A stretch of 63,208 nt of DNA, filler included, from an uncultured Methanosarcinales archaeon (GTDB lineage Archaea > Nanobdellota > Nanobdellia > Woesearchaeales > JACPBV01), in NCBI GenBank assembly GCA_964492935.1. It is 3 parts of 3 records of this genome, joined end to end, with 100 filler letters (N's around TTAATTAATTAA, not from the genome) between each part and the next. Parts side by side here need not be neighbours in the genome. Positions count along the whole stretch, not along the records: positions 1 to 30,632 come from CAZBLF010000012.1; positions 30,733 to 59,978 come from CAZBLF010000013.1; 1 more part is not named here. The stretch is one strand, 5' to 3'. Positions 1 through 63,208 of the stretch are shown here, piece after piece. Under the pieces are notes generated by a model. The model was given only the letters and a program-made list of their open reading frames with translations, was not told the DNA's origin and did not search any database. The position numbers and the translations under genes were made by a program. Numbering within the stretch: the first letter of the stretch is position 1; the number at the start of each line of letters is the position of its first letter.

Positions 1-61
1 ACGGGGCAAGCCCGTATTATTCTTTGAAAGCGTTATTGTGAGCTATGCACATACGATTTAG

Positions 62-1975
62 CTACTTTAATTTACCTTTTAAGCGTTTCATGAGGCCTTT
101 TGGGAGTAAACCTTCATCAATGCCGTCTTTTATTACGGAGAGCTTTCTTTTTACTTTGGTGGCCGCTTCTTCGATTGCGGGTTCTGTTATTGCTTTTCTG
201 GGAGATTGTTGTCTTTTATGTTTTGGTAGTTTAGGCGATATTTTTCTTAACCAGGAAAATTTTTCTAGAATTGCGGTATCGTAATGGTGGCTATGGAAGA
301 AGATTCCTGCATATACGAGTGCGCTTAGTAGTAACAAGGTTAGAATGGTGGTCAGGATTGAACCTTTAGTGCCAGGGGAGAGTTGGACTAGGGGCACATT
401 CACATCAAAGAGCTCGGTTGCGCTTCCAAAGGAGTCTTTATGGGTAACGGTAACAATGAGTACATACTCTCCATTTAGATCCAGTGGAAGGTCGAACTTT
501 TTAGAGAAGGATAGATCCCCCCCTACTCCGATATGTTCATCTTGGCGTATGACTTGGTTTCCCTTAACATCTCGAATTTCGTAGGATAATTTGAGGGGTA
601 CCTCTCCATCTAGAGCTTCAAGGCTATGGACATTGATATGGACGAGAAGTGATTCCCCTGGTTTGAGCCTTTTAGAGGTAAAGGGGATGTCTAGGGTTAC
701 GTCGAATATTTTTCTGAGTGATTCAATCTCGATGACTACGGGAATCTCTTTTGTTACTGCCCCCGATGTAAAGAGGAGTGTGCCGCTTACTACTCCCGGT
801 AGGCTTTTTGAGGTATTTATGATGACTGAATAGGGTTTTTGTTCGAAAGAGGTGATTCTGAGGAATGTATAGGGGAGATTTATAACGGGAGATAGGCCTT
901 TAGCTTCTACTGAGATATTGATGGTTTCGGTGAGTGCGTTATTGAGAAGCAATATTTTCTCAACCTGAGTGCCTTGTTTTAGGCTTACGGAGACTCGATC
1001 AGGAGAGATGGTGAAACTTTCTTTTAATCCTTCTGCGACGTAGGCATCGGCACCCTCTCCGCGCTTAAAGACTATCCAGACATCTGCTCCAAGAATTTTT
1101 TCTACGGTGAGTACCATTTCTGCGAGGCCATCATCATTGAGATCGACGGTGTAGGGTTCTAGTAGATTTAACCTGATTGTCTGTGGTTCGTTTCTGATGA
1201 TTGCTGTTACAAAATTCTCATAGATACCAGTGATTCGGAAATCATGACCGACAACCCCATCAAAGGTTATTTTGATGACTTGTGACTTTTTAAGGCGCAT
1301 GCGCTTTTGTTGGGTTACGGGAGGGGAGAATTGTTCATCTTCTCCTTGATCGTCAGATCGACTGAAGTCTATGTTAAATCCTTCTTTTTTGGATGAGCCG
1401 CCGCCGCCTCCACCGCCGCCTCCACCGCCGCCAGAGCCACCACCACCTGCGGAGCCTCCACCGGATTTGCAGGAGCCACAGTCATTTGCGCAGGAGTCAC
1501 AGGTTTCGCTCGCGCTGCAGACGAGGTCTCCGCAAACGGGGCCGGCAACGGCGAGGGTGTAATTTGATGAATCTTCTGCATTGCTGCATCCCGATCCATC
1601 ATCAACGGTAACGGTAACGGAGATGTTTCCTTTATCGTTAAGATCAGGCGTAAATGCGATGACTCCATCGGTTGGACCAATAGTGAAGTTATCTACATTA
1701 TCGGTAAAACTGAGGTTTTGTACTGGAGTAGGACTGTTATCGAGATCGCTTGCATCTACGTCACAGGTATATGCCGTATCCACTACTGCAGTGGTATTGC
1801 AGGACTCTGCAATGACGGGTTGTTGATTGAAACAGATTTGCATGATGCCCTGAACACTGGTTGCTTGACCGCTATAGGCTATGTCTACGCGGTCAACGAA
1901 GAGATAGGAGCTTCCGAGACTGGTGAAGATTAGAAGAACTGCGAAAAGTGCTGCCGCATTGTTGGAGATTCTCAT
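62..1975 (-). CDS. Membrane-anchored multidomain surface protein (cadherin/Ig-like, Cys-rich motif, poly-Gly linker, C-terminal TM)
   Basis: N-terminal hydrophobic segment, DVDASDLD Ca-type motif, CGDLVCSASETCDSCANDCGSC, Gly run, beta-rich domains, TM helix then basic tail. Confidence 0.8.
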   Translation of the reverse strand: MRISNNAAALFAVLLIFTSLGSSYLFVDRVDIAYSGQATSVQGIMQICFNQQPVIAESCNTTAVVDTAYTCDVDASDLDNSPTPVQNLSFTDNVDNFTIGPTDGVIAFTPDLNDKGNISVTVTVDDGSGCSNAEDSSNYTLAVAGPVCGDLVCSASETCDSCANDCGSCKSGGGSAGGGGSGGGGGGGGGGGGSSKKEGFNIDFSRSDDQGEDEQFSPPVTQQKRMRLKKSQVIKITFDGVVGHDFRITGIYENFVTAIIRNEPQTIRLNLLEPYTVDLNDDGLAEMVLTVEKILGADVWIVFKRGEGADAYVAEGLKESFTISPDRVSVSLKQGTQVEKILLLNNALTETINISVEAKGLSPVINLPYTFLRITSFEQKPYSVIINTSKSLPGVVSGTLLFTSGAVTKEIPVVIEIESLRKIFDVTLDIPFTSKRLKPGESLLVHINVHSLEALDGEVPLKLSYEIRDVKGNQVIRQDEHIGVGGDLSFSKKFDLPLDLNGEYVLIVTVTHKDSFGSATELFDVNVPLVQLSPGTKGSILTTILTLLLLSALVYAGIFFHSHHYDTAILEKFSWLRKISPKLPKHKRQQSPRKAITEPAIEEAATKVKRKLSVIKDGIDEGLLPKGLMKRLKGKLK

Positions 1976-2124
1976 TTTTTAATTTGGTCTTTATACTTTA
2001 GTAGAAGATCTCGAAGGCCTTCCCTGGCGATTTCTGCTTGATTGCTAAAAAGACCTGAATCAATGAGTTTCTGCATTTCTTGTTTGAGTTGTTTTCCAAC
2101 TCGTATGTGAAGAAGATCGCTCAT
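1972..2124 (-). CDS. Ribbon-helix-helix (CopG/Arc/ParD-like) regulator, 50 aa, below ORF-track cutoff
   Basis: Hand translation MSDLLHIRVGKQLKQEMQKLIDSGLFSNQAEIAREGLRDLLLKYKDQIKK; stop overlaps next start (ATGA); TATA upstream. Confidence 0.8.
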   Translation of the reverse strand: MSDLLHIRVGKQLKQEMQKLIDSGLFSNQAEIAREGLRDLLLKYKDQIKK

Positions 2125-2131
2125 AGTCGTC

Positions 2132-2228
2132 ATATATCATTATGATATATAAATGTTTTGAAGTCTATCTTTCTGAGGTAAGAATTTTATTTTTTATTGG
2201 GTGTATCATAACTGTATCATTATGATAC
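2132..2228. promoter_or_regulatory. Two palindromic operators with core TATCATTATGATA, the first overlapping a TATA box
   Basis: ATATATCAT-T-ATGATATAT at 2132-2150 and GTATCAT-T-ATGATAC at 2214-2228; minus-strand TTTATATA near 2146-2153. Confidence 0.65.
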
Positions 2229-2641
2229 TATTTCTTTTTGAAGAGAAGCGTCATCTCTCCAGTGTGGTTACCTGTGGAGGTGTTGGAGGGAACGGTTAGC
2301 GTTACTGGTATCTCCATCATTGTTTGAGGATCTAGGAGATAATACTCTGCTAGGAGATTAACCCAAGGTGCAAGTTCTCCGGTAAAGGAATAGGTTACTT
2401 TTTGTGGATAGTTTTCATTATTCTCAATTTTGAGTGTACGCTTGCTAGTGGAGCCGGAACCTAGTCTTCCGAAGGTGAGTAATTCGGTACCCGTATCAAA
2501 TCCTACGGAACCAGGTGTATTATCAACGTTTACTCGCATCGGTATGGTAATTTTGGTAGGGGCGTTTTCTGTAATCATGATATGTGAGACTATTGTTGCA
2601 GCAAGCAGAAAAAATATCAGTACTAGTGCTAGCTTTCTCAT
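2228..2641 (-). CDS. Small exported beta-sandwich protein, possible minor filament subunit
   Basis: Signal/TM segment, LTFGRLGSG motif, ends in a beta strand; 4-nt overlap with upstream gene. Confidence 0.7.
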   Translation of the reverse strand: MRKLALVLIFFLLAATIVSHIMITENAPTKITIPMRVNVDNTPGSVGFDTGTELLTFGRLGSGSTSKRTLKIENNENYPQKVTYSFTGELAPWVNLLAEYYLLDPQTMMEIPVTLTVPSNTSTGNHTGEMTLLFKKK

Positions 2642-3798
2642 TTTTTTGATTTAGCAGCTTTTTCTTTCTTTCTGAAGTAGAAGAGTGCAAGTAGGAGATT
2701 GGTTCCGACTAGGAGAAGGATGACTACCACTAAGAGTGTCTGTGTGGAGATGGGTTTTGGAGAGGATTGAGGAGTTACAATGCGGAGGATGAGGTCTTCT
2801 TTCGCGGTCTTTTCTGCGTAATAAATTGTTAGTGATCCAGCATGTTTTCCTAGTTCAAGCGCATTGGTATCCAGGAATAACGCTATTTTTCCATTGACAC
2901 CAGGATCAAGAACTGCTTCTGAACTTCTTAGAAAGAGATCTCCAACGGATAATTCTGCATACACTCCCTCTATTGGCTCATTCCAAAGATTTTTCACGAT
3001 TACTTCCATTCGAGTAATGCCGTTTTGAGTGAATGTGTCATTGTACTCTTCTATGGTTACTAGTAACTCACCAATTCTGAAGGATGAACCACTTATTTCT
3101 TGTCGTTTTCCATCTACAGTAAGAGTTCCGGAGGCAAAATAATCTCCCACGGATTGATCGGTAAAATCCCAGATTACCTCTGTATCGCGCCTTTCTTTGG
3201 GTTGTATATTCGTAAACTTTTCTAGTGGGAGTGTGGCTAGTGTAGTTCCTTCTGAAGATTTTTCTTTTACGGTCACAGATCCGGTGATGGTTTTAATTAT
3301 TTCATCTCCCTGATGTTCAAGTGATAATGCGAATGGAGCTTGTGTTCCTACAAATACCTGGGGGATACGAAGGGAGGTTGACACGTACTTGCCATCATAG
3401 GGGGCAAGGATATAGAATGATTTATGTACTGCTGTTTTCGTTGAAATTCCGCCTTTGGTTGTAGGGGTGATATCTGTTGCTCCAATACTGATTCTATTCT
3501 TTCCAGGTGGAATGGATTCGGGCAGTTTTAGATTATAGTTAAAGAATGCTCGTCCACCTGCAGGGATTTTGAGGGTGTCTTCGGAAAAGGTAACGTACTC
3601 TGCGAGTTTACCATCTACGGTGAGTTCTACGATAATGGGAGTTCCTACATTATTGTTGATAAACGCCTGAAAGTTTTCGTTAAGATTCGGCTCAAAATTG
3701 ATTTCGGTGGTAAACATACCTATTCCAATTGCTTCAGAAAATCCAGCTGCTATTAGAAGTATGAAAAAATACGTCCATAATTTGAATATTTGACCCAT
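2638..3798 (-). CDS. Exported Ig-like multidomain protein with C-terminal TM anchor (chaperone/WxL-interacting-like architecture)
   Basis: Signal peptide, about three beta-sandwich-like domains, C-terminal TM and Lys-rich tail. Confidence 0.7.
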   Translation of the reverse strand: MGQIFKLWTYFFILLIAAGFSEAIGIGMFTTEINFEPNLNENFQAFINNNVGTPIIVELTVDGKLAEYVTFSEDTLKIPAGGRAFFNYNLKLPESIPPGKNRISIGATDITPTTKGGISTKTAVHKSFYILAPYDGKYVSTSLRIPQVFVGTQAPFALSLEHQGDEIIKTITGSVTVKEKSSEGTTLATLPLEKFTNIQPKERRDTEVIWDFTDQSVGDYFASGTLTVDGKRQEISGSSFRIGELLVTIEEYNDTFTQNGITRMEVIVKNLWNEPIEGVYAELSVGDLFLRSSEAVLDPGVNGKIALFLDTNALELGKHAGSLTIYYAEKTAKEDLILRIVTPQSSPKPISTQTLLVVVILLLVGTNLLLALFYFRKKEKAAKSKK

Positions 3799-3802
3799 GG
3801 TC

Positions 3803-4516
3803 TCATGATGCTATGCTCGTTGCGGTGAAGGTGAGTGTGGAGCTTTTTTCTCCTGTACCTGGAGTGACGTCGCTCGGAAGGAACAATCTAGCGTAGAATG
3901 CTACGGTATCGGTGGTATCGGGAAAGCTCAGATTTGAACATACAGGGTATTGGATGTTTACACTCGAGATATTTAACCATACTTCTTGCATGCCTGTGAT
4001 ATTAGACGCACTGTCATTAAACATGGCGCTTCCAGTGATATTTGCATATCTACATCCGGGTCTCGCGGAAACATTTTCTGAGGTATACATGAATTGTGGA
4101 TTGGTTCCGCCAATAAATGTGGATGCAATAGCACTCGCACTCACGGTAAGGTTGACATTATCATTACCATCATTTGTAACATTAAGGCTGTCTCTCCAGG
4201 CTGGTGCGGATCCGGCAAGTGTACAGACTCCAGGAGCACCCCATGATGTGGAAGAATCATTTGAATCGATGTAGGATCCTGACGTATTTGGTGAACAGGA
4301 ACCGAAATCAAGTAGGGCATCGGATATGGTTATAGAACTTACTGAGGCAATAGAGACATTGACTTTACCGGTGCCGCTTGTTGCGAACCCTACGATGTCG
4401 GCGGATGTGCCGGATATTTGATTAAGTGTATTGAGATTAGATAGTGTCCCTACCAGGGAAATGGCGATAGATGCTACCAGGAGCATGATTAATGTTTGAT
4501 TAGAGACTTGTTTCAT
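3803..4516 (-). CDS. Exported glycoprotein, putative filament subunit paralog 2
   Basis: Start MKQVSN more plausible than ORF-track start (TATA near 4569-4576); TM then GFATSGTGKVNVS; many NxS/T sequons; ends TLTFTA. Confidence 0.75.
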   Translation of the reverse strand: MKQVSNQTLIMLLVASIAISLVGTLSNLNTLNQISGTSADIVGFATSGTGKVNVSIASVSSITISDALLDFGSCSPNTSGSYIDSNDSSTSWGAPGVCTLAGSAPAWRDSLNVTNDGNDNVNLTVSASAIASTFIGGTNPQFMYTSENVSARPGCRYANITGSAMFNDSASNITGMQEVWLNISSVNIQYPVCSNLSFPDTTDTVAFYARLFLPSDVTPGTGEKSSTLTFTATSIAS

Positions 4517-4612
4517 GTTAACTCGTTCAGTAGCAATGCAAATGATAAGTAGATATCCACAATCATAGTATATAAACCTTTCTCCTTCCATTATTTGGGC
4601 GAAGAAGTTAGT

Positions 4613-5317
4613 TTACGTTAGACTTGCTGCGGTGAAGGTGAGTGTAGCGCTCTTCTCACCTGTACCTGGAGTGACGTCGCTCGGAAGGAATAATCTGACG
4701 TAGAAAGCAACTGAGTCTGCGGTATCAGGATAAGATAGATTGGAGCATACTGGATATCCTACACTTGCGCTAGAGATATTGAGCCATATTCTCTGAAGAC
4801 CGGTGATATTGGATTCAGTGTCATTAAACATGATGGCAGTGGTTTTATTTGCGAACCTACATCCTGGTCTCGCGGAAACGTTGGTGGTGCTATACATGAA
4901 CTGTGGATTGGTGCCTTCGATAAAGGAAGAGGCCGTACCATCACTGGTGAACGAGATATTTACATCGTCATTTCCATCATTGGTGATGTTGAGACTGTCG
5001 GTAGTGGTTGGTGCTGATCCGTCTACGGTACAGACTCCAGGAGCACCCCAAGATGTGGAAGAATCATTCGAGGCGATATATGACCCTGTGATGTTTGGTG
5101 AGCATTCTCCAAAATTCAGTAAAGCGTCGGATACGGTAATGGAAGTTACCGATGCCACGGAGACATTGACTTTACCGGTGCCGCTTGTTGCAAACCCGCT
5201 TATTGAGGCTCCGGAATATTCACCCAGTTTTTGGAGTTTAGAAATGGTTCCTAATACAGAAATGACGATGGATGCCACGAGAAGCAGAGTTATTATTCTA
5301 TTTGAGAGAGATTTCAT
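4613..5317 (-). CDS. Exported glycoprotein, putative filament subunit paralog 1
   Basis: Clearly homologous to 3803-4516 over its full length; GGTGA RBS upstream. Confidence 0.8.
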   Translation of the reverse strand: MKSLSNRIITLLLVASIVISVLGTISKLQKLGEYSGASISGFATSGTGKVNVSVASVTSITVSDALLNFGECSPNITGSYIASNDSSTSWGAPGVCTVDGSAPTTTDSLNITNDGNDDVNISFTSDGTASSFIEGTNPQFMYSTTNVSARPGCRFANKTTAIMFNDTESNITGLQRIWLNISSASVGYPVCSNLSYPDTADSVAFYVRLFLPSDVTPGTGEKSATLTFTAASLT

Positions 5318-5331
5318 AACGTTTTCACCCT

Positions 5332-5538
5332 TTAGGGGATGGTTACTTTTACTACTCCACCTACTACTGTTTGAGCGGGAGGTATATTAGACTGAAGTGG
5401 TTCTGAATTTGTAGATTGATCTGTGTTTGATGATTGCTGATTAGGTGTAGTTGTCTGGATGCTCATAAATGTTACGGCACCACTAATTACAACTGAGATT
5501 ATGGCAATAATCAGTAAAACGTGCATTTTCTTTTCCAC
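5332..5538 (-). CDS. Small membrane-anchored protein (TM, polar linker, terminal beta strand)
   Basis: GTG start after TTTATATA box; hydrophobic N-terminus; ends VVGGVVKVTIP. Confidence 0.6.
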   Translation of the reverse strand: MEKKMHVLLIIAIISVVISGAVTFMSIQTTTPNQQSSNTDQSTNSEPLQSNIPPAQTVVGGVVKVTIP

Positions 5539-5619
5539 AGTTGTTTTTCCTTATCGAACTATATAAAGTTTTCTGTACTCGCTAATCAGAACATTAATAT
5601 ATGGGGGATCTAATTATAG

Positions 5620-5646
5620 TATAAAATGCATTAAATGTATTTTATA
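5620..5646. promoter_or_regulatory. Imperfect palindrome, candidate operator in the divergent promoter region
   Basis: TATAAAATGCATT-A-AATGTATTTTATA, one mismatch, just upstream of the RHH gene. Confidence 0.45.
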
Positions 5647-5667
5647 TGATAAAATATATTATTTACC

Positions 5668-5820
5668 ATGGTAAAAAAACCCATTAGTGCAACGATTGAT
5701 AGTAGTCTTCTTGAGTGGATTGCCGACGAGTGTAGGGATACGACGAAATATCGTAATAAGTCCCATCTTATCGAGATCGCTTTGCTTGAGCTTCGAAAAA
5801 AGGAGAAGGAGAATGGCTGA
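5668..5820 (+). CDS. Ribbon-helix-helix regulator, 50 aa, below ORF-track cutoff
   Basis: Hand translation MVKKPISATIDSSLLEWIADECRDTTKYRNKSHLIEIALLELRKKEKENG; overlaps ATPase start. Confidence 0.8.
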   Translation: MVKKPISATIDSSLLEWIADECRDTTKYRNKSHLIEIALLELRKKEKENG

Positions 5821-8104
5821 ATCTTTTGCGGAGAAGGGAGCTTTCGAATATGAATTGATTCGAGAGGGTTCAGAGGGAATTATTAGGATTGAGTGTAAGC
5901 AGTACAATAGGGTGCCGTCTTTAGAAAATGATCCGGTTACTTTTCAGAAGACCTGCGATATTATTAATGAGGTGGGTGAGGGCACGCGCTTAGTTTTTAT
6001 TCAGAAGCGCGAGTATGAATATGATGTCGTTCAGACAGGTTACGTTAAGGAGATTGCTGATATCTATCTTCAATTGTATCGACAACGGGAATTGATTAAT
6101 TATACGGCATTTCTTGCTGATAAATCATGCACGCGTTATGCGGCTGCGTGGTATGCTAAGGTCAAGGATGTTGTTTCACGGCATTTAAGAAGTGATCCGA
6201 TCGGAGCTTATGTTACGGTCAAGCGCTTGTTTAGAGATGAACAGATTGCTTTTCAGAAGAGCTCGGATGGGGCTATGAAGAAGTGTATGGCCAAGTATTT
6301 TGAGGTTCTTACGATGCTCATTAAGATGTTTGAGAAGACCAAACTTATTGGTTTGGCACAGCCGCATTTGCCTGGATATAAGATAGGGGATAGGACTATT
6401 TACAGTCGCATTTTTACTCCCAATATCAAGCCTGATTTCTTGCATACTAAGCTTATGTCTAAATTTCCAGAGGAGGGAGATGAGTTGGATAGTTACAAGA
6501 GTGAGGGTACGGAGGTCACTATCTTTAGTTTGCCGGATACAATCCAATATTTGTATCACGTTGTTCCTCCCGAATTTAATCTGACTGAAGATAAGTATGA
6601 GATTTTGGATGATGCGCGTAAAATTATGACCGAGCACAAGCCGAAGAAATCTGAATTTATTGATCCTGAGCGGATGCGCACGGTGTTTTTCAATATTGGT
6701 CGCGATTTGATTGAGGAGCTGGTTGAATACAAGCATATCAAGCTGAAGCAGGCTGAAATTGATGAGTTGACGCACATCTTGGTGCGGTATACGGTTGGAT
6801 TTGGGTTGATTGAGGTGTTGCTGCAGGATGAGAAGATTCAGGACATTACCATTAATTCGCCGATGGGAGAGAGTCCGATGTTTATTGTGCATGCGGACTG
6901 GGGAGATTGTAAGACGAACATTTTTCCTAATCCTTCTGAAGCCGATTCGTGGGCTTCTAAATTACGTATGATTTCTGGTAGGCCGTTAGATGAGGCTAAT
7001 CCGATTCTTGATACTGAAATTACGGTGCCAGGTGCAACTGCAAGAGTGGGAGTTATTTCTAGTCCGTTGGATCCGACGGGATTGGCGTATGCTTTTCGGC
7101 GACATAGAGACAAGCCGTGGACGTTGCCGTTATTCGTTCACAATGGGATGCTTAATTCGCTTGCTGCTGGATTGATTAGTTTTATTGTTGATGGATCGAG
7201 AACCATGCTCATTGCGGGGACGCGATCTGCAGGTAAAACTTCGGTGTTGGGTGCGGTATTAACTGAGATTATGAGGAAGTATAGGATTATCACGATAGAG
7301 GATACGCTTGAATTACCGGGCAATGCATTGCGGAAGCTGGGATATAATATTCAGCAGATGAAGGTTGCTTCTGCTTTAACGAAGGGTAGTTCAGAGGTCT
7401 CAGCAGATGAAGGGATAAGAACTACGTTGCGTTTAGGAGATAGTTGCTTGATTGTGGGAGAGATTAGGAGTAAGGAAGCAAAAGCATTGTATGAGGCTAT
7501 GCGTGTTGGAGCACTGGCAAATGTTGTTGCGGGGACGATTCACGGCGACAGTCCGTATGGTATTTATGATCGTGTTGTGAATGATTTAGAGGTCCCTAAA
7601 ACGAGTTTCAAGGCTACGGATTGTATTGTTGTGGCCAATCCTATTAGATCGGCAGATGGGTTGTCGCGAGTGCGGCGAGTTACCCAGATTACTGAGGTAC
7701 GAAAGAAGTGGGAGAATGATCCTCTTTTGGAGAATGGATTTTCAGATTTGATGAAATATGATGCGGCTACCGACCAGCTTATTCCGGGAGATGATTTAAT
7801 CAATGGAGAGAGTGAGATCTTGAAATCGATTGCGGGAAATGTCAAGGAATGGGCTAGTGATTGGGATGCGGTGTGGGACAATATTCAGCTGCGTGCGAAG
7901 ATGAAGGAGACGATTGTAAACTATGCACGGAAAAGTAAGGATTTTTCGTTATTGGAGGCTGATCATACGATTCAGGCTAATGATGAGTATCACAGAATTT
8001 CTGAATCGGTGCGAGAAGAAGTTGGCTCGCTCGATCCGAAGAAAATCTTTTTTGAATGGAATGAATGGTTGAAGAGAACGATAAAGAGGAAGAAGTTGTA
8101 CTGA
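5813..8104 (+). CDS. Type II/IV secretion (VirB11/CpaF/FlaI family) ATPase
   Basis: Walker A GTRSAGKT, TIEDTLEL Asp box, IVGEIR Walker B, GTIHG His box; start MAESF. Confidence 0.92.
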   Translation: MAESFAEKGAFEYELIREGSEGIIRIECKQYNRVPSLENDPVTFQKTCDIINEVGEGTRLVFIQKREYEYDVVQTGYVKEIADIYLQLYRQRELINYTAFLADKSCTRYAAAWYAKVKDVVSRHLRSDPIGAYVTVKRLFRDEQIAFQKSSDGAMKKCMAKYFEVLTMLIKMFEKTKLIGLAQPHLPGYKIGDRTIYSRIFTPNIKPDFLHTKLMSKFPEEGDELDSYKSEGTEVTIFSLPDTIQYLYHVVPPEFNLTEDKYEILDDARKIMTEHKPKKSEFIDPERMRTVFFNIGRDLIEELVEYKHIKLKQAEIDELTHILVRYTVGFGLIEVLLQDEKIQDITINSPMGESPMFIVHADWGDCKTNIFPNPSEADSWASKLRMISGRPLDEANPILDTEITVPGATARVGVISSPLDPTGLAYAFRRHRDKPWTLPLFVHNGMLNSLAAGLISFIVDGSRTMLIAGTRSAGKTSVLGAVLTEIMRKYRIITIEDTLELPGNALRKLGYNIQQMKVASALTKGSSEVSADEGIRTTLRLGDSCLIVGEIRSKEAKALYEAMRVGALANVVAGTIHGDSPYGIYDRVVNDLEVPKTSFKATDCIVVANPIRSADGLSRVRRVTQITEVRKKWENDPLLENGFSDLMKYDAATDQLIPGDDLINGESEILKSIAGNVKEWASDWDAVWDNIQLRAKMKETIVNYARKSKDFSLLEADHTIQANDEYHRISESVREEVGSLDPKKIFFEWNEWLKRTIKRKKLY

Positions 8105-10281
8105 TGGCTGGACAAGATAAGGGCATGGGAGATTTGATGCAGAAGTACAAGGCGAAGCTAGAGGGCAAACTAGGAGATTCTGATGTTAAACCGACTGAGG
8201 AAATTTCTTCAAAATCGTATCAGGAGTTCAGACAGGAATTTTTACCTACTCATATGAACATTTATGAGAAATTGTGTGCTTTTTCAGAAAAGATTCTGAA
8301 GGTGAAGCCTGATAAAAAGAAGGAGAAGGCTATTAAGAGTGCATTGAAGATTACTCATCTGAATGTTACTCCGGCAGGGGTTGCGTCATTTGCATTTATC
8401 GCTCCTTTTGCATTGATTTTGGCTGCTGCACTTATAGCAACGTTGGCAGGGAGTTTCTTTTTTGCCTTGTTTTTTGTGATTGTGGGTTTTTCAATGATTA
8501 AGCCTCTTCAAAATTTGCCTAGTACGACGGCTGCGAATTGGCGTCTTCGTGCAAGTAATCAGATGGTGCTCTGTATCTTTTATGTAGTCACGTATATGAG
8601 GCATACTTCGAATTTGGAGCTTGCTATTCGTTTTGCGGCTGACCATATTCAACCGCCATTGAGTCTGGACTTGAAGAAGGTGGTATGGGATGTGGAGACT
8701 CAGAAGTTTCCTACGGTTAAGGAATCGCTGGAGTCGTATTTAGATACTTGGAAGAAGACAAACATGGAGTTGATTGAGGCCTTTCATCTGATAGAGGCTT
8801 CGTTGTTAGAAGGAAATGAAGAGAATAGAAAATCTACGCTTGATCGATCGTTAGATGTTATTTTGACTGAGACATATGAAAAGATGCTGCATTATGCTCA
8901 GAATTTGAAGAGTCCTATCACGATGCTTCATATGTTAGGGGTCATTCTTCCCATCTTGGGACTGGTAATACTTCCGTTGATTGTTAGTTTCATGAAAGGG
9001 GTGAAATGGTACTCGATTGCGTTGCTGTACAATGTAGGGTTGCCGTTGATGGTATATTCGATGGGGCGCAAGATTCTTTCGAAGCGTCCGACGGGGTATG
9101 GTGATACTGATATTGGAGAGATGAATGAGTTCAAGAAGTATTCTTATCTTAGGTTCAAGATTGGGGGTAAGGAATTTTCTTTTAGTCCGGCAGGGTTATG
9201 TGTTGTGGTGGGAGCATTATTATTTCTTATTGGAATAAGTCCCTTGATTATGCATTTGTTCATTACTGATGAAACGAACCTGGGTTTTGGGGGATTGGAT
9301 GAGGTTTCTACCTGTCTGAGAACGTATTGTTTGTTGGATTATCGCGTTGGGGAGGATGGAAAGATGGCTGGTCCGTTTGGATTAGGTGCATCATTATTGA
9401 GTTTATTTATTCCGCTTGGTTTGGGGGTGGGATTCGGGTTGTACTATAAACTGAAGTCGAAGAAGGTTATTGATATTAGAAATAAGACTGTAACACTCGA
9501 GCAGGAATTTGCCTCTGGATTATTTCAGTTGGGTAATCGGCTGGGCGATGGAAGTCCTGCAGAGATTGCGTTTGAGAAACTGGGGCGGAGTATGCAGGGT
9601 AGTGTTTCTGGGAATTTTTTCCAGTTAGTAGGCAATAATATTTCTCGTTTAGGGATGGGGGTTTCGCAGGCTATTTTTGATCCTCAGAATGGAGCTATGA
9701 AGTTTTTTCCGAGCAAATTGATTGAGAGCTCGATGAAGGTGTTGATTGAAAGCGTTAAGAAGGGTCCGAAGGTGGCGTCAGCCGCATTGATGAATATTGC
9801 GCGGTATGTGAAGGAGATTCATAAGGTCAATGAGCGATTGAAGGACTTGATGGCGGAGATTCTCGCATCGATGAGCTCACAGATTAAATTTTTGACTCCT
9901 GTTATATCTGGGATTGTTATTGGTATTACGTCGATGGTCACGGCGATTCTAGGAAGATTATCGGCACAGATGAGTAATATTTCGGGAGGTAGCGGTGCAG
10001 AGAGTGCGGCTGGAGGAGGTTTGGTTTCTGGATTCTTTGGGCAGGGTCTACCTACGTATCACTTCCAGGTTATTGTGGGGATTTATGTGGTGCAGATTAC
10101 GTATATTCTTACTGTATTGGCAAATGGTATTGAGAATGGTTCCGATAAATTGAATGAGCGGTATCAGTTGGGAAAGAACATGTTTAGATCGGTGGTGATG
10201 TACTGTATTATCTCTGCCTGTATCATGATGGTCTTTAACTTCATCGCTTCGAAGATAATGAGCACGAGTTTGCTGGGTTAG
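8104..10281 (+). CDS. Type IV pilus/T2SS membrane platform protein (fused TadB/TadC-like)
   Basis: Polytopic membrane protein with two cytoplasmic domains; TGA/ATG overlap with the ATPase. Confidence 0.8.
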   Translation: MAGQDKGMGDLMQKYKAKLEGKLGDSDVKPTEEISSKSYQEFRQEFLPTHMNIYEKLCAFSEKILKVKPDKKKEKAIKSALKITHLNVTPAGVASFAFIAPFALILAAALIATLAGSFFFALFFVIVGFSMIKPLQNLPSTTAANWRLRASNQMVLCIFYVVTYMRHTSNLELAIRFAADHIQPPLSLDLKKVVWDVETQKFPTVKESLESYLDTWKKTNMELIEAFHLIEASLLEGNEENRKSTLDRSLDVILTETYEKMLHYAQNLKSPITMLHMLGVILPILGLVILPLIVSFMKGVKWYSIALLYNVGLPLMVYSMGRKILSKRPTGYGDTDIGEMNEFKKYSYLRFKIGGKEFSFSPAGLCVVVGALLFLIGISPLIMHLFITDETNLGFGGLDEVSTCLRTYCLLDYRVGEDGKMAGPFGLGASLLSLFIPLGLGVGFGLYYKLKSKKVIDIRNKTVTLEQEFASGLFQLGNRLGDGSPAEIAFEKLGRSMQGSVSGNFFQLVGNNISRLGMGVSQAIFDPQNGAMKFFPSKLIESSMKVLIESVKKGPKVASAALMNIARYVKEIHKVNERLKDLMAEILASMSSQIKFLTPVISGIVIGITSMVTAILGRLSAQMSNISGGSGAESAAGGGLVSGFFGQGLPTYHFQVIVGIYVVQITYILTVLANGIENGSDKLNERYQLGKNMFRSVVMYCIISACIMMVFNFIASKIMSTSLLG

Positions 10282-10435
10282 CTCCAATTTCTATTGAGAA
10301 AAATCCATTTTCTGTTTCTAATGTTGGGTCGATTTCGAAAGATTGAAGTTTTAGTTCTTGCTGAGTACTGGTTTCTGGGGTGCATGCTGAGAGGAGAAGT
10401 AGGAGGGTGAGTAGGAGTATTGTTTTTTGTATCAT
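10241..10435 (-). CDS. Short predicted lipoprotein, possibly truncated
   Basis: MIQKTILLLTLLLLLSAC lipobox-like signal; overlaps the 3' end of the convergent gene. Confidence 0.4.
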   Translation of the reverse strand: MIQKTILLLTLLLLLSACTPETSTQQELKLQSFEIDPTLETENGFFSIEIGANPANSCSLSSKR

Positions 10436-10453
10436 TTTTTTGTAAAAAGAAAA

Positions 10454-10599
10454 TGGGGACGGTGGAACTTTCATAGCTTTTGGCTAATTTGAATCCACGA
10501 CACCTAGATCTCTACCATTCATTGGCTTTCGCCTCAGCAGATCTAAACTGCTCAATTGGGTCTTCAGTCTAGTGCTCTCCCAGGTTGAGCTACGTCCCC
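10454..10599 (-). tRNA. tRNA-Phe(GAA) with two introns: 37/38 (10510-10561, 52 nt) and 59/60 (10468-10487, 20 nt)
   Basis: Acceptor GGGGACG/CGTCCCC-A, D arm GCTC/GAGC, anticodon stem CTAGA/TCTAG with GAA at 10563-10565, T stem GTGGA/TCCAC; no encoded CCA. Confidence 0.93.
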
Positions 10600-10643
10600 A
10601 TCAGTATCAAAGAACTAATAATTACTTTATAAAACTATTGTCA

Positions 10644-11033
10644 TCACAGAACTTCTTCTTCATCGATAGAAGCGCTAAAATCTTCTTTGGAGGGTTGTTC
10701 TGGTGTAGGCGCAGCAGGCGGTGCTTCATCGGTAGATGCATCTTCTTTGCCTAGTACTTCCATACTTCCGAATTTACCGGTTGAGAGCTGCATTTCGCCC
10801 TGCCATTCAGAGACATATCCGTTTGCGATGTGAACTTTGTCGCCTACATTAACCTGATCTATTTGTTCATTCCAAAGAGAAAGAACCATTTCTCCGGTGT
10901 CATCTTTGATTTTTACGTTACATACGCGTCCCGTTTTTCCGAATTTCTCGAACTCTCGAACGTCTTCTTTAGCCGTCACTTCGACGGTAATGTCTACTTT
11001 TCCTTGTCTTGGTTGTAAATCGCTTATTGCCAT
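10644..11033 (-). CDS. Single OB-fold ssDNA-binding protein (RPA/SSB) with acidic tail
   Basis: IKDDTG...LSLWNEQ...VGD OB-fold pattern; acidic C-terminus. Confidence 0.85.
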   Translation of the reverse strand: MAISDLQPRQGKVDITVEVTAKEDVREFEKFGKTGRVCNVKIKDDTGEMVLSLWNEQIDQVNVGDKVHIANGYVSEWQGEMQLSTGKFGSMEVLGKEDASTDEAPPAAPTPEQPSKEDFSASIDEEEVL

Positions 11034-11078
11034 TTGAAAAAGGTAATCATCGCTCTTTTTTAAAGATTGTGATGGTGA

Positions 11079-12587
11079 CTATTTCATTTTTGTAACTGCT
11101 TGTAGCTTTTCTCCGGAGAGGAGGCGGTGGAGAGTGATTGCTAATTCATCTTGCTTTACGACAATCTGTTTTGCGGAGTCTCGATCACGAATGGTTGCGG
11201 TTTTATCCTTTATTCCATCGAAGTCCAGCGTGATACAATAGGGTATTCCTATCTCGTCTGCTCTTGCATAGCGACGACCGATGGATCCGCTTTTGTCGTA
11301 GGTACATGAGAATTCTTCTTTTAAGAGATCGAATAATTTCGATGCTTCTTTATCGAGTTTATTGACCAGTGGAAAGATGCCTACGGTAAATGGAGCAAGT
11401 TTGGGGAGCATTTTTAATACGATATTCCCTCGTTTTTTGTCCTCTTGGTATGCGTCTACGATTAATGCCAATAGTACACGCTCCATGCCGAAGGTGGGTT
11501 CTATTACTCGAGGCACGATATGTTGTTTTGTTGCTTCATCGAATAGGGTTAATTTTTCGTTACTTTCCTTAATGTGTTGGGTGAGGTCGTATTGGCCGCG
11601 ATTAGCGTTACCGGCAATCTCTTTACTTCCAAAGGGAAAGGTGTAGTCGAGATCGAAAGTGGCTGAAGAATAATGAGAGAGCTCGGTTTTTACGTGTTCT
11701 CGTACTTTTAGTTTTTTTGGATCGAGGCCGATAGCTAACAACCAACGATATTGTTCTGCTAGCCAGTAGGCATGCCATTCTCCTAGTTTATTTTGTTTGA
11801 GCATCTGCTCAATGGTGGTGAGTCTGGGTTCGCCATTCTTTTTGGCTTGTTCTTTGCTGTCGAGGAGTGGTAGTTTAAGCGAGCGATGTTTTTTGGTTAG
11901 GAGATTACATTCGGTTTGATCGGGATGAATGAAAAATTCGAATTCTGCTATGGTGAATTCTCGATCGCGGAAGAGGAAATCGCGAGGAGCGATCTCGTTT
12001 CTAAAGCACTTTCCGACCTGGGCGATACCAAACGGTAGCTGTTGGCGGGCGGTTTCTGCAACTAATTTAAAATCGGTAAACATTCCCTGTGCGGTTTCTC
12101 CGCGTAGGTAGGCTGTGTTTGCATTTTTCTCGTCTGCACCTACGTGCGTTGAAAACAGCAGATTGAAATCTTTCAGTTCTTCGAAATCTTCACCTTTATG
12201 TTGTAATTTGTGCTTCTTGATGAGATTCATGATGTCCTGGGCATTCATGCCGTCTGCGGAAATGCTCAATTCATCTTCTATGAAATGATCGGCACGCAAT
12301 TTAGTCTTAGATTGTTTTGTGGTAAGGACGAGGTCGCCAAAACTGTCTACGTGTCCCGATGCTTTCCAGACGCGCGGGTGAGAGATGATTGAGGCATCGA
12401 CACCCACCATATTAGCTCGACTCCGTACAAAAAAGTTCCACCAATGGGTTTTGATGTTGTTAAACAGTTCAACACCGAGCGGTCCAAAATCCCAGAATCC
12501 AGAAAATCCTCCGTAGATTTCGCTTGAAGGATAGACAAAACCTTTCTTTTTACAAAAAACTGCGATGTCTTCGATGGAGAGGGTCAT
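11079..12587 (-). CDS. glyS: Glycine--tRNA ligase (alpha2 type)
   Basis: YLRGETAQG, FRNEIAPR, VIEPTFG motifs; anticodon-binding domain SGSIGRRYAR. Confidence 0.95.
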   Translation of the reverse strand: MTLSIEDIAVFCKKKGFVYPSSEIYGGFSGFWDFGPLGVELFNNIKTHWWNFFVRSRANMVGVDASIISHPRVWKASGHVDSFGDLVLTTKQSKTKLRADHFIEDELSISADGMNAQDIMNLIKKHKLQHKGEDFEELKDFNLLFSTHVGADEKNANTAYLRGETAQGMFTDFKLVAETARQQLPFGIAQVGKCFRNEIAPRDFLFRDREFTIAEFEFFIHPDQTECNLLTKKHRSLKLPLLDSKEQAKKNGEPRLTTIEQMLKQNKLGEWHAYWLAEQYRWLLAIGLDPKKLKVREHVKTELSHYSSATFDLDYTFPFGSKEIAGNANRGQYDLTQHIKESNEKLTLFDEATKQHIVPRVIEPTFGMERVLLALIVDAYQEDKKRGNIVLKMLPKLAPFTVGIFPLVNKLDKEASKLFDLLKEEFSCTYDKSGSIGRRYARADEIGIPYCITLDFDGIKDKTATIRDRDSAKQIVVKQDELAITLHRLLSGEKLQAVTKMK

Positions 12588-12674
12588 GAATGTGTCAAAA
12601 CGGGCAGGATATTTAAAAGTATTGCTCCGGCTAAAAAGAACAGATTTATATAGTAGGGTTGCCGATTTTAGGGT

Positions 12675-13505
12675 ATGGATTCCAAGAAGATCATTATCGT
12701 TATTCTGGTTATTGCCTTGTTTATAGCAGTCTTCGGTAATCGGGGTTCAGACGAGGTTGTTGAGGATACAAGCGAGGAAGTTGTGGAGGATGTGTGTACG
12801 GCACGCGCTTTGTGTACGGATGCGAATACTCGAGCCTATCGAAACGCTGATTGTTCACTAACGGACGAGAAATCTTGCGAGAATGGTTGCGAGGCTGGGG
12901 CTTGTTTGAGTGCTCCGGTTGAGACTGTTGTTATCGATCCCGTTGTAGAGGATACTGTAGTTTCTGATTCGAAGCAGAGTTGTGATTTGGGTCTTGCGTG
13001 TCTTGATGCGAATAGAAAGGGCTATCGAACGAGTGATTGTACGTTTAGTAATGTTCAGGCTTGCCCCTATGGGTGTAGTGGTGGGAGATGTATGAGTGCT
13101 TCCGAGGCTGATTTTATTGAGTCAGCAAAAGATGTTGCGACTTCAGGTACTGTTTTCTTTGATACTCTTGCTTGGAGATTCTCAGACTTTTCTGAGGAGA
13201 GAATTTTAGTTAAGGAAAATTACGATTATGATGTCAAGGTAAGGTTCTTTCCCCAATCGAACAGATATAATTACTTTATTGCATCCGGATTTTCAAATGA
13301 TATCTGGATTATTGATGCTCCGATTGAGGGTGTTACGTACCAAGACTGTAAAGACGGTGTTTTGACTGCCGTTAGTTACAGCAGATTTAGAACGGATCAG
13401 ACGCTTTGTATTGAAACTCGAGATAAGGATATTGCAGCTATGGGTGGTACCTGGCAGGATTATCCTGATGAAAGCGTTGAATTAACGTGGAAACTTTTTG
13501 AGTAG
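12675..13505 (+). CDS. Membrane-anchored exported protein with two Cys-rich repeats
   Basis: N-terminal TM; duplicated C..C.DAN...YR..DC......C..GC..G.C unit. Confidence 0.75.
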   Translation: MDSKKIIIVILVIALFIAVFGNRGSDEVVEDTSEEVVEDVCTARALCTDANTRAYRNADCSLTDEKSCENGCEAGACLSAPVETVVIDPVVEDTVVSDSKQSCDLGLACLDANRKGYRTSDCTFSNVQACPYGCSGGRCMSASEADFIESAKDVATSGTVFFDTLAWRFSDFSEERILVKENYDYDVKVRFFPQSNRYNYFIASGFSNDIWIIDAPIEGVTYQDCKDGVLTAVSYSRFRTDQTLCIETRDKDIAAMGGTWQDYPDESVELTWKLFE

Positions 13506-13545
13506 AATTCTTTAATTTGTACATTGAGTAATCTTTTTAAATGAA

Positions 13546-14337
13546 GTGCTACTTTTAAGTAGTACATTGGCAGACGATTTAGAGTCCAAACTGCAGCCGC
13601 CTTCTTCGGATAGCTCTCCATTGGAGGAGACCGCTGAGCGTGATACATGGACGTTAGGAAATGTTGCAAAGGATTCGGCGCTGTACGCACCGTTAGCGGC
13701 GCTCGCTTATCTTGCTGCGGGTCCTGCAGGTGGGTTGGCTACTCTTCTTACTCCTATAGGATTGGGTATTGGGAAATATCTGAGTGATATGAAGAAAGGC
13801 ATTAAGACTCAGTGGGGTCAGATGCGAAAGACGTTGGCCGTGGGCAATTACGCAGGAGCATTAGCATACTGGGCCTACCACATTCCTGATTTTCTTATAC
13901 CTAACCCTGCAACCATCGGATTGAAGGTTGCTAAAACCTTACTCTTTAATCCACTGATGGTGGCTCCGTGGGTGGCTACATATCGAACGGCGACGTATAT
14001 TGTGGATAAATATGGCGGATGGGGTACGCTAGGTAGTATATTCACTGGAAAGATCTTCTCTCACATGAAGGAGGCATACGATAATGATGTGAAGGAGAAA
14101 TTGCTGCCGATTTTGGGAGAGACGTTCTTGACGCTTTCGGCTATACACTTTTACACTATGAATTATCTTGTCAATCCTGTTGCGAGAGTTGCGGTGGGAG
14201 CGGTGAACGACGTTATTTTCTCATTGATTACTGGGGAGGAAGGTTTTCTCAGGACGATTGGCCGGAAGTTGGGGATTGTGGATGATAAAAAGCAATTGGA
14301 ACAGAAGCCTCCTGCTGGACAGCCTTCGTACGCATAG
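13546..14337 (+). CDS. Membrane protein of unknown function (start uncertain)
   Basis: Long ORF with several hydrophobic helices. Confidence 0.65.
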   Translation: MLLLSSTLADDLESKLQPPSSDSSPLEETAERDTWTLGNVAKDSALYAPLAALAYLAAGPAGGLATLLTPIGLGIGKYLSDMKKGIKTQWGQMRKTLAVGNYAGALAYWAYHIPDFLIPNPATIGLKVAKTLLFNPLMVAPWVATYRTATYIVDKYGGWGTLGSIFTGKIFSHMKEAYDNDVKEKLLPILGETFLTLSAIHFYTMNYLVNPVARVAVGAVNDVIFSLITGEEGFLRTIGRKLGIVDDKKQLEQKPPAGQPSYA

Positions 14338-15531
14338 TCATTTCTTTAGCCAGGCGATTTCTTCTTTGTCTAAGTCTGCGTACAGAGCTATGGCATCGCC
14401 CATTTCTTGGTTGTTTTGGAAAATGGACTTGTAGTGGTCTACGTAGCGAAGCATTTGGCGTTCTGAGCTGTGAGATGCTTTTCCTAGCTTTGCAGCGATT
14501 GCTTTCTTTTTCATTGATTTTTGTTTTGCCCACCATAATTTAAGGATGCGGCCAGTAGGTTTGTATTGTACAAAGGTTTTGTACTTTTCATCCTTGGCTA
14601 CGGCGATCGAGGCTGTGAGTAATGCATTGATGTAGACGAGGAATCGCCAGTGTTGCCACCTTCGTATTCGTCGCCGGAAGATATCGGCTTTGCTGATTGC
14701 TTCGTAGGCTCGTTCGATGTCTGCTGCCTTGGTGTATTCTTTAGGAAGATTTTCGTCCAGCCAGAGAAATTGATCATCGCTGCTTTCTACGACGTGTTCA
14801 AACGCTGAAATTGCAATCTCTGGATTGGTTGTTTTGAACACTTTAACGAGGGCTTGCGGTATTGTTTCAATTTGGCTTCGTTGTACCAACTCTTCAAGTG
14901 CCTGTTTGGTTAATGCTTTTGAAACCTGAGTCATCGACTGGAGATCGGTTAATGCTGCTCGGCAGTCGCCGCCGGCACGTCGTGCAAGTGTTGTGACTAC
15001 ACTCGCTTCGTATTTGATTTTTTCTTCGTTGCAGACTTTCGTGAGCACCTGTGCGATGGCGTCGTGATGTAATGGAGGCATGGCAACGAGTTCGCAGTGT
15101 TTTCTTAGTGTTGAGAACTTTCTGTTCCAGGAATCTTGTGCCGTAAGTACGAGCGGAAATGCACTTGTTTTGATGAGATCGATGATTGCTTTGATGCCGC
15201 CGCGATCTTTTGTTCCGGAAAGACCGTCAATTTCATCGATGAGGATGAGTTTTCCTTTGGAGAAGAGAGATTGCTGGCCGAGTGCTCCTCCTAGTTTTTC
15301 TTTGATGGTATTTGCATTTCGATGATCGGAGGCATTGAATTCAAGAAATTCGAGATCAGCATCATTTGCTAACGCAATAGCTAGTGAGGTCTTTCCGGTT
15401 CCTGGCGGTCCGTGGAGTAGTAATGCCTTACCACGATTCGTGATGGTTTGTTCGGCTGCTTGAACGGCTGCATCCTGGCCGACAATATCGGAGACGGTGA
15501 TTGCTTTGTATTTTTCCGTAAAAGGGAGCAT
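14338..15531 (-). CDS. rfcL: Replication factor C large subunit
   Basis: PFTEKY, GPPGTGKT, EFNASD, IDEID, WRF motifs. Confidence 0.93.
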   Translation of the reverse strand: MLPFTEKYKAITVSDIVGQDAAVQAAEQTITNRGKALLLHGPPGTGKTSLAIALANDADLEFLEFNASDHRNANTIKEKLGGALGQQSLFSKGKLILIDEIDGLSGTKDRGGIKAIIDLIKTSAFPLVLTAQDSWNRKFSTLRKHCELVAMPPLHHDAIAQVLTKVCNEEKIKYEASVVTTLARRAGGDCRAALTDLQSMTQVSKALTKQALEELVQRSQIETIPQALVKVFKTTNPEIAISAFEHVVESSDDQFLWLDENLPKEYTKAADIERAYEAISKADIFRRRIRRWQHWRFLVYINALLTASIAVAKDEKYKTFVQYKPTGRILKLWWAKQKSMKKKAIAAKLGKASHSSERQMLRYVDHYKSIFQNNQEMGDAIALYADLDKEEIAWLKK

Positions 15532-15602
15532 GTGCTGGGTAATGGTGGGTGATTATTAAAGGTAGTGAAAAGATTTATATAACTGTATTTCTAGATGAGC
15601 TT

Positions 15603-16145
15603 ATGGGTTTTGGTGACATCATGAATAGTATTGGTTCTGGGTTCGGCGCTATTGGAGGGTCGTTGGTAAATGATCTCTCGATTTTGTGGTTACTGACTCC
15701 GATTCTCTTTTTTTGGATCGTGCTTGAGGTGTATTTTAGCAAATATCAATCGGAGAAGTTAGGATGGAATACTGCGTTAGGAAATGGTATGAGTATCTTT
15801 TGGATTTTGATCATTAGTATGCGAGAACTTTTTTCCGAAGGATGGAGCGGTCTCGTGTGGTCTCGATTTTTCGGGTTGATGATTCTTTTTGTGTACACAG
15901 GATTTATTATTTACAATTCGTTCGCACACAAGCTTCCAGAAAAAGTCTCCTTTATTATAGCGTCGCCGACGATTACCTATTATCTTTCGGCTGTTGCGAT
16001 TTTGTGGACGTTTGGGGGGCTTGTGATCACGGGATGGGTTATTCTTGATTTGTTGTTGATTTATGGTGTAGTGTTGATTTTAGAAGTTATTCTCAAGAAA
16101 TATGTTCAGAGAGAGACGGGCGGTTCAAGCCTTGGTGGTTTGTAG
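15603..16145 (+). CDS. Multi-pass membrane protein
   Basis: About five hydrophobic segments; TATA about 25 nt upstream of the ATG at 15603. Confidence 0.7.
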   Translation: MGFGDIMNSIGSGFGAIGGSLVNDLSILWLLTPILFFWIVLEVYFSKYQSEKLGWNTALGNGMSIFWILIISMRELFSEGWSGLVWSRFFGLMILFVYTGFIIYNSFAHKLPEKVSFIIASPTITYYLSAVAILWTFGGLVITGWVILDLLLIYGVVLILEVILKKYVQRETGGSSLGGL

Positions 16146-16460
16146 TAGACCTTTTTCTTCTAGAATAGTTTGTACTTCTTGATTTCCTTTTACTTGGGCG
16201 CGATCGCCTAGACCGTAATATACTTTTTGAGTGTGTCCACCCCAGGAGAAGGTTCCCTCTTCTTTAACGATCTTATTTACTTTGAATTCTCCTAATTCTA
16301 CTCCCTTTTTGAGGTGGTAATAAATTACACGTTGAGTTGCAAGAGGGAAGATTTCTTTGTAGAGTTTGAAGAGATCATAGCCGTACGCCTCTCCGAGATG
16401 TGCTAAGAGTTCTACCATATTCTGCCGAATATCGCTTCTTGTTGGTCGTCCTGCCCCCAT
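16125..16460 (-). CDS. Winged-helix-like protein
   Basis: YGYDLFK...IYYHLKKG pattern; directly downstream of primase. Confidence 0.7.
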   Translation of the reverse strand: MGAGRPTRSDIRQNMVELLAHLGEAYGYDLFKLYKEIFPLATQRVIYYHLKKGVELGEFKVNKIVKEEGTFSWGGHTQKVYYGLGDRAQVKGNQEVQTILEEKGLLQTTKA

Positions 16461-16493
16461 ATTCGGAGTAAAGTATTTTCCTATAAAAAGGTT

Positions 16494-17876
16494 TCACTTC
16501 GTTGATTCTTTCGACGGTTCTGCAGGTTCTTTTTCTGCTTTTTCTTTGGAAGGTTTAGCATCCTTCTTTTTCTTTTTGCCTGTTTTTTGCAGAAATCGCG
16601 TTTGCGCCTTTGCATAGCCGACGGGATTCTTGAAACGGTTGCAGCAGCTGTCGTCGCATTTTACCCCCAATTCCTTATAGTAGAGGAGATTGCCACAGTT
16701 CGGCGGAAGGACCTTCTTTTGTTTGGTTTTGTGATATCTGAGTTGACCTTTGTAGATGACTTCTCGAAGCGGTTCGCGATTGACTTTATTCCATTGGTTG
16801 AGACGTTCCTCAATTGCGTCATAGCTCCACCCGACACTGATGAGGAAATTGATCAGAATGAAGACGGCTCTTTTCTTGCCGTCTACGAGTCCGGCTAGTA
16901 TTTTCTTGATGCAATTCGGGAAGAATTGTTCTGGAATTGCCTCGGTGAGTTCTTCGTATTCTCTGACTACTTTGGATTTTTCTTTTTCTTCCTTTGCTCT
17001 CTGTAGTTTTTCATGGAAATCAAAGGATTGAACGAGTAGGTGTTTTGCCTCTCCCGGTTTGCAGTTGACTCGATCAAGAAATTTGAATTTTGAGACGCGC
17101 ACATTTTTTGCAACTGCTATTTCTTTTCGAAATTCTAGAACTTTATCTGGATTTACTGGTACTGAAACCAATCCTGATTTTTCATTGAAGGAATAGGCCA
17201 TGCGACAGAGGTGTCGTGAGGAGATGAGCAGCGTGTCGATGCCGATGACTGCTAGCGGATCGAATTTTCCCTTTTTTACGACTTCATTGAACGTTAATCC
17301 TGATTTTTTCATCACTCCTTCGACCCCGCCATCAGCTAACATGAGTTTGCCTAGTGGTTCGTTGATGAGTGAGCTGATATATTCTGCTACTGCACGCGGA
17401 CCATCGGGAAACCAAAGCCGAGTATCTTTTTCATAGACTTTTTCTGGGAATGCTTCGAATGGAATGCCAATGTGGAATCCGGATCCCCCTGAAAATTTGC
17501 AGGAGACGGCGGAGACGCCATGATGTTTGATGGCTTTGATGACGAGATCTGCTGCGAGGATGGTGTAGGCGACGAATTTACAGTCGATATCGATAACGAG
17601 ATCCCAGCCAATTCTGAGATCTTCCATGTCACCCGGCTTCATCTCGGAATGGATTTGTAGGGGGTTGCTCCATCGCTCTTCGGAGGTGTGGAATGAGGTT
17701 GCGCCGTTCTTTGCGCACTCTAGCACATCGTTAGGGTATTGGAGCATGTCTGGGCGTTTTCCGAATCCTACACCATAGCGGATTCCGACTTCTTTGTCTT
17801 GTGCGTCTAGGACCATGGCCTCCTGAATATCTCTGCGTTTGTAATGTAGCAAGAGTGTGCTTTTGTTCAAATCCAT
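16494..17876 (-). CDS. Fused DNA primase small+large subunit (PriS-PriL)
   Basis: DLVIDID and SGGSGFHI PriS motifs; C-terminal PNC..PPNC..C..C Fe-S region. Confidence 0.9.
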   Translation of the reverse strand: MDLNKSTLLLHYKRRDIQEAMVLDAQDKEVGIRYGVGFGKRPDMLQYPNDVLECAKNGATSFHTSEERWSNPLQIHSEMKPGDMEDLRIGWDLVIDIDCKFVAYTILAADLVIKAIKHHGVSAVSCKFSGGSGFHIGIPFEAFPEKVYEKDTRLWFPDGPRAVAEYISSLINEPLGKLMLADGGVEGVMKKSGLTFNEVVKKGKFDPLAVIGIDTLLISSRHLCRMAYSFNEKSGLVSVPVNPDKVLEFRKEIAVAKNVRVSKFKFLDRVNCKPGEAKHLLVQSFDFHEKLQRAKEEKEKSKVVREYEELTEAIPEQFFPNCIKKILAGLVDGKKRAVFILINFLISVGWSYDAIEERLNQWNKVNREPLREVIYKGQLRYHKTKQKKVLPPNCGNLLYYKELGVKCDDSCCNRFKNPVGYAKAQTRFLQKTGKKKKKDAKPSKEKAEKEPAEPSKESTK

Positions 17877-17959
17877 TGAGAAAAGTGAATGGTGGGCAAT
17901 TTATAATGTTTGCTCCACCTTGACATCACCTTTATAAATTCATGATGCATTCTTAGTGT

Positions 17960-18817
17960 ATGGCAATTCAGAACCAGTTGAAGACCGTAGTGTTGTTAGC
18001 TTCGATGACCGGTTTATTGTTATGGATCGGTTCTTACTGGGGGGCAAGTGGGTTAACGATTGCGATTATCTTTTCTTTAGGAATGAACGTGGTTTCGTAT
18101 TGGTTTTCGGATAAGATTGCGTTGCGGATGTACCATGCCAAACTTGCTTCCGAATCGGAATATTCTACGTTGCATTCTTTAGTTGCTGAATGTGCTCGCT
18201 TGGCTAACATTCCTAAGCCGCGAGTGTATGTTATTGATACGCCGCAGGCGAATGCGTTTGCTACGGGGCCTACCCCTAAGCGGGCTGCAGTGGCCTGTAC
18301 TACTGGCATCATGGATGCGTTGTCGGAGGATGAGTTAAAAGGAGTTATTGCGCACGAGGTTGCACACATTACTAATTATGATACGTTGACTTCGACTGTT
18401 GCAGCTACGATTGCTGGTGTTATTTCGTACGTTGCTTTCATGGCTCGTTGGGCTGCAATGTTTGGTGGTTTTGGTGGTCGTGATCGAGATGGAAATGGGT
18501 TGGAGCTGCTTGTGTTGGCAATTCTTACTCCTGTCTTAGCTACGATCATTCAGCTTGCTATATCACGTTCTCGAGAGTTTCAGGCGGATGCTTCGGCTGC
18601 TAAATCATTGCATACTGGAGAGGGTTTGGCATCGGCTCTTTTGAAGTTAGAATCGAATATTAAGCATCATCCTTTTCGGGCAACTTCAGGGACGCAGACG
18701 ACTGCGCATCTTTTTATTTCGAATCCTTTTGGAAAGATGCATGGTTTGATTAAGTTGTTCTCGACGCATCCTCCGACGGCGGAACGTGTTAAAAAGTTGC
18801 GCTCTGGTCGGTTTTAA
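17960..18817 (+). CDS. htpX: Zinc metalloprotease HtpX
   Basis: NAFATG, HEVAH, SRSREFQAD, STHPP. Confidence 0.95.
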   Translation: MAIQNQLKTVVLLASMTGLLLWIGSYWGASGLTIAIIFSLGMNVVSYWFSDKIALRMYHAKLASESEYSTLHSLVAECARLANIPKPRVYVIDTPQANAFATGPTPKRAAVACTTGIMDALSEDELKGVIAHEVAHITNYDTLTSTVAATIAGVISYVAFMARWAAMFGGFGGRDRDGNGLELLVLAILTPVLATIIQLAISRSREFQADASAAKSLHTGEGLASALLKLESNIKHHPFRATSGTQTTAHLFISNPFGKMHGLIKLFSTHPPTAERVKKLRSGRF

Positions 18818-18822
18818 GGTTG

Positions 18823-19851
18823 TTATTTGGTGAGAGATATCCATTGGTCCCTCAAGATAGAGATTCCTTTAAATCCTACTGATTGAGCGAGCTTCTCAAA
18901 TTCATTCTTACTCATCGTCGATTTTTTGTGAGGTATAGTCCATAGAATACTCGCTTTACCCAGGAAATGTTTTTTTGCAGAATACTCGATGGTTCGTAGT
19001 GCATAATCTTGATGTTGATTACGTTCCATGGAAAATTGAACACCCTCCCCCAGTCCCACTTTTCCCGTAATTTCCTGGATTCCAATCAAAAAAGTTCCCT
19101 TTGGACGTAGAAGGGAGTACACTCGCTTCAACCCCTTCTCGGCATATTCTTTTGCAGTATTTGGATTGTCATGAAACATCTCAAACATGAACACTCTTGG
19201 TCTTATTTTAGTAAACAGAAAAAATCCACTCTCTACAAAAATCCCATCAAACCTTTCTTTAAACTGCTTTTCTAAAAAATCTCCCTGGATGATCTTTCCT
19301 TTTGCTGGAGGGTAGAGCTTCTTGCATTCTTCAATCATATGTGGATTGATCTCTATAGCGATAACATCCAATTTTCTTTGTAACAATCTCCTCAATAGGG
19401 GCCCTGTTCCTGGACCGATCTCCAACAGTTTTGAACTTTTATCAAAATATCGATCCAGTATTTCTGTTTTTTCTGTGTTATCTCTTGAATTCTCTGAGAA
19501 TTGATCATAGGTGAGGTAGTAGATACAGTCTTGAACTAAGACAGCAACAAACTTTCTTGTATAGAAGAGGAACTTACTCTCCCAATCCGAAGGATCTTTG
19601 GCAATCTTTCTTCTTAATTCCTTTTCATTTTTTCCAAATACTTCACTGGGTCTGCCGAAGTGTCCAGTAAACTCAGCTAAATGAAACGGTTCCATCCCGA
19701 TACATTTGTCAATAAGCTCACTCACGGAGAAAATCTTTGTAGTTATATTCCAAATCTCTCCCATATCGCGCGTAATTACCACTACTATCTCATCCAAGAG
19801 AGAAACTATTTCCGATCGGTGCTCTAAAATAAGAGAAAGATTACTTTGCAT
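18823..19851 (-). CDS. Class I SAM-dependent methyltransferase with N-terminal extension
   Basis: LLEIGPGTG motif I, AIE, QGDF, LRPKG. Confidence 0.8.
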   Translation of the reverse strand: MQSNLSLILEHRSEIVSLLDEIVVVITRDMGEIWNITTKIFSVSELIDKCIGMEPFHLAEFTGHFGRPSEVFGKNEKELRRKIAKDPSDWESKFLFYTRKFVAVLVQDCIYYLTYDQFSENSRDNTEKTEILDRYFDKSSKLLEIGPGTGPLLRRLLQRKLDVIAIEINPHMIEECKKLYPPAKGKIIQGDFLEKQFKERFDGIFVESGFFLFTKIRPRVFMFEMFHDNPNTAKEYAEKGLKRVYSLLRPKGTFLIGIQEITGKVGLGEGVQFSMERNQHQDYALRTIEYSAKKHFLGKASILWTIPHKKSTMSKNEFEKLAQSVGFKGISILRDQWISLTK

Positions 19852-19897
19852 GAGGTATTGGTAGTTTAGGGATATATAAAATTGATGGAATGACTGA

Positions 19898-22113
19898 TTA
19901 GGGTTCGTATTCTTTTTCTAGAACTTCTTTTATTTTCTTTGCTTTGACGTTGCCAATCTTTTCCACGGTTTGTAGTTCTTCTTTTGAAGCGTTTACGAGA
20001 TTTTTTATGGATTTGAATGCGGTGAGGAGAGGTTTCGCTAGGGTTATGCCGACTCCTGGTAATGCTGCAACCAGATACTCTTGCATGTCTTTGAGTGTTC
20101 CGGTTCTTTTTGTTGCGTGGGGGGTGAAATCTGAGGAGTCTGTTGATTGCTCTCGTTTTGCGATGAGATAGAGTAGGGATGCGCTCTCTTCTGCGTATTT
20201 GCTGAAGAGGATGGGGATGCCGTAGTTTACTACAATGGTCGCAATCATGCCACGAATGGCATTGGGATGGATATTTCTTATTGAATAGAGATCTTCGCCT
20301 TCGATGAGGACTAATGGTCTAGAGTATTGTTCCTTTAACGATTTAAGTTGATCTAACAGTCGTCCATCGATGATGCTGTTGACGAAGTCTTCGGCGGTTT
20401 TGTATTCTACGCCTACATTTTTGCTTAAGAGGTAGTCGGCGTGAGAGAGTTGTTCTAATTGTACATGCACGCCTTTATCGATGAGTTGTTTGATGACTGC
20501 AGATCCTTTCTCGCGGTGATCGACGTACATCTTGATTTCATCTTTCTTGGTGTAGTCTTTCAGTGACTGATCTTCTGACGGTTTCGCGAAATTGAAACTC
20601 ATTTTCTTTTTTATTGTTTCAAGCGTACGATACATTCTGAGTTCTTTGTGGTGAGCGCTCCATTTGTAACCGACGTCTCTTGTGTTTTNNNNNNNNNNGC
20701 CATTAAGACGATGACGCGACCTCTTGATTGTCTTCCGGTTCTTCCTCGTCTTTGAATGGTTCTGATTGCGCTGGGGACAGGTTCGAAAAAGATGACGGCG
20801 TCTACGGAGGGTACGTCAATGCCTTCTTCGCCTACGGATGTTGAAACGATGACATTTATTTCTCCAGATCTGAACTTATCTAGGACTGCTTTCTGGTCTT
20901 TTTGCGAGAGTCCGGTATTTCCTTTCTTGAGTTGGCCAACGAAGAGGGTTGCTTTAACGTTTTCTATGGTGTTGAGATGGTTGACAATGTCGGCTGTATT
21001 GTCTCGGTACTGGTTGAAGACCATGAGTTTGGCATCATCGGTGGTTAGAATTTGAGAGACTAACTTTTTTAGTTCCGCAATTTTTGGGTGTTGGATGCGT
21101 TCTTGGACTAACCTGTTGGTTTTGAAGAGTGCGCTTCTGAATTCTACGTCTGCAACGATATTCTTGACGGCTTTTGTTTTTGAGGTTGTCGAATCTTGTT
21201 GTAATTTGTTGAGGTAGTCGTGCAGGGATTTAACGCCTTGTGTTTCTATGAGTTCTACTGCGTGCTGCATTTTCATGATCTCTGCGAGGACGGAGATGGC
21301 TTTCCAGGCGGTGAAGTCTTGTGTTCCCACGGCTCTACCGCGCAGTTGTGCTTGGAGTTGGAGTAATGCGGTTTTTGAGATGAAATCTGAATTTTGTTTG
21401 GGCATAATATCCCAATCTTGCAGTGTTTTTATTCTGCTTTTGAGAAAATCCTTGAGGTGTTTCAGTACCTCGTTGAATTCTTTTGGTAGTTTGACTTTTA
21501 CCCAATCTACTTCTACTTGCTGGATGTATTCTACTACATCGGGATCCTTATCGGTTCGGACTTCAATGTCTTGAATGAATAAATTTTGGCAGACTTCCTC
21601 TATCTTTTCCAGATCGCTTCCGGGAGATGCGGTAAGTCCGAGTATTCTTGCATATTTTGCTGTTTTTTCATATTGTTTTGCGACCCACACGTAGGCATAA
21701 TCACCCACTGCTCGATGTGCTTCATCGATTCCTAGGAGGCAGACTTCTTCTAGATTGATTCTTCTGTTTATGATATCGTTTTCAAGACCTTGTGGGGTTG
21801 AGAAGATGATTTTGGCGGTTTTCCAGAGTTCCTGTCTTTTTTCTGGCTTTACGTGACCGGTGAATATGGCAAATTGTTCTTTTGGGATGTCGAAATGTTT
21901 TTCGAAAACGCTGAGGTATTGGTCGATGAGTGGTCGTGTGGGTCCAATGAACAGAATTTTGCTGGTAGGATAGAGTTTAAGTCTATGCGCTGCTAACATG
22001 AGGAAGATGTTTGTCTTTCCTAAACCGGTTGGCAGTACAACTAATGTATTTTTTTGGGTGCAGGTGCCGAGAATGGATTCTTGGTAAAGTCTTGGTTTGA
22101 AATCTTTGATCAT
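19898..22113 (-). CDS. hef: Hef helicase-nuclease (SF2 helicase plus ERCC4/XPF nuclease and HhH); one gene interrupted by a 10-N gap
   Basis: PTGLGKT, DEAH, TAS, QRRGRTGR, then VDHRE, VEYK, HhH; alternative frame after Ns (20689-20698) reads TRDVGYKWSA into the nuclease ORF. Confidence 0.9.
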
Positions 22114-22186
22114 TCAGTTGGGAGAGAATCTTGGTTTAAATAGATTATGACTCTCTCAGAAGTACTAAGGAAAAAAGAAAGCCCCC

Positions 22187-22765
22187 TCAAATAAGGAGGG
22201 GAAGCCCTCTTATCTCTTTGTGGTCTTTAGTTTCTCCTTCCCGTATTTCATCTTCAGTTACCCATACCAGCTTATCTTGAGTTGCATCCCTCAAGGTTGC
22301 TTCGTATTCAGCAGGGAGCTGTACGTTGAATATCTCTAGGTACCTCTGAGTTATCTGCCCTTCCTGACCAACACGGTCAGTAGCTTCGCGAGGAGTCAAA
22401 AGACCACGGTTTTCTATCTTTACGAGATCTCGCTCAAGTGAAGGCAATAGTTTTTCTTCTAAAACAAGTTCCTCTCTAAGTTCTCGATATACATCTTTTT
22501 CTCGATTGGCTCCTGACCTAAACCAATGGTCAAAATCAGGGATATATTTCTCTTCGATCAGAAACCGAAGATCATTCCCTTTTTCATATTGGACTTGCAG
22601 TGAGTTAAGAAAGGGTCGAGCTTCTTCCTTAAACTCAATTGCGCCTCCGAAAGGCATGTATACCTCTTTCCCCTTCTTCATCCTATTCTTATTCAAGCCA
22701 AGCACAATTTTTCCGTCGATTTCTATCCTTGCTAGTGCTGCTGCACTTACTCTAAGTTTTTCCAT
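22187..22765 (-). CDS. NUDIX-fold protein resembling the SMODS-associated NUDIX domain
   Basis: RVSAAALARIEIDG, PFGG, DLRF, WF.SG.NRE, RELREEL motif order. Confidence 0.65.
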   Translation of the reverse strand: MEKLRVSAAALARIEIDGKIVLGLNKNRMKKGKEVYMPFGGAIEFKEEARPFLNSLQVQYEKGNDLRFLIEEKYIPDFDHWFRSGANREKDVYRELREELVLEEKLLPSLERDLVKIENRGLLTPREATDRVGQEGQITQRYLEIFNVQLPAEYEATLRDATQDKLVWVTEDEIREGETKDHKEIRGLPLLI

Positions 22766-22917
22766 ATTACCACCTCCATGGTTATTATGGTGTCACTTTG
22801 GAGTAATAAATAGTTAGCGATTAATATATGGGATAAAATCCTATTATTTTCTTCAAGATAGGAAAAAATCCATATATAATAAAAAAATTTAAATATAGAT
22901 TCATATTCAATGCAATT

Positions 22918-23379
22918 ATGTTGGATAAAAAAGATAGGATTATCCTCAACGAACTGCAGACAGATGCAGATAGGAAGATATATCAACTTGAAAAATCAAC
23001 ACTTCTTCCAAGATCCACCATACACAACAGGATCAAAAGGCTGAAGAGAGATGGAGTAATTCAGAAAATAAAAGCTGTTGTGGATCCAAGGGAGTTAGAT
23101 CTTAATGTAACGGCTCTGGTCCATATCATTGTTACTTTCAAGAAGGGTGCAAGAACGATTGCAGAACGGATAAGTAAACTAGACAATGTCGAAGAAGTAC
23201 ATCTTACGGCAGGTGAATTTGATATTATTGCAAAAGTGAGATTCCATTCTAATAAAGACATTTCCAACTTTATATTTGGTGAAAAAGGAGGCTTAAAATG
23301 TTGGGAAGGTATTGAGAGGACAGAAAGCATGATTTGTGTAGATACTGTAAAAGAAAACGGGATATTGAAAGGAAAATAG
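22918..23379 (+). CDS. Lrp/AsnC family transcriptional regulator
   Basis: LDKKDRIIL..LQ.DA, HTH, GEFD effector-domain motif. Confidence 0.92.
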   Translation: MLDKKDRIILNELQTDADRKIYQLEKSTLLPRSTIHNRIKRLKRDGVIQKIKAVVDPRELDLNVTALVHIIVTFKKGARTIAERISKLDNVEEVHLTAGEFDIIAKVRFHSNKDISNFIFGEKGGLKCWEGIERTESMICVDTVKENGILKGK

Positions 23380-23413
23380 GAAGGAAATCTTTCTACCTAA
23401 AAAGGTTTAGATA

Positions 23414-23968
23414 TCAAACATCATGTCCGGGGGCAAGGATATCGTATTCGATTTTTTCTAGTTTTTTTAGGCTGGTTTCCATCTCGGCGGGATCTGAGAA
23501 GGGGAAGTCGGTTCTTCCATGGCGGCCATCGAAGAGGGTGTCGCCGGAGAAGAGGATTTTCTTTTCGGGATAGTGTAGGCAGACAATGCCTTTGGTGTGG
23601 CCGGGTGTTAGGATTACTTTTAGGCCGTGGATGTCGGTTAAGGGTTCTAGTGGAGCTTTGAAGTTTGTTGCGGTTTCTTGATCTAGGACAGCTCCAAATG
23701 CGTTTTCTTTTAGTGCTGCGATTGCATCGGGATGTGCGTAGAATGTTGCATTCTTGAACATTTTCCAGTTTCCGATATGATCATAATGGAGATGCGTTAG
23801 AAGCACTTTTGTGATTTTGTCTACTGGGATGATGGATTCTATTTGCTCTTTGATTTTAGATTGTTCTTCTTCTGCTCCGGTATCGATAAGAATCCAGGCA
23901 CCCACATCAAGAAGATAGCAATTGCTCAAGCCGTGAATTTTCCAGACATTATCTGTGAGCTGTTCCAT
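23414..23968 (-). CDS. Metallo-beta-lactamase fold hydrolase
   Basis: THLHYDH, TPGHT, SGDTLF, PGH. Confidence 0.92.
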   Translation of the reverse strand: MEQLTDNVWKIHGLSNCYLLDVGAWILIDTGAEEEQSKIKEQIESIIPVDKITKVLLTHLHYDHIGNWKMFKNATFYAHPDAIAALKENAFGAVLDQETATNFKAPLEPLTDIHGLKVILTPGHTKGIVCLHYPEKKILFSGDTLFDGRHGRTDFPFSDPAEMETSLKKLEKIEYDILAPGHDV

Positions 23969-24303
23969 TATCTGTAGCCATCACGAATTTTAGGGGTTGC
24001 AAACATGCCTTGCTCGTGTAATGCATAGGAAGCGTAGCAACCTGCTAGAAATAGAACTACCATGGTGAGCCAGCTGCCATAGCGGGCTCCGATTAGATAT
24101 CCAATGACGAATCCCATGCTCACGAAAATGTAGGGGAAAAGCAAATTGCCGCGTTGTAAGAATAGTAATCGGCCACACCATAACCCCATGACAAAGATGA
24201 TGCCGTAGCTGAAACCGGGAGAGGGATTTGCTAGAGAAAAAATAAAACCGGTAATCAGTAGCACGAAGAAGATAATTTCAACCCAGCTTTTGTAAAAGTT
24301 CAT
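23968..24303 (-). CDS. Small membrane protein
   Basis: Four hydrophobic segments; overlaps both neighbours. Confidence 0.7.
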   Translation of the reverse strand: MNFYKSWVEIIFFVLLITGFIFSLANPSPGFSYGIIFVMGLWCGRLLFLQRGNLLFPYIFVSMGFVIGYLIGARYGSWLTMVVLFLAGCYASYALHEQGMFATPKIRDGYR

Positions 24304-25094
24304 TTCTTCTTACTCCATTTCGGGGCGTAGCCGCCACCATAGGGACCTTTCCAGAGATATCGTTCAACCCCCACATAATACAGCACCCAACAGATGACTG
24401 CTAGGGAGAGTCCTAAAAAGAGTATGAGGAATATGTTAAGGTCGGTTAATAGGAGGACTCCGGTAATAATTACTAGCGCTGCTCCGAAGACATACATCAT
24501 GCGGGAACCGAAGAAGAGTTTGCCTCCGGTGAGGGCAGGAAGCGGTAGGATGTCGTAGATGGCATAGACTACACAGAAAAATACTAGTGAATCTACCAGG
24601 CTGCTTGAGGATAGTTGTCCAAGTAATCTGAAGATTATTGCAAGAAAGAGAGCTGCTAGGGTTCCTGAAAAGCTGATGAGGCTGTATTTGTAGTAATCTA
24701 GGCCGTAACGGTGATGGCCGACGCGATGAGCTGAAAGGTGATGGACGATGATGCCGCCCGGAAGGAGGACCCAGACCGTGCCACGAGAGAGAAATATTGC
24801 TAGCAGACTTACCACTAGACCTGTCATCCAGGCTTGGTACTCTACCTCGTAGCCCATATACAATCCTACGAGGCGCTGGACGCTATTGGTGGTAATGATG
24901 ACAAAGAGCACAATGATTGCACTGTTGAACCAGTTATAGGCGCCGCTGGTGAACGAGAAGAAGTCGCCCCCCCATTGTGTAAAGGAGATGATGAACGATA
25001 ACGCTAGCACCGCTGCAAAGATATCTCTGAGTTCTTTCTTCTTAAAAGAGAAGTACTGTTTGATTTTACCTTGCACATCTACCCAACGTTGCAT
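24300..25094 (-). CDS. Site-2 protease (M50)-like membrane protein lacking catalytic motifs
   Basis: M50-like topology with degenerate HExxH and NxxPxxxxDG. Confidence 0.55.
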   Translation of the reverse strand: MQRWVDVQGKIKQYFSFKKKELRDIFAAVLALSFIISFTQWGGDFFSFTSGAYNWFNSAIIVLFVIITTNSVQRLVGLYMGYEVEYQAWMTGLVVSLLAIFLSRGTVWVLLPGGIIVHHLSAHRVGHHRYGLDYYKYSLISFSGTLAALFLAIIFRLLGQLSSSSLVDSLVFFCVVYAIYDILPLPALTGGKLFFGSRMMYVFGAALVIITGVLLLTDLNIFLILFLGLSLAVICWVLYYVGVERYLWKGPYGGGYAPKWSKKK

Positions 25095-25146
25095 GGTGTA
25101 AAAAGGGCAAATCATCTATTTAAAACTATTGAAAATCTTGAGAGGA

Positions 25147-25821
25147 TTAATTACTTTTCATTTCTGAGAGCAATTTGGTCATGCCCTTGACGTGTCCGGC
25201 ACCGACAAAGGCTAGGATGGTGTCGTTGGGATGATTTTCTTGTAATCGGAATAGTTTTTTTGCCATCACGACATTACGTTCTAGGATGAGGACGCGATAG
25301 AGACTAGGATATCTTTTTTTGACGTGTCCGAGTAGTTTTTCTATTACTTTCTCGTTTGGGACTTTTGTCAGGTCAAATTCGATTTCGGGTTTGCGGAGAA
25401 TGAGCCCTTTTATTAGGTCTAGCAAAAATCTTCCTTTTTCCTTCCAGGTAATTGTTTTTGAGAGTCTTTGGAGTGTTTTACGAATATGTTGATCCACTAG
25501 TGCTATTTTGATGTCTTTGGCACGCGCTATTTCCGCTGCCTTTTTCATTTCGGCTCCGGGCATCACACCTACTTGTTCGCCTAGCTTTTTGGAGGCCCAT
25601 CCCCCTAATAGGGCAAAAAGGAATCCTTTTACTCCTACTTTGAAGATATCACTTAGCTGGATGCTTTGCTTTTGTTTCTGAAATAAGGAGTGAAAACGAT
25701 CTCTATCTAGTTCTAGGGTGATGATTGCCGGTTTATGTTTGTCCACTAGTTGTGTAATCTCATCGATGCTTTGCTGAGCAATATGTGATGTGCCGATGAG
25801 TATGAGATTGCCGATTTTCAT
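25147..25821 (-). CDS. TraB/GumN/PrgY family protein
   Basis: GTSH, ELD..R, PGAEM, ERN, VGAGH. Confidence 0.9.
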   Translation of the reverse strand: MKIGNLILIGTSHIAQQSIDEITQLVDKHKPAIITLELDRDRFHSLFQKQKQSIQLSDIFKVGVKGFLFALLGGWASKKLGEQVGVMPGAEMKKAAEIARAKDIKIALVDQHIRKTLQRLSKTITWKEKGRFLLDLIKGLILRKPEIEFDLTKVPNEKVIEKLLGHVKKRYPSLYRVLILERNVVMAKKLFRLQENHPNDTILAFVGAGHVKGMTKLLSEMKSN

Positions 25822-25908
25822 AGCTACTAGAAAACCGCTAAGTTTAAATATGTTGACATTCTCTGTAGTGGAAGAACAACTTGATAATGGTAACGGGGGA
25901 ATGATACA

Positions 25909-26187
25909 ATGTTAAAGATGAAGCGGATTTCGGAAACGTATGACATGAGAGTATTTACCGATACAGGCGATTATTTTGGTGATGTCGAGGAAAGTATTTT
26001 AGCTACTAATAAGGTGTTTGGATGGAGAGTTCGGGCAACGAAAAATTCATTTCTGAGTAAGGTGTTGGGGAGTGCCAAAGGAGTTATTGTTCCTCATCAG
26101 CTCGTTAAGGCGATTGGCGATATTATGGTCATCAGCAAGGCTGCAGTTCCCAGCTACAGTGGCGATGAAGCTCCAAAAGACGAGTAA
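25909..26187 (+). CDS. PRC-barrel domain protein (CdpB-like)
   Basis: VFTDTG.YFG.V and VKAIGDIM motifs. Confidence 0.85.
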   Translation: MLKMKRISETYDMRVFTDTGDYFGDVEESILATNKVFGWRVRATKNSFLSKVLGSAKGVIVPHQLVKAIGDIMVISKAAVPSYSGDEAPKDE

Positions 26188-26226
26188 AACACTACTTTTA
26201 TATAGAAAGAACTTACTGGTTATAGT

Positions 26227-26808
26227 GTGAACTGGGGCATAGCGCAGGAGTTAAGGAGGAAAGCATTCCATCTGTCAATACTTTTAGTTATAGTGCTTTA
26301 TGCGATTATTGAACGATCTGTTTCTCGACAGGTTGCGTTATTTACGCTGATATTTGTGTTGTTAATTCTATTAGCGATGGAATACTTGCGACTTGAGCTT
26401 AATATAGATATTCCTTTTGTGGATCGGCTGATTCGTGCTAAGGAGCATAGAAGGATGAATGGTGCTATTTATTTTCTTTCTGCAACTATTATTCTGATAG
26501 CGGTACTTGATTTTAAGATTGCATTGGCTGCATTGTTGATGACTACGTTCGGCGATTTATCTGCTGCGTTAGTGGGTCAGCAATTCGGAAAAACGTACAT
26601 TTTTAAGAATAAAACGGTCAAGGGTTGTGCTGGAGAGTTGGTTATTAACCTGATTGTTGGATTTATTGTTCTTCAAAATATCTACATTATTTTGGCAATG
26701 TCGATTACGGCTACTGTTGTTGAGACGTTTGTTAATGAGTTAGAAGATAATTTGTTTGTACCGCTGTTTGCAGGATTTGTGGGACAGTTAATCTTTTTCT
26801 TACTTTAA
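26227..26808 (+). CDS. Dolichol/phytol kinase-like (SEC59/CTP-dependent) membrane protein
   Basis: ELRRKAFH, GD..AALVG..FG, KT..G, DNL..P. Confidence 0.88.
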   Translation: MNWGIAQELRRKAFHLSILLVIVLYAIIERSVSRQVALFTLIFVLLILLAMEYLRLELNIDIPFVDRLIRAKEHRRMNGAIYFLSATIILIAVLDFKIALAALLMTTFGDLSAALVGQQFGKTYIFKNKTVKGCAGELVINLIVGFIVLQNIYIILAMSITATVVETFVNELEDNLFVPLFAGFVGQLIFFLL

Positions 26809-27086
26809 GAAAGCTGAGCGTTAGGATCTGATTGAATTACGCCCAGAGCAACTTGCTGCGATTGATTATTCTCATCAATGACCGGTATAATGTACATTCC
26901 TTGTTGAATGACGCTTGTAAGAATATCCCTTTGTTCTAGCAACCTTCCATCTTGGAGGCCCTGGGCATAGACTTGTTCGCGAGCGCTTGCAATTCCGGCT
27001 GTAAATGAGTTCCAGCCCATAACGGCTACTAGAATGACTATTACTGTGGTGAGTAAAATGATTAAGATTGTCTTTTTGTCCTTCAT
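26805..27086 (-). CDS. Small single-TM protein
   Basis: Basic N-terminus plus TM; abuts PCNA stop. Confidence 0.65.
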   Translation of the reverse strand: MKDKKTILIILLTTVIVILVAVMGWNSFTAGIASAREQVYAQGLQDGRLLEQRDILTSVIQQGMYIIPVIDENNQSQQVALGVIQSDPNAQLS

Positions 27087-27827
27087 TTAATCGTTCTCTA
27101 CACGAGGTGCTAAAATGAAACTTAATAAAACTTTGTCTACCTCCTTGAATGACAACTTTAGGGGATAGTCTTTATTGAACTGGATTGAAACCTCATTACT
27201 GATCTTGCTTCCTGCAACCATTTTCTTGAGATATTCTATGCTGTACTTGGATTTTACCGTTTCATCTCCCGTTTCTATTTTGACGTTATCGCTAGCCGGA
27301 ATTTCGATGGCAGCGTCGGAAAGGTCACCGGATGCATTGATTAGAAATTTTCCCTTCTCTGCTTCGAAACTGACGCTTTCTGCAACAATATCTGCATCTT
27401 CGATCGCTCCTGTAAACACGGCTGGAGCACAGGTAATGGTGACTGGGAATGATAAATCGGGGACTTTTTGCTCTTTTTCCTCGATTTCAAGGATTGGGAG
27501 ATGGAAGGTTCTTTTGGTTGAGCCGGTGAACTCTAATTTTAGCTTGTTTTCGGCTAGTTCTAGCGTAAGCATATCGTTTGCATTGACTCTTCGGAGTACC
27601 TGTTTGAGATTTCCGAGGTTGATTGCTATCTGGGTATCCTCTTTGATGTCGTATTCGGTGAAGCAGGAACTAAATAACTTGAAGACGACCATGGCGACAT
27701 TTGCAGGGTCCATTGCGATTAATTCTACGGCATCTTTGGTGATGGTAAATTTTGCCTCGCTTACGAGTTCAGAAATAATGCTAATGCTCTCTTTTAGATA
27801 ACTCGGTTCTGCAAGTGTTAATCTCAT
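27087..27827 (-). CDS. pcn: Proliferating cell nuclear antigen (sliding clamp)
   Basis: AMDPANVAMV, SKYSIEYL, YPL, FILAPRVE. Confidence 0.96.
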   Translation of the reverse strand: MRLTLAEPSYLKESISIISELVSEAKFTITKDAVELIAMDPANVAMVVFKLFSSCFTEYDIKEDTQIAINLGNLKQVLRRVNANDMLTLELAENKLKLEFTGSTKRTFHLPILEIEEKEQKVPDLSFPVTITCAPAVFTGAIEDADIVAESVSFEAEKGKFLINASGDLSDAAIEIPASDNVKIETGDETVKSKYSIEYLKKMVAGSKISNEVSIQFNKDYPLKLSFKEVDKVLLSFILAPRVEND

Positions 27828-27907
27828 AGTACGTTCCCCCATTGAGAAGGAGGAAACTTCAATTTATATTCTTTATGGTTCTCTAGTATAGTTCTAGATG
27901 GAGGTTA

Positions 27908-29242
27908 TCAGAATTTTAGAAAGTCGCCTTCTTTTACTAGATGCACGGTTTTGCCGATAACGTATCCCTTTTCTTCTGCTAGACTTGCCATGGCCTCTTT
28001 TTTTGGGATGTCTCCATGAGCAGGGATGATGTGTTCTGCTTTAACAAAGGTAAGGAGATCCCTTAGATCTTCTCTTGAGGCGTGGCCGGAGACGTGAATG
28101 TCCTTGAAGATTCTGACATGTTTGCTTCGTAGTTTATCTTCTAATGCAATGCGATTTTGGATGTTGATGGGGCTAGGGATGACGGTACAGGAGAAGACGA
28201 CATGATCTTCTGAGTTGAAATTAAATGGAATTTTTCCATCGACCATTTTAGAAAGAGTGGAATTGGGTTCTCCCTGATGGCCGGTAACGACTAATACATA
28301 TTTGTCTAATTTTTTCTCAATGGATTTGAGCTTTTTCTCAATTTGTTTACCAAAAGTGGCCATATCTACCTCTTTGGAGAAGTTAACCAGTCCTGCTTTC
28401 TCTCCGGCGTTTGCATATTTTCCAAGGCTTCTTCCTAGGAATATTACTTTTCTTCCCATTTGCTTGCCCATGGAGATGATGGACTTTAATCTTGCGAGGT
28501 GGGAGGCAAACGTGGTTACGATAACTGCTTTATTGGTGCTATCTACTCCAAGCATGACGTCTCTGAGCATGTCACGAGCTACGGTTTCGGAAGGGGTTTT
28601 GGTAGCGCTATCGGCGCGTGTGCTATCTACAATCAGCACTTTCACTCCATCATTTCCAAGTTCTTTCATACGAGCATAGTTTGGTTTTTTGCCGATGGTG
28701 GGATGATCATCAAATTTGAAATCGTTCGCATACATGACGGTTCCATCGGGTGTATGGAGTGCTGCCATGACGGTATGGGGGCAGCTATGAGTTACATTAA
28801 CGAACTCGATTTCTAGACGATCTGAAATCTTGAAACGTGCATTGACATTGAGTACTTTTATTTCGTTTTTTAGGATAATCCGTTCGTCCTTTGCTATTGC
28901 GGTGAGTACCTCTTTCGTAAATGCGGTGCACAGAATCGGGGCGTTGTAGGCATTGCTCAAATAGACAATTGCTCCTACGTGATCGAGATGGGCGTGTGTT
29001 GGAATGATTGCTTTAACTTTGCCTTTCCAGTCTTTCAACACTGCATCGTTCGGTATTGCTCCTGCTTTTCTCAGCTCATCAGGATTAAGATGTTTGTCAT
29101 CATGCTCTCCTTGATTGGTGGCTTCGATGTATTTGTCTAGAAGAAGCCCCATGTCAAAAATGACGACTTCGTCTTTATACTTGACGGCAGTCATGTTTTT
29201 ACCGATTTGGTTGTAGCCGCCGACTGCACAAATTTCTATCAT
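27908..29242 (-). CDS. rnj: Ribonuclease J (beta-CASP)
   Basis: GKNM, HAHLDH, DFK, GHQGEP, HVSGHA, PAHG. Confidence 0.93.
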   Translation of the reverse strand: MIEICAVGGYNQIGKNMTAVKYKDEVVIFDMGLLLDKYIEATNQGEHDDKHLNPDELRKAGAIPNDAVLKDWKGKVKAIIPTHAHLDHVGAIVYLSNAYNAPILCTAFTKEVLTAIAKDERIILKNEIKVLNVNARFKISDRLEIEFVNVTHSCPHTVMAALHTPDGTVMYANDFKFDDHPTIGKKPNYARMKELGNDGVKVLIVDSTRADSATKTPSETVARDMLRDVMLGVDSTNKAVIVTTFASHLARLKSIISMGKQMGRKVIFLGRSLGKYANAGEKAGLVNFSKEVDMATFGKQIEKKLKSIEKKLDKYVLVVTGHQGEPNSTLSKMVDGKIPFNFNSEDHVVFSCTVIPSPINIQNRIALEDKLRSKHVRIFKDIHVSGHASREDLRDLLTFVKAEHIIPAHGDIPKKEAMASLAEEKGYVIGKTVHLVKEGDFLKF

Positions 29243-29312
29243 TTTGTTTATTTCTGCAATCCACTATAAAAAAGTATGGTAATGATTTGACTTGGGAGAC
29301 TTCAAAGCAAAT

Positions 29313-29468
29313 GCATAGCACCTTCGAAATCTTGTTGGAGTTCTAGATGGCTGACATTTCCCGTGGTTTGAAGCGAGCGAGAAGCTAGCCTCTCGCAACA
29401 GCACAACCCCTTTGTCAGTATTCTTCACCCATCGAAGGATTTCGACTGGATGATGCTATGCCATTCCA
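29313..29468. mobile_element. Fold-back MITE-like/structured element, copy 1, flanked by 11-bp direct repeat TCAAAGCAAAT
   Basis: Ends GCATAGCACCTTCGAAAT...ATTTCGACTGGATGATGCTATGC shared with 39697-39830; direct repeats at 29302-29312 and 29469-29479. Confidence 0.7.
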
Positions 29469-29509
29469 TCAAAGCAAATATTTAAGTAGAGTTCATTCTT
29501 CATAGGGGT

Positions 29510-30190
29510 GTGGTTAACGCAATAATTCAGTTGAAGGATGTGTGGAAGGTCTACACGATGGGGGAGGTTAAGGTTCCTGCATTACAGGGGATCAATATCG
29601 CTGTGAAGCCAGGAGAATTTCTTGCGATTATGGGTACGTCAGGCAGTGGTAAGAGTACTGCTATGAATTTGGTGGGCTGTTTAGACATTCCGACCCGAGG
29701 CAGAGTGTATTTACAAAATCAGGACATTTCGAAGATGACTGAAAGCAATCTGGCGCAGATTCGCGGAAAGCTTATCGGATTTATTTTTCAACAATTTAAT
29801 TTAATTCCGTCGTTGAGTGCGTTAGGTAATGTGATGTTGCCGATGATCTTTCAGAATGTGCCTAAGAATGAGAGAATTAAGAAGGCGACTTCGCTTCTGA
29901 ATTTAGTTCAGCTTGGTGATCGAGTCAATCATAAACCGAATGAGTTATCAGGAGGGCAGCAGCAGCGAGTTGCTATTGCTCGATCGCTAGCAAATGATCC
30001 TGAAGTTATTTTAGCTGATGAGCCTACTGGAAATCTTGACTCCACCACAGGGCAGACGGTGATGGCTTTTCTTAAGAAATTGAATAAAAAAGAGAAAAAA
30101 ACGATTGTGATGGTCACGCATGATGCTACTACTGCGCGGCATGCAGATAGGGTTATCTTTTTACGGGATGGAAAAGTAGTTAAGCGATAG
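29510..30190 (+). CDS. ABC transporter ATP-binding protein (LolD/MacB type)
   Basis: GTSGSGKST, LSGGQQQR, LADEPTGNLD, VTHD. Confidence 0.95.
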   Translation: MVNAIIQLKDVWKVYTMGEVKVPALQGINIAVKPGEFLAIMGTSGSGKSTAMNLVGCLDIPTRGRVYLQNQDISKMTESNLAQIRGKLIGFIFQQFNLIPSLSALGNVMLPMIFQNVPKNERIKKATSLLNLVQLGDRVNHKPNELSGGQQQRVAIARSLANDPEVILADEPTGNLDSTTGQTVMAFLKKLNKKEKKTIVMVTHDATTARHADRVIFLRDGKVVKR

Positions 30191-30221
30191 AAAACATATA
30201 AAAAGAGAGTGTTGTTAAAGC

Positions 30222-30632
30222 ATGAATATGAAGAAGGTTTGGGTGTTGTTGGTTTTGCTTGTACTTATCGGTAGTTTTGCTGGTGTTGCGACTTCTAGCA
30301 CGGTGAGTAATGCCCTTACTACGTTCGCTCGTATTCGTATCACGTTGGTCAATCAGGTGCCTGATCCGGTGCAGGCAGGAGATATTGTTACGGTGCGCTT
30401 TAAGGTGGAGAATAACGGTTGGGAAAATGCGGAGGATATGATGATTGAATTACTTCCGGAGTATCCGTTTTCTCTTGTAGATGGAGAGCCCGCTTTACAG
30501 AGAATTGGTTCGGTGCATGGCAAGCAACTGGGAGATATTGGAGTTATTGTTGATTATCGTTTGAAGGTCTCGGAAAATGCCGTAGATGGAAATCATGATC
30601 TTGATTTGCGCTACAAGTTATCAAGCCTTCAA
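30222..30632 (+). CDS. S-layer-domain (COG1361-like) exported protein, truncated by contig end
   Basis: Signal peptide; PDPV.AG..V.VRF.VEN.G motif; follows ABC ATPase. Confidence 0.7.
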
Positions 30633-30732
30633 NNNNNNNNNNNNNNNNNNNNNNNNNNNNNNNNNNNNNNNNNNNNTTAATTAATTAANNNNNNNNNNNN
30701 NNNNNNNNNNNNNNNNNNNNNNNNNNNNNNNN
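30633..30732. other. Artificial contig linker
   Basis: 44 N + TTAATTAATTAA (stops in all six frames) + 44 N. Confidence 0.97.
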
Positions 30733-31296
30733 ATACGCCTTTTTACCACTATTCACTAAATCAGCACGAAGTTTCTCAGCAAGATGCAAATATTGCTGAC
30801 CCGGCTTAATCGTAACCAAAATCCCAATAGTTTCAGCTGCAATAAACCGCTTAAGATTAGCCTCACGTCTCTTCCACTGCTGCTCAATATCATTCATACC
30901 GAGCGTCTTCATCAGTGAAGAAACAGGATCCCAAATAATAATGTCAGAAACAGACTTCTGAGCAGCCTGCGATAACAAAAGAGCCTTAGGATGAAATAAC
31001 CCATCACCAATATACAAGATTGCATCAACATCATCAATTATCGAATCAGAATACGAATCATGATACGCATCACAACCCAGCACCTGGGTCGCAGCGTGAG
31101 TCCTTTTAGCCTTCGTCTCTTTAACCGTAATACCTGCCTGATCCAACTGATCTCGTACCGTTTCTAATTTCAAGAATTGAACAGAAGCAAACAAACCAAC
31201 ACTCTTCACCTTAGCTTTAGCAAAAAACTCCAAAACTTCCTTACCAAGAACAATCTCCTTCTCCCAAATCCCATCAATGAAGAGCGTGTCTACCAT
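30733..31296 (-). CDS. Diphthamide synthesis protein Dph2-like, middle/C-terminal part, truncated by contig end
   Basis: QVLGC, YIGDGLFHP, GILVTIKPGQ motifs. Confidence 0.85.
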
Positions 31297-31556
31297 CCCG
31301 TCCTCGTATAGTGATATTTATTATGTCCAAAACCAACAAGAAAATCAATTCCCAGAGTTTCCAAACCTAAAGGCAAATCACACGCACCGAAACACGAAGA
31401 ATACCAAATATAAACGCTCGCTGAAGTCTCACCTTCAATCTTATCAACAATCTCCTGAGCGCGAGTCTTCAAACCATCCGGTAGCTGAATAAGCACTTTC
31501 TTCTTACCATTAGCCTTAATTTCATCAATGACTTTTTCTAATTCTAAATCAAACAT
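31290..31556 (-). CDS. Diphthamide synthesis protein, stand-alone N-terminal domain
   Basis: QLPDGLK, CFGACD, FGH motifs of the Dph2 N-terminus. Confidence 0.85.
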   Translation of the reverse strand: MFDLELEKVIDEIKANGKKKVLIQLPDGLKTRAQEIVDKIEGETSASVYIWYSSCFGACDLPLGLETLGIDFLVGFGHNKYHYTRTGW

Positions 31557-31617
31557 AACTTCTACAGAATAGAGTTTTAGTTATAAATCTATTGAACGAA
31601 AACTTTAAATAGGAAGA

Positions 31618-31636
31618 GGTATACCAAAAGTATACC
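31618..31636. promoter_or_regulatory. Tandem GTATAC palindromes, likely toxin-antitoxin operator
   Basis: GGTATACC-AAAA-GTATACC between TTTAAATA box and GTG start. Confidence 0.55.
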
Positions 31637-31858
31637 GTGCAAGAAGTAACTACAATGAAAATCAAAAGAACAACCAAGCGAGCTTTAGATAGCATTCGCA
31701 AAAGCACAGAAAGCTACGACGAGACAATAAAAAGATTGGTTGCACAAAAGGAGGATCAAAACCTACGAAAGTTACTGATCGAAGGATATACTCAAAAAGC
31801 GAAAGAAGATCAAGAAACAGTAGCTGATTGGGATCACACCTCTCCTTCTATTGAATAA
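31637..31858 (+). CDS. Putative antitoxin
   Basis: TTMKI...L......ESYDETI.RL DNA-binding-like N-terminus, acidic C-terminus; directly upstream of toxin. Confidence 0.75.
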   Translation: MQEVTTMKIKRTTKRALDSIRKSTESYDETIKRLVAQKEDQNLRKLLIEGYTQKAKEDQETVADWDHTSPSIE

Positions 31859-31859
31859 G

Positions 31860-32207
31860 ATGAAACGTGTAAAAAGGGGAGACATTTGGTTGGTGAATCT
31901 GGATCCAACTATCGGACACGAAATTAAAAAATCGAGACCTGCTGTCGTTATTCAAAATGACATTGGAAATCAGTATAGTCCCATTACAATAATTGCGCCG
32001 TTAACGTCCCAACTAAAAGAAAAACAGTACCCTTTCGAAACTCTTCTACCAAAAGAATATAGTGGATTATCAAAAGACTCAAAAGTGTTGATGAATCAAA
32101 TTCGCGCAATAGACAAGAAAAGACTCATAAAAAACATAGGAACAGTAAAAGAGGAGCTTCTTGAAGACGTAAATAAAGCTCTAAAAGTGAGTTTAGGATT
32201 GGATTGA
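31860..32207 (+). CDS. mazF: PemK/MazF family toxin endoribonuclease
   Basis: RGDIWLVNLDP..GHE..K.RPAVVIQND, QIRAIDK.RL. Confidence 0.93.
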   Translation: MKRVKRGDIWLVNLDPTIGHEIKKSRPAVVIQNDIGNQYSPITIIAPLTSQLKEKQYPFETLLPKEYSGLSKDSKVLMNQIRAIDKKRLIKNIGTVKEELLEDVNKALKVSLGLD

Positions 32208-33923
32208 GGATAGAGACTTAGCCATATAACAATCTTCCCTAGAATAACCTAATTTACGATAATATTCTCGAGCCCCAACACCACTAATTACTAGCATCTT
32301 ATCCTTTCCATTCGAAGTAGCTATCTTCTCAGCCTCAGCCATCAAAGCACGACCAACGCCCTTATGTTGCGTATTCTCCCCAGCAGCACCAATCGCCGTT
32401 GCACTGCCATACACGTGCAATTCTCGAATCATCCCAGACGTAAGTGTAATTGCGGGATGTAATGACCTAGGCACAAAACGTAATCGACAAAAACCAAGAA
32501 TTTTATCCGAAGCTTCCATCGAAATAAAATATTCAGTACCACCAGAAGCCTCATACGAGGAAACAACAATAGACGGCTCACCCTCAACCTGACCCAATCC
32601 AATCTCCCGAGCTCGAATATCACGAAGCACAACATTCTTTTCGTCAGCAAGCTTGTCAACATACTGCCTCAAATTCGTCTTATCAACGCCAGCTTCCGTA
32701 ACATTCGTCGGAATGTCTCGCTGAACACGCATCACCCTACACCAAGAAGGAATAAAACGATACGCATCCACAATAATTGAAGCTGCCTGAGCAGTAGTAA
32801 TCGGCTTATAAATTCCAGCTTCATAATCCTTAACTAATGGTGTACCTGGCATCACCATACACGGATAAATCTTAATCATATCTGGCATATAACCAGAATC
32901 ACTAAACATAGCCTTCAACGATGCCATATCTTTTGCACGCGACAATACCTTGCCATTCTTTCCAGGTAACCCTGGCATCACATGAAAGTTCAACTTAAAC
33001 CCTAAATCACGCAAGTCAGCAATACTCTTCAAGGTATCTTTAACCGTATGACCGCGATGTGTCCTCAACAACACCTCATCGTATATAGTTTGCACCCCTA
33101 ATTCAATTCTAGTTACACCTTGCTTCAATAATTCCAAACCATGCGAAGCAAAACCCCAGTCCGGCTTCGTTTCAATCGTCAATCCAATACAACGAATAGC
33201 GGCTTTCTCATTAAGTTCCTGCTCCTCTTCAAGCGTCTTTACATCTTTCGACTTCAGAGCAAGCACCTTACTAGCAACCTTAGCTTCACGCTCTTTATCA
33301 CCAACCTTTCCAGGCAATTCAAAGAACTTCTTAAACGCAACAAGATCCAATTTCCCAGAACTAAAAAACAGTTTAGAAAAGTCATTATACGCCTTAAAAG
33401 AATAGTAGATATACGATTCACGATACTTTGGAGGAAATCCAGTAAACGTACCGCCCATAATAATCTGATCAACCTTATCACAATTCTGTCCAAGAACAAT
33501 ATACTGCTCTAAGCGATTAAACACAATTCTGTACGCATCGTACTCATTCCGAATCCCGCGCATCGTTGAAGGCTCATTACCGGTATACGACATCGGCACG
33601 TCACCAAAAGACGAACCTAAACCACCCGGACAGAACGTGCATGCACCATGCGGACATTTGTAAGGTTTCGTCATCGTAGCAACAACCGAAACTCCACTAC
33701 CTGTGCGCATCGGCTTCGTAGTCAGACAAGACCTAATCACCGAAGCATCCTCACTATCAGCATGCAAATAAATCTCGATATCCGTAGGAATATGTCTTTG
33801 TTTAAACTTCTTACAAAGCTTCAGCTTATACAATGCTAATTGTGACTTTGTAGGCTTCTCCTTCTTTATCCACGAAATGAGCACAGGATAAAAATCAGAG
33901 TGCTCCTCAACCAATGCTTTCAT
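32193..33923 (-). CDS. elp3: Elp3 tRNA uridine(34) acetyltransferase (radical SAM plus GNAT)
   Basis: CPHGACTFCPGG, ETKPD, RVQRDIP, IRELHVYG, QHKGVG. Confidence 0.95.
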   Translation of the reverse strand: MKALVEEHSDFYPVLISWIKKEKPTKSQLALYKLKLCKKFKQRHIPTDIEIYLHADSEDASVIRSCLTTKPMRTGSGVSVVATMTKPYKCPHGACTFCPGGLGSSFGDVPMSYTGNEPSTMRGIRNEYDAYRIVFNRLEQYIVLGQNCDKVDQIIMGGTFTGFPPKYRESYIYYSFKAYNDFSKLFFSSGKLDLVAFKKFFELPGKVGDKEREAKVASKVLALKSKDVKTLEEEQELNEKAAIRCIGLTIETKPDWGFASHGLELLKQGVTRIELGVQTIYDEVLLRTHRGHTVKDTLKSIADLRDLGFKLNFHVMPGLPGKNGKVLSRAKDMASLKAMFSDSGYMPDMIKIYPCMVMPGTPLVKDYEAGIYKPITTAQAASIIVDAYRFIPSWCRVMRVQRDIPTNVTEAGVDKTNLRQYVDKLADEKNVVLRDIRAREIGLGQVEGEPSIVVSSYEASGGTEYFISMEASDKILGFCRLRFVPRSLHPAITLTSGMIRELHVYGSATAIGAAGENTQHKGVGRALMAEAEKIATSNGKDKMLVISGVGAREYYRKLGYSREDCYMAKSLSSIQS

Positions 33924-34016
33924 ACCAAGAGAATGCTTTCTGCATTTAAAAAGGGCACTCTCTAGATGGTGGATACAAACACTTAAAAACGAAGTTACGC
34001 TCTCAATAACACTAAA

Positions 34017-35093
34017 ATGCCACGAAAAACGATAGCAAATTTCGAGTTGGAATACCTGCAGATAATGGACGAAACAGGTAGTGTAGACCAAGAGTTAATG
34101 CCAAAAATAGAGAAAGAACGCCTAAAAGAACTCTACAAAACCATGCTTCTCGCAAGAACATTTGACACTAAACTATTAGCACTACAAAGACAAGGACGTA
34201 TCGGAACATTCCCGCAAGCAACAGGACAAGAAGCAGCCGCAATAGGACCTGCAGCATGCCTAGAAAAAGACGATTGGTACATCCCATCATACAGGGAATT
34301 CGCAGGCTTATTTTTAAGAAAAATGCCTCTCAGCAACGTCATTCTTTCCTTTTCAGGAGACGAGCGAGGCAATAAAAACAACAGCGAATACAAAAACTAT
34401 CCGCTAACCTTCCCCATCGGCTCCCAACTACCGCAAGCAACCGGAATCGCAATGGGAATGCAACTAGAGAAAAAGAAAAACGTAGTTGTTGTCTACTGCG
34501 GAGATGGAGCAACCTCAGAAGGGGACTTCCATGAATCATTAAATTTCGCTTCTGTTACAAAAGCACCCATCATCTTCATCGTTCAAAATAACCAATACGC
34601 TATCTCCACCCCCATCAAATTACAAACTTCATCACAAACATTCGCACAAAAAGGAATTGCATACGATATTCCCTCAATAAAAGTAGATGGAAATGATACA
34701 CTAGCCATGTTTGCAGCAACCCAAGAAGCTATACAAAGAGCTAAGCTCCATCAAGGCCCCACCCTAATCGAAGCATTCACCTACCGCATCTGCGATCACA
34801 CCTCAGCAGATGACGCTAAGAGATATCGCAGCGAAGAAGAATTAGAATCATGGAAGAAAAAAGATCCACTAACACGATTAAAGATCTACCTCGAGAAAGA
34901 AAACATATGGACGGATAAAGACGAACAACAAACCGAGAAAGAAAACGAAGAAACCATAGCAAAAGCGATCGAGGAAGCAGATGCGCTACCAGCAGTAACA
35001 CCAGAAGACATGTTCCAATATATGTATGAAGACATGCCAGACAATCTCAAAGAACAGCTAGAAGACTGCAAGAAATTCAAGAAAAATGAATAA
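34017..35093 (+). CDS. pdhA: 2-oxoacid (pyruvate) dehydrogenase E1 alpha
   Basis: GQEA, GDGATSEG...NNQYAIS TPP motif, HTSADD. Confidence 0.92.
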   Translation: MPRKTIANFELEYLQIMDETGSVDQELMPKIEKERLKELYKTMLLARTFDTKLLALQRQGRIGTFPQATGQEAAAIGPAACLEKDDWYIPSYREFAGLFLRKMPLSNVILSFSGDERGNKNNSEYKNYPLTFPIGSQLPQATGIAMGMQLEKKKNVVVVYCGDGATSEGDFHESLNFASVTKAPIIFIVQNNQYAISTPIKLQTSSQTFAQKGIAYDIPSIKVDGNDTLAMFAATQEAIQRAKLHQGPTLIEAFTYRICDHTSADDAKRYRSEEELESWKKKDPLTRLKIYLEKENIWTDKDEQQTEKENEETIAKAIEEADALPAVTPEDMFQYMYEDMPDNLKEQLEDCKKFKKNE

Positions 35094-36060
35094 AATAAAC
35101 ATGGCACAAGCCATCACCCAAGCATTGGAAGCAGAGATGCAGGCAGATGAGAAAGTACTTGTCCTAGGAGAGGACGTCGGCCTCAATGGAGGAGTCTTTA
35201 GAGCAACCGATGGACTCCAAAAAACGTTTGGAGAGCAACGAGTTATCGACACTCCCTTAGCAGAATCCGGCATCATAGGAACCTCCGTAGGATTATCCAT
35301 CTATGGCTTCAAACCTGTTGCAGAAATTCAATTCTCAGGATTCATGTACCCCGGATTCAATCAACTAGTAACTGCTGCAGCAAGATTAAGAAACCGAACA
35401 CGAGGCGAGTTCACAATTCCCTTAGTAGTGAGAATGCCATACGGTGGAGGAATAAGGGCACTAGAACATCATTCCGAAAGCATGGAAGCTCTCTATGCCC
35501 ACATCCCCGGACTAAAAGTAGTTATCCCCTCATCACCAAAAGAAGCGTATGGACTTCTAAGAGCAGCAATCCAAGATCCCGATCCCGTTGTCTTTATGGA
35601 ACCAAAACGAATCTACAGAGCAATTAAGGAAGAAGTAAAAGAAGATCAAGAACCCATCCCATTAGGAAAAGCGAAAATAACTAAAGAGGGAGATGAATGT
35701 ACCGTTATCGCATATGGTGCAATGCACTGGGTAGCACAAAAAGCAATCGCTCAATTAGGTTACAAATATCACATCGAGCTCATCGATCTAAGAACCATCT
35801 CACCATTAGACACAGAAACCATCATCAAAAGCGTAAAAAAGACAGGACGCTGTGTCATCACCCATGAAGCACCAAGATCATACGGTGTAGCAGCAGAGAT
35901 CATCGCACAAATTAACGAAAAAGCACTCTACGAACTCCAAGCACCCGTAGAACGAGTTACTGGCTACGACACCATCATGCCCTATTACCAAAATGAAACA
36001 AACTATATTCCCGATGAAGAAAAGATCGTTGCAGCAATAGAAAGAGTTATGAAGGAATAA
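35086..36060 (+). CDS. pdhB: 2-oxoacid (pyruvate) dehydrogenase E1 beta
   Basis: GEDVG..GGVFRAT, DTPLAE, EHHSES, DPV.F.EPK. Confidence 0.93.
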   Translation: MNKINMAQAITQALEAEMQADEKVLVLGEDVGLNGGVFRATDGLQKTFGEQRVIDTPLAESGIIGTSVGLSIYGFKPVAEIQFSGFMYPGFNQLVTAAARLRNRTRGEFTIPLVVRMPYGGGIRALEHHSESMEALYAHIPGLKVVIPSSPKEAYGLLRAAIQDPDPVVFMEPKRIYRAIKEEVKEDQEPIPLGKAKITKEGDECTVIAYGAMHWVAQKAIAQLGYKYHIELIDLRTISPLDTETIIKSVKKTGRCVITHEAPRSYGVAAEIIAQINEKALYELQAPVERVTGYDTIMPYYQNETNYIPDEEKIVAAIERVMKE

Positions 36061-36091
36061 ATTAATAAAGAAGAACAAACAGGTGAACACT

Positions 36092-36850
36092 ATGGCAGAA
36101 GAAAAAGACCAATATGGAAACATTGAGAAGATACCCGTAAAAGGAGTTCGAAAAAAGATCTTCAAACATATGATTGAAGCTACGCATCAGTCAGCAGCGG
36201 TAACACATATGGACGAAGCCGATGTAACCGAATTAGATGCACTGATAAAGAAAGAGAAAGAAAAATACAAGAAAAAAGGCATTAAAGTGACAATGATGCC
36301 CTATCTCGTAAAAGCAATCGTTGCTACGCTAAAGAAAAACCCCTATTTCAACGCACATGTTGACGACACCAGCGAAAACATCCTTCTCAAGAAATACTAC
36401 AACATTGGCGTTGCAGTAAACACCGACGCAGGGTTAATCGTTCCAGTAGTAAAAGATGCAGATAAGAAATCTATCGAAGAAATAGCGCATGAAATCTTTG
36501 ACCTTGCCGCAAGATGCAATGACCGGAAGGTAAAACTTGATGAACTGAAAGGCGGCACCTTTACCATCAGTAACGTTGGCGCTATTGGAGGAATCTTCGT
36601 CACCCCCATCTTGAATTACCCAGAAATATCCATCCTTGCTACAGGAAGAACAAAAGAAAAGCCAGTTGTCGTTAAAGGAGAAATAGTAATACGAAAAATG
36701 TTACCGCTCTCATTAACGTTTGACCACCGTGTCATTGATGGAGCAGAAGCAGCAAAGTTCTGCAACGAATTGAAAGAGTATCTAGAATCCACCGAAGTGC
36801 TCCTAGCAGAGATCAACGAATCCAAAGCGGACTCCATAGGACCGTTCTAA
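36092..36850 (+). CDS. Dihydrolipoamide acyltransferase E2, catalytic domain only
   Basis: GGTFTISNVG and DHRVIDGA; no lipoyl or subunit-binding domain; GGTGA RBS upstream. Confidence 0.9.
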   Translation: MAEEKDQYGNIEKIPVKGVRKKIFKHMIEATHQSAAVTHMDEADVTELDALIKKEKEKYKKKGIKVTMMPYLVKAIVATLKKNPYFNAHVDDTSENILLKKYYNIGVAVNTDAGLIVPVVKDADKKSIEEIAHEIFDLAARCNDRKVKLDELKGGTFTISNVGAIGGIFVTPILNYPEISILATGRTKEKPVVVKGEIVIRKMLPLSLTFDHRVIDGAEAAKFCNELKEYLESTEVLLAEINESKADSIGPF

Positions 36851-36853
36851 AAG

Positions 36854-37579
36854 ATGGCTGGAGCATCTCATCTCAGATTAATCACCCATTCACCTGAAGA
36901 AAATCCAGATTGGAATCTCATAGACTCAGAACTTATCTTTGCTTCATTTTTTTCTCCTACAGCAAATCCGCAAATTCAGAGTATAGCCCCAAATGGCGAA
37001 TACGATGGCAGAATGAAAGCTGAGCACAAGAGAAAAATTGCGGGTGCTAGGTCATATGATCCTTCAACGATAGTCGAGTATGCTTGTGCTTTTCTTGATA
37101 TGAGTGAAGAAGGATGTATCGATTTCGCAACAAGGGTAGCAATGTTAGACAGTGAACCAGAAGATGTTGCTGCAATGAGCATCATAACAATAATACCTAA
37201 GGTGCGAGAAACTATCGGCATAGCTATACGTGACAGCTCAAATATTCCATTAGACATGAGTTCATTTAACTCCTCAGAAGATAAAACCTCTCTCCTGGTG
37301 GGCGTTCAATACCGACTGTGCCCATTTACCGAATACAGAAGATCCTTGTATGAACCAATTGCTCAAAGTATAGGACCTCTTGTATTGAATGCAAGAATTG
37401 ATAAACAGGAAGAAAGATTTGCCAATCTCCTTTTTGAAGAAAGAAAGCCCTTGTTAGAAGAATTTTTCTCATTGAGCCATCGTGCACCCCTCACCATGCT
37501 GGGAATCGCAAACCATATTGATTCCACATATATACACACACTACAAAATCCGGAATTTTACTATGGGGGAAGAGCATGA
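36854..37579 (+). CDS. Hypothetical protein
   Basis: 241-aa ORF tightly packed between E2 and NUDIX genes. Confidence 0.6.
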   Translation: MAGASHLRLITHSPEENPDWNLIDSELIFASFFSPTANPQIQSIAPNGEYDGRMKAEHKRKIAGARSYDPSTIVEYACAFLDMSEEGCIDFATRVAMLDSEPEDVAAMSIITIIPKVRETIGIAIRDSSNIPLDMSSFNSSEDKTSLLVGVQYRLCPFTEYRRSLYEPIAQSIGPLVLNARIDKQEERFANLLFEERKPLLEEFFSLSHRAPLTMLGIANHIDSTYIHTLQNPEFYYGGRA

Positions 37580-37989
37580 AGTTAAGTAAAAGCGCCGGTG
37601 GAGCCGTCCTTAATCAAGATAAAGTCCTTGTAGTCAATCAAAACCACAATTCTTGGTCACTTCCAAAAGGCCATATAGACCCGGGAGAAGACGCATTAAC
37701 CGCAGCCAGAAGAGAAATCAAAGAAGAATCCGGAATCTCCGAATTAACCTTCATCAAAGAGCTAGGAAACTACGAAAGACATAAGATAGGAAAGCATGGC
37801 GAGGGCGACGAAATAAGAGAACTAAAACACATCACCATGTTCCTCTTCAAAACCGACCAACAAGAACTCAAACCAGAAGATCCCGACAATCCAGAAGCGA
37901 GATGGGTAGACATCCATGAAGTCTCTAAACTCTTAACCCACAAAAAAGACAAAGAATTCTTTGAATCTGTTAAAGCAGAACTTAACTAG
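37576..37989 (+). CDS. NUDIX hydrolase (Ap4A hydrolase-like)
   Basis: WSLPKGHIDPGE....AARREIKEESGI Nudix box. Confidence 0.92.
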   Translation: MKLSKSAGGAVLNQDKVLVVNQNHNSWSLPKGHIDPGEDALTAARREIKEESGISELTFIKELGNYERHKIGKHGEGDEIRELKHITMFLFKTDQQELKPEDPDNPEARWVDIHEVSKLLTHKKDKEFFESVKAELN

Positions 37990-39652
37990 TAATAGCACCA
38001 GTAGAAGCACTAGAAACCAATTTCGCATACTTATACAACGCACCGCTCTTATACTTGATTTCCTTTTTCTTCCAATCCTTAAGACGTGAAGCAATCTCAT
38101 CATCAGACAACTCAACATGCAACAATTTCTCTCCAGAATCAATAGTAATCATATCTCCATCCCTTACAGCAGCAATCACACCCTTCTCCTGAGCCTCTGG
38201 AGTAACATGTCCAACAACAATCCCATGCGATCCACCAGAAAACCGTCCATCAGTAATCAAACCAACCTTCTTATGCAATCCTCGTCCAGCCAATGCAGCA
38301 GTAGGACTTAACATCTCCCTCATCCCGGGACCGCCTTTCGGACCTTCATAACGAATAACAATAGTATCACCCTCAACCACGCTACCATCCAAAATAGCCT
38401 TCAGACAATCCTCCTCGTTCTCATAAACGCGAGCAGGACCCGTATGACTAACCGTGTCTAAACCACACGTCTTCAACACAGCCCCATCCGAAGCCAAATT
38501 ACCTTTCAAAATCATAAAGGAACCGCGACTCTTAACGGGATCTGAAAGAGCATGAACAACATCCTGACCTTCTAGCTTAACCGAAACATCAGCAAGATTC
38601 TCAGCAACCGTCTTTCCCGTAACCGTCATGCAATCTCCATGCAATAGCTTAGCTTCAAGCAACATCTTCATCACCATCTGCACCCCGCCTGCTTTATCCA
38701 AATCAGTCATCACATACTTCCCAGCCGGCTTCATATCAGCAACCGTTGGAGTTGAATCTGAAAACGCATTAAACTCATCAATAGATAGATCAACTTCAGC
38801 TTCACGAGCAAGAGCAAGTAAATGTAATGCAGCATTAGTACTGCCTCCTAAAGCCATAACCACACGAATCGCATTCTCAAATGCCTTTTTCGTCATAATA
38901 TCACGAGGCCTAATACCGTTCTCAATCAATGCAACCAAAGCCTTGCCAGAATCCTCCATCATCTGTTCCATACGCTTGCCTTCAGCAGGCAAAGAAGCAT
39001 TACCTGTTAGCGACATCCCAATTGCCTCCATAGCAGAGCTCATCGTATTAGCAGTATACATCCCACCGCAAGCCCCAGCTCCCGGACAGGCAGAACATTC
39101 AACCTCTTTAGCATCTTCCTCAGTCATTTTTCCAGGCGCTACACTACCAACAGCCTCAAACGCAGAAACAATATCAATATCTTTTCCCTTATACTTTCCA
39201 GGCGCAATCGTCCCGCCATACACAAAGATCGACGGAATATTAAGACGAGCCATCGGCATAACTGAACCAGGAATCGTTTTATCACAAGCCCCAATACCTA
39301 AGATAGCATCAAATTGATGTCCACGACTAACTAATTCAATAGTATCTGCAATAACTTCACGAGAAATCAAAGAACACTTCATCCCCTCATGACCCATAGC
39401 CTCGCCATCAGTCACAATAAACGTGTTATACTTCATGGCGTACCCGCCACTCGCCTTTACACCATTTTTAGCGTGCACCGCCAATCCATCAAGATGCATA
39501 TTACAAGGCGAAACCTCAGAACCAGCACTTGCTACACCAATTAAAGGCTTAGAAAAATCAGCATCCTTCATCCCTGCAGCCCGCAACATAGCCCGATTAG
39601 GAAGTCTTTCAATCCCAGCAGTCATCGTCTTTGAAGTAGCATTCATTTCCAT
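37982..39652 (-). CDS. ilvD: Dihydroxy-acid dehydratase
   Basis: PCNMHL, CDKT.PG, CGGMYTANTM, GPGMREM, TDGRFSG. Confidence 0.95.
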   Translation of the reverse strand: MEMNATSKTMTAGIERLPNRAMLRAAGMKDADFSKPLIGVASAGSEVSPCNMHLDGLAVHAKNGVKASGGYAMKYNTFIVTDGEAMGHEGMKCSLISREVIADTIELVSRGHQFDAILGIGACDKTIPGSVMPMARLNIPSIFVYGGTIAPGKYKGKDIDIVSAFEAVGSVAPGKMTEEDAKEVECSACPGAGACGGMYTANTMSSAMEAIGMSLTGNASLPAEGKRMEQMMEDSGKALVALIENGIRPRDIMTKKAFENAIRVVMALGGSTNAALHLLALAREAEVDLSIDEFNAFSDSTPTVADMKPAGKYVMTDLDKAGGVQMVMKMLLEAKLLHGDCMTVTGKTVAENLADVSVKLEGQDVVHALSDPVKSRGSFMILKGNLASDGAVLKTCGLDTVSHTGPARVYENEEDCLKAILDGSVVEGDTIVIRYEGPKGGPGMREMLSPTAALAGRGLHKKVGLITDGRFSGGSHGIVVGHVTPEAQEKGVIAAVRDGDMITIDSGEKLLHVELSDDEIASRLKDWKKKEIKYKSGALYKYAKLVSSASTGAITS

Positions 39653-39696
39653 ACTACCTTCGATTGCTACTTAATTTAAAAAGCTTTCTCAGAATA

Positions 39697-39830
39697 GTAT
39701 GTGCATAGCACCTTCGAAATTCTTGCTCTTGACTTCTGAAGGTGCTGCGTCCCCGGATGGGGCAACCCCGCGCAACGCACTTAATTCTGAGGTATCAATG
39801 AATTTCGACCTGGTGATGCTATGCACATAC
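39697..39830. mobile_element. Fold-back MITE-like/structured element, copy 2, 14-bp perfect terminal inverted repeats, 8-bp direct repeat TCAGAATA
   Basis: GTATGTGCATAGCA...TGCTATGCACATAC; direct repeats at 39689-39696 and 39831-39838; ends shared with copy 1. Confidence 0.75.
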
Positions 39831-39840
39831 TCAGAATAAG

Positions 39841-40449
39841 CTATTCCTTAAAACCAGAAACATAACCCAAAGAACTAGCAATCTTAGCAACATCTTCTTT
39901 CCCATCTAACAACAGAGAAGTCGAATCCCACGTACCCTCAAGCAACGCCTTCCGAGACGAAGAAACCATCGAACCATTCACCGATTTACCAGCATAAATA
40001 ACCTGCTGCTTCTCCGCATCTAGAGTAATAGCTTCAGTAGGATGCGAATCAATAAACGACATCAACTCAGTTATCTCTGAATGAGACAACACAAGAGTAG
40101 GAATTCCCAACATCGTACAATTGCCGGCAAAGATTTCAGCAAAACTTTCACCGATAACAGCCTTAATCCCCCACCGCAATAACGACTGAGGAGCGTGCTC
40201 ACGCGAACTACCACACCCAAAGTTCTTATTCACAACAAGAATAGAAGCCTTTGAAAACTTTTCATCATTAAACGGATGCTCTTTCTTATTGCCCTCAGCA
40301 TCATGACGAGCATCGTGAAATGCATACTGTCCTAAGGGAGCAAACGTAACCTCTTTCATATAGCGAGCCGGAATAATTCTATCAGTATCAATATCATTAC
40401 CGCGAACAAAGATACCCGAACCCTCAACCTCAGATATCAATTCAACCAA
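39841..40449 (-). CDS. leuD: 3-isopropylmalate dehydratase small subunit
   Basis: [26 protein letters not shown]. Confidence 0.95.
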
Positions 40450-41845
40450 GATGATCCCTCACATCAACAACAGAACCATGCAAAGCAGCAAGAGCAACCA
40501 TAGCCGGGCTCATAAGTAATGTTCTACCCGTAGGACTACCCTGTCTACCAATAAAATTACGATTAGAAGACGAAGCACACAACTGATCACCCTTCAATTT
40601 ATCAGGATTCATTGCCAAACACATTGAACATCCAGCAGCACGCCACTCAAAACCAGCACGAGTAAAAATACCATCCAATCCTTCAGCCTCTGCAGCTTTT
40701 TTTACTTGCTGCGAACCAGGAACAACAATCGCTTTCACATGTGAAGCAACTTTACCTCCCTTAATCATCTTAGCAGCCTCTCGTAAATCAGATAACCGAC
40801 CATTAGTACAAGAACCAATAAACGCAACATCGATCTTCTTACCCAATAGAGTATCACCCTCAGCAAACTGCATATGCTCAAGTGCTTGTGTAACCGTCAA
40901 CTGATCATCCGAAGAAAAACTCTCCACAGCAGGAATCTTCTCAGAAATACCCATCGCCTGACCAGGAGTAATCCCCCAAGTCACCGTAGGTTCAATAGAC
41001 GAACCATCAAACTCAACCATATCGTCATAGGAAGCATCAGAATCAGAACTAACAGACTTCCAATACTGCAAAGCCCGCTCATAGGAAGCATCCTTAGGAG
41101 CATACTCACGACCCTGCAAATAAGCAAACGTCTTTTCGTCTGGATTAACGTACCCGCACTTAGCGCCACCCTCAATCGTCATATTACACAATGTCATCCG
41201 TTCCTCCATCGACATTGCTTCAATAGCAGAACCACCATACTCATACGCATACCCAATTCCACCATTCACGCCTAACTTACGAATAATAGCAAGAATAACA
41301 TCCTTAGCATACACTCCAGCATGTAGCGTTCCATTCACCACAATACGTCTAACTTTAGGCTTATTAATAGCCAGACACTGTGTAGCAAGTACATCACGAA
41401 CCTGCGATGTACCAATACCTAAAGCAATAGCACCAAACGCACCGTGTGTTGACGTATGACTATCTCCACACACAATCGTCATCCCCGGCTGAGTTAATCC
41501 TAGTTCAGGTCCAACAATATGCACCACACCTTGATTAACTGAAGTAGTATCAAATAACGTAATTCCAAATTCAGCAGCATTTTTCTCAATCTCCTGCATC
41601 ATGTTCTCAGCAAGCGCATCAGAAAAAGGACGTTTAGTCTCATCAGTAGGCACAATATGATCCACCGTAGCAATCGTACGATCAGGATAAGCAACCGTCA
41701 ACGAACGCTCCCGCAACATCTGAAAGGCCTGCGGCGAAGTAACTTCATGAATAAGATGCAATCCAATAAAAAGCTGAGTCTGCCCTGTAGGCAACTCACG
41801 AACAACGTGCTTTTCCCAGACCTTATTAAACAGATTCTCACCCAT
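40442..41845 (-). CDS. leuC: 3-isopropylmalate dehydratase large subunit
   Basis: [40 protein letters not shown]. Confidence 0.95.
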
Positions 41846-41926
41846 AAAAAGCAAGAAACAGAACCATCTTTTAAAGATTACCTTCCAAACACAAAAATTT
41901 ATAAACCGGTTAACTATAAAGCAACT

Positions 41927-42459
41927 ATGCAGCTAAAATGCATTCTAATTGGAGTAATAGCACTATCCATAATCGGCTGCACCACAGAACAATCAATCCC
42001 TGAAGCAAAGGCACTTGACAACATCATCGACACTGCCTTCGAAGATCTGCCAGAACCTCAACTCTCGCCACCAACAAAAGAACCAACAACAATCTCAATC
42101 AACGGAGCATTTATCCCAGAAACAGTAACATTACTGCTGGAGAGGAAGTAACCTGGCAGTCAAATGACGACAAATCCCACAAGATTTCATGCTACGCATT
42201 AAGAACAAGAGTCCTCCAAAGCCAGCTCATGGAAAAAGGAGACTCATTTACCCACACATTCGATCTTCGCGGCGAGCAATTATGCGTAGATGCCATTTTC
42301 GGCCATCGCGGAACCGTCATCGTACAACCAAGAGTCATCAACGGAATAACCGGAAACGTCATCGGAGCAACCGGCAACCCCCCACCGATCGGTGTAACTA
42401 TCTTATTGTTAGGAATGCTAGTAGCATTCTCTCAAATAGCTATTTTCTATAGAAAATAA
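41927..42459 (+). pseudogene. Cupredoxin-fold-like exported membrane protein with a frameshift near 42130
   Basis: MQLKC..IIGC...FIPETVT continues in another frame as ITAGEEVTW...GDSFTHTF...GTVIV plus a C-terminal TM. Confidence 0.6.
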
Positions 42460-42512
42460 CTCAGATATGACTATCTGAGGGATTAAAAATCTCTAAGGGA
42501 TTTTCAATAAAG

Positions 42513-43943
42513 CTAATTACGTCTTCGTCCGCCAAAGCGTCTAGGTCCGGAACCACCTTCTGAAGAACCGCCAGAGCTTCTACCACGGAAACCACTAGAT
42601 GAGCCGCCGGATGAGCTACCAGAGCTTCTACCACGGAAACCACTAGAGCTACCTGAGGAACTTCCAGATGATCTTCCTCTGAAACCACTAGATGAACCGC
42701 TAGAGCTTCTGCCTCTGAAGCCGCCTGAAGATCCGCCTCTAGATCCGCCAGAGCTTCTGCCTCTGAAGCCGCCTCTAGATCCGCCTCTGAAGCCGCCACG
42801 ACCAGAAGGTTCGGGATGTTTAGCGAAAACACGCTCAACTTGCGGCATCTCCAACTTTTCAATGGTGTAATCACGGTGTTCGCTCTGAATACGTGAGAAA
42901 TTATCGTAATCATACTCGCAGATAATGTTGACAACCTTACCATCCTCTCCAGCTCGTGCCGTTCGACCAATTCTATGGACATAATCGGTTGAATCCGGAG
43001 GAATCTCGTAGTTATACACGTGAGAAACATTATCAATGTGCAATCCACGTGCAGCAACATCAGTGCATACTAAAACATGCGCCTTGTTACCGTTAAACAT
43101 GTCAAGCATCTTACTTCTTTTATTTTGAGTAAATCCGCCGTGGATAGCCACTGCATCAACCTTATTCGTCTTCAAATTCGAAACAACAAAATCAGTGGTT
43201 CTACGAGTGTTACAAAAGACCATCACCAATCCAGATTCCTCTTTCGATAACAAATGAACAAGCAACGACAATTTAACATTCTTCGGTGAATCGTAGTAGA
43301 CCTGCTTCAACTTTGAAGGATCAACCATCTTTACACCCTTAACTTCGGTATACTCATGCATGTGATGATTTCCTAAGTTACGAATTGTCTGCGAAATAGT
43401 AGCAGAAAAGAATAACGTCTGGCGTTCTTTTGGACACTGACTGATAATTCTCTCAACGTCGTCAATGAAACCCATATCCAACATTCTGTCAGCCTCATCA
43501 AGAGTCAATAACATAATCTTAGAAAGATTAAGTGTACCTCGCTCTAAATGATCAAGTAATCTTCCAGGCGTTCCCACAACAACGTCCGCTTTTGGCAAAC
43601 CATGAATCTGGGGTCCAATCCCTACTCCACCATAAATGGTGATAATATTCAAATGCTTACTACCTGAAAATAAGTTCAATTCATTTTTAACCTGTTCAGC
43701 AAGTTCTCGAGTTGGAGTCAAAACAAGAGCCTGTAAACCCTGTCCGGGTACAACACGCTCAATAATGCCACATCCGAAAGCCAACGTCTTACCTGAGCCG
43801 GTTGCACTCTCTCCAATAACATCTTTTCCTTCAATAATAAGAGGAATCGTATCACTCTGAATCTTTGTAGGTTCAGTAATACCTTTCTTCTCAATCGTCT
43901 CTAATAGTTCTTGGCTTAGGCCAAATTCTTTAAATACATTCAT
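42513..43943 (-). CDS. DEAD-box RNA helicase with Gly/Ser/Arg repeat tail
   Basis: ATGSGKT, PTRELA, DEAD, SAT, ARGL, HRIGRTAR. Confidence 0.95.
   Translation of the reverse strand: MNVFKEFGLSQELLETIEKKGITEPTKIQSDTIPLIIEGKDVIGESATGSGKTLAFGCGIIERVVPGQGLQALVLTPTRELAEQVKNELNLFSGSKHLNIITIYGGVGIGPQIHGLPKADVVVGTPGRLLDHLERGTLNLSKIMLLTLDEADRMLDMGFIDDVERIISQCPKERQTLFFSATISQTIRNLGNHHMHEYTEVKGVKMVDPSKLKQVYYDSPKNVKLSLLVHLLSKEESGLVMVFCNTRRTTDFVVSNLKTNKVDAVAIHGGFTQNKRSKMLDMFNGNKAHVLVCTDVAARGLHIDNVSHVYNYEIPPDSTDYVHRIGRTARAGEDGKVVNIICEYDYDNFSRIQSEHRDYTIEKLEMPQVERVFAKHPEPSGRGGFRGGSRGGFRGRSSGGSRGGSSGGFRGRSSSGSSSGFRGRSSGSSSGSSSGFRGRSSGSSSGGSSSGFRGRSSGGSSEGGSGPRRFGGRRRN
42545..42800 (-). repeat. Coding tandem repeat SSG(G/S)..GFRGR in the helicase tail
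   Basis: About seven GFRG units visible in protein and DNA. Confidence 0.85.
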
Positions 43944-44137
43944 TTCATTCACCTTATTGTAAAGCACTTCCTAAGAAAAAGCAAAATGATCGCTTTGAGC
44001 AGGTGCTTTCTCTTCCCTTCGTACTCTTGTAAAGAGGAAAAGCGATGGACTCTTTATAAAGCTATCTGATAGGAATTCTACTCCCCTAAAGAAGATATGT
44101 AGAAAGTAATTAATAGTAAACAACTCAGAAAGCATAT

Positions 44138-44710
44138 ATGAAAAAAAGAACGAGAAAGATCATCGGATTTTCGGTCGTGATTATTGTCCTGCTTTCACTG
44201 GTAACACTCTTATTCTTTGTAAATCCAGAGGAGTTAGTTAGAAAAATTGGCGTAAGAAATGAGTATATCCTTGCTTTCGTTGTTTCTTTTTTCGGTGGCT
44301 TTTCTGCAGGAGGCTCCTTCTCATTCATTGGCCTCCTAATTACGCTAGTTGCAGGAGGATTACATCCGATATCCCTGGGAGTCATAGCAGGAATCAGTCT
44401 AGCTATCGGAGACACTCTCATGTTTTACATTGGCTCTCAAGGTCGGCAGCTAGTAGAAGGAGACTGGGATAAAAAAATAGCAAAGATCGCAAAGATATTC
44501 GAAAAAAGAGCCTGGCTAAAAAAGCTAACTCCCTTGATCGCCTATCTGTACATGGGATTCCTACCGCTGCCAAACGATATTCTGATTCTCTTTCTTGCAG
44601 CCATAAAATATCCTCCTAGAAAAATGAACTGCATCATTATCGCAGGAGACATTACCTTCGCCCTAATGATTACATTACTAGCTGCAAAAGGCATCACTCT
44701 TTTTGCGTAA
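44138..44710 (+). CDS. Membrane protein, DedA/VTT-like
   Basis: Hydrophobic; GD...FYIG..GR and PLPND motifs. Confidence 0.7.
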   Translation: MKKRTRKIIGFSVVIIVLLSLVTLLFFVNPEELVRKIGVRNEYILAFVVSFFGGFSAGGSFSFIGLLITLVAGGLHPISLGVIAGISLAIGDTLMFYIGSQGRQLVEGDWDKKIAKIAKIFEKRAWLKKLTPLIAYLYMGFLPLPNDILILFLAAIKYPPRKMNCIIIAGDITFALMITLLAAKGITLFA

Positions 44711-45874
44711 TCAAGTCCTCAAAGCGCCATCCCATTTCTTAACCATGTAGGAAAGCAAGAACGGAACAATAAACTTAAACAGGACAGTAGTCCCAACCAA
44801 GACCGAATACAATTCTATCGGGATTAAACCACGCTCAAACAACAACTTAATAATCACAATACTTGTACTGAACTTCACCGTTAAACTTACACCCAAGAAC
44901 AACGCCTGTTTCTTACCGAGCAACTTTCTGCCCATAAGATAACTAGTGATAATCTTTGTAGCATTAATCATCAGTATCAAACCAACAAGCAACAACGGAT
45001 ACTTCAGCAAATAATACACGTTCGTATCCAGACCAACCCACACAAAAAAGATAGGGGCGAATAAACCATATGATAACGTTCGCATCTCCTGCTCCACAAC
45101 CTTCAACTTATGGTTCGGAATAAAGTTACGCAACGACATTCCTGCCAACATCGCGCCAACCGCTCCAGCTCCAACCAACGCACCAATCCCAATAAAGGCA
45201 AAGGCAAAGAACACCACAAACAAAAAGAACGAAGAAATACCCTTAAACTGTATTTTCGAAGCCTTATTCTCCAATTTAGCGAAGACAAATGCAAGTGCAA
45301 ACAGAAAACCAAGCACCAACAACGTCAGCGAAACCCGAGTACCCTCGAAACCGAGCGTACCTGCAAGAATCGCACTCAATGCAATGATAGTAGTAACCTC
45401 AATAATATCGTCCAGTACCCCAATTCCAATGATCGTCTGACCTAAAGGAGTTTTCGTCAATCTAAATTCATCTAAGATAGGAATTAACACCGCCTCCCCT
45501 ACCGTAGCAAACGATAACGCAACCAAAACCGAAATCAACCAGGGAACATCGAATAAATAATGAACGAAAAACGATCCAAATAAACCCTCCGCTAAGATAA
45601 TGGCCAACGTCGTCTTGAAAATAAAGCCTTTTCGCCGCCTAATCTCACTAAAATCAATCTCAAATCCAATAATAAACAACAAGAAATACATCCCCAATTC
45701 AGCCATCGTAATAAAGCTTTCAGAAGACGTAATTTCAGTAAAGGGATTAATAAATGCCAACACTAAACCAATCAACAAAGCAGAAAAGATCCACGGAATC
45801 TTAATCCTTTCAAGTAATCTTCCAACAAGGAACGTCACCAGAAAGACTCCCGCTAAAAATAAAATAATCCCCAT
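44711..45874 (-). CDS. Cation:proton antiporter (CPA2-like)
   Basis: About 12 TM; LLF.IG.E.D, GVLDD, F.PIFF..VG. Confidence 0.88.
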   Translation of the reverse strand: MGIILFLAGVFLVTFLVGRLLERIKIPWIFSALLIGLVLAFINPFTEITSSESFITMAELGMYFLLFIIGFEIDFSEIRRRKGFIFKTTLAIILAEGLFGSFFVHYLFDVPWLISVLVALSFATVGEAVLIPILDEFRLTKTPLGQTIIGIGVLDDIIEVTTIIALSAILAGTLGFEGTRVSLTLLVLGFLFALAFVFAKLENKASKIQFKGISSFFLFVVFFAFAFIGIGALVGAGAVGAMLAGMSLRNFIPNHKLKVVEQEMRTLSYGLFAPIFFVWVGLDTNVYYLLKYPLLLVGLILMINATKIITSYLMGRKLLGKKQALFLGVSLTVKFSTSIVIIKLLFERGLIPIELYSVLVGTTVLFKFIVPFLLSYMVKKWDGALRT

Positions 45875-46317
45875 TAGGCGAGTAACCCCAGCACAACCCC
45901 AAAGACAAGGTGCAACATCAATGTAAGCACCGGTGCCTTACCGCCAATCTTCTTCATAAATATTCCCTGACCCATCATCGGCATCATCACCAACATCATA
46001 GCAAGCCATAGATAGATACCCAACACCACCGCCTGAGCCAATACACCCGAAACAAGAAATATGCCAGATCCCTTCAAAAAGACGAAAACAATCCCAGAAA
46101 CAATGCCCATCGCCATATGCATAGACTTCCCTGCAGCCTGTCTCTTCGCTTCAGAAGAGCCATCACCAAGAACAAGAGAACCCATCATCAACGGCAAATT
46201 AAACATCGCCGGCATCATACCTGATTTTTTTGCTATCCTCATCAACAACGTCATCGCAATGACTGCAATAAACCCTGCAAACGCTCCGTTAAGAATCATA
46301 TTTGAAAAGACTGCCAT
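45874..46317 (-). CDS. Four-TM membrane protein
   Basis: AMT, H...G and HLVFG motifs; abuts antiporter. Confidence 0.7.
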   Translation of the reverse strand: MAVFSNMILNGAFAGFIAVIAMTLLMRIAKKSGMMPAMFNLPLMMGSLVLGDGSSEAKRQAAGKSMHMAMGIVSGIVFVFLKGSGIFLVSGVLAQAVVLGIYLWLAMMLVMMPMMGQGIFMKKIGGKAPVLTLMLHLVFGVVLGLLA

Positions 46318-46379
46318 ACCATCACCCAAACCCCTCTAGAAAAAATGCATATATAAATCTTACCTAAATCAAGAGTAAA

Positions 46380-46529
46380 CTAGCCATCACCAGTCCTCTT
46401 AATCAAGAATGCACCACAATGATGCCGCCCCATATCCAAATCATGAAATGCAAACGGACATCCAACACTATCCAAATGTCTGCACCTCTGGCAGTTCCTT
46501 GTAGACGTCTTTGTATCTATCTTCTTCAT
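46380..46529 (-). CDS. Small Cys-rich protein, 49 aa
   Basis: MKKIDTKTSTRNCQRCRHLDSVGCPFAFHDLDMGRHHC; GAGG upstream. Confidence 0.5.
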   Translation of the reverse strand: MKKIDTKTSTRNCQRCRHLDSVGCPFAFHDLDMGRHHCGAFLIKRTGDG

Positions 46530-46650
46530 TGTGTTGCCCTCTGCGCAAAAAAACGCCGGCATTAAACCAGCAGAACTACTAAAAGAATACATACACTCAC
46601 TCGAATAACTGCTAACATATCACCAAACAAAGAGAACGATTATTTAAAGG

Positions 46651-47097
46651 TTACTGTCTACCCCTGTAGCGCGTTGAACTCACTTCAAAAAAATCAGTAG
46701 ACAATAAAGCAGGATCATAACCTATCTCTCTGAGCGCATTAAGAAGGTAATCTTTCCTCGCAATAGCAACAAGCGCTCTCAAATCAGTATGAAGATGTTG
46801 TCCATCCTCATCTTCCTCCAAAAGATGGTAGGCTAAATCACCAACATGCTCCCTCCAATGAGGCATAAATGAACCCAATTCCACCGCATCTTTTTCCTTT
46901 CGAATAATAGGGACTTGCCCTGAATTATTAATCACTACAAGAGGACCACTTCCCACCATAGCTGTCGGCAAAGAGTCTCCAGAAAAATTTACTTCCGCGT
47001 TCTGTACATCATCCAAAGTAAAATTTCCTCCAACATGGATATAGGGAACTGCTATTGTAGACGGCTTTTCTAGTATAGATTCATCTTTCATACCCAT
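46651..47097 (-). CDS. Hypothetical protein
   Basis: 148-aa ORF with TATA-like box upstream. Confidence 0.55.
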   Translation of the reverse strand: MGMKDESILEKPSTIAVPYIHVGGNFTLDDVQNAEVNFSGDSLPTAMVGSGPLVVINNSGQVPIIRKEKDAVELGSFMPHWREHVGDLAYHLLEEDEDGQHLHTDLRALVAIARKDYLLNALREIGYDPALLSTDFFEVSSTRYRGRQ

Positions 47098-47122
47098 CCA
47101 GAGTCAACCTACACTTAAAAAG

Positions 47123-47866
47123 CTATCCTATTAACAACTTCACAGCCATCAACCCAACGACAACGTAAAAAAGACCTCGCACCCACGCATCTCCTTTCTT
47201 GAGAGCATAATGAGCACCTAAAAAAGAGCCAATAAACATCGAAATAAATAAGACGGCTCCCGGCCCCCACAACAGAAGATCATTCAACCAGAACACAATC
47301 AAGGCAGGAATCGATATACCAAATCCGATGATCTTCATCGTGCCTGCAGATTCTAAAAAGGTCTTCCCAAAAAAGAAGAGCAACGCATACAGCAACAATG
47401 TTCCAGTCCCTCCAGAAAAAATGCCGCCCCAAATACTGATGAGAAACACCGCAAGATATCCTAACACCTTCCACGCACCACCCATACCCTTACCCGTAAT
47501 CCCTACATCCTTTTTAGCAACCAAAACGATGAGCAGAGCCAAAATAACATATCCTATAAAGCGCTCAATAAAAGCAGAGCTCAAACTCACCAGGATGTTG
47601 GCTCCAATTAATGAGCCCAGTACCGCCAATCCCAATAACGGCCATCCAATACCATAATCAATCTTTTTTGCATGATGAAAGCGAATAAATCCTCCTACCG
47701 TCAATCCAAAACCTCCGAGTAAATGAGTAGCAATCGCTACCTTCGGATCTAATCCCACGAACACCAACACCGGAAACGTCAGCAATCCTCCCCCACCGAC
47801 ATTCGTGCCTACAAAAGCACCGATAAGACCAGCCAAAAAAATAAAGAGTAAAGATAAAAGCTCCAT
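47123..47866 (-). CDS. Sulfite exporter TauE/SafE family protein
   Basis: GTNVGGGG..TFP and GG.FSGGTG duplicated halves; about 8 TM. Confidence 0.9.
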   Translation of the reverse strand: MELLSLLFIFLAGLIGAFVGTNVGGGGLLTFPVLVFVGLDPKVAIATHLLGGFGLTVGGFIRFHHAKKIDYGIGWPLLGLAVLGSLIGANILVSLSSAFIERFIGYVILALLIVLVAKKDVGITGKGMGGAWKVLGYLAVFLISIWGGIFSGGTGTLLLYALLFFFGKTFLESAGTMKIIGFGISIPALIVFWLNDLLLWGPGAVLFISMFIGSFLGAHYALKKGDAWVRGLFYVVVGLMAVKLLIG

Positions 47867-47960
47867 AACAAGAATAAATGAATTCGGTATATAAAACTAA
47901 TCCTCAATTCTATATAATCTCTATAACAATGTTTATAAACCCAATAACCAAAATCAAGAC

Positions 47961-48110
47961 ATGGCAAAAACTAACGACATCTGCCGAGACTGCCTAAGAT
48001 GGGACCAACACGGATCCGACTGCTGGGTACACTGGGAAAAGAAGAAAGATTGTTCCTTACGTGCAACCACAAACGAAGAACTACAAGTCCCGATTTCTGC
48101 CATCAGATAA
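47961..48110 (+). CDS. Small Cys-rich protein, 49 aa, below ORF-track cutoff
   Basis: Hand translation MAKTNDICRDCLRWDQHGSDCWVHWEKKKDCSLRATTNEELQVPISAIR; TTTATAAA box upstream. Confidence 0.65.
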   Translation: MAKTNDICRDCLRWDQHGSDCWVHWEKKKDCSLRATTNEELQVPISAIR

Positions 48111-48159
48111 GTGCAAATATTAACTAAATGTTTAAAAAAGCCTACTCGCTACTAAGACA

Positions 48160-49215
48160 ATGATAACCCTAGATGGATCTCATGGAGAAGGCGGAGGTGC
48201 TTTAATTCGGACAGCATTAGCCCTCTCAACCGTTCTCAATAAACCATTCAAAGTCAGCAACATCCGCGCAAATAGACCGAAACCAGGATTGAAAGCACAA
48301 CATCTCACCGCAATCCAAGCATTAAAGCAAATGTGCAATGCTCGCGTCACCGGCTGCAAATTAGGATCTTCTGAAATCACCTTCGCACCAGAAAACATCA
48401 AAGCAGGCACCATCACCATCGACATCGGAACTGCAGGATCTATCACTCTACTCCTCCAATCATTAATCATTCCTGCACTACACGCACCCAAAAAAGTAAG
48501 ATTGAACATCACAGGCGGAACCGACGTCAGTTGGAGCCCCCAAATAGACTACTTTCGAAACATAGTTCTCCCCCATTTAAGACGTTATACTCAAGAGATA
48601 ACCGCAACCATCACCAAGCGCGGCTACTATCCTAAAGGCCAAGGAATGGTACAGGTACACATCACCCCTCACAAAAACCAACCTGCAATCACTGCAACAC
48701 AACAAGGCCACCTCATTATCGTTAAAGGCATCTCCCATGCATCTAATGACTTACAACAAGCACAAGTAGCAGAACGGCAGGCAAAAACTGCAAAACTAGC
48801 ACTCTCCCAACTCAAAGTACCGGTAGACATCCAAGCGACTTATGCAGAAACCGCATCAACCGGATCAGGAATCACCTGCTGGGCAGTCTTCTCAACAGAC
48901 AAAGACGACATCAGCTACGACCAACCCATTATCCTGGGAGCAGACATCCTAGGAGAGAAACAAAAGAAAGCAGAAACAGTAGGGAATGAATGCGCAAACC
49001 AATTACTCAAAGAAATAAAATCTGAAGCGCCAGTAGACTCACACCTAGCAGACCATCTCATTCCCTTTCTAGCACTCTATGGCGGAGAAATAAAAGTTGC
49101 AGAAATAACAGAACACACCAAGACCAACATCCATGTCTGCGAACAGTTCACGAACACCACATTCAAAATAGAAAATAATACAATTACCGCTAACCTACAA
49201 CCAAGTCAAGATTAA
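48160..49215 (+). CDS. rtcA: RNA 3'-terminal phosphate cyclase
   Basis: DGSHGEGGG, RPKPGL..QH, GGTD, RGYYP.G.G, VDSHLADHL. Confidence 0.95.
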   Translation: MITLDGSHGEGGGALIRTALALSTVLNKPFKVSNIRANRPKPGLKAQHLTAIQALKQMCNARVTGCKLGSSEITFAPENIKAGTITIDIGTAGSITLLLQSLIIPALHAPKKVRLNITGGTDVSWSPQIDYFRNIVLPHLRRYTQEITATITKRGYYPKGQGMVQVHITPHKNQPAITATQQGHLIIVKGISHASNDLQQAQVAERQAKTAKLALSQLKVPVDIQATYAETASTGSGITCWAVFSTDKDDISYDQPIILGADILGEKQKKAETVGNECANQLLKEIKSEAPVDSHLADHLIPFLALYGGEIKVAEITEHTKTNIHVCEQFTNTTFKIENNTITANLQPSQD

Positions 49216-50698
49216 TTCTTTCTAGGGTACCCTGCCAGACAGCAGTACCATGCGTTAACACACTACCTGAACTCTTATCCCAAACCTTGAACGTAACCGT
49301 CTCTCCAGCCGACATCCCTTCATCCACAGAAGTTGCAGCATCATCCGCATACACGTGCAAGAATCCATAATTGCCCGGAGAAGTCACAATAAACTTTCCC
49401 GCTAAATTACCAGCAGCATCAAAAGCAGCAACCTGATTACCAACTGAACTACCGGCACCAGCCACCGTCAAGCTACCATAATAACTCATCCAGCTGTTCG
49501 TAGGACTACTATCTGCAAAACCACTAGACTGAGTAGGTTCAGGCCCCGCTGGAGGTTCCTCGCTAGCCACGACCGCCAACACAAAAGAACTGCTTGCAAT
49601 AGCAACACCATCAAACGCAGTAACCGTGATCGTATACACGCCAATATCTCCTACAACAGGAACAAAACTGATTGCACCGGTAGCACTATCAACATCAATC
49701 AGCGAACTATCATCAGAATACACAATACTATCTCCTTCAGCATCCGTCGCCACAACCGTAAGATCAAAATGCTCACCAACCGTAGCCAGCTGATTACCAA
49801 CCGTAGCAATAACTGGAGCACTATTCTGCCCCGCAACCGCAGGAGCAGTAAGAGTAAGAGTAAAGGAACGTGAAAACGAAAGACTCCCATCCGATACCGT
49901 AACAGATACCGAGTGCGTACCCGCAGTCGAAGGAGTAAACTGAATTAATCCACTACTAGAAACTGCAAATAAAGCAGAGTTATCAGAAAACGCAATACTA
50001 TCTCCCTGAGCATCCGCAGCATTCAACTGTAAACTAAATAATTCTCCTACAACTGCTGTCTGATCCGAAACCACATTGAGTGTAGGTGCGGTATTCGTAG
50101 CAACCGGATCCACTGGCGTTACAACAGGAGCAACAACCTCCTCAACCGGAGCAATAACACCTTCACCCAACACCGAGACGACAAACAAATCATCGTACGC
50201 ATCAGAACCATCCGAAACCCGAATCGTCAACTCACTATAGCCAATCTTTCCAGCTTGAGCAGTACAATCAACATAACGACCAAAATCTATTTTACACGAA
50301 ACAACGCCCAAATCAGACTGCTTAACCAAACTAAATGAAAGTTCATTCTTCAAAACCCTTTCGTCATCGGTAAAAGAATACAAATCAACATAATTATTGT
50401 GAAATCCAGAATCCTGCTCCATCGTCTGATCCGGAACATCCAAGTCAAGTACACCATCCCCATCAGATGAAGATGAACTACGAGAGGACGAAGACCGACT
50501 ACGAATCGAATTAGTAATCGAACCAATGAACGTACTGTCATCAACACCTTCAGAAACCACCTCATCAACAACAGGCACGACACGCTGCACACCCTCCACA
50601 CTCCGCTGCTGCTCATACACAACAACCGTATTCCGAGCATCACAGCCAACTAAAAGTAGAACAAGAAAACCTATTACAAAAATAAAACTTTTATTCAT
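49190..50698 (-). CDS. Surface lipoprotein with cadherin/Ig-like domains
   Basis: LLVGC lipobox; N.AP...DA.GD..SD.S repeats. Confidence 0.8.
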   Translation of the reverse strand: MNKSFIFVIGFLVLLLVGCDARNTVVVYEQQRSVEGVQRVVPVVDEVVSEGVDDSTFIGSITNSIRSRSSSSRSSSSSDGDGVLDLDVPDQTMEQDSGFHNNYVDLYSFTDDERVLKNELSFSLVKQSDLGVVSCKIDFGRYVDCTAQAGKIGYSELTIRVSDGSDAYDDLFVVSVLGEGVIAPVEEVVAPVVTPVDPVATNTAPTLNVVSDQTAVVGELFSLQLNAADAQGDSIAFSDNSALFAVSSSGLIQFTPSTAGTHSVSVTVSDGSLSFSRSFTLTLTAPAVAGQNSAPVIATVGNQLATVGEHFDLTVVATDAEGDSIVYSDDSSLIDVDSATGAISFVPVVGDIGVYTITVTAFDGVAIASSSFVLAVVASEEPPAGPEPTQSSGFADSSPTNSWMSYYGSLTVAGAGSSVGNQVAAFDAAGNLAGKFIVTSPGNYGFLHVYADDAATSVDEGMSAGETVTFKVWDKSSGSVLTHGTAVWQGTLERINLDLVVG

Positions 50699-50715
50699 GA
50701 AATCCCCAATACTAG

Positions 50716-51903
50716 TTATTTGCGCGAGTAACCTGTCGCCATTTCGGACGCTCTCACCAAAACAGTAAGTCCGCGCCCAACCATCTCTCCAAATCGAGGA
50801 TGCTTGTCCATCAGTGCAATAATCTCAGGCGCACCCTTCTTATAATCAGCAATAAATTTTTCTCCCCTAGGAGTCTGACGAAGCGCCTCTTTTAATGCGT
50901 AAAGAGGGCCCAAAGCACTATGCTCTTCCCCGAAATAATGTGTAGCAGTGAAACAACTCCCTCCAGTGTCACCACCTCCTCCATCAGATGAAGGAGGTAC
51001 AGTAGTCGTAGGAACGGTAGTGGTGGTGGTAGTAGGCTCAGCAGCATTAGGACTAGCAGTAATAATAGAAGAAAATCGGCTACGAGTAGTAGCTCCCTGA
51101 GGATCAGTAGAAACTGCACGGTAAAAAAGGTTATAGCTGGAATCAGAATCTAAATCCTCAACAGGAACCTTTTTGGTCAAATCAGGAACTGAATGTCTAA
51201 CGCCCTGATTCTTGAAATCAGTTCCCTGCTTTACAACAAAAAGATCGTACGCAGTAACACCATTAACCTGTCGAAGCGTGACATCAAAGCTCTCGGCGCC
51301 TGCAACAACATCCTCTGCAACTAACGTGGGCGCGGTCACCGGTGAAAAAGCACTATCGATGCCCTCCTCAAGCGTACTTACCTCAGCAGTAGGAAGAATC
51401 AAGACCAATTGCTGATTATTAAATGCGGCAGCCTCCTGAACAGCAGCAATATCACTTGCAGTAGCTCCTGGTCCAAGATAAGTTACTATCTGCAATCCTC
51501 CAGTAGGAGAAAGATATTGTATGTCCACAGTGATATCCTGACGTACACCTTGGCTATCAATGTAAGAAACAATCGCATTAGAATCAAAATCTACAATGGT
51601 GCCACTATTTTCTAACATCCCAAACTTTGCATCCAAGGTAGTCTGAGCAGCAGCCTCACTCAGAAATGTATCCTGGGCATATGCTCCGGTCCCAATACCA
51701 TTTTCGGGAAGAATACCTGCAAGAGTAGTATTACTTTTTCTCAATGACTGAATCACATTATCAACAAAAACGCCAGCATTCAAAAGACACAGTCCTGCAA
51801 CCATAGGAACAAGCATGCGTCCGGGCGTAACAATACTATGCCGTACAGGCTGCTGTGAAGAAGATTCGTTTTCTACTAATTGTTGAATTGAGTGATCATC
51901 CAT
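50716..51903 (-). CDS. Exported protein with FN3-like domain, Thr linker and CFI-box-CTERM-like tail
   Basis: TM, LDSDSSYNLFYRAV FN3-like motif, PTTTTTTVP, GGSCFTAT...G..FI..Y. Confidence 0.7.
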   Translation of the reverse strand: MDDHSIQQLVENESSSQQPVRHSIVTPGRMLVPMVAGLCLLNAGVFVDNVIQSLRKSNTTLAGILPENGIGTGAYAQDTFLSEAAAQTTLDAKFGMLENSGTIVDFDSNAIVSYIDSQGVRQDITVDIQYLSPTGGLQIVTYLGPGATASDIAAVQEAAAFNNQQLVLILPTAEVSTLEEGIDSAFSPVTAPTLVAEDVVAGAESFDVTLRQVNGVTAYDLFVVKQGTDFKNQGVRHSVPDLTKKVPVEDLDSDSSYNLFYRAVSTDPQGATTRSRFSSIITASPNAAEPTTTTTTVPTTTVPPSSDGGGGDTGGSCFTATHYFGEEHSALGPLYALKEALRQTPRGEKFIADYKKGAPEIIALMDKHPRFGEMVGRGLTVLVRASEMATGYSRK

Positions 51904-51961
51904 AATTCTGTCCCCTACTCCTAAGGGGTGACTCCCAGTTTAAAAAACTTTGTATGAAGAT

Positions 51962-54900
51962 TTAGCTGATGACGACGGAAAGAGTGAGATTATTATTGGT
52001 TTCCACTCCCTCAACCAACTCATTGGAACGATCAATAGTACCCGTAACGAGGAAGTTACCTGCCGTTCCGAAAATAAATTTAGTGAAAACCGTGTAGCTT
52101 CTTCCAGGATCCAATATCGCAATAGGTCCAGCATCGTGGCCAATTCCCGGAACAGAAATATTCCAAATTGCGGGGCCACTTGGCGCTAAGCCCTTATTTC
52201 GCATCAAAAATCCGATCGTCACCTCATCTCCAGCAACTGGATTCGCCGGAGCCTGCTTCAATATAAAGGTAGCATTCAAATCAGGTAAATTAGTATTAAC
52301 ACAACCACATGCACTTGAACAAGTATCTACAGTGTTCACAATACCATCATCACAATCACTATCTTGTTCACATTCTGCACCACACGCAGTCGCATTACAC
52401 GTATGAGTAATCTCATCTGAAACCGTCCTACAACTATCTGCAGCCTCATCACACGTGCTTACGAAAGCAGCCCTGTAATCGAAAGTAAATGAATTCGCAT
52501 CAGGAACATTAGTACAAGTAGAGAGTAAAGGACTATTGCTGGCAACACAATCGATAACTGGACCAGCGCCACATCCAGCTAATCCACCACAAACCTCGAC
52601 ACCATTACAGAACAAACCGTCCGAACAGAAACTACTACCCGTCTCATCAGCATTTCCATCACAGTCGTTATCTAAACCATCACAATTATTCTCAGTTGCA
52701 CTGTAGCTAATATTGTGTGCCTCAAATTCAGAGTCTCCACACGCAGGGAAGATTCCATCCAAGCAAGACACCGTCGATCCAGAACACACTCCCTGCTGAT
52801 TATTACAGAGTTGGGTTTGTCCAGAGGTACATAAGGGTTGCACAACAACCGATTTTGAAACCAAGACAGATTGCTCAGAACCATCACTAGCAATTGCAGT
52901 AAAGTTCAAGACATCTCCAATACTTGTGAAATTAGACTCAAGTGACAATCCAACCGTAGTACCGTTCGGCACACCTTCTAACAATGAAGTCTTTGCCAAC
53001 GTCCCATTCACAAACCAAGTCAGCGTAACCGAACCTGCTTCATCATCCGCATCCGTGTACACGCTGGTACCCAGAACATCTGAAAATTGAATCGGTGAAG
53101 TGTTATTAATGACCGGAACCGACATCGAAGGAGCCGTATTCACAACAACCGTCGAATTACTCAAAGTATTTCCATCAACACTCCTGTCATTCACACTCAC
53201 ATCTACTCGAACCGTCTGGCCCTTGGAGTAAAAACCACTAATATTATTGAAGACCGGACCAGGTATCTCACTTAAGCCAGCTCGAGCAGTAGGGATAGTA
53301 TCATTCACCACACTCACATTATCTACAAACCATCTGAACGTTACGGAAGACGTATCACCATCCGCATCGCTAAAGTTCACAATAGCACCGATAACTTCCT
53401 GCGTCTGCAACGAAGTATCATTAAACCGCAATGCTACAAGCAACGGAGGAACATTTCCAATGGTAACGTTTGGACTATTAACAGCATCTCCAAATTCTGT
53501 ACCATCGTTAGGTGTAACTCTAAAGAACCATCTCTGCCCCTTGACGGTATTGGAAGCCGAAATCGTAGTCAAATTTTCCAATGCTAGAACATCTCCACCG
53601 TTCCTAAACCATTGAATCAACGTACCAGATGAAGCGTCTGAATCTGCATCCGTAAACACAAAAAGGGCATTCAAATTATCGGTAGCCGAAGCAGGGTTAG
53701 GATCAAGAGTGACATTAACTGCAACCGGAGCCGTATTACCAATCGTAACAACATTCGATTGAACCGCTACACCCAGCAAGTTCCCATCTTTAGGTCGAAC
53801 ACTAACATTCCACTGCTCGCCTCGAGAAGTATTCCCTGAGTCAATTCGAGTCAAGTTCTCAAGCAAAGTTTGCTCAACATTATCTTTAAACCATCTAATC
53901 AATGAACCTGATTCCGCATCTGAATCAATATCAGTAAACGTAAACGTAACATTAAGATCGTCCCCAGTTTTAGCATCTGAAGGCGCAACAACAGCATCAG
54001 CAGCACTCGGAGCTGTATTCGCAACCGTAAGCGTTGCACTCGTAGCAACCGTGGAAGGAACATCCCCATCAAACGACTGAACTGCAACCGAAATTGAATT
54101 TCCTTTAACATAGTTGGAAGCATCCAGTACCGAGCTCGCAACCGTACCGCTCGCAACCGAAGTAACATTCTGAACGAACACAACACCTCCATTGACACTC
54201 CAAGTAAAGATCACAAATGCAGCATCTCCGTCCGTATCAGCGTACGTAGTCGAAGCAGAAACATCTTCAAACGTTTGAACTGAACTATCATTAAACGTTG
54301 GAACCGTGACCGTACTTCGTACACCACCAATCGTGACCGTGTTTGAAGTAACTTCCGAACCAAACGCAGTCCCATCTCGTGGCGTAACCCGAGCATTCCA
54401 CTGTTCACCCTTAGCAGTATTGGCTGCAGCAACACTAGAAAAATTCTCCAAAGCATTCTGCTCACTCGAATCTTTAAACCATCTAATACGTGACCCAGAT
54501 TCTGCATCAGAATCTAGATCCGTAAAGATAAACGAAACATTAACAGCATCATCCGAGCTAGGCAACAAGGGAACCACAACAACTGCAGAAGCTACAGGAA
54601 CCGTATTAGCAACAGTAAGAATACCTGAATTAACAACCAATCCCGAAACACCGCCATCATTAGCCTGTACCGAAACATTAATCGTCTGGCCTTTCGTATA
54701 GTTACTTGAATCCAACACCGAGCTCCCTACATTTCCAGCAGCCACCGAAGTAACCGCATCCGTAAACACTAAACTACCCTCAACAAACCATCTGAACGTA
54801 ATCGTACCGACATCTCCATCAATATCATTGTACGTCGAGCTAGCAGAAACATCCTCAAACGTCTGCACCGAAGAATCATTAAACACAGGGACCGAAACCA

Positions 54901-57900
54901 CAGGAGCCGTGCTTCCAATCGTTACACTACCAGATTGCACCTCTCCGCCTAGTTCAAATCCATCTCGCGGTCGAACTCTAAAGAACCACACTTCATCTCG
55001 AGCCGTATTACTACCAGCAACCACACTCAAATTCTCAAGTGCAGTCTGTTCCTGGTTATCCTTAAACCATCTAATCAATGAACCCGATTCTGCATCTGAA
55101 TCCGCATCACTATACGTAAACGTAGCATTCAAATCATCAACCGTCTGCGGCTGCACCGGTGCAATAGCAACATCTGCAGCACTAGGAGCCGTATTAACAA
55201 TAACAAAGGAAACCGAATTTACAACAGCACTTGAAACAGAACCATCATTCGCCTCAACCGAAACATTAACCGTCTGGCCCTTAGTATAATTACTTGCATC
55301 TAATACCGAAGTACCTTCTGCATCAGCAGCAACATTCACAACATCAGTGAATACAAGAGAGGAATCAACAAACCATCGGAACGTCAACGTACCAGCTTCC
55401 GCATCTGCATCCGTATACTCTGAGAACGCCGAAATATCCTCGGTAGTCTGTACCGAACTGTCATTAAACGTAGGCTGATCGACCGTTGGAGCCGTATTAG
55501 CAATCGTAACTGTGTTCGAAGTAACCTCGACACCAAATCCAACTCCGTCATTAGGGGTAACCCGAGCGTTCCATTCCTGGCCCTCTGCCGTATTAAGCCC
55601 ACTCACCGAACTCACATTCTCAAGAGCAGTTTGCTCAACAGAATCCTTAAACCATCTAATCAATGAACCCGATTCCAAATCAGAATCGATATCCGTAAAC
55701 GTAAACGAAACATTGAGAGCATCCGTTGTAACAGGAGTTGCCGGAACCACAACAACCGTTGAAGCAACCGGAACCGTATTAACAATTGTCAAGAGAGCAG
55801 AATTAACTGCATTACCATCCGCATCACCATCATTCGGAGTAACGGAAACAGTAACAAGATCTGTTCTACTGTAATTAGTACCATCTAATACCGAACTACC
55901 TACATTTCCAGCTGCAACATTAACAACATCCGTGAACACTAAAGAAGAATTAACAAACCATCTAAATGTTAGCGTACCAGCATCCGCATCCACATCAGCA
56001 TACGTCGACGAAGCAGAAACATCCTCAAACGTCTGTAAGGTAGTATCATTAAAGCTTATCGCCGAAGCCGAGGGACCCGCATTCACAATAGTAACCGTAT
56101 TTGAAGTTCTCTCAATACCCAACAAATTACCATCTCGAGGCGTAACCCGAGCGTTCCATTGCTGACCTTCAGCAGTTTGAGCAGAAGACACATTACTCAC
56201 ATTTTCAAGCGCAGTCTGCTCATTTGAATCCTTAAACCATCGAATTCGCGAACCCGATTCAGCATCCGAATCAATATCGAAGTAATCAAACGAAACCCCA
56301 AGATTGCTAGAAGTATCTGGACTAGCAGGCGAAACAACCACATTCGAAGCATTAGGAGCCGTATTAGCAATCACAAACGTAGCCGAATTAACAGTTGCAC
56401 TGTCCAATCCACCATCATTTCCGGTAACCGAGACATTAACCAACTGTCCTTTGCTGTAATTGGTATTTGATAAGGTAGATCCAGCAGCCCTACCCACTCC
56501 ATTGATATTATTGACCACATCTGTAAACACCGGAGTGGAATCAACAAACCATCGGAACGTCACACTACCTTCATCCACATCCACATCAGCATAAATCGAA
56601 GAAGCATTCACATCCTCCAACGTCTGAACACTAGAATCATTAAACGTAACCACAGAAACAGTAGGCGCAGTCGAAGCAATAGTAACCGTAGCACTCGTAA
56701 CACTAGCACCAAATTCTAACCCATCAAAAGGCGTAACCGTAATTTTCCATTCCTGTCCCTTAGAAGTATTGCCACTTCCAACCGTAGTAATATTCTCCAG
56801 CGATGTCTGCTCAACATCATCTTTAAACCATTGAATCCGCGTTCCCGCATTAGCATCTCCATCACCATCAATAAACACGAAATTAGCCCCCAAATCATTC
56901 GAAGTTACAGCACCCCCTGGAGTTACCGAAACACCCGCAACACTCGGCGGAGCATTGATGTTAATTTGAGCTATAGGAGTTGTAACATTAACCGTAGTAG
57001 AATAATTAGTAAAGAATGCAAACGATTCACCTTGTGTCCCGTTAGCAACAACATTCCACGTCGTATCACAAGTATCACCTGGCTTAATCGAAACTAAACA
57101 ACCCGAAACTTCTGGATTCGTAGAAGTTGTAAAGAAAGGATTTCCACTATTTTCGGGAATCAAACCCTTAGCAACAAGCGACTGTATCGTTGCAAAGATA
57201 ATCGCAGCGTCCTGATTACTTCTAACCCAGTATCCACGACCAGCTTCAAGAGCCTCAAAATCATCTGCACTCCCCCAGCCCTCATCAGCATCATGGCGTG
57301 CAACATCATATTGTTTCGAGGAAGCATCATAACGATAAATAGCATTAACCGCATCTCGCGGCTCAACCAACATAGCAACATCATTCAATCCATTCTGTGA
57401 CAAACTCAAAGGAACAGCAATCAAATTCCAACCCGGCTTCAAAGCAAGTGTATCCATTGCAGCTTCCTCGCCCTCAACCCGCAACGTAGCAGGCTCACTC
57501 ATCTTCACCCAGTACCCTTGGCGAGGATCAAGTGCAGTCAAATCACTAAATAGCCGCAAACGCGGATCGTATACCTTTGCACCCTCTGAATCAAAACCAG
57601 CAACAACCGTGTATTTTCTATCAATAGACGCCAGCATGTCCTCAATCCCTTTTCCTTCCGAAGTAACCGGAAGAGAAATTAAATTCCAATCCTTCTCCAA
57701 AGAGATATCAAATGATGTAGTGCGAGGATCCAATAAAGCAACAACATTAACACATTCCCCGCCGCTACACGTAGCTCGAGTCGTAAACGTAAAATTCTGA
57801 TCATTAATAACCGTAGCATTAGCACTCAACATAAACGCATTCACCGATCCAAAGGCAATCGACCAAGCATCACTAATAACACTACTACTTCCCGACGTAT

Positions 57901-59131
57901 CAGTACACGTAGCAGTCAAATTCCAATCACCCGAATCAGAGATAGGAATATTCTGAGTAAGCGTAAACACATCACCTACCTTGGAAGTAGCATTAGCAGC
58001 ATTCGCAATAACTGCATTATCAAATACATTTCTCAACACATAACCAACAGATGCAATATCCTTGTCAGCATCGGAACAAGTAATTTTGATAGCACTAAGA
58101 GTATCATTAAAGAGTGTATTCCCACAATCTTCAAATCCAGAACCACGATTACACAACAAAGCAGAAGCACTAGGAACCGTATTACCAATAGTGACCGTAT
58201 TCGATACAACTTCACTACCTAAACCACGACCATCTCGAGGTCTGACTTTAGCCTGCCATTCCTGCCCTTTTGCAGTATTCGCAGAACCAACCGTAGTTAA
58301 ATTCTCAAATGCAACCTGCTCAACCGAATCAGTAAACCATCGAATAAGTGATCCAGCCTGAGCATCCGAATCCTCATCGAAATACGAAAAAGAAACCGTA
58401 AGATCCTGACCTGTTCCAGGAGATGCAGGCGCAACAACAACATTCGATGCAACCGGCAACGTATTCACAACAGTAAGAGTAGCACTATCCCGACTAATAT
58501 CATATTCACCATCACTAGCAAGCACCGTAACCTTAAGACTATCCGAAACACCAAACCGAGAAGCATCAAAAACAGAGGTAAGAGAAGTAACATTAGCAAC
58601 CGAACCAAACGATTGATTAAACACATTAACCGAGTTCACAAACCACTGAAACACAACCGTTCCAGCAACCCCTTCCAAATCACCATACGTCGAAGAAGCA
58701 GAAACATCAGCAAAACTCGCAGGTGAACTATCATTAAACACAACCGCACTCAACGTAGGAAATGCATTCAAAGTAATATTAACATTATTGACCTCGGTAA
58801 TATCGCCCGTTTTCGTAGGCAACACCAATAAAATCCGACCAATATGAGTCCCATTCGTGGCATTCATCGAAATGTGATGCCCCTCTAACCCAATAATAGC
58901 CGTACTATACAATCCTAAACTAAAAAACGTATTTGTAGTAGCATTCTCAGAACGATTGATATTAAACAAGTTGACAATCTTATCAGCGCCCACCGAATTT
59001 CCATCAGAATTAGTAACAAATCCAGTAAGAGAGAAACTAGTAGGAAGATCCTCGGCAAATACTACTCCTATCAGGAGCAACGCCACCACTGCTACGATAA
59101 TCAACTTTTTCACCTGATTTTTTCTCCACAC
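51962..59131 (-). CDS. Giant surface glycoprotein (2389 aa) with about 16 Ig-like repeats, GWNL/GYW modules, Cys-rich region and CARDB-like C-terminus
   Basis: Signal peptide; repeated N.AP...D.D.D...RWF...DG units; CDGLDNDCDG; terminal PDL...E..ETNN. Confidence 0.88.
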   Translation of the reverse strand: MWRKNQVKKLIIVAVVALLLIGVVFAEDLPTSFSLTGFVTNSDGNSVGADKIVNLFNINRSENATTNTFFSLGLYSTAIIGLEGHHISMNATNGTHIGRILLVLPTKTGDITEVNNVNITLNAFPTLSAVVFNDSSPASFADVSASSTYGDLEGVAGTVVFQWFVNSVNVFNQSFGSVANVTSLTSVFDASRFGVSDSLKVTVLASDGEYDISRDSATLTVVNTLPVASNVVVAPASPGTGQDLTVSFSYFDEDSDAQAGSLIRWFTDSVEQVAFENLTTVGSANTAKGQEWQAKVRPRDGRGLGSEVVSNTVTIGNTVPSASALLCNRGSGFEDCGNTLFNDTLSAIKITCSDADKDIASVGYVLRNVFDNAVIANAANATSKVGDVFTLTQNIPISDSGDWNLTATCTDTSGSSSVISDAWSIAFGSVNAFMLSANATVINDQNFTFTTRATCSGGECVNVVALLDPRTTSFDISLEKDWNLISLPVTSEGKGIEDMLASIDRKYTVVAGFDSEGAKVYDPRLRLFSDLTALDPRQGYWVKMSEPATLRVEGEEAAMDTLALKPGWNLIAVPLSLSQNGLNDVAMLVEPRDAVNAIYRYDASSKQYDVARHDADEGWGSADDFEALEAGRGYWVRSNQDAAIIFATIQSLVAKGLIPENSGNPFFTTSTNPEVSGCLVSIKPGDTCDTTWNVVANGTQGESFAFFTNYSTTVNVTTPIAQININAPPSVAGVSVTPGGAVTSNDLGANFVFIDGDGDANAGTRIQWFKDDVEQTSLENITTVGSGNTSKGQEWKITVTPFDGLEFGASVTSATVTIASTAPTVSVVTFNDSSVQTLEDVNASSIYADVDVDEGSVTFRWFVDSTPVFTDVVNNINGVGRAAGSTLSNTNYSKGQLVNVSVTGNDGGLDSATVNSATFVIANTAPNASNVVVSPASPDTSSNLGVSFDYFDIDSDAESGSRIRWFKDSNEQTALENVSNVSSAQTAEGQQWNARVTPRDGNLLGIERTSNTVTIVNAGPSASAISFNDTTLQTFEDVSASSTYADVDADAGTLTFRWFVNSSLVFTDVVNVAAGNVGSSVLDGTNYSRTDLVTVSVTPNDGDADGNAVNSALLTIVNTVPVASTVVVVPATPVTTDALNVSFTFTDIDSDLESGSLIRWFKDSVEQTALENVSSVSGLNTAEGQEWNARVTPNDGVGFGVEVTSNTVTIANTAPTVDQPTFNDSSVQTTEDISAFSEYTDADAEAGTLTFRWFVDSSLVFTDVVNVAADAEGTSVLDASNYTKGQTVNVSVEANDGSVSSAVVNSVSFVIVNTAPSAADVAIAPVQPQTVDDLNATFTYSDADSDAESGSLIRWFKDNQEQTALENLSVVAGSNTARDEVWFFRVRPRDGFELGGEVQSGSVTIGSTAPVVSVPVFNDSSVQTFEDVSASSTYNDIDGDVGTITFRWFVEGSLVFTDAVTSVAAGNVGSSVLDSSNYTKGQTINVSVQANDGGVSGLVVNSGILTVANTVPVASAVVVVPLLPSSDDAVNVSFIFTDLDSDAESGSRIRWFKDSSEQNALENFSSVAAANTAKGEQWNARVTPRDGTAFGSEVTSNTVTIGGVRSTVTVPTFNDSSVQTFEDVSASTTYADTDGDAAFVIFTWSVNGGVVFVQNVTSVASGTVASSVLDASNYVKGNSISVAVQSFDGDVPSTVATSATLTVANTAPSAADAVVAPSDAKTGDDLNVTFTFTDIDSDAESGSLIRWFKDNVEQTLLENLTRIDSGNTSRGEQWNVSVRPKDGNLLGVAVQSNVVTIGNTAPVAVNVTLDPNPASATDNLNALFVFTDADSDASSGTLIQWFRNGGDVLALENLTTISASNTVKGQRWFFRVTPNDGTEFGDAVNSPNVTIGNVPPLLVALRFNDTSLQTQEVIGAIVNFSDADGDTSSVTFRWFVDNVSVVNDTIPTARAGLSEIPGPVFNNISGFYSKGQTVRVDVSVNDRSVDGNTLSNSTVVVNTAPSMSVPVINNTSPIQFSDVLGTSVYTDADDEAGSVTLTWFVNGTLAKTSLLEGVPNGTTVGLSLESNFTSIGDVLNFTAIASDGSEQSVLVSKSVVVQPLCTSGQTQLCNNQQGVCSGSTVSCLDGIFPACGDSEFEAHNISYSATENNCDGLDNDCDGNADETGSSFCSDGLFCNGVEVCGGLAGCGAGPVIDCVASNSPLLSTCTNVPDANSFTFDYRAAFVSTCDEAADSCRTVSDEITHTCNATACGAECEQDSDCDDGIVNTVDTCSSACGCVNTNLPDLNATFILKQAPANPVAGDEVTIGFLMRNKGLAPSGPAIWNISVPGIGHDAGPIAILDPGRSYTVFTKFIFGTAGNFLVTGTIDRSNELVEGVETNNNLTLSVVIS

Positions 59132-59139
59132 CCCTTTTT

Positions 59140-59978
59140 TTATGATAGTAGAGGATTATGGCTCCAGGTGCATGCCGCATCTGCTTTCAGCCAATATCCT
59201 CTGGTGGGATCCATTGCATTGAGTCCCTGGGTGGAGAACCACCCAAAACCAGCTGCTAACGTAGCTTGTTCATAACTTGATGTATCAGTGTTAAATCTAA
59301 ATAACTTGGAAACGCAATTGGCTACATTCGAAGGAAACGAATTCAAGGATAACGTCTCAGCCCGAGTATTATACCATCCTACTAAATTAAACCCAGCCTC
59401 CAATGAGATTTCTAGCGAATCAGCCTGATGACCATGCACCGTCAACGTACAATCCTCCGTCGCCTTCGCCCAATAACCACGTCCACCCTCTAAAGCCGTA
59501 AAGCCTTGGCCGGAAAACCATCCAAAACCATCAACAAACGTCGCTGACTGGTATTGACCAGCCGCTGAATCATATCTAAACAGTTTCGTCAAACAACCAT
59601 CTACACTCGTCTCAAAAATACTAGCATTAGCAACAAAATCGACCCCATCCATCTCCAACGGAACCGATATCAACGTAAATCCTGAAGCCAAATCGATAGT
59701 TGCATCAAAATCTAATGAACCGGCAACCTCGCCGCCACCGGTAGACTCATCAAAAACCACACTCACACTTGTAGCCTCGCCATCCACAATCAAATCTGCC
59801 GACTCACCATTGTTAGGCCCTTCAACACAATAATTGGAAGCACTCGAATCAGTAGAACACGTAATGCATGGATCGTGACTTGCACAGGTAGGATCATCCA
59901 AAAACGTCAAATCATTATCACTCATCACAATAACCGAATAGAAATTACCCGAAGTAAAGCCTTGGCCGTACTGAATAC
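59140..59978 (-). CDS. Surface protein, C-terminal part, with two G(F/W)NL...GRGYW modules; truncated by contig end
   Basis: Frame open to the gap; module shared with the giant protein. Confidence 0.75.
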
Positions 59979-60078
59979 NNNNNNNNNNNNNNNNNNNNNN
60001 NNNNNNNNNNNNNNNNNNNNNNTTAATTAATTAANNNNNNNNNNNNNNNNNNNNNNNNNNNNNNNNNNNNNNNNNNNN
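59979..60078. other. Artificial contig linker
   Basis: 44 N + TTAATTAATTAA + 44 N. Confidence 0.97.
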
Positions 60079-61065
60079 AAAATCATGCCTAATTACTTTT
60101 CCAGCTTTACTCTTTTTTATATCTATCGATTCAAATTCATTGGACATTCGTTTCTGCTGTGTCCTAATCTCATCCGTTAACTCATGATAATGTTTTCGCA
60201 CCTTCTGATGACGTGCCCCTAAACCAAGTGCCAAAGCACCTCTCGAAAACCGACTCAAATGGCTATGCAATCTCCCCTTCACCGTCAACGCATGCTCAAA
60301 AATAAGTTCAATATCCTTAGCCTCAATCTCCACCAACTTGAACAACTGCTTTTCATCCTCTCCATCCAACTTCCCTTTTTTCCGCAAGATCTTTCGCAAC
60401 GCCTTTACTTTGCGAGCAATTCCCTTCACCGCCTGATCGACCTCAATCGCCTCACGCCGTATTAACGTAACTAATCCATAATTAGTGCGCACCGACATCC
60501 GCTCCTTGATGTACGCAGGACTCAAGACATCTCTCTTTTGCGCCTTACCTATGTTATCAAGCCCATGAATCTTCTCAGCAACCTTCTCAATATGTTCGAC
60601 CGTCTCCGCTAACGCATCCAGATACGCCTCATATCGACTATTATCTTTTTCCAACAAACCCTCATCCTTCTTAACCGTACGTCCCAGACGCTTCACCTTT
60701 GCCTTTCGAGCTTTCGCCTGTCCCATCAACTTCTCAAGCTTCGCTCCATCCTTCGACAAATTTCGCTTATCTTTATCAACTCTTTTCAACAACCAAGCAC
60801 AAGCCCCCTGAACTTTCTTCCCAAACGTCATCAACGTTTTCTCCTCTCGGTACAATAAAGAACTGGTAGAAAAAATAATCAAATCCAAAAAATCCAACAT
60901 CAGATCAATATGAGTCAGGTACACGCCACCCTCTTTCTGCGTCATCTCTTCCGAAACACTAGGAAGCTCCTCCTCCAATCTCCGTATCCCTACCGCACCT
61001 CGAACAATGTTGTTACAAAAAATCTCAGAAAATTTAGGATTCCATTTGTAGCGGAATACCATCAC
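60079..61065 (-). CDS. Basic coiled-coil-like hypothetical protein, truncated by contig end
   Basis: Long charged helical ORF; 4-nt overlap with upstream gene. Confidence 0.7.
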
Positions 61066-61457
61066 ATCTCCATAGCAAAGGTAGCGACCATCAAAAAGCC
61101 ACCCAAGATAATGAAAATGACGTTAAAGATAATCCCAGAAACAAAATCCATAGCAAAAATTCCAGAAACCTTACCAAACTGACCGAGCACCTTCATAATC
61201 CCAATGGTAGTAATAACTGCAGCCACTCCAAACGAAATCCAGCCCACAATGTTGGAGTTAGTAATCTCGATAACCGAATTAATGATTAAATAAAAACCTC
61301 CAACAGCAACCACCCACGACAACAACGCAATCGGCAAGTTAAAGGCAAACCATCCTGGACCAACTCCCCAAGTAGAAAGTAACGGCAAAGCACCCATCAG
61401 AAAAATCAGCGTGCCAACAGCACCACTAACCCAATCCTTCATGTCCATTAATGCCAT
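61062..61457 (-). CDS. Four-TM membrane protein
   Basis: Four hydrophobic segments. Confidence 0.75.
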   Translation of the reverse strand: MALMDMKDWVSGAVGTLIFLMGALPLLSTWGVGPGWFAFNLPIALLSWVVAVGGFYLIINSVIEITNSNIVGWISFGVAAVITTIGIMKVLGQFGKVSGIFAMDFVSGIIFNVIFIILGGFLMVATFAMEM

Positions 61458-61470
61458 CTAAAACCCTTTT

Positions 61471-62514
61471 TTACTTATTCTTGCTTGAAAGCTGCAAGAG
61501 AAATTTCTGTAAATTGTCAACATGAGCCTGAATATGTTTTTTATCTTTCTGCAATTCCTCGATAGAGGTCTTCCCCATCATTTCAGGAATGCCATGATCC
61601 ACTAGCAGCTGATGATCAGTTGCATCGTCGCTATTCAGCATCTCCACAATAGCGCGAATCAGTAACAAATCAAAAATGAAAATTTTGTAGGTGTGCTTAA
61701 TAATCTTTTCAGAATGTTCAAAGAGTTCCTTCCATTCTTTTAAGACATCCTTTTCTATCTCCCCTTCCTTTTTCAGAAGTTTAGCCACCATCTTGTCGAC
61801 TTTCCTGCCATGGCCTTGAGATACTTTCAGAAGTTTATCATGAAGACCTATGCTTATTTTCGCCCGAGTCTTCAAATCCTTCTCATTTTTTTCAACGGAA
61901 AAAATCTCTCTACGTAACCCTCGGATAGCTCCCCACCGCAGATTCATCAATTGAACAAAGCCAGTAGGATCTTTCTTAAACGTTAAACCCACAGCAGTTT
62001 TACCCTCCATCACCGCCTGGATATTGAGCGTGCCCTTCCATTCTCCCTTGATTTCATCATGGACCTGGTGACTAAGAATTCTTCTTCGCTCAGCCACATA
62101 CTCATCAAGGTGATGTTCTTGCTCCAACAGTTTATCTGCTTGCTCATGAACTTTTTTACTTCCTATCTTCGTAAAAACGGCCTTAAGTTTAGCATTATCC
62201 TGACCATAGACCCGGTGGATGAGTCTCCCAAGCATTCTCTGCTTATTAAGCTCCATCCGTTCGAGAACAAGATTTCTAAAACCAAATTTATACGAATGGA
62301 TATCTGCACCATCGTATTCCTCCTGCATACTGGTAAAATCCTTTTGAATACGTTCAATATCGTGATCGTGAATGTCCTTTTTTAATGATGCATGATCATC
62401 GTGCAACCCCCCAACATCTTTCTGGAGGTGTTTATACTCAAGAACCATGGCCATGTACGTAAAAGTAGGACTAACTTCACGTTTCGCTAACCAACCTCCA
62501 AAGTTTTCTGGCAT
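61471..62514 (-). CDS. Charged helical hypothetical protein
   Basis: Long ORF; start MPEN downstream of TTTATATA. Confidence 0.7.
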   Translation of the reverse strand: MPENFGGWLAKREVSPTFTYMAMVLEYKHLQKDVGGLHDDHASLKKDIHDHDIERIQKDFTSMQEEYDGADIHSYKFGFRNLVLERMELNKQRMLGRLIHRVYGQDNAKLKAVFTKIGSKKVHEQADKLLEQEHHLDEYVAERRRILSHQVHDEIKGEWKGTLNIQAVMEGKTAVGLTFKKDPTGFVQLMNLRWGAIRGLRREIFSVEKNEKDLKTRAKISIGLHDKLLKVSQGHGRKVDKMVAKLLKKEGEIEKDVLKEWKELFEHSEKIIKHTYKIFIFDLLLIRAIVEMLNSDDATDHQLLVDHGIPEMMGKTSIEELQKDKKHIQAHVDNLQKFLLQLSSKNK

Positions 62515-62712
62515 AGTATTCCCTGTATCTACAATTAATGAATACAAACCAAGAATCAAAATATATAAACCTTTTGTTTTTGGTCTTTATTTCGAAGGAG
62601 TGAAAGCGACAATTAGAGAAACAGCTTCGGCTAAATGAGGTAGTGCAAACCCAGTGAATGCAAAACAGAGATATCAACAAAAAAGAAATAATAAAATGCC
62701 CTTACAGGCAGA

Positions 62713-63208
62713 TTATAGGGTTTTCAGCTTTTCAGCTACAGCCTTATACTCAACATTAGCTGCCTTGAACTTGCCGCCACGAGCATCAAGTACACCGCGA
62801 AGCACTCTCTCAGCTTCTTGATAGTTATCTTTTTTGGTCGCAACATTAGCCACGCTGTCTCCCTGACTGACTAGAAATCTTGAATATTCCAGTCCTTCAA
62901 GTGCATTTTGTTCAAGTGTACTGTCAAATAAGGTCATGCCTTTAAGTAATGCTACCGTTGGCGTAATTTCATCAGAGGTTACTACCTCAGCATCAAACAA
63001 ACTTTGAGCATAGTCGTATTGAAGTAATACGTGAGCAATATCTTCTCGATCCTTTGCAAACGTTCTGAGACTTTCAACTGCCTTTGCTCTTCCCCGATAG
63101 TCAACATCAACATCGTTGAGCGTAGCAATTGACGTCTCATAACTAGCTTCTTTACGCTTATCTAAAGCGTTTTTAATTCCAAGACCTGCTAGCACACCAC
63201 CCAATCCG
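62713..63208 (-). CDS. Hypothetical protein, 5' end outside window
   Basis: Open frame running to the window edge. Confidence 0.55.
   Translation of the reverse strand, partial: GLGGVLAGLGIKNALDKRKEASYETSIATLNDVDVDYRGRAKAVESLRTFAKDREDIAHVLLQYDYAQSLFDAEVVTSDEITPTVALLKGMTLFDSTLEQNALEGLEYSRFLVSQGDSVANVATKKDNYQEAERVLRGVLDARGGKFKAANVEYKAVAEKLKTL

Follow-up and report, generated by a model that had tools for sequence, protein, structure and literature searches.

A tRNA-Phe intron of a Woesearchaeales archaeon as a candidate one-K-turn C/D-type methylation guide for U39 of its own tRNA

The intron between nucleotides 37 and 38 of a tRNA-Phe(GAA) gene from an archaeon of the order Woesearchaeales probably represents, judging from its sequence and that of its orthologues, a C/D-type methylation guide for its own tRNA built around one K-turn (a "halfmer"). 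The anatomy of the intron, its conservation and covariation, the fixed register of its guide and the presence of the C/D protein genes in the genome are directly supported. From these we infer protein binding, an order of events and methylation of U39, the last of which we consider rather likely. The window, i.e., the whole stretch of 63,208 nucleotides that was analyzed, is composite, with runs of N at 20689-20698, 30633-30732 and 59979-60078; only positions 1-30632 represent contig C12 of this genome (1.15 Mb in 57 contigs, 84.8% complete).

The tRNA-Phe gene and the anatomy of its 37/38 intron

By sequence reading, the gene extends from G1 (10599) to the discriminator A (10454) and consists of 74 nt of exons with introns of 52 and 20 nt. 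The mature tRNA would have the acceptor stem GGGGACG/CGUCCCC, the D-arm GCUC/GAGC, the anticodon stem CUAGA/UCUAG with the loop CUGAAGA, and the T-arm GUGGA/UCCAC. Because AGA is repeated at both junctions, the boundary of the 37/38 intron can slide by up to 3 nt. Neither ARAGORN nor Rfam at gathering scores made a call at this locus or elsewhere in the window, and even at E<=1 Rfam placed no family on the locus; the gene was missed because two introns interrupt it. It is flanked by ORFs at 8065-10281 (+) and 10644-11033 (-) and is followed downstream by a T-run, while a sequence resembling an archaeal TATA box, some 30 nt ahead of G1, may be its promoter. The features of the locus are as follows.

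10626..10633, minus strand: TTTATAAA, the TATA-like box (sequence only)
10454..10599, minus strand: tRNA-Phe(GAA) gene, read by eye and from homologous tRNA-Phe genes in relatives
10510..10561, minus strand: 37/38 intron, 52 nt, after G37 (sequence and orthologues)
10539..10547, minus strand: guide (antisense element) UUUAGAUCU (sequence and conservation)
10539-10543, minus strand: guide core GAUCU, identical in 21 of 22 genomes (GAUGU in genome G015)
10542, minus strand: guide nucleotide 5 upstream of the box, an A, opposite U39 (register scan)
10538, minus strand: spacer nucleotide 1, an unpaired G, nearly invariant in Phe, Met, Trp and Leu modules
10534..10537, minus strand: D'-type box CUGA, the non-bulged strand of the K-turn, of which only GA is conserved
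10524..10533, minus strand: K-turn C-stem hairpin GGC-GAAA-GCC, with nine complementary stem forms among 22 genomes
10519..10523, minus strand: C'-type box AAUGA, comprising the 3-nt bulge AAU (10523-10521) and GA (10520-10519), RAUGA in 22 of 22 genomes
10510..10518, minus strand: 9-nt 3' tail of the intron, AUGGUAGAG, the 3' strand of the splicing helices (sequence and orthologues)
10502..10509, minus strand: exon target A38 U39 C40 U41 A42 G43 G44 U45, in which U39 is 10508
10467..10486, minus strand: second intron, 20 nt, in the T-loop and outside the guide (sequence reading)

Read as a K-turn, the GA of AAUGA and the GA of CUGA would form tandem sheared G.A pairs. Within the window, the K-turn pattern TGAGGCNNNNGCCRATGA was found a single time, compared to 0.04 occurrences expected from 100 shuffles. 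The tail AUGGUAGAG ends in AG, which pairs with guide nucleotides 2-3. Motif scans of the tRNA-Phe intron, orthologues included, found no second K-turn, terminal C/D motif or RUGAUGA box, and the shortest orthologous introns (33-36 nt) are too short for a second K-turn; an intron of this kind amounts to a natural halfmer. The exon CUGA (C32-A35) was considered as the source of a second K-turn and rejected since its stem is not kept in UUCC-type introns.

In relatives, T-loop introns were found in the same place with other lengths, all of them ending in GAAAGU. The tRNA-Phe genes of relatives carry up to four introns each, the extra ones being located in the anticodon stem (after CACUAG), the D-loop or the variable region (loci L016, L022, L035, L036 and L059; L050, L057, L058 and L060-L062).

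Conservation of the module and the register on U39

The homologous tRNA-Phe intron was identified in 22 genomes, using BLAST against 61 relatives and a covariance model against 151 genomes of the order. Two of these (G005 and G013) are flagged as unpublished, and every count given here for tRNA-Phe also holds for the other 20. The conserved layout consists of GAUCU, one spacer nucleotide, NNGA, a covarying hairpin, RAUGA and 9-10 nt to the 3' splice site (9 nt in 19 genomes and 10 nt in 3). Spacer nucleotide 1 is G in 20 introns and U in 2, and the box reads AUGA in 15, CUGA in 3, UUGA in 2, CAGA in 1 and UCGA in 1; the boxes of L008 and L039 were taken by eye, since the exon CUGA resembles a box. 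The introns are 33 to 56 nt long, and their 5' third could not be aligned. The C-stem was found as GGC/GCC in 12 genomes, as CUGC/GCAG and CCGC/GCGG in 2 genomes each, and as GCCC/GGGC, UGCA/UGCA, GGCA/UGCU, GGCU/GGCC, GGC/GCU and GACAGG/CCUGUC in 1 genome each, and a model-based alignment of the 22 genomes showed both-sided changes at 2 of 3 C-stem pairs. As read from these sequences, the conserved module of the Phe intron is of K-turn anatomy.

Public contigs added at least 5 further distinct sequences with the same layout, giving at least 27 distinct sequences in all. In the pattern scan of public contigs, 2 of 119 stretches among the matches listed, which were mostly chance bacterial hits, were tRNA-Phe. 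A metagenome scan yielded 10 stretches, including one variant with the anticodon stem CCAGA/UCUGG and an unchanged core target. A covariance-model search of a phylum-wide sample found no Phe intron with a different anticodon stem, and a register scan of Phe introns found two loci (L066 and L067) without the module.

In this genome, guide nucleotides 2-8 form seven Watson-Crick pairs with A(n-1), G(n), A38, U39, C40, U41 and A42, where n is the last intron nucleotide, and three G-U pairs extend the duplex to 10 bp. Pairing of guide nucleotides 2-6 with A(n-1), G(n), A38, U39 and C40 was found in all 22 genomes and pairing of guide nucleotide 7 with U41 in 18, so that the conserved duplex comprises about 5-7 bp in most orthologues, as compared to 10 bp for canonical guides; a guide of 9-10 nt was found only in this genus. 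U39 lies opposite guide nucleotide 5 in all 22 genomes (20 rows parsed by the register scan and 2 read by eye). The last two intron nucleotides are AG in 21 of the 22 genomes and AC in G015, and neighbouring positions vary. In G015 the last intron nucleotide is thus C instead of G and guide nucleotide 3 is G instead of C, replacing a C-G pair by a G-C pair; the splicing helix in the tRNA-Phe gene of G015 is weak. As no other Phe intron found shows a changed target, support from covariation amounts to this one event; moreover, AGAUCU is palindromic, which makes an exon copy and an exon complement indistinguishable by sequence. With G-U pairs allowed, the genome under study contains 81 places that match the 9-nt target of its guide, and due to this tolerance specificity must come from proximity.

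An earlier note on this DNA, made from the window's sequence, had described a miniature C/D guide in this intron. The letters that it reported (CUGA, the GGC/GCC hairpin, AAU-GA and UUUAGAUCU) all lie on the minus strand where it had placed them, and the proposed K-turn with a C'-like box reappears as GA-stem-loop-stem-RAU-GA in 22 of 22 genomes with nine complementary stems. The "perfect D/D' box" CUGA is present at 10537-10534 in this genome and is peculiar to its genus; among orthologues it is better written as NNGA, as 15 of 22 carry AUGA. The orthologue alignment that the note had proposed showed conservation of the box GA, the K-turn and the guide across 22 genomes, with CUGA itself being variable. 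The arithmetic of the guide pairing was right for this genome, but the core that is conserved spans just 5-6 nt, with 9-10 nt confined to this genus. The placement of the fifth nucleotide upstream of the box opposite U39 extends to all 22 genomes, and the note's single-guide version in a tRNA-Phe agrees with there being only one nt-39 guide in the intron. Taken together, all of the computational checks that the note had named turned out in favour of its reading.

The same module in tRNA-Met, Trp and Leu introns

The module, cast as a generic model (R2), matched in 115 of 151 genomes at E<=1, and the 66 best-scoring places were inspected. Among these, 64 were located in introns of tRNA-Met(CAU), Trp(CCA), Leu(CAA/UAA) or Phe; the remaining two were a free-standing bipartite sRNA (L134) and an unrelated place (L137). 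The register analysis left out rows with no recognisable tRNA, i.e., L016 (a Phe intron labelled CCA), L035 on the + strand, L070, L031 and L063, and L072 and L141 were read by eye. In all 62 introns scored (23 Trp, 30 Met and 9 Leu(CAA)), the best register was the one that sets guide nucleotide 5 against nucleotide 34. Guide nucleotide 2 covaries with nucleotide 31, being U with A31 and C with G31. The guides of the Trp introns read UGGAGC, and guide nucleotide 5 of the Leu introns is G with CAA in 8 of 9 cases (the exception, L068, carries an A.C mismatch) and A with UAA in L072 and L141.

The introns of this genome's own tRNA-Met, Trp and Leu(CAA) likewise carry a K-turn or K-loop guide module aimed at nucleotide 34 (loci L166 and L167 are listed with these modules). 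The Leu guide, UUAAGU, has an A.C mismatch at nucleotide 34 and fits a UAA rather than a CAA anticodon. The three modules are located as follows (G000 is this genome).

G000 C6, about 5370-5560, plus strand: tRNA-Met intron guide UGUUUGAGCG-CUGA-CCC-GUAA-GGG-GAUGA
G000 C20, about 16585, minus strand: tRNA-Trp intron guide module
G000 C10, 27871-28007, plus strand: tRNA-Leu(CAA) intron guide module

In Pyrococcus, four C/D sRNAs are aimed at nucleotide 34 of tRNA-Leu-CAA, Leu-UAA, Met and Trp and, according to the available portion of that paper, only the Trp guide is intronic (PMC7994747). The Met, Trp and Leu modules thus land on a known C/D site, indicating that the module behaves as a methylation guide where this can be checked. 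The Phe intron uses the module in the same register, on nucleotide 39.

The free-standing sRNA of genome G070 has the identical module as its C'/D' motif.

G070 C2:27322-27615, minus strand: L134, a free-standing bipartite C/D-type sRNA with the terminal stem GUGUGC/GCACAC

Its boxes are degenerate (GAUGA, AUGA, GAUGA and GAGA), which suggests that the boxes of this lineage keep only their GA dinucleotides. In the genome under study, two simple descriptor scans found no free-standing C/D sRNA.

Two further kinds of element were observed in these genomes. The Trp introns L128, L108, L102 and L129 also share a second conserved stretch, UGGUAUG-UCAGA-N8-CUGAUGA-AGAU, directly ahead of the 3' splice site. 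This stretch has complementarity to the 3' junction, and its layout resembles D and C boxes connected by a loop, as might be expected of a circularly permuted C/D RNA. In addition, a seven-copy family of structured elements of about 100 nt was found in this genome (G000 C4 at about 7079 and about 12690, C5, C9, C16, C19 at about 13381, and C38; loci L164 and L165), with the core NNGA-CGCC-CAUCGA-GGCG-NAUGAG, followed by a hairpin, CGCCGUGCCUCAG and variable complementary ends. This family had no Rfam match at E<=1, and its members are possibly guide RNAs of another kind.

Proposed mechanism, alternatives and known systems

The genome encodes fibrillarin (273 bits), Nop5 (175 bits) and L7Ae (101 bits), the C/D proteins that the earlier note had asked for, with the Nop5 and fibrillarin genes being adjacent (C2:29311-30599) and the L7Ae gene located at C1:33401-33682, as well as the splicing endonuclease EndA and RtcB. 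In the proposed mechanism, L7Ae would bind the K-turn made by NNGA, the hairpin and RAUGA, and Nop5-fibrillarin would dock on the L7Ae-bound K-turn. The 5-10 nucleotides that start at spacer nucleotide 2 would base-pair with the precursor's 3' splice junction, i.e., with the last two intron nucleotides and A38-U41/G44, within the same or a second molecule, and fibrillarin would 2'-O-methylate U39, opposite spacer nucleotide 5. This pairing would bury the 3' splice site and replace the anticodon stem, so that refolding to a bulge-helix-bulge would be needed before EndA and RtcB could remove the intron.

In the bulge-helix-bulge, the central helix pairs C32-G, U33-A/G and G34-C/U are kept in 22, 21 and 21 of 22 genomes, respectively. 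The fourth pair, A35-U, persists in 9 of 19, and the bulge on the 5' side is enlarged; as predicted from sequence, the motif is a relaxed one. When folded without constraints, the precursor favours guide pairing over the anticodon stem (-49.5 kcal/mol, z = -3.6). In constrained folding of nine orthologues, the guide-bound fold never differed from the splicing-competent one by more than about 4 kcal/mol: it had the lower energy in five and the higher in three, and the two agreed to within 0.1 kcal/mol in one (L013). The GCAG/CUGC stem that the earlier note had named as a competitor of the guide is present here; it is peculiar to this genus and not conserved.

This proximity of the two folds is also compatible with a purely structural or regulatory element, in which an L7Ae-bound K-turn and the clamp would serve as a folding chaperone or splicing timer with no methyl transfer, a reading that we regard as unlikely. 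Such an element would fit a guide pairing that covers the 3' splice site itself and rivals the anticodon stem at similar energy, the K-turn at a fixed 9-10 nt from the splice site, like a structural spacer, and the presence of a single K-turn. A splice-site clamp would need no C/D register, however, and the register of the Phe intron, with nucleotide 1 free and pairing from nucleotide 2, matches that of the Met, Trp and Leu modules, which put nucleotide 5 on nucleotide 34 in 62 of 62 cases; moreover, the identical module forms the C'/D' motif of a bipartite sRNA.

It could also be argued that the intron is a real guide with another target, although this seems improbable to us. The excised, possibly circular, intron would then act in trans on mature tRNA-Phe or on tRNAs with a UCUAG stem, or A38 or C40 would be reached by a looser ruler. 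Mature tRNA-Phe does keep AGAUCU (A36-U41) in 21 of 22 genomes, the joined ends of the shortest introns would recreate AGAUCU, and the CUAGA/UCUAG stem also occurs in Met and Leu tRNAs of relatives. What argues against a mature partner is the change in G015, the compensatory guide change that the earlier note had sought: as a single compensatory event, it agrees with pairing at the precursor's splice junction, but would leave G37 of the mature tRNA mismatched. The note had put the target in both precursor and spliced tRNA, of which the precursor 3' splice junction is retained here and the mature tRNA is not. A looser ruler is at odds with reported halfmers, which keep N+5 specificity in the available account (PMC9670817).

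An inert relic, i.e., a K-turn module left from a mobile or duplicated intron, with a complementarity that is a by-product of a duplicated palindromic exon segment, would account for the resemblance of AGAUCUGNUGA to the exon AGA-CUGAAGA and for carriers sharing one anticodon stem, to which a single origin may apply, but it is already disfavoured by conservation (GAUCU, GA and RAUGA are invariant or nearly so across many families in which flanks, length (33-56 nt) and hairpin vary), by the covarying C-stem and by the parallel modules in three other tRNAs, and appears very improbable.

A self-guiding intron directed at U39 would have several implications. One K-turn would be enough for a guide in nature, and two competing RNA folds could order methylation and splicing. 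If the parallel modules are taken together, self-guiding introns would form a family (Phe with parallel Met, Trp and Leu) and provide a selective reason to keep tRNA introns. More tentatively, this order might harbour natural one-K-turn C/D particles that form part of the introns in at least four kinds of tRNA (Phe, Met, Trp and Leu). The Phe clamp on the 3' splice junction would then couple U39 methylation to splicing and require it to come first, and Um39 would stabilize the weak pair A31-U39; we see this broader reading as possible, with the odds against it. The usual pseudouridine-38-40 synthase family (TruA/Pus3, PF01416) was detected in 1 of 151 genomes of the order, which is not the genome studied here, and 3 of 4 archaeal controls were positive. 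The Phe introns would also be very small (33-52 nt) natural guides for in vitro work.

Among the closest known systems is the euryarchaeal pre-tRNA-Trp intron (Haloferax volcanii; sR50 of Pyrococcus), which has been reported to guide Cm34 and Um39 (PMC7994747, PMC4090602, PMC11408192); intron-guided Um39 is established for H. volcanii tRNA-Trp (PMC4090602, PMC11408192). As far as these accounts describe it, it shares with the Phe intron the 37/38 position, the K-turn boxes, an antisense element to its own tRNA and the choice of nucleotide 39 by the N+5 rule. The Phe intron differs in that it belongs to another tRNA, has one guide instead of two and lacks a terminal C/D K-turn, and in that its core of 5-7 nt pairs across the 3' splice junction. 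The Rfam families of the pre-tRNA-Trp guide did not match the Phe locus at E<=1.

The intron of elongator tRNA-Met in Nanoarchaeum equitans has been proposed to be a C/D sRNA (Randau 2012, PMC3491384), at a time when, according to the same paper, only the Trp intron guide was known before. It resembles the Phe intron in being a proposed methylation guide within a non-Trp tRNA intron of a DPANN archaeon. Unlike the Phe intron, it concerns tRNA-Met and has a box C and a box D, and the available portion of the paper mentions neither a nt-39 target nor a Phe case (PMC3491384).

Halfmer C/D RNAs, with one motif and one guide, were found to be active in vitro, with activity and specificity like those of bipartite RNAs in complete particles, as stated in the available text (PMC9670817). 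These engineered halfmers, assembled with Sulfolobus proteins, resemble the Phe intron in their single K-turn, their guide 5' of a D-type box and a target opposite nucleotide 5; they are laboratory constructs with 12-nt guides acting in trans, whereas the Phe intron is natural, lies within its substrate and has a shorter guide (PMC9670817). Crystal structures described in the same source have spacer nucleotide 1 unpaired and nucleotides 2-11 paired, which the unpaired and conserved nucleotide 1 of the Phe intron fits (PMC9670817). Like archaeal box C/D sRNAs in general, the Phe intron has an internal C'/D' motif with its guide directly 5' of D'. The guides of such sRNAs comprise about 10-12 nt; the Phe guide pairs through 10 bp here (3 of them G-U) and 5-7 bp in most orthologues.

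Reviews from 2014 and 2024 give, in their available portions, tRNA-Trp as the one case of a tRNA intron guiding a modification of its own tRNA (PMC4090602, PMC11408192), and no case of a tRNA-Phe intron guide was found in the accessible literature on archaeal intron-borne C/D guides. The Phe intron is therefore rated here as a known principle that, by its sequence, appears with four new traits: a new tRNA, a putative single guide for U39, the form of a natural halfmer and predicted pairing across the splice junction.

Follow-up and report, generated by a model that had tools for sequence, protein, structure and literature searches.

Two elements with shared ends

What are the two short intergenic elements that lie on different contigs of the DNA analysed here and share their ends? 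This DNA, called the window below, is a stretch of 63,208 nucleotides made up of several contigs joined by N runs, and it comes from a marine DPANN (Woesearchaeota-like) archaeon with a genome of 1.15 Mb. An earlier note, made from the sequence alone, had proposed that the elements were copies of a non-autonomous mobile element or of a mobile structured RNA. The two elements are real and lie where they had been placed. The 18-mer shared by their left ends and the pattern shared by their right ends each occur exactly twice in the window, and shuffled sequences predict 0.07 and 0.02 occurrences, respectively. Both elements are members of one family, with 31 full copies (23 distinct) and one fragment in the host genome. 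Further copies were found in 20 of the 60 related genomes searched, with copy numbers in relatives reaching at least 64, and the superfamily is spread through one order of DPANN archaea.

The more regular of the two window elements, copy 2, and its surroundings have the following features.

39697..39830, + strand: copy 2, a 'type B' MITE of 134 bp (model R1, 89.3 bits; nine copies 134/134 identical)
39697-39710 and 39817-39830: inverted termini
39714-39720 with 39802-39808: helix P2
39742-39749 with 39771-39780: helix P3, with an AC bulge
39751-39754 with 39759-39762: helix P4
39763-39769: conserved unpaired CAACCCC
39689-39696: left target-site duplication, 8 bp, TCAGAATA
39831-39838: right target-site duplication, 8 bp, TCAGAATA; the leuD stop codon lies 2 nt further (gene end 39841)
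39673..39688, - strand: ilvD core promoter, with BRE GAAAGC at 39688-39683 and TATA box TTTTTAAATT at 39682-39673
39652-39650, - strand: ilvD ATG

Copy 2 is a textbook MITE. Its terminal inverted repeat is perfect over 14 bp (GTATGTGCATAGCA / TGCTATGCACATAC); GTATGT and ACATAC, which had been taken for extra terminal bases, are indeed present but are the tips of this repeat. The flanking 8-bp direct repeat was read correctly, with TCAGAATA on both sides. All nine type-B copies carry their own, different 8-bp duplications, adjoining the GTATGT...ACATAC tips. Four of four metagenome runs, from four studies, contained the insertion of copy 2 as well as the flanks of other copies, and a search for empty sites of the type-B copies found no clean one. 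An automated search of 92 copies from 15 genomes recovered exact 8-mer repeats flanking 44 of them, compared with 2-7 of 83 under mismatched-flank controls.

Copy 1 is longer and less regular.

29313..29468, + strand: copy 1, the long 'type A' variant, 156 nt (model R1, 65.1 bits; alignments; fold)
29313-29320 with 29454-29461: helix P1
29324-29330 with 29439-29445: helix P2
29350-29356 with 29413-29418: helix P3
~29364-29404: extra apical module, with a stem at 29377-29382 / 29391-29396
29405-29410: conserved AACCCC
29462-29468: degenerate right tip CATTCCA
29302-29312: left direct repeat, 11 bp, TCAAAGCAAAT; the 11-mer is single at the empty site of congener G001
29469-29479: right direct repeat, 11 bp, TCAAAGCAAAT; it abuts the TATA-like ATATTTAAG of an ABC-transporter gene starting at 29510

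The left terminal hexamer of copy 1 is absent, its inverted terminus is only 8 bp long, and its sole overlapping ORF is a 54-aa frame on the opposite strand. Like the copy on contig C31, it has 11-bp instead of 8-bp repeats; that it is flanked by an 11-bp repeat, TCAAAGCAAAT, had been noted before, and the empty copy-1 site of the congener, on contig C70 of G001, has this sequence once. We infer that copy 1 is an older irregular insertion that lost one tip and has an 11-bp duplication. The view that the elements were atypical of a cut-and-paste MITE is apt for copy 1, with its missing hexamer and 11-bp repeat, but not for copy 2, which is fully typical.

Thus the suggestion of a non-autonomous mobile element is upheld by the 31 genome copies, by nine identical copies with distinct 8-bp duplications, by the empty site in a congener and by an IS66-family partner with the same termini. 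The family has the hallmarks of MITEs, namely short non-coding elements with inverted termini, fixed-length duplications, dispersed copies, an empty site and an autonomous partner. Very probably its members are small transposons without genes of their own, mobilised by an IS66-type insertion sequence.

The IS66-type partner

The complete partner insertion sequences (ISs) are 1543-1545 bp long and have the termini GTATGTGCATAG...CTATGCACATAC. Their target duplication is 8 bp, with CTGTTTTC on both sides at metagenome locus L063, and the IS left end was found in eight metagenome stretches. In the host genome IS ends lie at four contig ends, one of them 18 bp from a MITE. Contigs C12 and C8 open with the same 54 nt of the partner's right end, and such an end is found at the start of the window.

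1..54: right end of the partner IS, cut by the contig start, with the terminal GCTATGCACATAC at 42-54; it matches the right end of the complete 1544-bp IS of metagenome locus L058

The window had been said to hold no transposase, and no transposase gene is present in it, but positions 1-54 are the right end of the partner IS. A PF03050 match was likewise absent from all five MAGs searched, G000 among them, so the partner is known only from the host-genome ends and metagenome contigs. A relative of the IS with 77% identity and termini GTACATGCATAGC was found in a 'Candidatus Woesearchaeota archaeon' MAG.

The partner ORF, L060:222-1550, scores above the curated cut-offs of both PF03050 (1.8e-38; 133 bits, cut-off 23.1) and NF033517 (1.5e-73; 248 bits, cut-off 180). 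Classical IS66 has three ORFs (tnpA, tnpB and tnpC) and GTAA termini, and an 8-bp target duplication is a trait of the IS66 family. The partner resembles the family in its 8-bp duplication and in inverted termini starting with GTA. It differs from classical IS66 in having GTATGT termini and, in 1.54 kb, a single ORF: L060 contains one 442-aa ORF in 1545 bp, with no three-gene tnpA-tnpB-tnpC organisation, and therefore fits the single-ORF (ISBst12-like) group of the family.

By the refuting condition set in the earlier note, the match of the element ends to those of a known IS family speaks against their being novel in kind. A longer, transposase-bearing element was also found, the 1.54-kb IS with the same termini, but the MITE interior did not derive from it. 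What the IS and the MITEs have in common is only the terminal 12-13 bp, together with the duplication length. The interior is not a deletion derivative of the partner, in which these MITEs differ from IS66-derived MITEs, and many copies of the family have termini unlike those of the partner IS (GGCTCAGTAGAAAGTC..., GTAACTGCTAACGG...). Judged from the shared termini and duplication length, the 442-aa single-ORF IS66-family DDE transposase in all likelihood moves the MITEs in trans.

Insertion register at promoters

In 11 of 11 type-B and B-like copies the duplication is followed by 6 nt (GAAANN-like) and then by a TATA box. The BRE is oriented outward, and the promoter may be at either element end; in seven of the nine type-B copies the distance from the TATA box to the model-strand 5' end is 14 nt. 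Among intergenic 8-mers the background is 0.34% at 7/8 or better, and the probability of at least 7 of 11 is 2e-13. Across the genome, the TATA box is found most often at -30/-29 relative to the ATG and has R-A-A-A (GAAANN) directly upstream; in a leaderless gene the target corresponds to positions of about -44 to -37, counted from the gene start. Ten of the 20 non-type-B copies with confident bounds have an in-register TATA at 6/8 or better (about 2 expected), and the partner IS itself is in register in five of eight independent insertions. The register is absent in one subfamily (GTATTTGTTTAGC; G004 and G012). In sum, the insertion register is fixed, with 6 bp between the end of the duplication and the TATA box of an outward-facing BRE/TATA core, and it is far from chance. 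We found no description of a fixed promoter-edge register for IS66 elements in the literature searched (ISfinder aside).

The register would be due either to targeting or to selection. It is possible, though on balance doubtful, that insertion is random or merely AT-biased and that the register is the residue of purifying selection in a genome with almost no free DNA. About 91% of the host genome lies under ORFs of at least 100 aa, only ~10 nt separate the leuD stop from the ilvD BRE at the copy-2 site, one subfamily lacks the register, and the insertions look fixed, that of copy 2 recurring across the four metagenome studies. Selection of this kind is harder to reconcile with a register that is base-exact in all 11 type-B and B-like copies and is shared by the autonomous IS. 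By a count on site maps, ~12 and ~30 other positions between the divergent promoter cores at C3:23594 and C30:3296 would have spared both promoters, and at C1, C4 and C23 the insertion still abuts the BRE in spite of more than 90 nt of free intergenic DNA. Moreover, the nine type-B copies are identical and therefore recent, which leaves little time for sorting. Part of the register could come from purifying selection, given how compact the genome is.

A conserved four-helix rod

The interiors of copies 1 and 2, which had been described as different but both folding, are not unrelated: they follow the same P1-P4 plan, and copy 1 has an extra module of ~38 nt in its apical hairpin. This four-helix rod is kept through compensatory changes. 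Among 88 distinct sequences, 93.4% of cells are paired, as against 34.6-46.1% with partners slid; both sides have changed in 23 of 26 pairs, and the observed values were reached by none of 500 shuffles. Strong covariation is seen in each of the four helices over an archaeal order; it backs the previously proposed helices GCATAGCA/TGCTATGC, TCGAAAT/ATTTCGA, CTGACA/TGTCAG and GTGC-TGCG/CGCA-GCAC. The proposed GGGG-CAA-CCCC hairpin of copy 2 has no such support (81.5% paired, shuffled mean 81.7%, no double changes); support is present for pairing of the GGGG with the upstream CCCC (P4). CGCAAC(A)GCAC does occur in both copies, but at non-homologous positions. Conserved unpaired motifs are AAG before P3, CAACCCC after P4, the AC bulge, and C.UUA.G in the asymmetric loop. 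Sequence conservation peaks in the apical part (CCCG, CAACCCC), well away from the termini; such apex-centred conservation is unusual for a MITE and is left without explanation by the MITE reading.

Covariation of this strength and the conserved unpaired motifs would also be expected if the rod were a functional structured RNA, a new non-coding class riding in transposon termini and expressed from, or acting on, the neighbouring promoter. We consider this unlikely. The TATA box 14 nt from the 5' end of most type-B copies would suit such an RNA, but the adjacent BRE is directed outward, the promoter can be at either end, and neither window copy has a promoter-like box inside. Orientation relative to neighbouring genes is random (7/7/7/6, plus four copies without a neighbour on one side). 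The two window copies do fold better on the model strand than on the opposite one, copy 2 (-56.9 kcal/mol) with z -6.9 vs -4.9 and copy 1 with -4.0 vs -2.5; over 84 sequences, however, the better fold belongs to the model strand 43 times and to the opposite strand 39 times (p 0.19). With both strands of the rod folding equally well, there is no support for a strand-specific RNA. The excess of G.U over A.C cells (107 vs 44 overall, 50 vs 8 within P3, 36 vs 0 at a single P3 pair) still allows, to some extent, for a strand-specific fold, but 64 of the 107 G.U cells fall in two helix-end columns and the bias is reversed in P1. An Rfam search of the whole window gave no match at gathering score; with the threshold relaxed to E 10, just two hits of chance level came up (10.5 and 6.7 bits). 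The rod is probably not a host RNA gene, and the mobile structured RNA of the earlier note does not find support in the Rfam, orientation and strand results.

It is very improbable that an HUH/Y1 enzyme (REP/RAYT-like or IS200/IS605 PATE-like), instead of a DDE transposase, moves the hairpins in single-stranded form. In its favour, each element forms one long imperfect hairpin with conserved loops, whose structure is kept while its termini vary. But HUH single-strand transposition is not known to leave target duplications or inverted termini, and this reading is contradicted by the clear 8-bp duplications with inverted termini; the DDE IS66-type partner with identical termini and folding energies that show no strand preference also speak against it.

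Proposed mechanism and comparison with known systems

On the MITE reading, the IS66-type transposase would bind the termini, cut with an 8-bp stagger and select the upstream edge of the BRE/TATA core. Its cue may be the DNA of the promoter as such or the bend that TBP/TFB impose on it. Insertion at this spot would spare both promoter and neighbouring gene, so that copies could persist in a genome that is ~91% coding. The rod would be kept for the element's own sake; its two arms may serve to pair up the element ends for the transposase. Alternatively, single-stranded DNA, or read-through RNA of either strand, may be where the hairpin forms.

A bolder version, which we put forward only tentatively and hold to be possible rather than probable, is that the transposase is promoter-guided, reading TBP/TFB-bent BRE/TATA DNA or being tethered, such that IS and MITEs integrate with single-base precision at the upstream promoter edge, and that the rod with its invariant apex (CCCG...CAACCCC) is a working module of integration or promoter insulation and not palindromic filler. 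Direct reading of the DNA sequence explains the data equally well as contact with TBP/TFB. Ty3, a yeast LTR retrotransposon with an integrase, targets RNA polymerase III start sites via TFIIIB (TBP + Brf1). The likeness, insertion at a fixed distance from a TBP/TFB-type initiation complex with the gene spared, would be a functional analogy only; Ty3 is a retrotransposon, whereas here only a fixed register beside BRE/TATA is seen. If true, promoter-guided integration would be to these archaea what Ty3-TFIIIB targeting is to yeast.

Structured bacterial MITEs (Correia/NEMIS of Neisseria, ERIC, RUP, and Nezha of cyanobacteria) are likewise short, intergenic, high-copy elements with long hairpins, and some of them act as RNA after co-transcription. 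The present family differs in being archaeal and known from DNA alone, in the conservation of its inner rod while termini differ between subfamilies, and in an insertion register tied to BRE/TATA. A 2024 census of MITEs in prokaryotes (Nucleic Acids Res, PMC11602168) found 18,091 archaeal MITEs by MITE-Tracker, and its supplementary sequences may include this family. Among the densest genomes it lists 'a Woesearchaea genome', with 105 MITEs per Mb; the passages giving these figures contain no family description, partner IS, fold or target analysis.

Two copies of one MITE superfamily

The two intergenic elements that an earlier note had placed at 29313-29468 (copy 1, type A, 156 nt) and 39697-39830 (copy 2, type B, 134 bp) lie where it put them, on different contigs (C12 and C13) of a window in which contigs are chained by N runs. 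Their shared ends go beyond chance: the whole window has just two occurrences of the left 18-mer GCATAGCACCTTCGAAAT and two of the right-end pattern, with shuffle expectations of 0.07 and 0.02, respectively. Across the source genome, G000 (57 contigs, 1.15 Mb, 42% G+C), the exact 18-mer occurs ten times, and an iterated nhmmer search, run to convergence, gave 31 full copies (23 distinct sequences) and one fragment. R1, a covariance model of the 23 distinct sequences (alignment trimmed by 10 columns per side), recovered the same 31 copies. The fragment, C1:53453-53494, is a lone left half (outer terminus and helices P1 and P2) that breaks off past CTTCGAAATCTGAGCTA and represents either a truncated copy or a point of rearrangement.

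Type B, to which copy 2 belongs, has nine copies, identical at 134/134 positions. The tips of all nine are GTATGTGCATAGCA...TGCTATGCACATAC, a 14-bp perfect inverted repeat, and every one is flanked by an 8-bp direct repeat that is different for each copy. In an automated search, 44 of 92 copies from 15 genomes had an exact 8-mer repeat close to both ends; when the left flank of one copy was combined with the right flank of another, such repeats were found in 2-7 of 83. The elements show every defining MITE feature that could be tested, and together they make up a genuine MITE superfamily with clear limits, whose IS66-type partner has been identified. Both MITEs, as a kind of element, and the IS66 family are already known, so that the element itself is not new in kind; what goes beyond routine annotation is its abundance and spread, a reversed pattern of conservation and a base-precise insertion register.

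The IS66-type partner

Four contig ends of the source genome carry the ends of a longer element whose 12-bp tip is the same as that of the MITE.

Ends of the partner insertion sequence in the source genome
C20:20933-20987 (contig end) and C56:1-54 (contig start): left end
C8:1-54 and C12:1-54 (= window 1-54): right end, at contig starts

The assembler thus broke inside the same 1.54-kb insertion sequence at four contig ends, so that at least two unassembled copies are present in the source genome. One of the ends lies 18 bp from a type-B MITE. When metagenome contigs were scanned with the left end, eight stretches were found, four of which contain complete insertion sequences of 1543-1545 bp; two of these are from near-identical contigs (L063 and L064), and the target duplication at L063 is 8 bp, CTGTTTTC. 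The copy at locus L060 has a single intact ORF of 442 aa (L060:222-1550) that matches DDE_Tnp_IS66 (PF03050; 1.8e-38) and the NCBIfam IS66 equivalog (NF033517; 1.5e-73), both above cut-off. The partner is therefore a single-ORF insertion sequence that belongs to the IS66 family as the models define it, and which we take to be of the ‘ISBst12-like’ group. It has only the terminal 12-13 bases in common with the MITE, and the interiors are unrelated.

No PF03050 gene was found in five MAGs, the source genome and four relatives. Repeats often go unassembled in MAGs, and the lack of an assembled IS66 gene in all five is expected if repeats collapse at contig ends; the result therefore does not prove absence of the transposase. 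Among 14 genomes of the family, the end pattern of the insertion sequence was seen in the source genome only, and the species collection contains a single relative of the partner's transposase, in a record titled ‘Candidatus Woesearchaeota archaeon’. Contig ends of the source genome share two other repeats, each about 50 nt or longer, GTTATTTAGCGTTTATCACTCTGC... at the starts of C26, C41 and C49 and the ends of C19, C27, C44 and C46, and AAGTGATTACTTTGACGATTCC... at the starts of C2 and C37 and the ends of C7, C15 and C26. Both are likely to be ends of further insertion sequences that were left unassembled.

Empty sites

An empty orthologous site with a single copy of the repeat, which the earlier note had suggested looking for, was found for copy 1 in the congener G001. 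The flanks are 80-86% identical between the two genomes and are 15 nt apart in G001 vs 185 nt in the source genome. The G001 site has TCAAAGCAAAT once, where the source genome has 11-mer, element and 11-mer; thus copy 1 is an insertion that duplicated 11 bp. Another copy, C31, likewise has a repeat of 11 bp. In G001, elements closely related to copy 1 end in normal tips, GTATGAGTATAGCACC...GCTATGCTCATAT, beside duplications of about 8 bp, and copy 1 is therefore an irregular copy: its left terminal hexamer is absent and the right one is degenerate (CATTCC). The unequal extra terminal bases previously remarked on are true of copy 1, where the state of these two hexamers explains them.

For copy 2, no read joint across the element, i.e., no empty site, was found in four DNA runs from four studies. 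Contigs assembled from the reads end at the 134-nt repeat, and their free ends correspond to the sequences that flank other copies in the source genome; the same set of insertions is thus present in the samples of all four studies. In these assemblies the repeat (window 39697-39830) forms a separate contig at 8-13x the depth of its flanks, such depths not being copy numbers. The copy-2 site in G001 is a different 390-nt spacer without the MITE. This ilvD-leuD spacer (L065, G001:C85:2857-3249, the counterpart of window 39686-39896) is about 390 nt with a small ORF in G001, and 46 nt plus the MITE in the source genome; it has been remodelled. At three further type-B sites, one flank or none could be aligned to G001.

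A conserved inner rod with exchangeable termini

RNAalifold predicted 25 pairs for the 23 distinct copies, 19 of them with compensatory double changes. The structure then tested on 88 distinct copies from 15 genomes was a hand-refined rod of four helices.

Helices of the rod
P1: terminal stem
P2: TCGAAAT/ATTTCGA, switching to TCAAAAC/GTTTTGA
P3: helix with an AC bulge
P4: apical CCCC/GGGG stem

In the 88 copies, 93.4% of the cells were paired, vs 34.6-46.1% with the partners slid by 1-3 columns; both sides had changed at 23 of 26 pairs, and none of 500 shuffles reached the observed values. A set of 49 sequences agreed. The alignment was fitted to the model and so favors the tested structure, but the contrast with the slid partners and the variety of pair types make the fold safe nevertheless. 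The GGGG-CAA-CCCC hairpin of the earlier note did not stand up: 81.5% of it was paired, where shuffles average 81.7%, and there were no double changes.

The best-conserved letters are not in the termini, but in P2, the apex (CCCG, CAACCCC) and the asymmetric loop (C.UUA.G). In some subfamilies the termini (GGCTCAGTAGAAAGTC...) lie about 22 nt outside P1, and subfamily termini other than those of the partner insertion sequence are GGCTCAGTAGAAAGTC and GTAACTGCTAACGG. What is conserved is thus the rod, an inner module, and the termini around it can be exchanged. In MITEs the pattern is usually the other way round, and a rod kept by compensatory change between termini that are swapped among subfamilies suggests that the rod has a function. 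An extra apical module of about 38 nt (GAAGCGAGCRAGAAGC...CTCGCAACAGC) is present in five of the 23 distinct copies in the source genome.

Copies with the extra apical module
window 29364-29404: the module of copy 1
C6:33505-33641: copy with the module
C25:14914-15050: copy with the module
C4:32596-32735: copy with the module
C4:54418-54560: copy with the module

These five copies belong to different P1, P2 and P3 classes, which points to module shuffling or a nested mini-insertion.

We do not interpret the rod as a gene for a host RNA, since it has no Rfam match and no strand or orientation bias. The comparison with Rfam proposed earlier gave no match in the whole window at the gathering score, and nothing meaningful for either element at E ≤10; a tRNA/tmRNA scan of the window found none. 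An excess of G.U over A.C cells (107 vs 44 overall; at one P3 pair, 36 vs 0) at first seemed to favor such a gene, but 64 of the 107 G.U cells come from two columns and the bias is reversed in P1. Nor does the folding energy differ by strand, being lower on the model strand in 43 of 84 cases and on the other in 39, with two ties (p 0.19). On these grounds a strand-specific fold was not counted as evidence for an RNA. Among the 24 sequencing runs listed, no RNA run contained the locus. The 31 copies have no preferred orientation: 7 are divergent, 7 + 7 tandem and 6 convergent with respect to their neighbors, and 4 are without one neighbor. The rod might instead act single-stranded on either strand, or bring the two ends together. 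The conserved loops were also compared by eye with hammerhead, K-turn and H/ACA motifs, and these readings were rejected, as motif order and spacing do not fit.

Insertion at the promoter edge

Read outward on one side, the nine type-B and two B-like copies all have the same register: the 8-bp duplication, 6 nt (GAAAGT, GAAAGC, GAAAAG, GAAACA, GAAATG, AAAAAG and others) and a TATA box, which is TTTATATA in five of them. Genome-wide, TTTATATA-like 8-mers, counted at 7/8 or better, peak at -30 and -29 from the ATG (80 and 37, i.e., 117, of 928 long ORFs) and are preceded by an R-A-A-A-N-N / GAAANN BRE. Because of this sharp peak most genes of the source genome look leaderless, and by their geometry the boxes beside the elements are ordinary promoters of leaderless genes, directed outward. 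The target position is about -44 to -37. Boxes at 7/8 or better in seven of the 11 copies give P = 2e-13 vs random intergenic placement. A TATA-like box (6/8 or better) is in register at five of eight independent insertions of the partner, and at the remaining three one end only is visible. Among the confidently bounded copies other than type B, ten of 20 have such a box, with about two expected; one subfamily (in G004 and G012) has no register.

Insertions elsewhere might simply have been lost, but it is unlikely that selection alone produces the register. More than 90 nt of spacer are free at C1, C4 and C23, and at C3:23594 and C30:3296 many positions between the divergent promoter cores would spare both promoters. 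Further, the nine type-B copies are identical and hence recent, and the insertion sequence shows the same register. Targeting by the transposase is, we think with fair though not full confidence, the better reading. Such targeting would be a prokaryotic example of promoter-complex-guided integration, and would suggest a natural tool for placing DNA beside archaeal promoters without breaking them. If there were selection only, the register would still map the bases upstream of archaeal promoters that are free to vary. No description of TATA-register insertion by archaeal insertion sequences or MITEs was found in the literature, as far as our incomplete coverage of it goes. The register, together with the order-wide conserved inner rod, deserves follow-up.

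Distribution among relatives

With the source genome counted, R1 matches 21 of 61 genomes of the order. Within the family it matches 11 of the 13 other genomes, or nine of 11 without the unpublished G005 and G013. Matches number at least 64 in the congener G001, 55 in G004, 49 in G006 and 38 in G012. When the phylum was sampled evenly, R1 matched 19 of 151 genomes at E ≤1e-5, again with the source genome counted, and among the matches listed all are ‘same order’.

The tiny genomes of DPANN archaea are usually regarded as streamlined; one MITE superfamily occupies up to several dozen intergenic sites per Mb across an order of them. Many of the places where contigs break in such MAGs, and many of their ‘conserved intergenic hairpins’, are explained by these elements. 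We found no account of the present family in a literature search whose coverage of subscription journals was incomplete. In a bulk MITE census, a Woesearchaea genome is among the densest in archaea (PMC11602168), in passages that do not describe families, partners or targets. At two G001 loci, L047 (G001:C84) and L087 (G001:C75), copies lie head to tail, with two model matches per locus, and MITEs therefore insert beside or into one another; at L087 the gap between the two matches is about 14 nt.
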